A stretch of 38,214 nucleotides of DNA from an uncultured Actinomycetota bacterium (lineage in GTDB: Bacteria; Actinomycetota; Humimicrobiia; Humimicrobiales; Humimicrobiaceae). A program made the position numbers and the translations under genes. The notes beneath the pieces were generated by a model. That model made no database searches, was not told the DNA's origin, and worked only from the letters and a program-made list of their open reading frames with translations. Where the stretch lies: positions 1 to 38,214 of the forward strand of contig CAZODG010000001.1 in the NCBI GenBank assembly GCA_964578525.1. Direction: 5' to 3'. Numbering within the stretch: the stretch's first letter is position 1; the number at the start of each line of letters is the position of its first letter. Shown here piece by piece: positions 1-38,214 of the stretch.

Positions 1-228
1 CCTGCTTATTGCGTCATCTAATTCATTAAGTAAAGTCTCTCTGTTGTGCCCGGTTTGTTGCCCGCTTTCGACACTTTCTCCCTTAAATAAATCCACAATG
101 GATACTTTATTGATCACAGCCAGAATTCCAAGCATGCTTGCTCCGCCGACAACTAAAATAATTATTACTACAAGTATTATTATCAGACTTTTCACAAAGA
201 AAGATCTGAACTCGCTTCCTTCATCCAT
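1..228 (-). CDS. Partial CDS (N-terminus only, continues off the left edge): single-TM membrane-anchored protein of unknown function
   Basis: Hand translation of the reverse strand: ATG at 228-226, then 76 open codons to position 1 (MDEGSEFRSFFVKSLIIILVVIIILVVGGASMLGILAVINKVSIVDLFKGES...). It has one clear hydrophobic segment and starts 36 nt downstream of the solute-binding protein stop on the same strand. It is absent from the ORF track because it has no stop inside the window. Confidence 0.35.
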   Translation of the reverse strand, partial: MDEGSEFRSFFVKSLIIILVVIIILVVGGASMLGILAVINKVSIVDLFKGESVESGQQTGHNRETLLNELDDAISR

Positions 229-264
229 TTTAATTTCTACCTGCTGTTTTAGGACTTCAAATAT

Positions 265-1629
265 TTATTCTTCTTCTGTTTCTTCAATAGAAATATCGCC
301 GGATCTTAATCTCAGCGCATCCTCCTGGATTTTTAACGCTGCATCTTCGGGAAGCACGCCTCCGGATATAACACTTTCGATATTATCCCTTATTGCATCT
401 CGTATCACCATTATGAGTTCTTCATCAGGCTTTCCCCTGCATATCTTTGCCTGCTGAAAAGCATTATAAATAATTTCATTATTTATAATTGTCCCGTTTC
501 TATCGATATTTTTTAAAACCGGGAAAGTGTCTGTTGCTGTGGTCCAGCCTATTTGAACTTCTTCAGATATCATATATTGTATAAAATCATTTACCGCTGC
601 AAGTTCATTGCCATAACAATTGACATTTATCATAAAACCAAGACCTGAAATTATGGGGGTAGGATACCTGTCGCCCTGCCAAACCCGGGGAATTTTTGCT
701 ATGCCCGTGTCTAATCCCGCTTCTCTATATTCATCTATCATCTGGATATTATCGATTATCATGTGAACATTTCCACTTTTAAATAATTCATTTATCTCTC
801 CATATTCCATATTAAAGGGCATTATTCTTTCTTCATTGTATATATAGGATAAAAATTCAAGTGTCTTTACAGTTGCCTGATTATCCAGTGTAAGCGAATT
901 GGTACTGTAATCGACTATCCAGTCCTCATATCCTCCTATAAAAGGTATTATCCAGTCGGCTGCACCGGTATTTAACAGCAGTCCGTAAATATCTGATGCA
1001 GGATCATTTACCTCTTTGCAATATTCGATAACTTCCTCAAAACTCGCAGGGGGTTCGTCTATCAGGTCCTTATTATAAAAAAGCGTCAAAAAATCAAAAC
1101 TTCTAAAAGGAATCATATAATTTCTGGAGTTATACATGGAAATCTCGACAAGACCATCTATGAATAAAGAATAATCTGCTTCATCTATTATTTCTTTTAC
1201 CACGCTTCCGGGAACAAGTCTTTGTATACCATTAAAATTCAGCAGCAATAATTCGGGTCCTGCACCGGCAAGACTTGCAGCTTCGAATTGATCTTCAAGC
1301 TCCTCCTGACTTCTGAAATGCCTTGTCTCTATCTCGATATAACCACTTTCAGTAACAAAATTATTCACATTCTCCATCAGGGTCAGCCTCTCTTTGGGGC
1401 CAAGGCAGTCCCATAGAGTTATAGATGCTTCAAGTCCCCCTCCGTCTGTCTGTTCGCCTTCTCCATTTTCGCCTGTTTCCTCTTCCTCTGTTCCCGTTTC
1501 TGTTTCTGTTATAGGACTGAATAAATTACAGGATACGGTGCTTAATAATAAAAAAAGGGCAAATATTAAAGAAATTATTGATAATCTTAATGATCTTCTG
1601 TCTTTTAAACTGGACATATTCCCAACCAT
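265..1629 (-). CDS. Extracellular solute-binding lipoprotein, sugar ABC (maltose/oligosaccharide-binding-like) family
   Basis: 454-aa ORF. The N-terminal signal peptide has a lipobox (LLLSTVSC), followed by an acidic Gly/Glu/Thr linker (TETETGTEEEETGENGEGEQTDGGG). The length and overall pattern are typical of family-1 periplasmic binding proteins. The true start may be the internal MSSLK Met. Confidence 0.75.
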   Translation of the reverse strand: MVGNMSSLKDRRSLRLSIISLIFALFLLLSTVSCNLFSPITETETGTEEEETGENGEGEQTDGGGLEASITLWDCLGPKERLTLMENVNNFVTESGYIEIETRHFRSQEELEDQFEAASLAGAGPELLLLNFNGIQRLVPGSVVKEIIDEADYSLFIDGLVEISMYNSRNYMIPFRSFDFLTLFYNKDLIDEPPASFEEVIEYCKEVNDPASDIYGLLLNTGAADWIIPFIGGYEDWIVDYSTNSLTLDNQATVKTLEFLSYIYNEERIMPFNMEYGEINELFKSGNVHMIIDNIQMIDEYREAGLDTGIAKIPRVWQGDRYPTPIISGLGFMINVNCYGNELAAVNDFIQYMISEEVQIGWTTATDTFPVLKNIDRNGTIINNEIIYNAFQQAKICRGKPDEELIMVIRDAIRDNIESVISGGVLPEDAALKIQEDALRLRSGDISIEETEEE

Positions 1630-1884
1630 TTTTATACCTTATTTCCTTAGATGACAAACTTTTATCAATTATATTATAAATAACCCATTCATTCTATATC
1701 ATAAAAGCATAAAAAATTACTGTCAAATCAAAACAGTTTTATTTCCTCGTTTGAGGTTTATTTATAACCGTAATTCACGCAGATTTCAATAATATATTAA
1801 TAAATATATATTTATTTTTTTTATAAAAAATTATAAAATTTTATAAAGAATTAAATAGGCAGGTTTATGGGGAGGTGGTTGTAA

Positions 1885-2850
1885 ATGAAGACTCTTGTGT
1901 ATAATAAAACTGAAAAAAAATTAATGGAAAGAGTCACTTTAAAAAAAATCCCCTCTTACATTAACGATCCCGAATATCTTCTCTGGACCGATATAGAGAA
2001 TCCAAGCAAAGAAAACATGCAATTTCTTGTAGAGCACTTTCATTTTCATCCTCTTGATATAGAAGACTGCCTCAGCATCATAGAAAGACCTAAATTAGAT
2101 GAGTACGATGACTACTTCTTTCTGGTAATGCATATACCTTTTTTCATTAAACAAACCAGAAGATTGGTACCCTTTACCGTTAATATTTTTATTGGAAACA
2201 ACTTTCTTGTAACTGTCCATCGTGGTTTGTGCAAACCAATACAGGATACTTTCGAATACCTATCTAAAAACAATCAAATCCTGGATAAAGGATCCGGTTA
2301 CCTTCTTCATAAAGTCATCGATTCACTTATTGACTACAATTTTCCCATACTCAATAAAATTTACAGAAATATACAGGATATTGAGGATGCCATCTTCAAA
2401 AAAGCCAGCAGTAAAAATGTCAAAGAGATACTGCTTATAAGAACCAATATCCTGACATTCAGAAATATCATCTATCCCCAGAGAAAGCTGCTTAAAACCC
2501 TGGAAATCAAAGATATGGACTTCTTAATAGAAGCTCTGGAGGTTTATTTTAGCGATCTTGTCGATCATGTGGAAAAAATCTGGGACACTCTTGAAAATTA
2601 TAAGGAACTTGTAGAAGGTGTGCATGATGCTCATCAATCATTATTGTCCAATAAGATCAATGATATCATGCGCATACTCACAATCTTTTCCGTAGTAATC
2701 CTACCTCTTACTCTTATATCGGGAATTTATGGAATGAATGTCTCGCTCCCTCTGGGAAGTCATGCTTTTGCTTTTGTTATTATTGTGATTACAATGTTCT
2801 TGATTTCCATAGGTATGCTGGTTTATTTCAAATATAAAGACTGGATATGA
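1885..2850 (+). CDS. corA: CorA-family magnesium/cobalt transporter
   Basis: 321 aa. It has a soluble N-terminal domain plus two C-terminal TM helices, with the signature YGMN motif (SGIYGMNVSLP) between them. A GGAGG Shine-Dalgarno lies upstream. Confidence 0.85.
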   Translation: MKTLVYNKTEKKLMERVTLKKIPSYINDPEYLLWTDIENPSKENMQFLVEHFHFHPLDIEDCLSIIERPKLDEYDDYFFLVMHIPFFIKQTRRLVPFTVNIFIGNNFLVTVHRGLCKPIQDTFEYLSKNNQILDKGSGYLLHKVIDSLIDYNFPILNKIYRNIQDIEDAIFKKASSKNVKEILLIRTNILTFRNIIYPQRKLLKTLEIKDMDFLIEALEVYFSDLVDHVEKIWDTLENYKELVEGVHDAHQSLLSNKINDIMRILTIFSVVILPLTLISGIYGMNVSLPLGSHAFAFVIIVITMFLISIGMLVYFKYKDWI

Positions 2851-2851
2851 A

Positions 2852-3655
2852 TCAAACCGGTTCCCTGATTTCATCTTCAAAAAATACCTCAAAGCCATAA
2901 TGAGTAAAATCAGGTAAATACTCGTCAAGCAACAATTTTAATGTAAACCGTTGTTCCCCTCCGGGGTTCATTTCTTCCCGGGGTAAATAACATTGTTTAA
3001 TAAAAACGACCTGATCTTTATCATTATAAAAGGTACAAAAAAGTTTTATATTCCTGATCTTCTCTTCGCCAATATTGATAACTCTGCCTTCTATAATCAG
3101 GTAATCTTCTTCATATTTATACCTTTCATTCTTTACTATGGGATTACCTTTAAACCTTTCATAATAATCCTTATAGTTGACTCCTATTTTTACAGTATAT
3201 ATCTCTATATATTTCTGCTTATCAGTAAGGTAATAATAAAATGGCAATCTGCTCCCGCTCCTGAGATAATTAACCGGTGCGGGGATGCTTGCTGACATTA
3301 TCTCGGTTCCATGTTTATCAAGGAAGTCCAGAGTGATTTCTATGTTTGTTTTGTTCGTACCAGAAATATTTTCAATTTCGCCCATTATTATCAGATCTTT
3401 ATAAATATCCAGATACAGATTGTAATTTTTTATTTTTACATCAATAGAGCTGGTATCCTCAAGCCTGATCTTTCCATATTCAAATAAATACAGACTGTCT
3501 TCACTGTCCTGATCGGCAGAATCTATCAACGGCTCGCCTGTATCGTTCTCAAACTTGCAGGATATGAAAAAAATCTGAAATAAAAAAATAGATATTAGCA
3601 GAAGAATTAAAAAAATATTGGGTGGAAGTCTTTTTGGTCCTTTGCAGGTTAGCAT
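2852..3655 (-). CDS. Hypothetical lipoprotein with two tandem beta-sandwich-like (FxLYD-like) repeats
   Basis: 267 aa with a signal peptide and lipobox (IFFISC). Two internally similar segments are visible: IIMGEIENISGTNKTNIEITLDFLDKHGTEI and IIEGRVINIGEEKIRNIKLFCTFYNDKDQVV. The start overlaps the panD stop (3649-3655), suggesting translational coupling. Confidence 0.55.
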   Translation of the reverse strand: MLTCKGPKRLPPNIFLILLLISIFLFQIFFISCKFENDTGEPLIDSADQDSEDSLYLFEYGKIRLEDTSSIDVKIKNYNLYLDIYKDLIIMGEIENISGTNKTNIEITLDFLDKHGTEIMSASIPAPVNYLRSGSRLPFYYYLTDKQKYIEIYTVKIGVNYKDYYERFKGNPIVKNERYKYEEDYLIIEGRVINIGEEKIRNIKLFCTFYNDKDQVVFIKQCYLPREEMNPGGEQRFTLKLLLDEYLPDFTHYGFEVFFEDEIREPV

Positions 3656-4032
3656 TGGTCGTCTTTCCCCACATGACTTTCTTCACCGGTAATTTTGTTT
3701 TTATCGTTTACATATACAATTTTTGGCAGGTGCCTGGCAGCCTTATCCTCCTCTATGTAAGTAAAAGATAAAATAATGATCTTTTCTCCCCTGAGTATCT
3801 TCCTCGCAGCTGCTCCGTTTATGCAAATTTCACCGCTATTCTCTTTTCCCTCTATAACGTATGTTTCCAGTCTCTCACCGCTGTCAAGGCTTACTACCAG
3901 GACTTTTTCGTAAGGATATATCTTTGCGTGTTCCATTAATTTTTTATCTATGCTTATGCTCCCCATATACTCGATTTCCGCATCAGTCACAGTTGCCCTG
4001 TGAATCTTACTTTTTAAAATACAGACTATCAC
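3649..4032 (-). CDS. panD: Aspartate 1-decarboxylase (pyruvoyl-dependent)
   Basis: 127 aa beginning MIVCILKSKIHRATVTDAEIEYMGSISID. It carries the conserved KSKIHRATVT motif and the Gly-Ser self-cleavage site. Confidence 0.9.
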   Translation of the reverse strand: MIVCILKSKIHRATVTDAEIEYMGSISIDKKLMEHAKIYPYEKVLVVSLDSGERLETYVIEGKENSGEICINGAAARKILRGEKIIILSFTYIEEDKAARHLPKIVYVNDKNKITGEESHVGKDDQC

Positions 4033-4078
4033 TTTTTTCTCCTCTGCAATCCATGTTTATTTTAAATCAATATCACTT

Positions 4079-4936
4079 TTATACTTTTATTATCATGTTG
4101 TCAATCAGTCTGGTCCTTCCAATCCGGACTGCAGCCGCAGCCAGTATGTTTCTATTATCCCTATTTACTCTTTTTATATGTTCAAGCGTCTCTGGATCTC
4201 TAAAATCAAAATAATCTACTTTTTTTACAAATCTGTTTTTTTTCAATTCGGTCATAATTGTTTTTCTTATTTTCTCCAGGTCTTTCTCCCCTTTTTTAAT
4301 CATATTCTTTGCTTCAGTCAGGCACCCGAATAAGACAGCAGCATTTTTTCTCTCTCCGGCAGAAAGATACTTATTTCTGGAACTTAAAGCAAGCCCGTCT
4401 TTTTCTCTTATGGTGGGACAGCCCGTGATTTTGACATCAAGGTTCATATCGCAAACCATTCTTTTTATTATTACCAGCTGCTGATAATCTTTTTGCCCGA
4501 AATATGCCCTATCGGGCCTTATAATATTAAAAAGCTTCAGAACCACCGTGGCCACCCCTGAGAAATGACCGGGCCTGTATTTTCCGCACATAATGTCTCC
4601 GAGTTCCTTCACCTCTACTGTAGTCCTAAAACCCGAATCATACATTTCCTTTGCCGCCGGGTAGAATATATAATCCACTCCTCCGTTTTCCGCCAGAAAT
4701 GCGTCTCTTTTGATATCTCTTGGATAGTTTTTAAAGTCCTCGCCGGGACCAAATTGTATCGGATTAACGAAAATACTTATAAATACCCTGCCGCATTCTT
4801 TCTTTGCTTTTCTTATAAGGCTCAGATGCCCTTCATGTAGAAAGCCCATTGTAGGAACAAGGCCTATTGTAAGACCTCTCTTCTTAATATTATCTACTAT
4901 CGATTTGCATCCGGTTATTTTTTTTAATATTTCCAT
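4079..4936 (-). CDS. panC: Pantoate-beta-alanine ligase (pantothenate synthetase)
   Basis: 285 aa with PTMGFLHEGHLSLI (HIGH-type nucleotidyltransferase motif) and FGQKDYQQ, both typical of PanC. Confidence 0.92.
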   Translation of the reverse strand: MEILKKITGCKSIVDNIKKRGLTIGLVPTMGFLHEGHLSLIRKAKKECGRVFISIFVNPIQFGPGEDFKNYPRDIKRDAFLAENGGVDYIFYPAAKEMYDSGFRTTVEVKELGDIMCGKYRPGHFSGVATVVLKLFNIIRPDRAYFGQKDYQQLVIIKRMVCDMNLDVKITGCPTIREKDGLALSSRNKYLSAGERKNAAVLFGCLTEAKNMIKKGEKDLEKIRKTIMTELKKNRFVKKVDYFDFRDPETLEHIKRVNRDNRNILAAAAVRIGRTRLIDNMIIKV

Positions 4937-4987
4937 TTTAGAAAATTAAAAAACCCTTACGGCCGAACAGAGATTTATTTTTATTTT

Positions 4988-5788
4988 TTAATAAGAATGT
5001 TCGTCTGAGGGAAATTTCTTATTTTTAACTTCTTCTATATATTTCATGTAGCATTTCTTCATTTCTGTTCCCAATTCAGCATACCTCTTTGAAAACTTCG
5101 GTTTAAATTCTTCAAAAAATCCAAGCATGTCGTGAGTCACAAGCACCTGGCCGTCGCAGTCTACTCCTGCCCCTATTCCTATCGTAGGAACGCTGATCTT
5201 TCGTGTTATCTTTTTTGCAAGCTCTGCCGGAATCTTCTCCAACACAATCGAAAATACTCCGGCTTCCTCAAGTGTACCGGCATCTTCTATCATCTTTTTA
5301 GCCTGATCTTCGTCTTTCCCCCTGACGCCATAACCGCCTAACTTATAAACAGATTGCGGAGTAAATCCCAGATGCCCCATTACCGGAATTCCTGAATCGA
5401 CTATTTTCTTTATGGTCAAAAGGATTTCTTTCCCCCCTTCAAGTTTTACTGCTTCGGCTCCGGCTTCTTTTAAAAATCTTCCGGCATTTCTTACTGCCTC
5501 GGTAACACTTGCCTGATAAGACATAAATGGCATATCTCCTATTACCATTGCCCTTTCCGCGCCGCGGCAGACTGCTTTACAATGATGGATCATTTCATCC
5601 ATCGAGACCGGTATAGTATTTTTATATCCCAGCAGTACATTTGCCACAGAATCTCCCACTAGTATCAAGTCTATACCGCACTCGTCCAGCTGCGATGCCA
5701 TCAGACAATCATATGCGGTTAGCATTGTTATTTTTTCGCCCTTCTTTTTCATCCCAACAAGATCTTTTGTCGTTATCTTTTTCAACAT
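4988..5788 (-). CDS. panB: 3-methyl-2-oxobutanoate hydroxymethyltransferase
   Basis: 266 aa with [21 protein letters not shown] and VKLEGG motifs characteristic of PanB. Confidence 0.92.
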
Positions 5789-5803
5789 GGCAATATTCCC
5801 TTT

Positions 5804-6721
5804 CTATTTCTTGAGTATTTCCCTTAACTCCTCTGCTGTGTTTTTATCTATCCATTTATTTTGATGTGCAATTTTACTCGTCTCCATTCCCATAGTTTTA
5901 TACAAATCAGCGTACTCTTTCGGAAAAAATTTGTTAAAACCTGCAATATGTTTCTTTATGGTTCCCTTATCCCCTCTTGCTATCGGGCCGGTCAGTGATT
6001 TCTTTGTTCCCATTTTCTTTATGTTATCTACTGTCCCCTCCGCCAGACTTATTAAACCTTTTAATGAGTCCTCCGGCTTTATCCCTATCTTTTTGTGTAT
6101 CGATACGGCATAATCCATAAGAGTTACAAGATAGTTTGAAGCGATGCATGCTGCTGCATGATATAGTGGTTTTTTTTCGTTTTCTACTACGATGGTTTCC
6201 CCTCCGAGAGTTTTCACCAGAAATTCCGCTATTTTCTTTGATTTTATACTTGAAAAAGTCACTCCGAATACGGTTCCCGGCATAGATTTTATGGCTTCTT
6301 CTACAGAAGCAAAAGATTTTAACGGATGCATGGATGCAGTTTCGGCTCCTGCGTCTCTAGCAGAATCCAGAACCGCAAGCGTCCTGGATCCGCTGAAATG
6401 AAATACATAATAATCTTTCAGATAACTCTTTTTTTTGTTTTTAAAAATATTATCGCAAACCGCACTTATAGAATCATCCGGAGTGCATATTAAAATACAA
6501 TTTGCAAGTGCCGCTGCTTTAGCATTGTCCCTGGTGAAAATCATATCAGCGGCTCTGCCTCCTAAAAATTTCCTTGCTCTCTTTAAAGATTCCGCCGATC
6601 TCGAGGAAATGGCCTTTACTTTTACGCCCGGTGATTTTTTTAAGGCAAGCATGTAACATATAGTTATACCAACTCTTCCCGCACCAATGACGCATAGACT
6701 TATATTTGTTATTTTTTCCAT
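5804..6721 (-). CDS. Rossmann-fold oxidoreductase with DUF2520-like C-terminus; putative PanG-type ketopantoate reductase
   Basis: 305 aa with an N-terminal dinucleotide-binding motif (CVIGAGRVG). The length and architecture fit the Rossmann+DUF2520 family. It lies directly upstream of panB-panC-panD on the same strand, and no panE is present in the window. The PanG assignment rests on family recollection and context, not on a search. Confidence 0.5.
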   Translation of the reverse strand: MEKITNISLCVIGAGRVGITICYMLALKKSPGVKVKAISSRSAESLKRARKFLGGRAADMIFTRDNAKAAALANCILICTPDDSISAVCDNIFKNKKKSYLKDYYVFHFSGSRTLAVLDSARDAGAETASMHPLKSFASVEEAIKSMPGTVFGVTFSSIKSKKIAEFLVKTLGGETIVVENEKKPLYHAAACIASNYLVTLMDYAVSIHKKIGIKPEDSLKGLISLAEGTVDNIKKMGTKKSLTGPIARGDKGTIKKHIAGFNKFFPKEYADLYKTMGMETSKIAHQNKWIDKNTAEELREILKK

Positions 6722-6759
6722 GGTTTTATTTTCGCTTTTATTTCCCGGCCGTTTATATC

Positions 6760-7869
6760 CTAGGAGACCCTGATGGGCATAAGCAAATAAATCAAGCCTT
6801 TGTTTTTTTCAGATTTTATTAAAATAGGTTTAAGAGGTTCCTCTATCGAGAATATTATATTCTTCTCATCCATTATATTTATACCGTCGATTAAAAATTC
6901 GGGGTTAAAGGCTATTTCCATTTTTTCTTCTCCGTATGAAACATCAAAATCCTCGCTGGAGCTTCCGATTTCCCTTATATTCATGGATACTGTTATTTTA
7001 CCCTTATCAATAGTGACCTTTATTGGTATGTTGTCCTGCGAGATAGACGATATCCTCTTTACCACCTCAAGCATTTTTTCTTTATCTATTATTATATCGT
7101 GCTTCATATTCTGAGGAATAAGCTGTTTGTATTCTGGAAATTTCCCGGAGAGCAATCTTGACACCATTATGATCTTTTTTTTACTGGCACTTTCCATGTA
7201 GAAACTTGCCTGGTTTTCTTCGATGTTTATTTCTATGTCTCCGTCCTTAAATTCACTTTTTACAATATTATCAAGAACCTTTGAAGGTACCACAACTTTT
7301 ATCGGTTGTCTTCCGCCGCCTATTTTTTCTTTAACCAGGGCAAGCCTGTAGCTGTCAGTTGCCACCATGCTCAACACGTCATCCCCTATCTCCAGAAGCA
7401 CTCCTGTCAGGATTGCCCTGCTTTCGTCCAGGGATGCCGCTTTCTCCGCTTTTGATACCATTTCCTTAAATTTGTTCAGGTTCATCTTTAAAGAATTTTC
7501 TTTTTTTGTTTCGGGAAAAACCGGGTATTCTTCCAGAGATAGTGTGTTTAATGTAAAAAATGCTTTTTCGCAGCTAATTTTTACCTGGTTCTTTGCCCTA
7601 TCCAGTTCCAGCTCTATTTTTGATTCTTTAAGGCTTTTTAATATGTTTGCCAGAATCCTTGCGGGTACGACTGCTTTTCCTTTTTCAAGAATGTTTACTT
7701 CCATTGTACATTTTATGCTTGTCTCCAGATCGGTACTATATACGGTTAGGCCCTCTTCGGCATCAAGCATTATCCCGTTTAGTATAAACGATGAAACTTT
7801 GGGACTTATTGCTCTACTGGCAAATAAAATAGTTTCCAGAAGGTCGGTTCTTGTAGTTTGAAATTTCAT
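6760..7869 (-). CDS. dnaN: DNA polymerase III beta sliding clamp
   Basis: 369 aa with typical DnaN length and a three-domain repeat pattern. It sits immediately downstream of dnaA, and the C-terminal LMPIRV motif is typical. Confidence 0.9.
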   Translation of the reverse strand: MKFQTTRTDLLETILFASRAISPKVSSFILNGIMLDAEEGLTVYSTDLETSIKCTMEVNILEKGKAVVPARILANILKSLKESKIELELDRAKNQVKISCEKAFFTLNTLSLEEYPVFPETKKENSLKMNLNKFKEMVSKAEKAASLDESRAILTGVLLEIGDDVLSMVATDSYRLALVKEKIGGGRQPIKVVVPSKVLDNIVKSEFKDGDIEINIEENQASFYMESASKKKIIMVSRLLSGKFPEYKQLIPQNMKHDIIIDKEKMLEVVKRISSISQDNIPIKVTIDKGKITVSMNIREIGSSSEDFDVSYGEEKMEIAFNPEFLIDGINIMDEKNIIFSIEEPLKPILIKSEKNKGLIYLLMPIRVS

Positions 7870-8167
7870 TATAACCCTCTAATTTCTTTTAATATTTGAA
7901 ATATAAACATATTTTATTATATATAATGTTTAATTTAAATAGCTAGTAATAGTTATAATACCTGTTGAGACTGTTGGAATGGTAAAAAAGATAGTGAATT
8001 GCTGACGGTTCTACAACGACACCTGTTGATAATATGGTTCAAAGCTGTTCAAAGTCGTAAAGGAAATATATAAAAAAATGAAAACGTTTAGTTTTAAACC
8101 AAAAAAACAGTCAATTGTTAAAAACTATCTTTGTTATAAACAGGTTTTAAACATGCGAAGTAAGGTT
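7870..8167. promoter_or_regulatory. dnaA-dnaN spacer: AT-rich candidate unwinding region plus DnaA-box-like sites (second oriC module)
   Basis: About 7880-7960 is almost pure A/T. TGTTGATAA (reverse complement TTATCAACA) lies at 8024-8032, and weaker TGTTGAGAC/TGTTGGAAT lie at 7963-7980. Confidence 0.45.
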
Positions 8168-9529
8168 TTATGCAGACGTCTTTATCTTGTTGGTAATTTC
8201 CTGAATCTGCACGTAGACAGTTTTATCGGTATTTATAAGATTTGCGATTCTTGAGACTGCGTATATTACAGTTGAATGGTCACGGTTCCCAAAAGACTTT
8301 CCGATTCTGGGCAAAGAACTGCTGGTATGCTCTCTGGATAGATACATTGCCAGCTGGCGCGCATGTGATATGAATTTATTCCTTTTAGCACTTATAATAT
8401 CATTTATGGGTATGGAGAAATATCTTGATACTTCTTTAATAATTGTTTGAATACTTATTTTGTGTTCTATGTCGTCGGGTAAAATATCTTTTAGTATGTT
8501 TTTGGCCATGTTTAAATCCGGCTTGGAATCGGTAAGGGAAGCAAAAGCAACTATTCTTGTAAGGGAACCTTCCAGCTCTCTGATGTTAGAAGTAATTTTT
8601 TCGGCAATTAAATTTAATATATCATCAGAAGCCGAGATATTTTCTCTTTTAGAATAATTTTTTAAAATTGCCAGTCTTGTTTCCAGGTCCGGCGGCTTGA
8701 TATCTGTTACCAGGCCCCATTCAAACCTGGACCGGAGTCTTTCCTCAAGAGTGGAAATATTTTTTGGCGCCCTGTCGCTCGAGAGGACTATCTGCCGGTT
8801 AGTATCATGAAGAGCGTTAAATGTATGAAAAAATTCTTCCTGGCTGGCCTCCTTATCCTCGAGAAAATGTATATCATCGACAAGCAAAACATCGTTGTTT
8901 CTATAGCTTTCTTTAAAAGAAAAGATGTTTTTATAACGGAGAGCATTAATAAAATCATTAAGAAATCTTTCGGCCGAAACATATTTTATAGTTTTATTGG
9001 GATGCAGCTGCATCGTATATTGTGCGATTGCATGCAGAAGGTGCGTCTTCCCCAACCCCACTCCCCCGTAAATAAACAATGGATTATAAGCTTTACCAGG
9101 ATTCTCGCTGACCGCAAGAGAGGCGGTACAGGCAAACCTGTTGCTGCTTCCAACGATAAATGTATCAAAAGTATACTTTGAATTGAAAAGAGAATTTTTG
9201 TTTTGTTTAAAGGGATACTCTTCCTCTTTTGAGGTTTCGCCAATATAGGTATCATATTTGCCGCTGGTATTTTCGGAACTTCCGGGAGCAGTAACAATTT
9301 TTATTTTACATGAATTGTTGGTCACTCTTTTTATTGATTCGGATAGAAGATTAGAGTATCTGGACTCAAGCCACTCTTTTGCAAAGCTGCTGCCGACTGA
9401 AACCGTTAAACAGTTTTTTTTTAACGAAAGAGGTGTTATATGTTCGAACCAGGCTTTATATGTAGGGAGATTAATATTGTTTTTAATATCTTCGAGAGTA
9501 TTTTTCCAGATGTTTTGTAAGTCCGACAT
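8168..9529 (-). CDS. dnaA: Chromosomal replication initiator protein DnaA
   Basis: 453 aa with AAA+ Walker A ([13 protein letters not shown]) and Walker B (LLVDDIHF). The C-terminal domain IV HTH shows ([14 protein letters not shown]...[11 protein letters not shown]). Confidence 0.95.
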
Positions 9530-9541
9530 AGTACTCTAATC

Positions 9542-10408
9542 TTAAATAGTATTTGAATAATATTCAAGGTATTTTAAGCCTTTTTTAGATAATTTTCTCT
9601 TGCCGCTGCTGCCGGAGGCAAGCATTTTGTTCTTTTCCAGGTAGATTAATTCCCGGTATGAAGTAGAGAGACTAAAGCCCAGTTCGCTGGCTATCGTAGA
9701 AGGCCCGGCTTCTTCCAGTTCCAGGATCACAAAAAGGATCTTATTTTGTCTGTCGGATAATGCTTTATGGTCAAATTTATCTATGCCATCCGCCGGAGTT
9801 TTTTTATCCTCGTCGGGAATAACAGGTATCGTCTCACCGGTTGTCTTGATTTCCGTATCCTTTACGCTCTCACTCTTTTCAGGCTGTCCAAGTTTTAAAG
9901 ATATTACCGTCCCCTTTTTTATATTGTCTTTTACATCGATAGATCCCCCGGAAAAAGTTATAGTTTCTTTTACTATAGGAAAACCCGAACCCACTCCCCT
10001 GATGTATTCTTTCATTTTACTCGTAGCGGAAGTATATCCCGGCAGGAAAGCTTTTTCTTTATCTTCGATTCCCGGTCCCTGGTCCGTTATGATTATATGG
10101 TCTCCCCTTTCCAACACAGTAATCACAACTTCTTTGAAATCTGCGTGTATAAGATTCTCTATTATCTCTTTTATTATTGTATAAGGAATTCTTCCGCCAA
10201 TCTCATGGGATAGACTATAGGTTTTTTGGGTGGTTTCATTAATGAAGTCCGCAATATTATCATAGCTGAGATTCACTATCCTTGGAATGCTCCGCATATT
10301 GTCATAGATTGCGATTCTGACCGGTATTTTTTCAATGTTTCCATAGATTTTGTTGGAATCGGCAGCATTATTTGGTTTAGTATTTTCGTCAGGCATTATT
10401 AATGTCAA
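9542..10408 (-). CDS. GHKL (histidine-kinase-like) ATPase domain fused to a C-terminal winged-helix DNA-binding domain; function unknown
   Basis: 288 aa with Bergerat-fold motifs: N-box EIIENLIHAD, G1 DQGPGI, G2 GVGSGFPIV. No DHp/His box, TM segment or receiver is present. The C-terminus (LSDRQNKILFVILELEEAGPSTIASELGFSLSTSYRELIYLEKNKML) looks MarR/ArsR-like wHTH. The stop is 12 nt upstream of the dnaA ATG on the same strand. Confidence 0.7.
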   Translation of the reverse strand: MTLIMPDENTKPNNAADSNKIYGNIEKIPVRIAIYDNMRSIPRIVNLSYDNIADFINETTQKTYSLSHEIGGRIPYTIIKEIIENLIHADFKEVVITVLERGDHIIITDQGPGIEDKEKAFLPGYTSATSKMKEYIRGVGSGFPIVKETITFSGGSIDVKDNIKKGTVISLKLGQPEKSESVKDTEIKTTGETIPVIPDEDKKTPADGIDKFDHKALSDRQNKILFVILELEEAGPSTIASELGFSLSTSYRELIYLEKNKMLASGSSGKRKLSKKGLKYLEYYSNTI

Positions 10409-10490
10409 CTTTAAATGCGAATTGTTTTATTTAACAGAAAACATATCAATCAACGATATTGCTTTTCATTTTCTTTTCAGAAGCTTAAGG

Positions 10491-10643
10491 TTTTCAACAG
10501 ATTAATAATAATATTTTAACAAGGAAAAAGCTACTAGATTGTATGACAAATCCTACGGAGCAAAATCATCTGACATGTGATTTAGTGAAGTTTTTTAAGT
10601 TTTCAACATTTTTTTCAACAGGTGTTGATAAGTTGTTGAAATT
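10491..10643. promoter_or_regulatory. DnaA-box cluster (candidate oriC module upstream of dnaA)
   Basis: TTTTCAACA occurs at 10491-10499, 10600-10608 and 10612-10620. Inverted copies are TGTTGATAA at 10623-10631 and TGTTGAAAT at 10635-10643. These are one- or two-mismatch variants of TTATCCACA. An AT-rich stretch follows at about 10668-10700. Confidence 0.55.
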
Positions 10644-10803
10644 TTTGAAATACTATGAGAAATTGCACCATAATATATATAAAAAAAATTTCATTTTCAG
10701 GAAGGGTCTTTCACCAGAACAAGTGTTTGAATAAATAACGCGCTCTAAAGAAAAGACGAAAATAAAAAGGCTTAAAGGCACATCTTATTTAGATGCGGTA
10801 ACC

Positions 10804-10832
10804 TTGATATTAGAAAGATTAAAATGTATAAT
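10804..10832 (+). promoter_or_regulatory. Candidate sigma-70 promoter for rpmH-rnpA
   Basis: TTGATA (10804-10809), a 17-nt spacer, then TATAAT (10827-10832), 44 nt upstream of the rpmH ATG. Confidence 0.45.
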
Positions 10833-10875
10833 CTACTACTTGACTGAAAACAACAATATATAGATTGGGTAAAAA

Positions 10876-11010
10876 ATGAAAAGGACATTTCAGCCGAACG
10901 CAAGGAAAAGGAAAAAGGTTCATGGCTTCAGAATAAGAATGGAAACCAAAGCCGGCAGAGCTGTAATTGCGTGCAGGAGAAAAAAAGGAAGAAAAAAGCT
11001 TTCTGCTTAA
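10876..11010 (+). CDS. rpmH: 50S ribosomal protein L34
   Basis: Hand-translated 44 aa: [44 protein letters not shown]. This is the canonical L34 sequence pattern. It is below the ORF-track length cut-off. Confidence 0.9.
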
Positions 11011-11016
11011 AGATGA

Positions 11017-11373
11017 AAAAGGAAGACTAATATCAAATTTGAAACACTTAAAAGAAAAAGTGATTTTTCAAGGGTAATAAAAGAAGGTTCATGCAAAAGG
11101 GATAAATATTTAAAGTTATATATATACAAAAGAGCAGAAATTGGTGGACCCGTAAGAATCGGATTAGGAGTAAGTAAAAAAATAGGCGGAGCCGTTCTAA
11201 GAAATAAAATTAAAAGAGTGTTAAGAGAAGCTTTAAGAAAAGTTGAAATAGAAAGTTTCAACAATTTAGATGTTTTGATTGCAGCTAAACCGATCATTAT
11301 TACTGCAAGCTTATTAGAAATAAAGAAGATACTGGAAAATACGTTGACGTCATTTCTTACCGGCCAACTGTAA
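11017..11373 (+). CDS. rnpA: Ribonuclease P protein component (start codon unresolved)
   Basis: Hand translation of the frame open from 11017 to the TAA at 11371-11373 gives KRKTNIKFETLKRKSDFSRVIKEG...GLGVSKKIGGAVLRNKIKRVLREA... The RNR-like motif (LRNKIKR) and the position after rpmH identify it. No ATG/GTG/TTG occurs in frame near the 5' end (see findings). Confidence 0.75.
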   Translation, partial: KRKTNIKFETLKRKSDFSRVIKEGSCKRDKYLKLYIYKRAEIGGPVRIGLGVSKKIGGAVLRNKIKRVLREALRKVEIESFNNLDVLIAAKPIIITASLLEIKKILENTLTSFLTGQL

Positions 11374-11398
11374 ATAATAATCTATCACTGGTTTAATC

Positions 11399-11608
11399 GT
11401 GAAGAAAATACTAATTTTTTTAATTAAGGTTTATAAAAAATATATCTCGCCCGTATTGCCAAAAAGCTGCAGGTTCTACCCTACCTGTTCAGAATATGCA
11501 GTCGGCGCTATTAGTAAATATGGCGTATTTAAAGGCAGTATTAAATCAATGTATAGAATATTAAGATGCAATCCCTTCAATAAAGGTGGATATGATCCTG
11601 TAAAATAA
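11399..11608 (+). CDS. yidD: Membrane protein insertion efficiency factor YidD
   Basis: 69 aa with [23 protein letters not shown], the YidD signature. GTG start. Confidence 0.9.
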
Positions 11609-11623
11609 AAGAAAGGTTATAAA

Positions 11624-12481
11624 TTGAATTGGTTATTACAAATATTAAGCCCAATCCAGCATGGATTAGAGTACATAGTTATTTTTTTATATAATCATGT
11701 AGTTGCGAATTACGGCATAGTTATAATACTACTGACTATAATAGTAAGGATAGTCCTTGTCCCCCTTACCATAAGCCAGACCAGGTCTATGGCAAAAATG
11801 CAGAAAATACAGCCGGAGCTTAAAGAACTGCAAAAAAAATATAAAGATGACAAGCAAAAGCTGCAGCAGGAGACAATGGAGTTTTATAAGAAAAATAATG
11901 TAAATCCGCTGGCGGGATGCTTGCCTCTACTCTTTCAGATGCCTGTATTTTTTGCATTGTTCCAGGCACTCCGAAACCCCTCTGAAATTGTAACAAATGT
12001 TTTAGGAGGTTTTAACCTGGAGGGTGTTTCTAATAGTATAAACATAGGACTGGCAGGAATTCGATCTGCTTCGGAATTTACCCTGACCGGAGTCGCAAAT
12101 CCCAATTATAATTTCTTATGGATGAATTTAAATAAAATGGATCCTTATTTCATCCTGGTCATTTTAATGGTTGCCACAATGTTTCTGTCAATGAAGATGA
12201 CAACAACGGATGCCAGACAGTCGAAGATCATGTTTATAATGCCCTTAGTATTTGGGTTTATATCATGGCAATTCCCATCGGGAATATTGATATATTGGGT
12301 AACAACAAATGCGTGGTCCATTGGCCAGCAGGGGCTCGTAAATAAACTTGTTAAAAAAGAAAAAGTAAAAGAAGAATTAAAACAGGAAAAGGCAAGTCTT
12401 GCGGGAAGTGTCGAAATAAGCGAAGAAGAAAAGAAATCAATAAGAAGAAAATTAAAAAAGAAAAGGAAAAAGAAAAGATAA
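11624..12481 (+). CDS. yidC: YidC/Oxa1-family membrane protein insertase (short, Gram-positive-like form with basic C-tail)
   Basis: 285 aa with multiple TM segments. It has a conserved GCLPLLFQMPVFFALF helix and a Lys/Arg-rich tail (RRKLKKKRKKKR). TTG start with a GAAAGG SD. Confidence 0.9.
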   Translation: MNWLLQILSPIQHGLEYIVIFLYNHVVANYGIVIILLTIIVRIVLVPLTISQTRSMAKMQKIQPELKELQKKYKDDKQKLQQETMEFYKKNNVNPLAGCLPLLFQMPVFFALFQALRNPSEIVTNVLGGFNLEGVSNSINIGLAGIRSASEFTLTGVANPNYNFLWMNLNKMDPYFILVILMVATMFLSMKMTTTDARQSKIMFIMPLVFGFISWQFPSGILIYWVTTNAWSIGQQGLVNKLVKKEKVKEELKQEKASLAGSVEISEEEKKSIRRKLKKKRKKKR

Positions 12482-12507
12482 TACTTATATCTCAGGAGGT
12501 GCCATAA

Positions 12508-13110
12508 ATGACCGAAGATAAAAGTATAAAAGATGCTGTAAATGCATTTGTAGAATTACTGGAAGAAGAACAAAAAAGAAACAGGTTAGTAGAAAATACT
12601 CCTAAAAATATAGTAAAAGAAAAAGACATAGTAAAAGAAAAAGATATAGAGAGTAATGGGCTTGAAAAAACAAAAGTGATTTTAAAAAAAATATTAAAAC
12701 TCATATGTCCCGGAGAAGAAGTAAAGATTGAAGCAGATTCGGAAGAACTAAGGCTATCGGTCCAGGGCGAGGATCTGGGAATCGTTATAGGCCGGGACGG
12801 GAAGAATATACAGGCACTTGAGTATATTATAAACTTGATTGGGAAGAGAAAAAAATTTGTAGATAGGAATATAATAATAGATATAAAAGACTATAGAAAA
12901 AAAAGAATTGATGGGATAAAAAAAACTGCGATATTTATGGCAAAAAAAGCAATTAACGAAGGAAGAAAAATAGCATTAAAACCGATGGATTCTTACGAGA
13001 GAAAAATAATACATAATCTGCTCGCAAGATTTAGCAACGTGACAACAAGAAGCAGATACGATGAACCGAACAGAAGAATAATAATTTATCCAATAAAGAG
13101 CAGCAAATAG
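12508..13110 (+). CDS. jag: Jag/KhpB RNA-binding protein (KH + R3H domains)
   Basis: 200 aa with a KH GxxG loop (VIGRDGKNIQALEYI) and R3H (SYERKIIHNLL). It holds the conserved position after yidC. It contains an in-frame 18-nt tandem duplication (IVKEKD x2). Confidence 0.85.
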   Translation: MTEDKSIKDAVNAFVELLEEEQKRNRLVENTPKNIVKEKDIVKEKDIESNGLEKTKVILKKILKLICPGEEVKIEADSEELRLSVQGEDLGIVIGRDGKNIQALEYIINLIGKRKKFVDRNIIIDIKDYRKKRIDGIKKTAIFMAKKAINEGRKIALKPMDSYERKIIHNLLARFSNVTTRSRYDEPNRRIIIYPIKSSK

Positions 13111-13136
13111 AAAATATAGAGATTATTAAAAATATA

Positions 13137-13166
13137 AAATGGCACCGAAGTGTGCCATTTTTTTGT
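13137..13166 (+). terminator. Rho-independent terminator after jag
   Basis: Stem AAATGGCAC (13137-13145) pairs with GTGCCATTT (13152-13160) around a 6-nt loop, followed by a T-run. Confidence 0.6.
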
Positions 13167-13248
13167 TGGCTTTATTTTTGAATAAATATAAATATTAAAT
13201 ATAATAAGATCAGAAATTTTAAAAGTACCACAGGAGACAAGTGTAAAA

Positions 13249-14637
13249 ATGAAAGCGGAAATATACGATACTATAATAGCTATAGGTACAAGAGCCGGTG
13301 AAGCTGCGATTGGCATAGTCAAATTAAGTGGCAGCAGGTCGATTTTTATTGCTGACAAGATATTTAAAGCAAAAAATAAAAAGAAGATCAAAAATATTGG
13401 TACGTATAACATGCTTTACGGACATATTATTGATAATGAGGGCTATTTCATTGATGAAGTAATTGTTACGGTAATGAAAAACCCTGGTTCATATACCCGG
13501 GAAGATGTTGTAGAGATAAACTGTCACGGTGGAATAATTGCTACTACTAAAACGATGGAATTATGTATTGAAAACGGTGCAAGAATAGCGGATCCGGGAG
13601 AATTTACGAAAAGAGCTTTTTTAAATGGCAGAATAGATCTATCACAAGCGGAAGCGGTTATAGATCTGGTAAGATCAAGAACAGAACAAAGCCTGAGGCT
13701 CGCAGCGAAGAATTTAAGGGGTAATATTAAAGAAGAGATAAAGAGACTGAGAAAAAATCTTCTGGATATACGCGTACAACTGGAAGCCTCGGTAGACTTT
13801 ATTGAAGAAGACCTGGAAGTAACGCCATATCAGGAAATCACAAAAGAAATAAAAAAATTAGTTACAGAACTTGAAGAATTGATAATAAACGAAAAAAAGG
13901 GAGAGATTATAAAGAATGGTGTCAAAATTGCAATTATCGGGAAACCGAATGTAGGGAAATCAAGCTTACTGAATTTACTCTCCAGGAAAGAAAAGGCAAT
14001 AGTGACTCCAATTCCCGGAACGACGAGGGATGCAGTGGAGGAAATATTGTATGTTGAAGGAATACCGCTCATCCTGGTCGATACAGCCGGGATAAGAAAA
14101 ACAAGAAGCACGATAGAAAAAATAGGAGTAGACAAGAGTTTAAAACATATTGACGAAGCCGAGTTGATTCTACTGGTCCTAGACGGAAACAGGAAGTTGG
14201 AGCAAATGGATTTGCAAATAATAAATAAAATAAAAGGTAAAAGCATTATTTGCTGTATAAATAAAATAGATTTAAAACAAAAGCTGGAAATAGAAAGGAT
14301 CAAGAATTATTTTGATGAAAGAGATGTTATAAAGATTTCTGCATTAAAAGGAAAAGGAATTAAGGAGTTAGAAAATAAAATAAAATCTGTGATATTTGGT
14401 AATGGAGATATCGATCTGGAGGAAAAAATCATTATTAACAGAAGGCATAAAGAGATATTAGAAGAAGTAAATAAATCTTTAAATAGTGCAATGGAAGCAG
14501 TAAAAGACAGGATGTCCGAAGAATTTCCTTCATATGATTTAAAGACTGCATTTGAACTGCTGGGAGAGATAATAGGTGAAACTGCGAGAGAGGATATTCT
14601 GGAAAAGATATTCAGTCAATTCTGCATAGGTAAATAA
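13249..14637 (+). CDS. mnmE: tRNA modification GTPase MnmE (TrmE)
   Basis: 462 aa with G1 GKPNVGKSS, G3 DTAG, G4 NKID and the C-terminal CIGK motif. Confidence 0.95.
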   Translation: MKAEIYDTIIAIGTRAGEAAIGIVKLSGSRSIFIADKIFKAKNKKKIKNIGTYNMLYGHIIDNEGYFIDEVIVTVMKNPGSYTREDVVEINCHGGIIATTKTMELCIENGARIADPGEFTKRAFLNGRIDLSQAEAVIDLVRSRTEQSLRLAAKNLRGNIKEEIKRLRKNLLDIRVQLEASVDFIEEDLEVTPYQEITKEIKKLVTELEELIINEKKGEIIKNGVKIAIIGKPNVGKSSLLNLLSRKEKAIVTPIPGTTRDAVEEILYVEGIPLILVDTAGIRKTRSTIEKIGVDKSLKHIDEAELILLVLDGNRKLEQMDLQIINKIKGKSIICCINKIDLKQKLEIERIKNYFDERDVIKISALKGKGIKELENKIKSVIFGNGDIDLEEKIIINRRHKEILEEVNKSLNSAMEAVKDRMSEEFPSYDLKTAFELLGEIIGETAREDILEKIFSQFCIGK

Positions 14638-14676
14638 AGCGTCAAAAAACAATATAATAAGGATATTTGGCGAAAA

Positions 14677-14692
14677 TGTTTCACGTGAAACA
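14677..14692. promoter_or_regulatory. parS: parS centromere-like site (ParB/Spo0J binding site)
   Basis: TGTTTCACGTGAAACA is a perfect 16-bp palindrome matching the Spo0J parS consensus TGTTNCACGTGAAACA. The palindrome extends to 18 bp (ATGTTTCACGTGAAACAT). Confidence 0.8.
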
Positions 14693-14708
14693 TTTATAAT
14701 ATTCAGAT

Positions 14709-16130
14709 ATGGGAATAAAAACAAAAAACGAAAATATATATGATGTAGTGGTAATAGGTAGCGGACATGCAGGTTGTGAGGCAGCTCTTAGTTCTGCAAG
14801 AAATGGTTCCAGGACTCTACTTGTATCAATAAATATGGATAGTATAGCTATTATGCCTTATGGCAGTACCGTGGGAGGTGCCGGAAAGAGCCAACTGTTA
14901 AGAGAAGCAGATATACTGGGCGGAGAGATCTCAAAAAATATAGATAAAAATTTAATTCATCTTAAAGAACTCAAAAATACGGAAAATAAGACCAATGCGG
15001 CCTTTCAGGCAATAGTTGATCGAAAAGGGTATTCTCTTTCAATGAAAGAAGTACTGGAAAAGCAAAGCAATTTAGATTTAAGGCAGGGGCTCGCGGTAAA
15101 TGTAGAAGAATATAAAAGCGGATATTTCTTATACACAAGTGATGAGATTGTGTACTCCTGCAGGTCTATCATTATATGCACCGGTACTTTCCTTAAAGCA
15201 AGAATTTTCTGGGGCGATTATATGATAGAAGCAGGGAGGCAGGGCGAAATATGCTCAAAAAAGCTGCTGGGTGGTTTGAAAAATTTTGATTTCAAATTCG
15301 GGAAATTAAAGAATTATGCCGCTCCCGTAGTGGATAAAAAATCAATTGATTTGAGTAATCTGAAAAAGCAGCAATATAGCAGGAAGAAATGGACATTTTC
15401 ACATGAAAGTAATTTTATAAAGAGAGAGCAGGTCTATTTTTATACGACTTATATAGAAAAAGATTTTTCCGGATTTTTACGGAGACATGTAGCCAGCATT
15501 AAAGATAATGGAATCAGTAATTATACTGATATATCAAAAGATGCCATTTCAATAGAAGATAGAATATTGAAAAAAGAGGATATTCAGAATATAGAGGTCT
15601 CAATAAAACCATTTGGTAGAGATACAGAAGAAGCATATCTGAATGGTCTTGAAACTGCAGTATCGGAAGAGGTACAGGTTGAAATGTTAAGAAAAATTAA
15701 AAATTTTGAGGGTGTGGAAATAACCAGACCCGGCTATGGAATAGAATACTACTATTTGCTTCCTTATCAACTAAAAGGAAATCTGGAAAGTAAAACCCTT
15801 AATAGATTTTTCTTCGCCGGCCAGATAAACGGAACCACTGGTTACGAAGAGTCAGCCGTACAGGGACTAATTGCAGGGATCAATGCATCCAGAAAAGCGA
15901 GAAACCTTAACAGTATTGTTGTAAATAGGGATGATGGCTATACGGGACAGCTAATAAGCATCCTGACAGAGAAAGAATCAAAAAGGTCCCGCAGCGGAAG
16001 ATTAATAATAAATAATGAAGATTTTTGCAACGATGATTCCAGTGATGTTAATAAAATGATGAAGATTCTATTAAGTATTGGCTCTGATGAAAGAGCAGAG
16101 AAAATCATGAGAAACATAATAAATAAATAA
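14709..16130 (+). CDS. Divergent, C-terminally truncated MnmG/GidA-family flavoprotein paralog
   Basis: 473 aa, colinear with the N-terminal ~470 aa of the adjacent canonical MnmG. It keeps the FAD motif VVIGSGHAGCEAA, plus GGAGKSQL, RPGYGIEYYY and FFAGQINGTTGYEES. It lacks the C-terminal ~150 aa and both conserved Cys positions. Confidence 0.75.
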   Translation: MGIKTKNENIYDVVVIGSGHAGCEAALSSARNGSRTLLVSINMDSIAIMPYGSTVGGAGKSQLLREADILGGEISKNIDKNLIHLKELKNTENKTNAAFQAIVDRKGYSLSMKEVLEKQSNLDLRQGLAVNVEEYKSGYFLYTSDEIVYSCRSIIICTGTFLKARIFWGDYMIEAGRQGEICSKKLLGGLKNFDFKFGKLKNYAAPVVDKKSIDLSNLKKQQYSRKKWTFSHESNFIKREQVYFYTTYIEKDFSGFLRRHVASIKDNGISNYTDISKDAISIEDRILKKEDIQNIEVSIKPFGRDTEEAYLNGLETAVSEEVQVEMLRKIKNFEGVEITRPGYGIEYYYLLPYQLKGNLESKTLNRFFFAGQINGTTGYEESAVQGLIAGINASRKARNLNSIVVNRDDGYTGQLISILTEKESKRSRSGRLIINNEDFCNDDSSDVNKMMKILLSIGSDERAEKIMRNIINK

Positions 16131-16133
16131 CGA

Positions 16134-16149
16134 TGTTTCACGTGAAACA
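16134..16149. promoter_or_regulatory. parS: parS centromere-like site (second copy)
   Basis: Identical TGTTTCACGTGAAACA, again within the 18-bp palindrome ATGTTTCACGTGAAACAT. It lies 3 nt after the paralog stop and about 30 nt before mnmG. Confidence 0.8.
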
Positions 16150-16175
16150 TATATTATTCAATAGATATTGAGTGG

Positions 16176-18053
16176 TTGAAAATGAAGTATGACATAATAG
16201 TCGTAGGTGCCGGGCATGCGGGCTGCGAAGCGGCACTGGCATCTGCAAGATTGGGGCTAAAAACTATACTGCTAACGATTAATGTCGATAAAATTGCTTT
16301 AATGCCCTGTAATCCATCAATAGGAGGATTAGGGAAGAGTCAGCTGGTCAGGGAACTGGACGCACTGGGCGGACAGATGGCAAAGATAGCCGATAATACT
16401 CTAATACAGATAAAGGTACTGAACAGAAGAAAAGGTCCAGCAGTCCAGGCGCTAAGGGCACAGATAGACAAGAATAAATACGAAATTGAGATGAAGAAAA
16501 TCCTTGAAAATACTCAGAGATTAACTCTAAGACAGGGAACAATAAATAAAATACTTGTTAAAAATAATAAGGCATTTGGGGTTGAAACAGAAAGCGGATT
16601 AATTTTCGAGGGGAAATCAGTAGTAATTACTGCCGGTACTTTTTTGAGAGGAAGAATAATAATAGGGGAAAAAGATTATAAAGCCGGACGGATGGGGGAA
16701 TATCCTGCGATGAATTTAACCAGGAACTTAATTGATCTTAATTTTGATATAGGCAGATTTCAGACAGCTACTTCTCCGAGGGTCGATAAAAGAACAGTGG
16801 ATTTTTCTAAAACAATTGTTCAATATGGAGATGGAGAACCTTTAAGCTTTTCATTCTGGGATGAAGAAAAGATATACGAAAACACTGATTGTTATCTTAC
16901 CTACACAAATAAGAAAACCCATAAAATTATCGCGGAAAATATAGAGAAATCACCGATAAGATCCGGGATGGTTGATACCCACGGACCAAGGCACTGCCCT
17001 TCTATAGATAGAAAAGTTATAAATTTCCCCGGGAAAAAAAGACACCCGGTTTTTATTGAACCGGAGGGGACACATACCTGTGAGATGTATCTTCAGGGAC
17101 TTACTACAAGTATGCCCGCAGAAATACAGCAAAAAATAGTAAATACTGTTGAAGGATTGGAAAATGCCAGAATAATAAGACCCGGTTATGCAGTAGAGTA
17201 TGATTATATAATTCCGAGTCAACTGAATTATACTCTGGAATCGAAAAACATAGAAAATTTATATTTTGCGGGCCAGATAAACGGTACTTCAGGGTATGAA
17301 GAGGCAGCGGCACAGGGGCTTGTTGCCGGAATAAATGCGTCACTTAAGATACAGGGCAGATCACAAATGATGCTGACCAGAGATACCAGTTATATAGGAG
17401 TTTTAATAGACGATCTTCTTACCAAAAATCTTATAGAACCTTACAGGATGTATACTTCCAGAGCTGAATACAGGCTGACATTACGGTCCGATAATGCCGA
17501 TATGAGATTGTGTGGATTGGGTAATAGAATAGGGCTGATAACAGATGACCAGTATGAGAAAGTAAGAAGAAAGGAAGAAAAAACAAATAAACTGGTGTCA
17601 AAATTAAAAAATATTATTTTAAATCCGGATAAAAAGAATAATGAAATACTTAAAAAGATCGGAACCAGCTCCATTGATACCCCCTTAAATATTTATAAAC
17701 TTTTAAAAAGACCTGAAGTCAGAATTTATGATGTATTGGACTATTTTATCGGTAAAAGAAGCAACTATGATAAGAGAGTGCTTGAGCAGGCAGAAATCAG
17801 AACAAAATACGAAGGTTATATAAACCGGCAGCTGGCAGAAATTAAAAAATTAGGGAATCTGGAAAGATATTATCTTTTACCGGATCTGGACTATTTTAAA
17901 ATAATAGGTTTGACTTACGAAGCGCAGGAAAAACTAACAAAAATCAAGCCAAATACTCTTGGCCAGGCTTCAAGGATCGCAGGAGTATCACCGGCAGATA
18001 TATCAATAATCATGTTAAATTTAAAGGGTAGATCAAAGAAGGTGTTTAATTGA
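16176..18053 (+). CDS. mnmG: tRNA uridine 5-carboxymethylaminomethyl modification enzyme MnmG (GidA)
   Basis: 625 aa with VVGAGHAGCEAA, MPCNPSIGG, GPRHCPSID, FAGQINGTSGYEEAAAQG and a full C-terminal domain. The real start is probably the ATG at 16182 (MKYDIIVVG) rather than the TTG at 16176. Confidence 0.95.
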   Translation: MKMKYDIIVVGAGHAGCEAALASARLGLKTILLTINVDKIALMPCNPSIGGLGKSQLVRELDALGGQMAKIADNTLIQIKVLNRRKGPAVQALRAQIDKNKYEIEMKKILENTQRLTLRQGTINKILVKNNKAFGVETESGLIFEGKSVVITAGTFLRGRIIIGEKDYKAGRMGEYPAMNLTRNLIDLNFDIGRFQTATSPRVDKRTVDFSKTIVQYGDGEPLSFSFWDEEKIYENTDCYLTYTNKKTHKIIAENIEKSPIRSGMVDTHGPRHCPSIDRKVINFPGKKRHPVFIEPEGTHTCEMYLQGLTTSMPAEIQQKIVNTVEGLENARIIRPGYAVEYDYIIPSQLNYTLESKNIENLYFAGQINGTSGYEEAAAQGLVAGINASLKIQGRSQMMLTRDTSYIGVLIDDLLTKNLIEPYRMYTSRAEYRLTLRSDNADMRLCGLGNRIGLITDDQYEKVRRKEEKTNKLVSKLKNIILNPDKKNNEILKKIGTSSIDTPLNIYKLLKRPEVRIYDVLDYFIGKRSNYDKRVLEQAEIRTKYEGYINRQLAEIKKLGNLERYYLLPDLDYFKIIGLTYEAQEKLTKIKPNTLGQASRIAGVSPADISIIMLNLKGRSKKVFN

Positions 18054-18784
18054 ATACTTCCGATATTTTAAAAGAATCACTTGCAGATCTCGGCATCAGC
18101 TTTTCTCAGGACCATATCAGGATTCTGGAAAAATATCTAAATTTAGCTTATGAGTATAATCATAAATTCAATCTTATTGGTACCAAGGATAAAATAGGCA
18201 TCCTTATAAGGCATATCCTGGATTCTATCTCGATACTTAAATATGGAAATATGTTTTTTGATAATGGAGATCATGTACGGAAAGTACTTGATTTGGGAAC
18301 AGGGGCAGGATTACCCGGAGCGCTTTTGTCTATTTTTTTAAAGAATAAAACATTTTATCTGCTGGATAAAACATTAAAAAAAATCAATTTCTTAAATATG
18401 ATAGTAGAGGAATTAGGATTAAAAAATGTCAGGATTATCAGAGGCAGGGCAGAGGAGCTGGGCAATGAAGCCCCATATAGAGAAACTTTCGATGTAGTTC
18501 TGGCGAGAGCCGTTGCCGGTTTAAATATTTTAAGTGAATTAACAATTCCATTTTGTAGAATAAATGGTAAAATTATATTTTATAAAAGTAAAAAAATATT
18601 CACCGAACTGGAAAGCAACAGGGAAGTTATCTCAAAATTGGGGGGGAAGGTAGATAATTTGTTAGAAGTAGAGGTCCCTTATTTAAATGAATACAGGACT
18701 TTTCTGGTAATAAAGAAAGTATTAAAATCTCCGGTAATATATCCACGAGCTTATAATAAAATAGTTAAGAGGCCATTGCAGTAA
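18050..18784 (+). CDS. rsmG: 16S rRNA (guanine527-N7)-methyltransferase RsmG (GidB)
   Basis: 244 aa with SAM motif VLDLGTGAGLPG. The TTG start overlaps the mnmG stop (TTGA), and the position is conserved. Confidence 0.9.
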   Translation: MNTSDILKESLADLGISFSQDHIRILEKYLNLAYEYNHKFNLIGTKDKIGILIRHILDSISILKYGNMFFDNGDHVRKVLDLGTGAGLPGALLSIFLKNKTFYLLDKTLKKINFLNMIVEELGLKNVRIIRGRAEELGNEAPYRETFDVVLARAVAGLNILSELTIPFCRINGKIIFYKSKKIFTELESNREVISKLGGKVDNLLEVEVPYLNEYRTFLVIKKVLKSPVIYPRAYNKIVKRPLQ

Positions 18785-18845
18785 CCTATCATTTGTTTTA
18801 TTATGTAAATGTGCAAATGATTATATGCATTAAATTAGTAAGCAG

Positions 18846-19682
18846 GTGATCCATAAATTGAAATTTTTTGATATGATAATCAAAAATAAAAAACAGGACG
18901 AAACGGTAAATAAAAAACGGTTGAGCAGAATAATTGCTTTTACAAATCAAAAAGGTGGTGTGGGTAAAAGTACAACAGCAGTAAATGTATCTGCATATTT
19001 AAGCTCTTATGGCTACAAAACTTTACTTATAGATCTCGATCCGCAAAGTAATTCAACGAGCGGTCTGGGCGTAAATCCATCGGATGTAAAACAGTCAATA
19101 TATGATATATTGATTCATGACAGTGAGCCGGATGAAATAATTATAGATACCTCATATAAAAATCTAAGACTTCTTCCATCATCAATACAGCTTGCCGGAG
19201 CAGAAATTGAACTGGTTCCGAGCCTGAAAAGAGAGTTTAGATTGAAAGAAGCCATAATTAAGATTGAAAAAGATTATGATTTCATACTTATCGATTGTCC
19301 GCCGGCGCTGGGGCTTTTGACTATTAATGCATTAACAGCGGCCAGAGAGGTTATTATACCAATACAATGCGAGTATTATGCACTTGAAGGACTTGGTCAA
19401 CTTTTAAATACAATAAATCTGGTTAAAAAAAATCTTAATGATGGCTTGAAAATAAAGGGAGCTATAATGACCATGTATGATCCAAGAATAAAACTTGCAG
19501 AGCAGGTCATAGAGGAAGTCAAAAATTATTTCTCGGAAAAAGTATATAAGACAGTGATCCCAAGAAACGTGAGGCTGAGTGAGGCCCCCAGTTACGGCAA
19601 ACCCATAATAGATTATGATCCTCATTGCAAAGGGGCAGAAGCTTACAACAATTTTACAAAGGAAGTGATTGAAAATGGCTAG
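18846..19682 (+). CDS. parA: Chromosome partitioning ATPase ParA/Soj
   Basis: Deviant Walker A (NQKGGVGKSTTAVN) plus the ParA-typical DLDPQ and IDCPP motifs. The track start at 18846 is GTG; the ATG at 18873 is an equally plausible start. Confidence 0.9.
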   Translation: MIHKLKFFDMIIKNKKQDETVNKKRLSRIIAFTNQKGGVGKSTTAVNVSAYLSSYGYKTLLIDLDPQSNSTSGLGVNPSDVKQSIYDILIHDSEPDEIIIDTSYKNLRLLPSSIQLAGAEIELVPSLKREFRLKEAIIKIEKDYDFILIDCPPALGLLTINALTAAREVIIPIQCEYYALEGLGQLLNTINLVKKNLNDGLKIKGAIMTMYDPRIKLAEQVIEEVKNYFSEKVYKTVIPRNVRLSEAPSYGKPIIDYDPHCKGAEAYNNFTKEVIENG

Positions 19683-20535
19683 AAGAGGTTTAGGCAGGGG
19701 ACTTGGTGCTTTAATTCCAAGCATAGACAAATCTATGGAAGGTGAATCAAATACAATAGTTGAACTGCCATTGGATAAGATTATCCCAAACAAAAATCAG
19801 CCCAGGAGCAGGTTTGACGATGAATCACTTGCTGAGCTTTCCGAATCAATAAAGGAATTTGGGGTCATCCAGCCGATAGTTGTAAGGAGATTGGGTGAAG
19901 AAGAAAAATATGAAATTGTTACCGGAGAGAGAAGATACAGAGCCACTAAAAAGATCGGTGTTAATACAATTCCTTCTATAATAGTTAAAGATGTTGATGA
20001 TATATCTTCCCTTGAAATGGCTCTTATTGAAAACATTCATAGAGATAACTTAAGCCCCATGGAAAAAGCTCATACGTTTAAACAACTTATAGATGAATTT
20101 AAGATGACCCATGACCAACTTTCAAAAAGGGTTGGAAAAAGCAGGGTAACAATAACAAACTTATTGAGATTGATCTCGCTCCCCCTGGAAATCCAAAAAT
20201 TGATAAACGAAGGAAAGATAAGCGAGGGACATGCGAGGTCGATACTGGCAATAGACGGGGAAGAGGAAAGGCTAAAAATCGCAAATCTCATAATAAAAAA
20301 CGACCTCAGCGTAAGAGATGTAGAAAAAATAGCAATTAAGAAAAAAGAAACAGTCGAAGGTAAAAAGGATAAAAAAGTATTGCAATTAAGTAAATTTCCC
20401 GAAATATCCCAGAAATTATCCGAGCACTTGAATGCTCCCGCTAAAGTATCAATGAGCAAAAAAAAGGGGAAAATTGTAATAGAGTTTGGCTCCATTAGAG
20501 ATCTTGAAAGAATTGTGAGTAGAATTGTCAAGTAG
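19669..20535 (+). CDS. parB: Chromosome partitioning protein ParB/Spo0J
   Basis: 288 aa with N-terminal RGLGRGLGALI, the arginine patch VTGERRYRA, and an HTH (HDQLSKRVGKSRVTITNLLRL). It overlaps the parA end. Confidence 0.9.
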   Translation: MKMARRGLGRGLGALIPSIDKSMEGESNTIVELPLDKIIPNKNQPRSRFDDESLAELSESIKEFGVIQPIVVRRLGEEEKYEIVTGERRYRATKKIGVNTIPSIIVKDVDDISSLEMALIENIHRDNLSPMEKAHTFKQLIDEFKMTHDQLSKRVGKSRVTITNLLRLISLPLEIQKLINEGKISEGHARSILAIDGEEERLKIANLIIKNDLSVRDVEKIAIKKKETVEGKKDKKVLQLSKFPEISQKLSEHLNAPAKVSMSKKKGKIVIEFGSIRDLERIVSRIVK

Positions 20536-21412
20536 CACGCCGGATTGGCTCAAGAAGAGAGTCAACCTGAATAACTTTAAAATCAAGCAGATTAAAAATC
20601 TCCTTTATGATTTACATTTAAATACTGTCTGTCAGAGTGCCGGCTGCCCGAATATTTTTGAATGTTTTGGGAAAAAAATAGCGACCTTCATGTTGATGGG
20701 GGATACCTGTACCCGTAATTGTGGTTTCTGCGGAATAAGATCCGGAAAACCTCAAATCCTTGATGAAGATGAACCCTCAAGAATAGCATCTGCAGTAAAG
20801 AAAATGAGATTAAAGTATACTGTAATTACTTCTGTGACCAGAGATGATCTGCCCGATGGCGGAAGTTCTCATTTTGCAAAAACTATAAGTGAAATAAAAA
20901 GATTAAATCCTTTTTCAAAAATAGAGTGTCTGGTTCCCGATTTTAAAGGAAATACCGATAACTTGAAGGTTGTTCTTATGAGGAATCCCGATGTACTGGG
21001 TCATAATATAGAGACAATAAAAAGAAATTTCCCTGCAGCCAGGAAGAATTCAAATTATAAAACTTCTCTTGCTGTATTAAAATTTTCTAAACTGTTTAGG
21101 CCTGATATTTACACGAAGTCAGGATTTATGCTTGGGCTCGGGGAAAGCAGGGAAGAAGTGGAAGAATTACTGGCAGATTTAAAGGGAGCAAACTGTGATA
21201 TAGTGACTATAGGCCAATATCTCAGACCTTCACTATCGAATATTCCGGTAAAGAAATATTATAAGCCTGAAGAATTTGAAAGTATAAAAGAATTGGCCAT
21301 GAGTTTTGGTTTTAAAGCAGTGGAGAGCGGAATATTTACAAGATCTTCCTATAGAGCAGGTTTCGTACTGGATAAAATTATAAAAGAAAGAGGTAGTCTG
21401 GTGATTTCTTAA
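20525..21412 (+). CDS. lipA: Lipoyl synthase (radical SAM)
   Basis: 295 aa with the N-terminal auxiliary-cluster motif (CQSAGCPNIFEC) and the radical-SAM motif CTRNCGFCG. TTG start overlapping the parB end. Confidence 0.9.
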   Translation: MSSSTPDWLKKRVNLNNFKIKQIKNLLYDLHLNTVCQSAGCPNIFECFGKKIATFMLMGDTCTRNCGFCGIRSGKPQILDEDEPSRIASAVKKMRLKYTVITSVTRDDLPDGGSSHFAKTISEIKRLNPFSKIECLVPDFKGNTDNLKVVLMRNPDVLGHNIETIKRNFPAARKNSNYKTSLAVLKFSKLFRPDIYTKSGFMLGLGESREEVEELLADLKGANCDIVTIGQYLRPSLSNIPVKKYYKPEEFESIKELAMSFGFKAVESGIFTRSSYRAGFVLDKIIKERGSLVIS

Positions 21413-21484
21413 AAGGTATCTGATAAAATTTGTCATAAAAGTGATGGATATATTAATATTAATTAGCAAAAAGAAAGAATTGTT

Positions 21485-22120
21485 TTGGCAGTAGAAGAAG
21501 ATCAAAGATCAAGGATTAAGAAGATAAGAAATAGTTTTTTGACTTATATAGAACTGATAAAGACATATAATAGAATTGCAAATATCTCGAGTATAGTAAG
21601 AAGATATTTTGCAATTAATGGTTTTGATGGGGTGATCACCAGTATCGGTATTTTAGTGGGGAGTTTTATTATTGGAATCGAGGAATATAAACATGTTATC
21701 ATAGCGGGTACCGCAATAATAATTTCTCTCGGCGTTTCCGGAATCTGGAGTGCCTATTATAGCGAAACTGCCGAAAGGAAGAGAGAAATCGATGATCTGG
21801 AAGAATCGACTCTTCACGATCTGGATAAAACCATAATATCGCGGGCACAGAAGTTTGCCGCTATCGTCCTTGCTTTCACAAATGGATTATCACCGGTATT
21901 AACTGCGTTTATTCCTTTGATCCCGTTTCTTTTTGGGAAATATATTCCGATAGATATTTGTTATTACAGTGGTTTTGCACTGGCATTTTTAATATTATTT
22001 GGAATGGGTCTATTTTTGGGTAAAATTTCCCGGGTCAATCTTATTATAAGCGGAATAAAAATGCTTGTAGCAGGCGGGTTCTGTGTTATTCTGAGCCTGC
22101 TGCTAACGTTAATTGAGTAA
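21485..22120 (+). CDS. VIT1/CCC1-like integral membrane protein (putative iron/manganese transporter family)
   Basis: 211 aa. A motif resembling the VIT-family NDG-x-VS helix (INGFDGVITSIGILVG) and several TM segments are present. The assignment is by pattern only. Confidence 0.5.
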   Translation: MAVEEDQRSRIKKIRNSFLTYIELIKTYNRIANISSIVRRYFAINGFDGVITSIGILVGSFIIGIEEYKHVIIAGTAIIISLGVSGIWSAYYSETAERKREIDDLEESTLHDLDKTIISRAQKFAAIVLAFTNGLSPVLTAFIPLIPFLFGKYIPIDICYYSGFALAFLILFGMGLFLGKISRVNLIISGIKMLVAGGFCVILSLLLTLIE

Positions 22121-22179
22121 TTTTGGATAATTTCATTTTAATCCATAAATCCTCCGGTTAATCAAACAGTTAAAATTAA

Positions 22180-22217
22180 ATCCGGCCCTACATGGAAAGA
22201 AGGCCGGATATTTTTTT
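22180..22217. terminator. Hairpin terminator between convergent genes (VIT-like gene and glnA)
   Basis: ATCCGGCC (22180-22187) pairs with GGCCGGAT (22202-22209) around a 14-nt loop. It is followed by a T-run on the plus strand and preceded by an A-rich tract, so it could act in both directions. Confidence 0.55.
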
Positions 22218-22252
22218 ATCATATTTTATTACCTATTTAACAGGCTGTAATT

Positions 22253-23590
22253 TTATAAAATAGGCAAGTAATTATCCAGTTCGTAATCCGTCACTTGCAT
22301 CCTATATCTGTCCCATTCGATTTTTTTATTTTCGATAAATTTAAAGAAGATATGGTCGCCAAGGGTTTCTCTTGCTAGCTTGCTTTTTTCAAAATACTTT
22401 AAAGCTTCGAAGAGGTTGTCGGGAAGTGTTTCGATTCCTGCTTTTTCTCTTCTTTCTATATCCATTTCAAAAATGTTTTCTTCTATTGGGTCGGGTAAAG
22501 GATATTTATTTTTTATGCCATCCATTCCGGCAGCCAGCATAAGGCTGAACGAAAGATATGGATTGCATGCCGGATCCGGACATCTAAATTCGACTCTTGT
22601 CGATTTTTCTTTCCCGGGCTTATACATTGGGACTCTCACAAGAGTAGACCTGTTTCTTCTTGCCCACGAGATATAAACGGGAGCTTCATAACCGGGTACA
22701 AGTCTTTTATAGGAATTCACCCACTGGTTTGTTATTGCAACTATTTCCTTACTGTGGCGAAGCAATCCTGCAATAAATTGTTTACCTATAGCTGACAGGT
22801 TGTATTTATCTTTAGGATCGTGAAAGGCATTTTTGTCACCCTTAAATAATGATTGATGGGTATGCATACCGCTGCCATTGACCCCAAATATAGGTTTGGG
22901 CATGAATGTTGCATAAACTCCGTTTCTTGTTGCAACTTCCTTGACCACCAATCTGTAGGTCATTGCATTATCTGCCATGGTCAGGGCATCGGTATATCTC
23001 AAGTCTATCTCATGCTGGGAAGGGGCTACCTCATGGTGTGAATATTCGACACCTATACCCATGGACTCAAGATAAAGAATGGTATCCCTTCGGAGCGGGC
23101 TTGCGGCATCAAGAGTGGTTATATCAAAATATCCGCCTCTATCAAGTGTTTCAGGTTTACCTTTGTCGGATTTAAAGTAAAAATATTCGAGTTCCGGTCC
23201 GATATAATATGTATATCCCGATTCACTTATTTTCTTAAGTTCTTTTTTCAGTACCCATCTCGGGTCACCTTTAAAATGGGAACCATCGGGATTTAAAACA
23301 TCACAAAACATTCTTGCAACCCCATTTTCCTTAGGGCTCCAGGGCAACAGCTGAAAGGTGTTCGGATCTGGTAAAGCGATGACATCGCTTTCTTCTATCC
23401 TGGAGAATCCTTCGATAGATGAACCATCAAATCCCATTCCTTCATCGAGTGCCCCTTCGAGCTCCTCTTTCGTTATAGAAAAACTCTTTAGAATACCCTG
23501 GACGTCCGTGAACCATAATCTTATGAATTTTACATTATTGTCATGGACTTTTTTTAATACAAATTCTTTCATCTTGCTATCGGTTTTCAT
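22253..23590 (-). CDS. glnA: Glutamine synthetase type I
   Basis: 445 aa with GSGMHTHQS, the DLRY region, and typical GS-I length and N-terminus (VKFIRLWFTD). Confidence 0.95.
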   Translation of the reverse strand: MKTDSKMKEFVLKKVHDNNVKFIRLWFTDVQGILKSFSITKEELEGALDEGMGFDGSSIEGFSRIEESDVIALPDPNTFQLLPWSPKENGVARMFCDVLNPDGSHFKGDPRWVLKKELKKISESGYTYYIGPELEYFYFKSDKGKPETLDRGGYFDITTLDAASPLRRDTILYLESMGIGVEYSHHEVAPSQHEIDLRYTDALTMADNAMTYRLVVKEVATRNGVYATFMPKPIFGVNGSGMHTHQSLFKGDKNAFHDPKDKYNLSAIGKQFIAGLLRHSKEIVAITNQWVNSYKRLVPGYEAPVYISWARRNRSTLVRVPMYKPGKEKSTRVEFRCPDPACNPYLSFSLMLAAGMDGIKNKYPLPDPIEENIFEMDIERREKAGIETLPDNLFEALKYFEKSKLARETLGDHIFFKFIENKKIEWDRYRMQVTDYELDNYLPIL

Positions 23591-23667
23591 ATTTCACTTC
23601 CTTTTTATTTTTACTGAAAATTTAATATTTAAGTTTTAAATATTATATCTTAATTTTTATAAAATTT

Positions 23668-23697
23668 ATGTACGCGGCATGTTAAATATATGTTAAA
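23668..23697 (+). promoter_or_regulatory. Three 11-bp-phased ATGT(T/A)... direct repeats upstream of glnA (candidate OmpR-family regulator site)
   Basis: ATGTACGCGGC ATGTTAAATAT ATGTTAAATCT. GTTAA occurs at 23681-23685 and 23692-23696. The site lies 78-107 nt upstream of the glnA start. Confidence 0.4.
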
Positions 23698-23729
23698 TCT
23701 TTTCCGGATTTTAATTTATCAATCTGACT

Positions 23730-24071
23730 CTAACCTATTGCTTTTTCTCCCTCCTCTCCTGTCCGAATTCTGATACACTTTGGCAGATCGAGAATTAATA
23801 TCTTGCCATCACCAATATTCCCGGTATAGGCACCCTTTTTTATTGCTTCGATGGTGGGTTCTACAAAATCTTCGTTTACTGCTATTTCCAATCTGATTTT
23901 TTTGAGAAGATTGACTTCATGTATAACTCCCCTGTATGTTTCCTTATATCCTTTTTGCTGGCCGCAACCGAGAACATTGGTTATGGTCATTTTATAAACT
24001 TCTGCATCAAATAATTCTTTTTTCACATCGGGCAATTTATGCGGTTGTATCATTGCAATAATTAGTTTCAT
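23730..24071 (-). CDS. glnK: Nitrogen regulatory protein P-II (GlnK/GlnB)
   Basis: 113 aa with T-loop [12 protein letters not shown] (conserved Tyr). The gene lies immediately downstream of amt. Confidence 0.9.
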
Positions 24072-24107
24072 TTTTTATCACCTCTTTATATAAAATCTAT
24101 AATAATT

Positions 24108-25370
24108 CTAATCATTCTGGAATATTTGAAATCCGCTGTATGCTTCCATGCCGTGTTCATCAATATCAAGACCTTTAAGTTCTGTTTCTCTGGACACCCT
24201 TAGCCCTATTGTTTTCTTGATCAAAAAGAATAACAAGAGCATTGTTACAAAAGTCCATACAAATACGCTGATTGCACCGGTAAACTGGGTAAGCAGTAAT
24301 TTCCATCCACCACCAAAAAACAATCCATTTACACCTTCAAATCCTGCAAGACTCCCATATTTTGACTGTGCGAAAAGACCTACAAATAAAGTACCGAAGA
24401 GACCGCAAACACCATGAACGGATACTGCTCCTACGGGATCATCGATTTTAAACTTCTTATCAAATAGTTCTACGGATATACATACAATTATTCCGCACAA
24501 ACTGCCGATAATCATTGCGCTGTATGGCGATACAACTGCACATCCGGCAGTAATACCAACTAATCCGGCCAGTGCACCGTTAAGGGTCATAGAAGCGTCC
24601 GGTTTCTTGTATCTTATCCAGGTAAAGAACATTGCTGCCAGTGCTCCTGTTGAAGCAGCAAGGGTGGTTGTAACTGCTACGGTAGATATGGCGGGGCTGC
24701 TTGCTGAAAGAGTACTTCCCGGATTAAATCCATACCACCCGAACCATAAAATAAATACTCCAAGTGCCGCAAGCGGAATATTGTGACCGGTTATAGCATT
24801 CGAGGACCCGTCCCTGTTATATTTACCGAGTCTTGGACCAAGCATTATAGCTCCGGCAAGACCTGCCCAGCCGCCCACGGAATGAACTACTGTAGAACCG
24901 GCAAAGTCAATCATACCCAGATCTGCCAGCCACCCGCCGCCCCAGATCCAGTGACCCACTATAGGATATATTAGAACTGATATAAATACGGAATAAATCA
25001 AATAATTTTTAAATTTGATCCTTTCGGCAACAGCACCGGAAACGATAGTAGCTGCAGTAGCTGCAAATACGGTCTGGAATATCCAGAAAGCAAAATTTGA
25101 AGTGTCTGACTGTCCGATTATTGAGATAGTAAAACTATCGGTCCCGATAAACCCTCCTGCATCTTTACCGAACATTAATCCAAAGCCAATTAGAAAAAAT
25201 AAAACACTTCCCACACAAAAATCAATCAGATTTTTCATAAGAATATTTACGGAATTTTTGGCCCTGGTGAATCCTGTTTCTACCATTGCAAACCCGGCCT
25301 GCATGAAAAATACCAGAAATGCAGTAAACAATATCCACACGGTATCAAGATTAATTGCCGGATTATCCAT
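24108..25370 (-). CDS. amt: Ammonium transporter Amt
   Basis: 420 aa, polytopic, with FFMQAGFAMVETG, DFAGSTVVH and VHGVCG motifs typical of Amt/MEP. Confidence 0.95.
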   Translation of the reverse strand: MDNPAINLDTVWILFTAFLVFFMQAGFAMVETGFTRAKNSVNILMKNLIDFCVGSVLFFLIGFGLMFGKDAGGFIGTDSFTISIIGQSDTSNFAFWIFQTVFAATAATIVSGAVAERIKFKNYLIYSVFISVLIYPIVGHWIWGGGWLADLGMIDFAGSTVVHSVGGWAGLAGAIMLGPRLGKYNRDGSSNAITGHNIPLAALGVFILWFGWYGFNPGSTLSASSPAISTVAVTTTLAASTGALAAMFFTWIRYKKPDASMTLNGALAGLVGITAGCAVVSPYSAMIIGSLCGIIVCISVELFDKKFKIDDPVGAVSVHGVCGLFGTLFVGLFAQSKYGSLAGFEGVNGLFFGGGWKLLLTQFTGAISVFVWTFVTMLLLFFLIKKTIGLRVSRETELKGLDIDEHGMEAYSGFQIFQND

Positions 25371-25430
25371 TTTTAACCTCCTTTGATTTTTTATAATGTA
25401 GAGTATTTTACAACTTTGACTTTACGGGGA

Positions 25431-25460
25431 GGTTACGTTTCTGTTAAAAGTATGTTAATT
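25431..25460 (+). promoter_or_regulatory. Three 11-bp-phased (G/T)GTTA(C/A) direct repeats upstream of amt (candidate OmpR-family regulator site)
   Basis: GTTAC at 25432-25436, GTTAA at 25443-25447 and GTTAA at 25454-25458. The site is 61-90 nt upstream of the amt start. Its orientation relative to the target gene matches the glnA site. Confidence 0.4.
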
Positions 25461-25500
25461 ATTAAATGCTTAAATACTGTGAGTTTGGAACTATTAAGAA

Positions 25501-26175
25501 CTAAATTTGAGGTGAGAACATATAGCCGACATTCCTGACAGTTTTTAACATCAGATTATATGGTGGGGGGATTTTGGAGCGCAGTCTTCGAATATGCACA
25601 TCTACGGTTCTGCTGCCGCCATAGAAATCATACTCCCAGACTGCAGATAAGAGTTTATTTCTGGTGAATACTTTATTCTGGTTCTGCATGAGGATTTTTA
25701 AAAGTTCAAATTCCTTGAAAGTGACCTCTACAGGTTTCAGGTCAACTGTTATTTCAAACTTATCCATATCTAATATCAAACTTCCTATTATAATGGCGTT
25801 TTTGGAAGGTAAAAGGTCCTTTTTTTGAAGGATAATCTTTATTCTTAGAAGAAACTCTTCCTCGAGCCGGTTATTAAAAATAAAATCATCGAAGCTGGTC
25901 TCGCCTTCTAACAGAAAGCTTATTTGATCCGGTTTAAGTATTACTAATCTGGCAATATTGTGTTCATCGGCTATTTCAATGATATTTTTAATAGGGATAT
26001 CGCTGCCTTCATTTTTAGAAGTAATATCCAGAATAATTATATAAATATTTTCAGGCGGGGTTTGAAGGTTATCAAATGTTTCTTCTATCTTTATATTGAA
26101 ACCTTCAGGATTTTTAATACCCATTATTTTTTTTATATTTTTTTTATTTTTTGAATATAAAAGTATTTTATTCAT
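25501..26175 (-). CDS. OmpR/PhoB-family winged-helix transcriptional regulator with atypical (pseudo-)receiver domain
   Basis: 224 aa. The C-terminus carries typical trans_reg_C motifs (LTFKEFELLKILMQNQNKVFTRNKLL...VDVHIRRLRSKI...TVRNVGYMF). The N-terminal domain lacks the acidic pair (KILLYSKNKK instead of ILIVDD) and the conserved Lys (DDFIFNN instead of DDYxxKPF), but keeps a possible Asp (IIILDITS). Confidence 0.75.
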   Translation of the reverse strand: MNKILLYSKNKKNIKKIMGIKNPEGFNIKIEETFDNLQTPPENIYIIILDITSKNEGSDIPIKNIIEIADEHNIARLVILKPDQISFLLEGETSFDDFIFNNRLEEEFLLRIKIILQKKDLLPSKNAIIIGSLILDMDKFEITVDLKPVEVTFKEFELLKILMQNQNKVFTRNKLLSAVWEYDFYGGSRTVDVHIRRLRSKIPPPYNLMLKTVRNVGYMFSPQI

Positions 26176-26387
26176 GTTTTTCTTAAATTAATATGTAAAA
26201 GAAAAATAATAAATTATAATTTTCTATATATTATGATTATAAGTTAATTTTTTCTTTTATAAAAATACAAATCTTAGATATATAATTTATTTAATGTCTT
26301 CTTATCAGGTATTAATATTACTTAATAATTTAAAAGTTTTTTGTCTGGTCGATTTATATTTTTTTCTAAACACAGTTATGATAGAAT

Positions 26388-26410
26388 GAGTATTGCGCAA
26401 GCGCTTACTC
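26388..26410. promoter_or_regulatory. Candidate LacI-family operator overlapping the regulator's own promoter
   Basis: GAGTATTGCGCAAGCGCTTACTC has inverted outer arms GAGTA/TACTC and overlapping TTGCGCAA and AAGCGCTT palindromes. It begins immediately after a TAGAAT -10-like hexamer (26382-26387) and lies 27 nt upstream of the LacI-family ATG. Confidence 0.4.
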
Positions 26411-26436
26411 TATTTTATAGACGTTAGGGGTGTGCA

Positions 26437-27447
26437 ATGGTTAATTACAATGACATAGCAAGAATAGCGAAGGTTTCTCCGACCACAGTCTCACATGTAA
26501 TAAATGAGACAAGGTTTGTAATGCCTGAGACAAAAAAAAGAGTACTTGAAGTAATGAAAAAATTAAAATATCAGCCCAACTTGCTTGCCAGGAGCCTTGC
26601 TACAGGGAAAACACAATCTATCGGTCTGGTTATTTCCGATATTAGAAACCCATTCTATCCGGAACTTGTCCAGGGAGTAGAGGAATTAGCTGTAAAGAAT
26701 GATTATAATGTATTCTTATGTAACACTGATTACGATATTGAAAAAGGTTTAAGATCAATAGGAGCTTTGGTAAAAAGGAAAATAGATGGAATAATTTTTG
26801 CCTCAAGCCAGGTAGACAGTTCTATAATAAATCAGCTCATGGATACAGACGTAAATTTTGTACTGGTTGATTGGGGCAAAAGAAATATAAGCGTGGATAG
26901 TCTTTATTTTGATTATAAAGTCGGTATAGCGGAAGCTGTCGCTCACCTGATTTCTCTTAAACATCGAAACATCCATTTTATAAGCGGCCCGAAAACGTTG
27001 AAAACAGCAAAAATAAGAACCAGGAATTTTATAGACGCAATAAAAAAACATAAAAATATCGATTTGAACTATAAAATATTCGAGGGAGACCATAAAATAG
27101 AGGGCGGTTATAGAACGGTTCAAAAAATATTAAAAGAAAAAACAATCCCCACGGCAATTGTTTGTTCAAATGATCTTACAGCTATAGGAGCAATGAAAGC
27201 TTTGGAAGCCGGTGGTATTAAAGTTCCTGATGATATGTCTATTGTTGGTTTGGACAATATATTATTAACTGAAATAATCTCACCTGCTTTGACTACTATA
27301 GAGTTAGAAAGGTACAGAATAGGTAAAACTGCAATGGAACTACTGCTTAATAGGATTAGAAACAAAAAGTTACCCAAACAGACATGTATTTTTAAGACAA
27401 AACTTATTGTAAGAGAGAGTACTGCACAGAGAAGAAAGGATAATTGA
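26437..27447 (+). CDS. LacI/GalR-family transcriptional regulator
   Basis: 336 aa with an N-terminal HTH (YNDIARIAKVSPTTVSHVINETRFV) and a periplasmic-binding-protein-like sugar-sensing core. Confidence 0.9.
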   Translation: MVNYNDIARIAKVSPTTVSHVINETRFVMPETKKRVLEVMKKLKYQPNLLARSLATGKTQSIGLVISDIRNPFYPELVQGVEELAVKNDYNVFLCNTDYDIEKGLRSIGALVKRKIDGIIFASSQVDSSIINQLMDTDVNFVLVDWGKRNISVDSLYFDYKVGIAEAVAHLISLKHRNIHFISGPKTLKTAKIRTRNFIDAIKKHKNIDLNYKIFEGDHKIEGGYRTVQKILKEKTIPTAIVCSNDLTAIGAMKALEAGGIKVPDDMSIVGLDNILLTEIISPALTTIELERYRIGKTAMELLLNRIRNKKLPKQTCIFKTKLIVRESTAQRRKDN

Positions 27448-27475
27448 TTCTAGTAAATTTATAAGGGGGTGGATT

Positions 27476-28807
27476 TTGTCCAAGTTAGTAATAATCGGAG
27501 CAGGTAGTACCGTGTTTGTAAAAAGCCTGGTAGGAGATTTGCTTCTTCTTAATAACTTGAAGCTTGATGTCGTATCCTTGGTGGACATAGATAGTAAAAA
27601 ATTAGAAATTATTCAAAAGCTTATAAATAAAGCTAAAGACCAGATTGGCAGCTCCATAAAGATAGAAGCAACAACTGATAGGAAAAAAGTGCTTGCTGGT
27701 GCTGATTATGTAGTAAGCACGGTGGACGTCGGAGGTATTGATCTATACCGGAGAGAACTGGAAATTACAGATAGATTCGGGGTAAATCAGAATGTAGCAG
27801 ATACCCTGGGGCCCGGAGGAGTATTTAAGGGACTTAGGGTGGTACCCATAATAATTGATATATGCAGGGACATTAAAGAACTATGCCCTAATGCTATACT
27901 GTTTAACTATTCCAACCCTATGTGTATAATTATGTTATCTATCTTCTATACTACTGAAATAGAGGCATATGGTTTATGTCATTCTGTACAGGGTACCGCA
28001 GATCTGCTGGCAAATTATCTGGGCGCATCAATGGATAAGGTATCTTATTTGTGTGCAGGTATTAATCATATGGCCTGGTATCTAACATACAAGGTTGACG
28101 GGATAGATGCATATCCCAAATTGAAAGCCATAGCCAAAGATAAAAGACTGATAGAAAAGCTTGCGAAAGATAATGAATATGGAGGAATAGAACTTCATGA
28201 TGACATAAGGTTTTCTATGCTCGAACATTTTGGGTACTTTATTACTGAATCTCCTTATCATCTTTCAGAGTACCTGCCTTATTTTAGGAGAAACCAAAAT
28301 ACTATAAAAAACTATAAAGTTGATACCCGTTGGCATTTAGAGCTTCTAAAGGGAAAAGATGATTATTACAGGCAAGTAAGGGAAATCGTATCCGGGGGAA
28401 AAGATATAGAGATAAAGAAATCACTTGAATATCTTCCGGATATAATCCATGCTCTGGAGACCGGTGTATATTTTAGGGCCAATATAAATGTGTTAAATAG
28501 AAACCTAATAGATAATTTACCGCAAAACTCATGCGTAGAGGTACCCTGCCTTGTGGGGAAGGATGGGATTAGACCTCTAAAAGTAGGAAATCTTCCAGAG
28601 CAGTGTGCGGCTCTGAATAGATCAAATATAGGTGTTCAAATTCTTGCGGCTAAGGCTTGCCTGGAACCAGACAAAGATAAGAAAAAAGAGCTTGCAAAAA
28701 TGGCAATAAAGCTTGATCCCCTGACAAGTGCAGTACTAACCCTGGATAAAATAGATGACATGGTGGAAGAATTGTTTAAATTGAATAGAAGTTACTTAAA
28801 AATTTAA
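27476..28807 (+). CDS. Glycoside hydrolase family 4 (NAD+/Mn2+-dependent alpha-galactosidase/alpha-glucosidase type)
   Basis: 443 aa with an N-terminal Rossmann motif (KLVIIGAGSTVF). The NYSNPM and GLCHSVQG motifs are typical of GH4. TTG start with a GGGGG SD, 28 nt after the LacI-family gene. Confidence 0.85.
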   Translation: MSKLVIIGAGSTVFVKSLVGDLLLLNNLKLDVVSLVDIDSKKLEIIQKLINKAKDQIGSSIKIEATTDRKKVLAGADYVVSTVDVGGIDLYRRELEITDRFGVNQNVADTLGPGGVFKGLRVVPIIIDICRDIKELCPNAILFNYSNPMCIIMLSIFYTTEIEAYGLCHSVQGTADLLANYLGASMDKVSYLCAGINHMAWYLTYKVDGIDAYPKLKAIAKDKRLIEKLAKDNEYGGIELHDDIRFSMLEHFGYFITESPYHLSEYLPYFRRNQNTIKNYKVDTRWHLELLKGKDDYYRQVREIVSGGKDIEIKKSLEYLPDIIHALETGVYFRANINVLNRNLIDNLPQNSCVEVPCLVGKDGIRPLKVGNLPEQCAALNRSNIGVQILAAKACLEPDKDKKKELAKMAIKLDPLTSAVLTLDKIDDMVEELFKLNRSYLKI

Positions 28808-28833
28808 ATGTCTGATGGTTGAAAGTTAAATAT

Positions 28834-29466
28834 TTATTTAAATATTTCTACAATTTCAGTAAACAGGATTCCAACTGCCATGGCACCTGCATCAGGATGA
28901 TTGAGGCTTCTTTCTCCAACATAACTGGCTCTTCCCTTGGATGCAATGATATCTTTTGTCTTTTCAGCTCCAAGAGCAGCCTCTTTTGCTGCCTTTCTCA
29001 TTGCTTCAAGTAAATCTTCCCCTGCCTCGCCGCTCTTTTTAAGAGACTCAGTCGCCGGGATCAAAGCATCAAGCAGAGTTTTATCCCCTAATTGTGCTCC
29101 TCCTCTCTTTTGGATGCCATTTACAGTATTTAGCATCAGCTCGCCAAACTCTATTAAACTTAATTCTGTTTTTTCAGCTGCATACTTGCCTGCACTTCGA
29201 AAAGCAGAACCCCAAATAGGTCCGGAAGCACCACCACAATATTCGGTAATTATCATCCCGCACGATCTCAGGAATGTACCAATGTCATCTTGAGGTAAAT
29301 TATCCCACATATCTTTTAAGTGTTTAAAGCCTTTTGCAAGGGACGTACCAAAGTCACCATCTCCAGCAGCAGAATCTAACTCACAAAAATACGCTTCTTT
29401 CTCAATGATAAGCTTTGCCATGCACTGGATTATTTTTACAATATCTGATGTCAATAACTTATTCAT
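28834..29466 (-). CDS. dhaL: Dihydroxyacetone kinase, ADP-binding subunit DhaL
   Basis: 210 aa with the LDSAAGDGDFG motif (DhaL GDGD signature), directly downstream of dhaK. Confidence 0.88.
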   Translation of the reverse strand: MNKLLTSDIVKIIQCMAKLIIEKEAYFCELDSAAGDGDFGTSLAKGFKHLKDMWDNLPQDDIGTFLRSCGMIITEYCGGASGPIWGSAFRSAGKYAAEKTELSLIEFGELMLNTVNGIQKRGGAQLGDKTLLDALIPATESLKKSGEAGEDLLEAMRKAAKEAALGAEKTKDIIASKGRASYVGERSLNHPDAGAMAVGILFTEIVEIFK

Positions 29467-29528
29467 TACTCATTCCTCCAAAAAAATGAGGCTCTTTTTT
29501 TATTGATTAATAATCAATTTAGTATTTA

Positions 29529-30539
29529 TCAGCCTAACATTTTCAGCGCAGGCGAGTCCGCCGGATCCTCCAATAACTCTTTTAATTCAGAATCTAAATT
29601 TAATATGGTCACAGAAGCACCTGCCATATCGATAGAAGTCATATAATTTCCAACCAACGTCTTATAAACTTTAATGGAATTATTGGCTAAAATTTTATTA
29701 ACTGAATTATTCAAAAGATATAATTCCATCAGGGGTGTTGCTCCAAGCCCATTAACAAGTAAGGCAACTTCTACTATCTTTTGATCCGAAAAGTCTGCAA
29801 TAATCTTTTCAAGCATTTTCTCAGCCAGTTCATTTGCTGATACTATTTTCTCGCGGGCTACCCCTGGCTCCCCGTGAATTCCAACCCCAAACTCTATTTC
29901 ATCTTCACCAATAGAAAAAGTAGGTGTTCCTTTGGCTGGAACCGTACAGGAAGTAAGTGCGAACCCAATAGTTCTAACATTTTTTATAACTTTTTCAGCG
30001 ACGGTTTTAACTTCAGAAAGTCCCATACCCCTTTCAGCTGCCGCCCCTGCAATTTTATGAACAAATATAGTTCCTGCAACACCTCGTCTGCCGGTTGTAT
30101 ACAGACTATCCTTGACAGCAACATCATCATTGACATACACGCGCTCGACATTTATATTATCATCCTCAGCCATTTCTGCTGCCCCATCAAAGTTCATAAG
30201 ATCTCCTGAGTAATTTTTTATGATTAGAAGGGTTCCCTTCTCGGACCGGGTTTGAAGAATCGCATTATAAACTTGGATGGTGGACGGTGAAGCAAATACA
30301 TCACCGCAAACGGCTGCATCAAGCAGCCCTTTCCCAACAAAGCCGGCGTGTGCCGGTTCATGCCCGCTTCCGCCTCCACTGATTAAGCTCACTTTTTGAG
30401 AATTGAGCACTTTTCTCTTAATGATCTTGTATTGAGCTATAAATTCTAATTGATCTGGATACGCTTCAACCATACCTTCACACATCTCTATTACAACATC
30501 CTCGATATTGTTAATTATTTTCTTCATGAGATCCTCCAA
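29529..30539 (-). CDS. dhaK: Dihydroxyacetone kinase, DHA-binding subunit DhaK
   Basis: 336 aa with ISGGGSGHEPAHAGFVG, the Dak1 signature. The start may be the MKKIINN Met at 30527. It overlaps the gldA end. Confidence 0.9.
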   Translation of the reverse strand: MEDLMKKIINNIEDVVIEMCEGMVEAYPDQLEFIAQYKIIKRKVLNSQKVSLISGGGSGHEPAHAGFVGKGLLDAAVCGDVFASPSTIQVYNAILQTRSEKGTLLIIKNYSGDLMNFDGAAEMAEDDNINVERVYVNDDVAVKDSLYTTGRRGVAGTIFVHKIAGAAAERGMGLSEVKTVAEKVIKNVRTIGFALTSCTVPAKGTPTFSIGEDEIEFGVGIHGEPGVAREKIVSANELAEKMLEKIIADFSDQKIVEVALLVNGLGATPLMELYLLNNSVNKILANNSIKVYKTLVGNYMTSIDMAGASVTILNLDSELKELLEDPADSPALKMLG

Positions 30540-31617
30540 GCCTGTCTGCTACAAGTATTGCTCCGAATACATCCCTGGGAGTTACCTTGAATGGCATGTT
30601 GTGTATGGTTTCACCTTCCGCACATGCTGCTTCAGCTACAGCCATAATTTTTTCCTTTGTTACTTCAACTATTCCCAAATCCTTCAGGCATGTAGGAAGT
30701 CCTACAGACTTACAATAATTAATAACCGTATCCAATTCTTCGTTAGGTGCATTTTCAAGTACCAGATGTACTATAGTACCAAATGAAACTTTTTCTCCAT
30801 GGAAGAACTTATGTGTTTCTTCAAGGACTGTAAGCCCGTTATGGATAGCATGTGCTGCTGCCAAACCGCTGCTTTCGAACCCAAGTCCGCTGAGAAGTAT
30901 ATTTGCTTCAACGATGTTCTCAAGAGCCTGAGTCACTACATTCAAATCACAAGCCGCTTTTGCTTTTAATGATTCTGCCATTAAAGTTTCATAACAAGTT
31001 TTAGCAATAGCAAAAGCTGCCTTCGTACTCTTTCCCCCTGGCATATTATTTGCATTTGATCTGATGCAGGATCTCGCTTCAAAATATGTAGAAAGAGCAT
31101 CTCCCATTCCTGCAACAAGGAATCTCGTTGGCGCATTAGCTATTATTTCTATATCAACTAAAACGATATCAGGGTTTTTATATAAGTGAAAGTATTCTTC
31201 AAATGCACCTTCTTCTGAATATATTATGGCTAATTTACTGGTAGGTGCATCTGTAGATGCGATTGTGGGAACAATAATTACAGGTTTTTTCGAAAGATAA
31301 GAAGCTGCTTTTGCTGTATCAAGTGCTTTACCACCGCCAAGACCGATAAATACGTCACACCCATTGTCAGCGCTTATACTTCTCATCCTTTCAATTTCAT
31401 TTTTTGTACACTCCTCTTTGAATTCCCCATATACGATTTCAAAGGGATTCTTTAACAGTGCTTTGTCAATATAATTCTGCACTCTCTTCTGGTCAACTTT
31501 GGAGGCTACAAGTAATGCCTTCTTCCCAAAATCCTTAACATAAATACCAAGGTTATACAGTTCACCCTCCCCCTGAATATATTTTGAAGGTGAAATTAAT
31601 ATCTTTTTCATATACAC
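30511..31617 (-). CDS. gldA: Glycerol dehydrogenase (iron-containing ADH family)
   Basis: 368 aa with GLGGGKALDTAKA, a pattern of conserved metal-binding His residues, and context with dhaKL. Confidence 0.88.
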   Translation of the reverse strand: MYMKKILISPSKYIQGEGELYNLGIYVKDFGKKALLVASKVDQKRVQNYIDKALLKNPFEIVYGEFKEECTKNEIERMRSISADNGCDVFIGLGGGKALDTAKAASYLSKKPVIIVPTIASTDAPTSKLAIIYSEEGAFEEYFHLYKNPDIVLVDIEIIANAPTRFLVAGMGDALSTYFEARSCIRSNANNMPGGKSTKAAFAIAKTCYETLMAESLKAKAACDLNVVTQALENIVEANILLSGLGFESSGLAAAHAIHNGLTVLEETHKFFHGEKVSFGTIVHLVLENAPNEELDTVINYCKSVGLPTCLKDLGIVEVTKEKIMAVAEAACAEGETIHNMPFKVTPRDVFGAILVADRLGGSHEENN

Positions 31618-31677
31618 ACTTCCTTTATAAATTATTAATTATTTGAATATCAAATCATCGGATTGCCTTAAAAAAAC

Positions 31678-31706
31678 TTGACATAAACATTTATTTTTTA
31701 TATTAT
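31678..31706 (+). promoter_or_regulatory. Candidate sigma-70 promoter (plus strand), overlapping a minus-strand TATAAT for gldA
   Basis: TTGACA (31678-31683), a 17-nt spacer, then TATTAT (31701-31706) on the plus strand. The reverse complement of 31702-31707 reads TATAAT, 85 nt upstream of gldA. Which strand is used is unresolved. Confidence 0.4.
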
Positions 31707-31717
31707 ACAATACAAGA

Positions 31718-31737
31718 AAGCACTTGCGCAAGTGCTT
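31718..31737. promoter_or_regulatory. 20-bp perfect palindrome, candidate LacI-family operator
   Basis: AAGCACTTGCGCAAGTGCTT is perfectly self-complementary with no loop. It shares the TTGCGCAAG core with the 26388-26410 site and lies 12 nt from the -10 hexamers. Confidence 0.5.
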
Positions 31738-31863
31738 GTTAAATTTATTTTTTGTTTTAGTGAATAACTGTCATCAGAATTGTTAACGTAGAAATAGTAA
31801 AATCAATAAATTTAGTTTGAATAGATATGTATTTAAAAAATTTTTTTCAAAACACCCATAGAT

Positions 31864-31935
31864 AAAGAATAATAGCAATATAAATACCTAAAGAATAATA
31901 GCAATATAAATACCTAAAGAATAATAGCAATATAA
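31864..31935. repeat. Direct tandem repeat, 26-bp unit x about 2.8
   Basis: AAAGAATAATAGCAATATAAATACCT at 31864-31889 and 31890-31915 (identical copies), then a 20-nt partial third copy at 31916-31935. Confidence 0.85.
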
Positions 31936-32160
31936 TAAGACACATCAGTTGAAAAATACTTCAAGGGGAGGTGATGGGAACCAAATTGAAGGAGATTTGT
32001 TCAGAATAACTAATATTAGTTTTAATATTAGAATTGTACTCCAAACAAATCTAAATAAAAATTTATAAGAGATGATGTAAGCAGTAAAGTATGAAGGGAG
32101 GTGATTTATAGGAGTAGTTATATGTATTTTTTATGATAGAGATTTTTGTAAAGAAAGGAT

Positions 32161-33513
32161 TTGGAAATGAAAAAATCATTATTATGGATAGTAGTGTTGT
32201 TATTGAGTATATCAATGGTTGCAGCTTTTTCACTGTATGGTTGTAAGGAAAAAGCAGCTGAAGAGGAAGTAGCAGCTGAAGAGGAAGTAGCAGCTGAGGA
32301 AGAAGTGGCTGAAGTAGTAGTTGGAGAACAGACACAGGTGGTATATAATTCGATGGCTAGTGACCCGGAACCGCGCAGAATCGACGAATTGACAGTTAGC
32401 ATGTTCGAGGAAGCTAACCCTACAATTGACGTTATCCACAGCATCGTCGCTCATGAAGACTTCAAACAGGCCATTCGTGCATATCTGGGCGCTTCAACCC
32501 CTCCGGACGTATTGACATGGTTTGGAGGCAACCGAGCACGCTTCTTCATTGACAAAGGTCTTATTATGGACATCAGTGACGTGTGGGAGAGTGCAGGCTG
32601 GAACGATTCCATGTCCGCGGGCTTTAAGGCGCTAAGTTCAGTTGATGACAAACAGTACTTCCTGCCTACGAGCTACTACTGGTGGGCAGTATATTATAAT
32701 AAAGTAGTTTTTGAACAGTATGGCCTGACACCACCCACAACCTGGGATGAGTTCTTGGCTGTGTGCGAGACGCTAAAGCAAAATGGAATCATCCCTATCA
32801 CCATCGGTAATAAGTACCAGTGGACGGCAGCAGGTTGGTTCGATTATCTGGATATGCGTATAAACGGCCCTGAGTTCCACATTAACCTGATGCTGGGTAC
32901 GGAAAAATACGACGATCCTAAGGTTAAAGCGGTCTTTGAAGCCTGGAAGGTCCTTATAGACAATGGTTACTTTGAGCCGGAGCCTACTGCGTATGCATGG
33001 TCGGAGGTTCTTCCAGATTTTATTAGCGGGAAAGCAGGTATGTACTTAATGGGTCAGTTCATTATGGATTCAATCCCAGAGGAGAATCAGGCAGACTTTG
33101 ACTTTTTCCGTTTCCCAGTTATTGATCCCAATATGCCCATCGGTGAGGATGCTCCAACAGATGGTGCCTTTATAGCAGCAAATGCTCCACATCCCGAGGA
33201 GGCAAAACTATTATTAGCCTTCCTGGGCTCAAAAGAGGTACAGGAAATCGGAGTTACAGAACTCGGCCGCTTAGCGACTAACACAGAGGTAGACACAAGC
33301 CTCTTTACCGACGTGCAGCTGAAGGGTATGGATTTGGTGAATGGTGCGGATTATGTAGCACAGTTTTACGATCGTGATACTACACCCGAAATGGCAGCGA
33401 AGGGTATGGCAGCCTTTCAGGCATTCTGGGCCGACACCAGCGAAGCCAATATTGACGCATTGCTTGCTCAGTTAGAAGCAGATAGAGCATTGATCTTTGT
33501 TCCAGAGGAATAA
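32161..33513 (+). CDS. Sugar ABC transporter substrate-binding lipoprotein (CUT1 family)
   Basis: 450 aa with a signal peptide and lipobox (AAFSLYGC), an AAEEEV x3 linker, and a family-1 SBP body. The likely start is the ATG at 32167 (MKKSLLWIV). Two permease genes follow. Confidence 0.85.
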   Translation: MEMKKSLLWIVVLLLSISMVAAFSLYGCKEKAAEEEVAAEEEVAAEEEVAEVVVGEQTQVVYNSMASDPEPRRIDELTVSMFEEANPTIDVIHSIVAHEDFKQAIRAYLGASTPPDVLTWFGGNRARFFIDKGLIMDISDVWESAGWNDSMSAGFKALSSVDDKQYFLPTSYYWWAVYYNKVVFEQYGLTPPTTWDEFLAVCETLKQNGIIPITIGNKYQWTAAGWFDYLDMRINGPEFHINLMLGTEKYDDPKVKAVFEAWKVLIDNGYFEPEPTAYAWSEVLPDFISGKAGMYLMGQFIMDSIPEENQADFDFFRFPVIDPNMPIGEDAPTDGAFIAANAPHPEEAKLLLAFLGSKEVQEIGVTELGRLATNTEVDTSLFTDVQLKGMDLVNGADYVAQFYDRDTTPEMAAKGMAAFQAFWADTSEANIDALLAQLEADRALIFVPEE

Positions 33514-33540
33514 TAATTAAGCATGCAATTATAGTATAAA

Positions 33541-33571
33541 ATATGGGTAGCCGCCCGGAGGCTACCCATAT
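33541..33571 (+). other. Strong intercistronic hairpin after the binding-protein gene
   Basis: ATATGGGTAGCC and GGCTACCCATAT form a 12-bp perfect stem around a 7-nt loop, with no T-run. This position is typical of mRNA-stabilising or attenuating hairpins downstream of SBP genes. Confidence 0.5.
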
Positions 33572-33588
33572 TTAGAAATGAGTGATTT

Positions 33589-34491
33589 ATGTTAACGTCA
33601 GTGTCCATCAAAGGAAAAAAACTTAAGATCAACTGGGTGCCCTATCTTTTTTTGATAGCACCGCTGATATTGTTTCTGATGTGGGTAATTGGCCCGATGC
33701 TTTACACGTTTTACTTAAGCTTTACCAACTGGGACGGTGTTTCAACGGCTCAGTTTATAGGTATTACTAATTACATCCGGCTGTTTAAAGATCCAATTTT
33801 TCAAATAGCATTGCTCAACAACTTGAAATGGTTGGTCTCATTAATCACAGTCCCGGTTATAATGGGGCTGGGGTTGGCTATGGCCCTTAACAGCAGTATT
33901 CCAGGTGCGAGAGTAATCAAGGCTGCATTTTTTATGCCGTATGTCCTCTCGTTTATCATCGTTGGTATGATATTTGGGTGGATGTACCATCCAGTCGGCG
34001 GCTTAATTAACAGCACATTGCACGCAATTGGATTAGACTGGCTGGCACTCGGTTGGTTAAGCAGCCAAAAACTGGCTACATGGTGCATAATTGCAGCAGC
34101 AGTCTGGCGTCAGGTAGGTTATGTGATGGTACTTTACCTGGCCGGCCTGCAGTCCATAGATTCATCACTGGTTGACGCAGCCAGAGTGGATGGCTGCAAC
34201 AGCTGGCAATTATTTAGACGGATTATTTTTCCGCTCCTCGCGCCTATTACAGTTATCATCGTCACCATCAGCGTCATAGATTCACTACGTTCCTTTGATC
34301 TAGTATTTATAATGACCCGTGGCGGTCCGGCAAACTCGACGAGTGTGCTGGCCAACTTCATGTACATAGAAGCATTCAACAATTACAAGATGGGCTACGG
34401 TGCAGCCATCGCGGTAATTATGTTTTTGATTACTTCGGTGTTTATTTTTATTTACTTGCGGAGAGTGCTCCGCACTGAGATGGAATATTAG
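33589..34491 (+). CDS. Sugar ABC transporter permease (MalF/UgpA-like)
   Basis: 300 aa with six predicted TM segments and an EAA loop (VDAARVDGCNSWQLFRRIIFP). Confidence 0.9.
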   Translation: MLTSVSIKGKKLKINWVPYLFLIAPLILFLMWVIGPMLYTFYLSFTNWDGVSTAQFIGITNYIRLFKDPIFQIALLNNLKWLVSLITVPVIMGLGLAMALNSSIPGARVIKAAFFMPYVLSFIIVGMIFGWMYHPVGGLINSTLHAIGLDWLALGWLSSQKLATWCIIAAAVWRQVGYVMVLYLAGLQSIDSSLVDAARVDGCNSWQLFRRIIFPLLAPITVIIVTISVIDSLRSFDLVFIMTRGGPANSTSVLANFMYIEAFNNYKMGYGAAIAVIMFLITSVFIFIYLRRVLRTEMEY

Positions 34492-34504
34492 AGGTTATTG
34501 AGAT

Positions 34505-35344
34505 ATGGAAGGCGTGCGAATAAAATTATCTATACGTATTTTTTTATCTGTTTTATGCTTCTTGTTTACCATCCTATGGTTAATACCGGTAATAGCAGCG
34601 GTTGTGACCTCTTTCCGCACCTATAATGATATCCTTCAAAACGGATTCTGGTCTATGCCGAAATCCTTAACTTTTAGAAATTTCATCGAAGCATGGAATC
34701 GAGGTGGGCTGGCTCACTATTTACCGAATAGTTTCATTATAACGATACCATGCCTGATTGGTACCCTTTTCCTGTCGTCTCTGGGAGGCTATGCTCTCTC
34801 GCGTTTCCGCTTCCCAGGCAATAAGCTGATATTGTTCATATTTGTGGCAGGTATGATGCTGCCCTTCCAGATTTTGCTTCTGCCTGTTTTTAAGCTCACA
34901 GATGCACTAAGCATATATGATACTTATTGGGCGTTGATTATTTTTCACACATCCTTTCAGCTTGGTTTTTGTACATTCGTCCTGCGTAATTATATGCGCA
35001 CTATGCCGGAAGAGATTTTAGAGGCGGCGCGGGTTGATGGCTGCAGCGAGTTCCGCGTCTACTGGCAAATTATGATGCCGCTTACTCTGCCAGCAATGGG
35101 AGCACTGGCAACGCTCGAGTTTACATGGATATTTAATGACTTTTTATGGGCGTTAATCCTGCTGCAACGTGATGCGCTTAAGCCGGTCTCGACCGGTCTG
35201 GCGACGCTGGTGGGACAGTACATCATGGACTGGACGGTAATCACTGCCGGCTCGATGATTGCTGCTCTACCGACGGTGATTGTATTCCTGTTTCTGCAGC
35301 GCTACTTTGTTTCCGGGCTGACGTTGGGGGCGGTAAAGGGGTAA
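34505..35344 (+). CDS. Sugar ABC transporter permease (MalG/UgpE-like)
   Basis: 279 aa with an EAA loop (LEAARVDGCSEFRVYWQIMMP). Confidence 0.9.
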   Translation: MEGVRIKLSIRIFLSVLCFLFTILWLIPVIAAVVTSFRTYNDILQNGFWSMPKSLTFRNFIEAWNRGGLAHYLPNSFIITIPCLIGTLFLSSLGGYALSRFRFPGNKLILFIFVAGMMLPFQILLLPVFKLTDALSIYDTYWALIIFHTSFQLGFCTFVLRNYMRTMPEEILEAARVDGCSEFRVYWQIMMPLTLPAMGALATLEFTWIFNDFLWALILLQRDALKPVSTGLATLVGQYIMDWTVITAGSMIAALPTVIVFLFLQRYFVSGLTLGAVKG

Positions 35345-35438
35345 AGCTGAAGAGATATATTCTTAGATCCCCACACCTAAAAATCGGTATTTATTGAGAT
35401 AATGGTTGTTAGTTTAACAAAAAGTAATTTTTATTTAA

Positions 35439-37556
35439 TTGCTAAGGGATATGAGTATGAAAAAATCGAATATGACACAACTATTGCTTGGTGTCGACTA
35501 TTACCCCGAGCAATGGCCCGAGGAGCGCTGGCATATTGATGCCCGGTTAATGCACGAAGCCGGCCTTTCTGTTGTACGCCTGGCTGAGTTTGCCTGGGCT
35601 AAAATGGAACCTTCAGAAGGTCAGCATGATTGGCTGTGGCTGGATAAAGCTATAGAGATATTGGTGAATGAGGGATTGCAAGTGGTGTTAGGCACGCCTA
35701 CTGCCAACCCGCCTGCCTGGCTGATTCAAGCTAGCCCGGATATCCTGCCGGTAGATGCGCAGGGCCACCGTAGAAATTTTGGCTCCCGCCGACATTATTG
35801 TTTCAACAATACAATCTACCACGATGCCACACGCCGTATTGTGACAGCGATGGGTGAACACTTTGAGCATAACGCGGCCGTAATTGGTTGGCAACTGGAC
35901 AATGAATTCGGTTGTCATGACACTACACGCTGCTATTGTAAAAACTGCAGAACAGCCTTCCAAGTATGGTTACAAAAAAAGTACGGTTCGCTCGACATGC
36001 TCAACACTGCATGGGGTAATGTCTTTTGGAGCCAATCCTATAGCGATTGGACGCAAATCATGCCGCCTAACCTAACTGTAACCGAAGCTAATCCCAGCCA
36101 TGTATTGGACTGGTATCGTTTCTCTTCGGATTCGGTGGCGATTTACCAGCAAATTCAGATAGACATTTTACGCCGACTCTGCCCGGACAAATTTATTACC
36201 ACGAACTTTATGGGTACTTTCTCCGACTTTAATCATTACATGATGGCTGCGCCGCTGGATTTTATTACCTGGGATAGTTACCCCACCGGCTATGCAGAAC
36301 TCATAAGGCCAACAGCTTACATGCCGAACCAACCCCAGCCAGATGTAGCTTATGATGTTGGTGACCCTTATGTGACTGGTTTCTGTCACGATCTGATGCG
36401 TGGTCTGAAAGAAGGTACATCATTCTGGGTGATGGAGCAGCAGGCTGGTCAAATCAATTGGGGCAAGGTCAACCCGGCCGTACGTCCCGGTACGGTCCGT
36501 CTGTGGACGTGGCACAACATGGCCGCCGGGGCCGATGTCGTTGTCTATTTTCGCTGGAGAGCTTGTCGGTTTGCCCAGGAGCAGTATCACAGTGGCCTGT
36601 TGCACCACGACGGTACATTCGATATGGGGTACCAGGAAGTGCTGAGATTGCAGAAAGAGCAATACTTGATGCAATCCATCCAGGGCACGTGCGTGATGGC
36701 CGAGGTAGCTATCCTGGCAGATTATGAGGACCTTTGGGCGCTGGATTTGCAGCCGCATAATCACCTTATTACTTACTGGCGCCATCTATTTGCTTACTAT
36801 CGCGCATTAGCTCGAGCTGGTGTGCCAACTGATGTAATCTCAACCGATGCAGATCTCTCGCGGTATAAGCTGGTGATTGCTCCCACTTTATTGCTGGCCG
36901 ATGACACGCTGTCCACTCGTCTGGCTAATTACGTTAAATCCGGTGGTATGCTGCTTTTAGGTATACGTTCCGGCTTCAAGATGCTTACCAACATAGTGAC
37001 AGATAAACCTTTACCCGGCCCGTTCCATAACCTGGCAGGTGCAACGGTTGAAGCCTGGCACTCACTGCCACCTGATGTGATTTATCCGTTGATTGACTAT
37101 AAATTACAGACACTCGAAGCAACAATATGGGCCGAGGGCCTTGTAGCAGACTCTGCTGATCCGTTGATATCCTATAACGGCGGGCCGCTGGAAGGTAAGG
37201 CTGCTGTTACTGTCAATAAGATAGGAAAGGGGCGCGTTGTTTACACAGGTTTATGGCCTAATGAAGCAGTACTTGATTCACTAATCAGTTGGCTTTTACC
37301 CCAGGCAGGTATCAAGCAGCTGGCGCATGTACCGGAAGGTGTTCTCACCTATCGCCGAAAAGATTCCGGGTGTGATTATCTGTTTCTGCTGAACTTTAAA
37401 GATGTACCTGCCGTAATCCGTCTCAACATTAATGATGTCACTGATGCTTTTACAGACCAGCAAGTAGGTCGTAAGGTGACAATTGCTGCGCGTGATTTAC
37501 GGCTGTTGAAACTTAAAGTAATATCCCAAAAGGAGGCGATTGAAGAAGGTTTGTAG
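35439..37556 (+). CDS. Glycoside hydrolase family 42 beta-galactosidase
   Basis: About 700 aa with GVDYYPEQWPEERW at the N-terminus and WQLDNEFG (acid/base Glu in the NE motif). The three-domain length is typical of GH42. The likely start is the ATG at 35454 or 35457 rather than the TTG at 35439. Confidence 0.9.
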   Translation: MLRDMSMKKSNMTQLLLGVDYYPEQWPEERWHIDARLMHEAGLSVVRLAEFAWAKMEPSEGQHDWLWLDKAIEILVNEGLQVVLGTPTANPPAWLIQASPDILPVDAQGHRRNFGSRRHYCFNNTIYHDATRRIVTAMGEHFEHNAAVIGWQLDNEFGCHDTTRCYCKNCRTAFQVWLQKKYGSLDMLNTAWGNVFWSQSYSDWTQIMPPNLTVTEANPSHVLDWYRFSSDSVAIYQQIQIDILRRLCPDKFITTNFMGTFSDFNHYMMAAPLDFITWDSYPTGYAELIRPTAYMPNQPQPDVAYDVGDPYVTGFCHDLMRGLKEGTSFWVMEQQAGQINWGKVNPAVRPGTVRLWTWHNMAAGADVVVYFRWRACRFAQEQYHSGLLHHDGTFDMGYQEVLRLQKEQYLMQSIQGTCVMAEVAILADYEDLWALDLQPHNHLITYWRHLFAYYRALARAGVPTDVISTDADLSRYKLVIAPTLLLADDTLSTRLANYVKSGGMLLLGIRSGFKMLTNIVTDKPLPGPFHNLAGATVEAWHSLPPDVIYPLIDYKLQTLEATIWAEGLVADSADPLISYNGGPLEGKAAVTVNKIGKGRVVYTGLWPNEAVLDSLISWLLPQAGIKQLAHVPEGVLTYRRKDSGCDYLFLLNFKDVPAVIRLNINDVTDAFTDQQVGRKVTIAARDLRLLKLKVISQKEAIEEGL

Positions 37557-37803
37557 GGAAAGGGGATAAATCAATAGATAATTTTTTATTTTATTAGAAG
37601 TATAGAGAAGTACGGGAAGTATCCGGTTGTTCCCTGGCACGATTTGTTAAGGTAATTGTTTATATAATCATTTTTTTGATTAATTGCGGTGGTGGGAATA
37701 AAAAGTAAAGATTTTAAAAATTTAATAAATAAAAAAATTTTAATATTAAATAACTTAATGCTATTAGAAAGGAGATATAGAAATAGAACATAACATAGAA
37801 AAA

Positions 37804-38214
37804 TTGGAAATCAGCAATTATTTTAAAGGGTTAAAGAATCTATTTTTTGAAAGATTTATAGAGGGTAATCGAGAGGAAGAAAATATTTTTGAAAAGAAAG
37901 ATCTTGTAAATATTTTATCTCCCGGAAGAATAAATATAATTGGGGAGCATACAGATTACAATTCAGGACTTTCTATAAATACAGCTATAAATAAATATAT
38001 ATTTATAACAGGGTATGGAAATAAAACAAATAGTGTAGAAGTTTTTTCAAAGCATCTAAATGATTCTAAAAAGTTTTTATTGGATGATATTAGCTTTGAT
38101 AAAAACACATATTGGATAAATTATATAAAAGGGGTTTTAAAAGAATATATTAAACATGGTCATAAAATTAGCGGATTTAATTCTGCTCAATACCTGCTCT
38201 ATCCGGGAGAAAGC
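37804..38214 (+). CDS. galK: Galactokinase, partial (N-terminal part, runs off the right edge)
   Basis: The frame is open from 37768 to the window end and contains the galactokinase signature SPGRINIIGEHTDYNSG. There is no in-frame ATG. TTG at 37804 is the first canonical start, and an AGGAG SD at 37770-37774 sits upstream of ATA codons, so the 5' end is uncertain. Confidence 0.7.
   Translation, partial: MEISNYFKGLKNLFFERFIEGNREEENIFEKKDLVNILSPGRINIIGEHTDYNSGLSINTAINKYIFITGYGNKTNSVEVFSKHLNDSKKFLLDDISFDKNTYWINYIKGVLKEYIKHGHKISGFNSAQYLLYPGES

Follow-up and report, generated by a model that had tools for sequence, protein, structure and literature searches.

The 473-aa open reading frame that separates mnmE from mnmG in the analyzed window (the whole stretch of 38,214 nt) encodes a GidA-fold protein that has the FAD fold. 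It is missing both cysteines (C47 and C277 by E. coli numbering), as well as motif 1 and the helical domains at the C-terminus. This gene (copy 1) is the upstream member of an old, lineage-wide tandem duplication and not an isolated oddity, and the window form is a middle stage of a graded reduction. Because selection kept copy 1 in every relative examined, a non-catalytic helper is probable, rather than a dying gene. Our preferred reading, to which we assign a probability of roughly 0.45, is that copy 1 is a non-catalytic flavoprotein subunit of MnmE-MnmG that pairs with the full-length MnmG (copy 2). The locus is organized as follows.

13249..14637, + strand: mnmE, 462 aa, with the catalytic FCIGK motif at its C-terminus (Pfam TrmE_N, MnmE_helical, MMR_HSR1)
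14677..14692, no strand assigned: putative parS site 1, the 16-bp perfect palindrome TGTTTCACGTGAAACA, its end 16 nt upstream of the paralog ATG
14709..16130, + strand: truncated mnmG paralog (copy 1), 473 aa (ORF, Pfam, NCBIfam, AF2 model, dN/dS)
14757..14786, + strand: FAD dinucleotide-binding motif GSGHAGCEAA, residues 17-26, kept in the paralog
14853..14864, + strand: MPYG, residues 49-52, where MnmG has MPCN (catalytic C47 and N48 gone)
15531..15575, + strand: degenerate equivalent of the MnmG-specific motif 1 (E. coli 273-287), with Ala279 at C277
15984..16127, + strand: lineage-specific C-terminal tail, residues 426-473, in place of the helical domain of about 200 aa
16134..16149, no strand assigned: putative parS site 2, the same perfect palindrome again, 3 nt past the paralog stop and 32 nt before the mnmG ATG
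16182..18053, + strand: full-length mnmG (copy 2), 623 aa (TIGR00136 816.6 bits, site table)
18050..18784, + strand: rsmG (gidB) (ORF; GidB Pfam matches at the same place in relatives)
18846..20535, + strand: parA and parB (ORFs; ParA/CbiA and ParB_N/HTH_ParB Pfam matches at syntenic loci)

Copy 1 and the adjacent full-length MnmG were colinear, with 158 of 420 residues identical (38%, E = 2e-93), as the initial annotation had proposed for proteins of 473 and 625 aa. The longer ORF was called at 16176..18053 (625 aa); the ATG at 16182, which is the start that relatives have and would give 623 aa, is more likely. Where the paralog reads AIMPYGSTVGGAGKSQL and SKDAISIEDRIL, the neighboring MnmG reads ALMPCNPSIGGLGKSQL and GPRHCPSIDRKV, respectively. 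In an alignment with E. coli MnmG, Tyr51 of the paralog occupied the position of C47 and Ala279 that of C277, and no offset cysteine was found in the paralog; the two cysteines first reported as missing are indeed lost and not displaced. The tRNA-binding arginines were replaced as well (R96 by Q, R427 by S, R432 by I and R436 by D in E. coli numbering). The retained GSGHAGCEAA motif, also reported initially, was seen in the ORF translation, and the paralog is predicted from conservation to bind FAD.

Pfam placed residues 12-399 of the paralog on positions 1-389 of the 391 of PF01134 (GIDA) with 330.9 bits (cutoff 22.1). No match in the paralog to PF21680 (GIDA_C_1st) or PF13932 (SAM_GIDA_C) was obtained from Pfam, in agreement with the claimed absence of the C-terminal helical domain; the neighboring MnmG has both. 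The NCBIfam MnmG equivalog TIGR00136 was matched over positions 1-416 of 616 with 351.1 bits, under its cutoff of 524.85, and the paralog ends about 48 residues beyond the equivalent of E. coli residue 425. Its AF2 model (pLDDT 77.4, pTM 0.83) had the fold of MnmG, with TM 0.77-0.85 to MnmG structures in Foldseek. Low pLDDT was seen at residues 267-271 in the motif 1 segment, and the C-terminal tail (pLDDT 32-65) was predicted to contain two helices and was 34% identical to the homologue at locus L001. Insertion domain 2 of this 473-aa form is fully present except for motif 1. Compared with MnmG/GidA itself (tRNA uridine-5-carboxymethylaminomethyl(34) synthesis enzyme; PF01134, TIGR00136; 3CP8, 2ZXH/2ZXI, 3CES, 9HIP), copy 1 is a direct paralog with the same fold, FAD domain and mnmE adjacency, but without C47, N48, C277, motif 1, the tRNA-binding arginines and both MnmE-binding C-terminal helical domains.

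A TrmFO identity was considered and rejected. TrmFO/RlmFO ('small Gid'; NF003739, TIGR00137; 3G5Q), which are m5U methyltransferases dependent on folate and FAD, resemble the paralog in length (about 440 aa), in having an FAD domain related to GidA and in lacking the MnmG C-terminal domain. TrmFO relies on catalytic cysteines, however, and these are missing from the paralog; the TrmFO models matched only residues 311-425, with 69.5 bits against a cutoff of 262 (NF003739) and 53.2 against 428.65 (TIGR00137), and the predicted structure gave TM 0.41-0.42 and rmsd above 13 Å to 3G5Q, 3G5R and 3G5S. In the tree, copy 1 was placed inside MnmG and not TrmFO. With scores below the cutoffs of both TrmFO and TIGR00136, and a TM of 0.41 to TrmFO, the original description of the protein as neither TrmFO nor a normal MnmG holds.

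Copy 2 retains all catalytic, tRNA-binding and MnmE-binding residues of the site table, the C-terminal FC[IV]GK of MnmE was retained in 11/11 loci checked, and copy 2 and MnmE were complete at all loci. No terminator-like site was found on the + strand between mnmE, copy 1 and mnmG, and copy 1 is probably co-transcribed with mnmE and mnmG. Within 10 kb there are also dnaA, dnaN and parAB. The whole window gave no match in Rfam and tRNA scans.

Related loci were sampled through a motif specific to copy 2, and a GidA-family ORF was located between mnmE and mnmG in 63/63 of them. The hosts belong to a deep lineage of Actinomycetota that is uncultured and mostly of low GC, with relatives named Ca. 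Hydromicrobium and Ca. Subteraquimicrobiales; all copy-1 sequences are metagenomic and their carriers uncultured. Since MnmG is present in 0/74 cultured Actinobacteria genomes of the COG set, MnmE accompanied by two GidA copies marks these deep classes. Copy 1 and copy 2 clustered in the tree with 88% bootstrap, and the copy-2 clade had 100%. Full-length, Cys-retaining copy-1 proteins were 602-624 aa long, and Cys-less forms ranged from 487 down to 325 aa. Among the intermediates were full-length Cys-retaining proteins with changed MnmE-contact residues and forms of 459-487 aa without C47 but with a C277-equivalent cysteine. Forms with an aligned length of 319-350 aa lack motif 1 entirely, together with one-half to two-thirds of residues 193-272 of insertion domain 2. 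This lineage-wide graded family, with its full-length Cys-retaining versions and the flanking parS sites, extends what was initially annotated from the single locus. AT-rich inserts were present in three loci (L159, L167 and L170), and no ORFs, Rfam families, N runs or DnaA boxes were found in them. No described MnmG/GidA paralog or pseudoenzyme was found in the literature searched.

Every size class of copy 1 is under purifying selection (dN/dS 0.10-0.25). For the window form dN/dS was 0.22-0.23, against 0.10-0.12 for mnmG and mnmE; values were 0.15-0.25 in every short class, including the 325-aa class, and 0.10-0.15 in the full-length class. The reading frame was uninterrupted in 55/56 distinct copy-1 sequences, and the sole exception carried a 1-nt indel in a contig that otherwise matched an intact one throughout the 491 nt compared. 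Copy 1 changes at 2-4 times the rate of copy 2. By region, divergence relative to copy 2 was 1.7 times faster in the FAD domain, 2.7-3.9 times in the insertion domains and about 32 times in motif 1. When positions conserved in at least 90% of catalytic MnmGs were considered (n = 108), 67 were retained, 40 had lost constraint and one had a newly fixed residue (N48G). Split by region, the short clade kept 44 of 46 FAD-domain positions, 16 of the 33 that lie in insertion domain 2, 7 of the 15 of insertion domain 1 and none of the 14 of the helical stub.

The same partition was seen when the functional residues listed in Table S3 of PMC12397908 were followed individually. G13, G15, G52, G53, G67, G68, G156, Y308 and Y377 were invariant or nearly so in the short clade, T157 was kept in 36/38, and G13 and G15 were invariant both in the 38/38 short relatives and in the 55/55 metagenomic copy-1 sequences in which the N-terminus was covered. 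Changed or lost were C47, N48, R96, T199-P202, R275, C277, R427, R432 and R436. Position 47 held F in 24, Y in 12, N in one and S in one of the 38 short-clade proteins, and position 48 held G in 34 and S in four, whereas 54/54 full-length proteins of the same site table retain C47 and N48. A C277-equivalent cysteine was kept in 5/38. Replacements in the former uridine pocket were recurrent (C47 by F/Y, N48 by G, G200 by Y/F), and P202 was Ala in 38/38. The segments that contact MnmE (R82-V92, R290-F296, R427-S431, 516-517, 548-555 and 608-622) were degenerate or absent. K283 and R286 are basic in the window protein and in most short forms, and by net charge and pI the short clade is basic overall, with loss of charge in insertion domain 1 and gain in insertion domain 2. 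Since copy 1 is basic overall, it may still bind RNA; the charge values do not separate the competing explanations.

The two palindromes that bracket copy 1 have the exact sequence that serves as parS in the ParB literature (27 papers). By sequence, origin-proximal position and nearby parAB they appear to be chromosomal parS sites; binding of ParB is predicted, and parA and parB likely encode the readers of both. They were the only parS-like matches in the window at up to two mismatches, where 0 are expected by chance. Site 1 held the same position in 8/8 related loci checked (at most two mismatches), and with at most one mismatch it was seen in a majority of the 63 metagenome loci. The pair flanks copy 1 in nearly all relatives examined, and in loci with a full-length copy 1, site 2 falls within the final codons of that gene. 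The 16/16 bases were conserved across relatives whose copy 1 shares only 31-38% identity. As a control, 80 ordinary mnmG loci among the matches listed were used; parS was commonly nearby (32/75) and rarely directly upstream of mnmG (4/75). The sites thus resemble chromosomal parS in sequence, origin-proximal location and adjacency to parAB, but differ from the arrangement at ordinary mnmG loci in that here a pair precisely flanks one gene. The paralog sequence was encountered in sequencing runs in lake-water or unlabelled metagenome contigs, which were fragmentary and broken at the two parS repeats.

With the sites flanking copy 1 both in the window and in nearly all relatives examined, the unit that was duplicated apparently consisted of parS together with mnmG. 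A second parS site near the origin may be what led to fixation of the duplication, the extra gene being co-opted afterwards, and the parS-flanked layout suggests that the doubling of a centromere site and the origin of a gene family are linked. Copy 1 arose by an ancient tandem duplication, apparently of this unit, that became fixed in the lineage, and copy 2 stayed a complete MnmG. Reduction of copy 1 was stepwise. The MnmE-contact residues of the C-terminal domain changed first; C47 was lost next, along with the helical domain and with motif 1 and its C277, and much of insertion domain 2 was lost last. The FAD-binding domain remained intact and under purifying selection throughout.

MnmE-MnmG is a universal tRNA-modifying enzyme of medical relevance (human GTPBP3-MTO1), and its mechanism is debated. 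As the initial annotation had stated, C47 and C277 of MnmG are essential and the C-terminal domain binds MnmE (PMC12397908, PMC10723064). In E. coli the C47A, C277A and double mutants reduce FAD and make no cmnm5U, and the double mutant retains flavin poorly; NADH-driven FAD reduction is catalyzed by MnmG alone, and the role of the cysteines as nucleophiles was left open (PMC10723064). E. coli MnmG binds FAD weakly and touches the MnmE swivel helix through motif 1, the methylene donor gets to MnmG via docking of the MnmE C-terminal helix on motif 1, and residues of insertion domain 2 together with motif 1 have been proposed as NADH-binding regions. The E. coli α2β2 complex is asymmetric, with one MnmG subunit engaging MnmE and FAD and the other idle, and only one tRNA is bound per MnmG dimer (PMC12397908, PMC4027165). 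The 2025 cryo-EM structures, in which a single MnmG protomer of an unexpectedly asymmetric complex was engaged, left the division of labor between protomers open.

In the preferred reading, copy 1 would itself be incapable of making cmnm5U and of docking MnmE in the known manner, and the known tRNA-binding arginines are gone. It would pair with full-length MnmG via the dimer surface, in the FAD-binding and insertion domains that copy 1 retains. Meyer et al. reportedly located this surface in 2008 in the FAD-binding and insertion ('NADH-binding') domains. The outcome would be a permanently asymmetric dimer, mirroring the asymmetry of E. coli MnmEG, in which MnmE binding, tRNA binding and chemistry would take place in the full-length subunit only. 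In its strict form, which we advance only tentatively, MnmEG here would be a three-protein complex, with an obligate heterodimer of the full MnmG and the Cys-less, tail-less paralog in place of the MnmG homodimer. Running against the partner model, the half to two-thirds of residues 193-272 absent from the smallest relatives may be part of the dimer surface, flavin retention is poor in the E. coli C47A/C277A double mutant, and the basic character of the protein would allow RNA binding.

The finding that Cys-less E. coli MnmG variants reduce FAD with NADH, for which MnmG alone suffices (PMC10723064), would also be compatible with a flavin-handling accessory. As a working NADH:FAD oxidoreductase or as a carrier of FAD, whether free or loosely bound to MnmEG, copy 1 would then supply or buffer reduced flavin and have no structural role in the dimer. 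Weak FAD binding by E. coli MnmG, the FAD domain as the most constrained part of the paralog and an insertion domain 2 that is complete apart from motif 1 in the 473-aa form are consistent with such a function. It is nonetheless unlikely, since the 319-350-aa forms have lost much of the proposed NADH-binding regions and yet are under the same selection, copy 2 is equipped to reduce its own FAD, and the double cysteine mutant mentioned above is a poor holder of flavin.

An intact, selected ORF with a preserved FAD fold, and the recurrent, non-random replacements in the uridine pocket (C47, N48, G200, P202), could likewise be read as neofunctionalization, in which the flavoenzyme acts on another substrate unrelated to U34 modification and the gene merely still resides at its birthplace. 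One newly fixed residue against 40 positions without constraint is the signature of relaxation, however, and not of a rebuilt active site, and the substrate-side domains keep shrinking in relatives. Copy 1 is moreover always in the mnmE-mnmG slot and always accompanied by a full MnmG (63/63), and no new partner gene co-occurring with it was seen in the syntenic loci. We regard this explanation as improbable.

The prospect that copy 1 is an RNA-modifying enzyme with a cysteine-independent mechanism, e.g. ThyX-like polarization of the substrate, possibly at another RNA position, is very slight. Its precedent is ThyX, which carries out flavin-dependent methylene transfer without a Cys nucleophile (review PMC5954106), and it would be in keeping with the mostly basic K283 and R286 of the short forms, the basic character of the protein and the open question of the nucleophile (PMC10723064). 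Against it, E. coli C47A and C277A make no cmnm5U, R96, R427, R432, R436 and the helical domain, which serve tRNA and MnmE binding, are lost, and motif 1, the docking site of the MnmE helix for methylene delivery, is degenerate.

Finally, a decaying duplicate or passenger, with a functionless protein and an ORF that would survive only to space the two selected parS sites or to couple translation to that of mnmG, is hardly credible. The parS pair is indeed far better conserved (16/16 bases) than the protein (31-38% identity), and copy 1, at 2-4 times the evolutionary rate of copy 2, is still losing segments, but dN/dS is 0.10-0.25 across all size classes, the constraint is focused on the FAD domain, which selection for a spacer or for coupling cannot yield, and the lone interrupted frame (1 of 56) is a 1-nt indel relative to a near-identical intact contig. 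A pseudogene was rejected on the same intact frames (55/56) and dN/dS, and on presence in 63/63 loci. The initial annotation had offered a pseudoenzyme or regulatory partner, a neofunctionalized flavoprotein and a decaying duplicate; the first is favored here, the second is retained at low probability and the third is discarded, and its argument that the intact ORF speaks against simple decay was strengthened by the uninterrupted frames (55/56), the constant presence (63/63) and a dN/dS of about 0.2.

Among known proteins, Thermus thermophilus TTHA1897 (2CUL, 225 residues) is essentially a stand-alone GidA-type FAD domain (TM 0.75 normalized to the target) and resembles the end-point toward which the 325-aa relatives of copy 1 head. 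It shares only 13% identity, however, is not known as a tandem mnmG paralog or as linked to mnmE, and offers no guide to mechanism. A parallel in way of working is provided by the trypanosomatid 'prozymes' of AdoMetDC and deoxyhypusine synthase (PMC5201418, PMC3663545), each of which is, like copy 1, a duplicate that lost catalytic residues, is under selection and always occurs together with the active paralog. The likeness is not one of homology, and the hetero-oligomer and its effect were demonstrated there, whereas for copy 1 we infer the complex. Further dead-paralog partners are TsaB-TsaD in bacterial t6A synthesis and ADAT3-ADAT2 and Trm6-Trm61 in tRNA modification. Copy 1 has the corresponding features, being the paralog of an active oligomeric enzyme, with its catalytic residues gone, 63/63 co-occurrence and purifying selection.

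If the strict heterodimer form of the partner model is true, nature would here have proved that MnmE docking, tRNA binding and chemistry need just one MnmG protomer in each dimer, and the relatives, graded from 620 to 325 aa, would show how small a 'silent' protomer can be. A bacterial flavoprotein would also be added to the few dead-paralog subunits of RNA modification. The copy-1 lineage is a natural experiment on the division of labor between protomers, with dozens of graded variants from full length to a 325-aa FAD domain. Copy-1 genes should not be counted as a second MnmG; in databases they are labelled 'FAD-dependent oxidoreductase', 'FAD-binding protein' or, wrongly, 'MnmG'.

The 473-aa paralog encoded between mnmE and mnmG (hereafter copy 1) had been described in the initial annotation as the first of two tandem, colinear GidA-family genes. 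Indeed, it aligned colinearly with the neighbouring MnmG (copy 2) at 158/420 identical residues (38%, E = 2e-93). These genes lie in a row whose upstream neighbours, dnaA and dnaN, are on the opposite strand:

11624-12481, + strand, yidC
12508-13110, + strand, jag
13249-14637, + strand, mnmE
14709-16130, + strand, 473-aa paralog ORF
16176/16182-18053, + strand, full-length mnmG (copy 2)
thereafter, + strand, in order: rsmG, parA, parB and a radical-SAM gene

Consistent with the proposed absence of the C-terminal domain, Pfam recognised only the GIDA FAD-binding domain in the paralog, while its neighbour had in addition both C-terminal MnmG domains. Against the NCBIfam MnmG equivalog model the paralog scored 351 bits, below the cutoff of 524.85, and the neighbour 817. 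The motif differences first quoted between the two proteins were all present, and in an alignment including E. coli MnmG (whose numbering is used here) C47 and C277 corresponded to Tyr51 and Ala279 of the paralog; the cysteines are therefore lost and not offset. The initial statement that the paralog is not a TrmFO also held: TrmFO models covered residues 311-425 only and scored far below their cutoffs, and the AlphaFold2 model (pLDDT 77.4, pTM 0.83) superposed on TrmFO with a TM of only 0.41, versus 0.77-0.85 for MnmG/GidA structures. The finding was thus confirmed as real, and its initial interpretation, as neither TrmFO nor a normal MnmG, was supported and sharpened.

A protein search with the paralog returned dozens of GIDA-only relatives of 394-484 aa, from 96% down to ~45% identity, the named ones labelled 'FAD-dependent oxidoreductase [Actinomycetota bacterium]', together with proteins of ~590-627 aa that were nearer to it (44-52%) than the window's own MnmG. 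In the alignment, both cysteine motifs were absent from every short relative and kept in every long one. In the neighbour-joining tree the short proteins formed a single clade whose sister was the clade of long proteins with cysteines, and the window MnmG fell outside both because short and long forms alike, as judged from locus contexts, are the upstream member of the tandem pair. Gene order in relatives was mnmE, copy 1, copy 2, rsmG, parA, parB, and copy 2 was a complete MnmG in every case. With 200 bootstrap replicates, the copy-2 clade had 100% support, the long copy-1 clade 94%, and the grouping of copies 1 and 2 apart from other bacterial MnmGs 88%, which argues that the tandem mnmG duplication is old and lineage-specific. 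By the names on relatives the lineage is uncultured Actinomycetota; copy-2 relatives were named Ca. Hydromicrobium/Hydromicrobiaceae, and one short-copy cluster Ca. Subteraquimicrobiales (class Ca. Aquicultoria). A COG survey recorded MnmG in 0/74 cultured Actinobacteria (PMC5954106). An exhaustive profile search over cluster representatives recovered further diverged short Cys-less members, and all three examined with context occupied the mnmE-mnmG slot. Two of these three loci, with the short Cys-less GidA paralogs at L091 5799-7199 (contig GC 32%) and L093 1098-2576 (GC 55%), lacked the parS pair described below, and their paralogs were closer to ordinary MnmGs than to the window paralog; they may represent independent, convergent origins of this gene order or an artefact of long branches. 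A literature search found no earlier account of an inactive MnmG paralog.

In this clade, motif 1 (E. coli residues 273-287) of copy 2 takes a near-invariant form of its own, THGPRHCPSIDRKVINFP. With this stretch 80 metagenome loci were drawn, so that sampling went by way of copy 2 and not of the paralog. Of these loci, 63 extended 1.3 kb or more 5' of copy 2, and all 63 had a GidA-family ORF between mnmE and copy 2. These entirely metagenomic data held 56 distinct copy-1 sequences: 15 full-length, 40 short and one 520-aa ORF. Full-length forms (15/56, 602-624 aa) had both C47 and C277 and a complete set of catalytic and tRNA-binding residues. C47 was absent from all short forms (40/56, 325-487 aa), mostly with F or Y in its place, and a C277-equivalent Cys was still present in 9/40 (459-487 aa). 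G13 and G15 were kept in 55/55 sequences with the N-terminus covered, and Y308 and Y377 in 56/56. The 520-aa ORF resulted from a 1-nt deletion, at ~2557 of locus L156, that frameshifts a full-length copy 1 present intact in locus L154; the two matched at every other position of the 491 nt compared, and the deletion probably reflects an error in assembly or a variant that arose very recently. Frameshifts in relatives, proposed as a sign of a pseudogene, were confined to this one sequence (1/56). At another related locus, L001, mnmG is split as 505 + 104 aa, rsmG encodes 124 aa and rnpA 72 aa, which looks like an indel-prone long-read assembly and not biology.

The suggested dN/dS comparison across related genomes gave 0.22-0.23 for the paralog (window versus two relatives, dS 0.2-0.46), and 0.10-0.12 for mnmG, 0.10-0.12 for mnmE, 0.15-0.22 for rsmG and 0.17-0.22 for jag. 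By size class, copy 1 gave 0.18-0.22 in 325-aa, 0.16-0.25 in 339-487-aa and 0.10-0.15 in full-length forms, with copy 2 at 0.05-0.19 in the same genome pairs. Copy 1 is therefore under protein-level selection everywhere, approximately two-fold relaxed relative to MnmG.

Domain boundaries and functional residues were taken from a 2025 cryo-EM paper (PMC12397908). In the short clade the FAD-fold residues G13, G15, G52, G53, G67, G68, G156, T157, Y308 and Y377 are kept, whereas C47, N48, R96, T199-P202, R275 and C277 are changed and R427, R432 and R436 are lost. In matched genomes copy 1 diverged faster than copy 2 by 1.7x in the FAD domain, 3.9x in insertion domain 1, 2.7x in insertion domain 2, 3.7x in the helical stub and ~32x in motif 1. 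In catalytic MnmGs, 108 positions show conservation of 90% or more. In the short clade the FAD domain retained 44/46 of these, insertion domain 2 retained 16/33, insertion domain 1 retained 7/15 and the helical stub 0/14; lost positions included the MnmE-contact segments R82-V92, R290-F296 and R427-S431 and everything C-terminal. A new fixed residue appeared at 1/108 only (N48G). The pattern is one of relaxed constraint on substrate and partner surfaces and not of a newly built active site. Reduction was graded across relatives: full-length copy 1 was already altered at the MnmE-contact residues R515, P516, E517 and K589 and carried an 18-residue deletion, and the smallest forms had half to two-thirds of residues 193-272 deleted and all of motif 1 gone, with all four FAD-domain segments remaining. 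Motif 1 of the clade's copy 2, which contacts the MnmE C-terminal helix, reads GPRHCPSIDRKVINF versus GPxYCPSIEDKVxRF (Y276H, R286N; window 16983-17027, residues ~270-284), and may reflect co-evolution with MnmE or copy 1.

E. coli MnmG C47A, C277A and double mutants retained FAD reduction by NADH and made no cmnm5U (PMC10723064), and MnmE docks on the C-terminal domain and motif 1 of MnmG (PMC12397908), from which the paralog is predicted to be incapable of the MnmG reaction and of binding MnmE in the known way. The MnmE C-terminal FC[IV]GK was intact in relatives' loci, and copy 2 with MnmE makes up a full system. In E. coli the a2b2 complex is asymmetric: MnmE and FAD are bound by one of the MnmG protomers, the other being idle, and each MnmG dimer takes only one tRNA (PMC12397908, PMC4027165). 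The favoured reading, at a probability of roughly 0.45, makes copy 1 a non-catalytic flavoprotein subunit, which would pair with copy 2 and so stand in for the idle protomer of the MnmG dimer. Meyer et al. in 2008 reportedly found that MnmG homodimerises via its FAD-binding and insertion domains, and these are the parts that copy 1 keeps. Trypanosomatid prozymes, which are dead-paralog partners, would be among its closest mechanistic analogues, as would TsaB-TsaD and ADAT3-ADAT2. The main rival, a flavin-reducing or flavin-carrying accessory, is favoured by the FAD reduction that persists in Cys-less MnmG, but insertion domain 2 is eroded in small relatives and this role is rather unlikely. 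Less likely than either are an unrelated new enzyme, which is improbable, a Cys-independent RNA modifier, more improbable still, and a functionless passenger, which can scarcely be credited.

Copy 1 is bracketed by the palindrome TGTTTCACGTGAAACA, the parS sequence used in ParB studies, which occurs exactly twice in the window, both times perfect (0 expected by chance):

14677-14692, parS palindrome, 16 bp, ending 16 nt before the paralog start
16134-16149, parS palindrome, 16 bp, beginning 3 nt after the paralog stop

The pair flanked copy 1 in 8/8 loci first examined, in the related locus L092 and, among the 63 metagenome loci, in almost every one; in full-length copy 1, parS lies within the last codons. 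Among 75 ordinary mnmG loci used as a control, parS was nearby in 32/75 and directly 5' of mnmG in 4/75. Since the pair flanks copy 1 and parS is rare directly 5' of ordinary mnmG, the duplicated unit was probably [parS + mnmG], and we infer that an advantage of having a second parS near the origin may have contributed to its fixation. At some related loci, very AT-rich non-coding inserts (15-21% GC, 0.6-1.9 kb) beside a parS site break the tight mnmE-copy 1-copy 2 spacing:

L167, 2343-4229, AT-rich insert
L159, 1638-2714, AT-rich insert
L170 and L172, 1673-2301, AT-rich insert

The gaps of L167 and L159, both checked for ORFs, contained none of at least 70 aa, and L159, L167 and L170 showed no Rfam matches, Ns or DnaA-box enrichment.

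In the intervals separating mnmE, copy 1 and mnmG, a scan of the window found nothing resembling a + strand terminator, consistent with their co-transcription. Two features lie just 5' of mnmE:

13136-13161, bidirectional terminator-like hairpin
13178-13205, promoter-like site TTGAAT-16-TATAAT, after the hairpin

From this promoter-like site no + strand terminator-like site occurred in the window until 18507, which suggests that mnmE-copy 1-mnmG-rsmG form an operon. A TATAAT hexamer (14695-14700), not flagged in the consensus promoter scan, lies 8 nt 5' of the paralog ATG, upstream of which no Shine-Dalgarno sequence was visible; a leaderless transcript starting beside the parS site may be an additional source of the paralog.

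Directly after dnaA, a 288-aa HATPase_c-domain protein (9542-10408, - strand) is kept at the same position in the 8 related loci reaching that far upstream. The GC content of the window is 0.49-0.50 at 35001-37000 versus 0.30-0.44 elsewhere (mostly ~0.36); this rise lies over a GH42 beta-galactosidase gene (ORF 35439-37556), the last of a sugar ABC-transporter cluster, and may mark horizontally acquired DNA.
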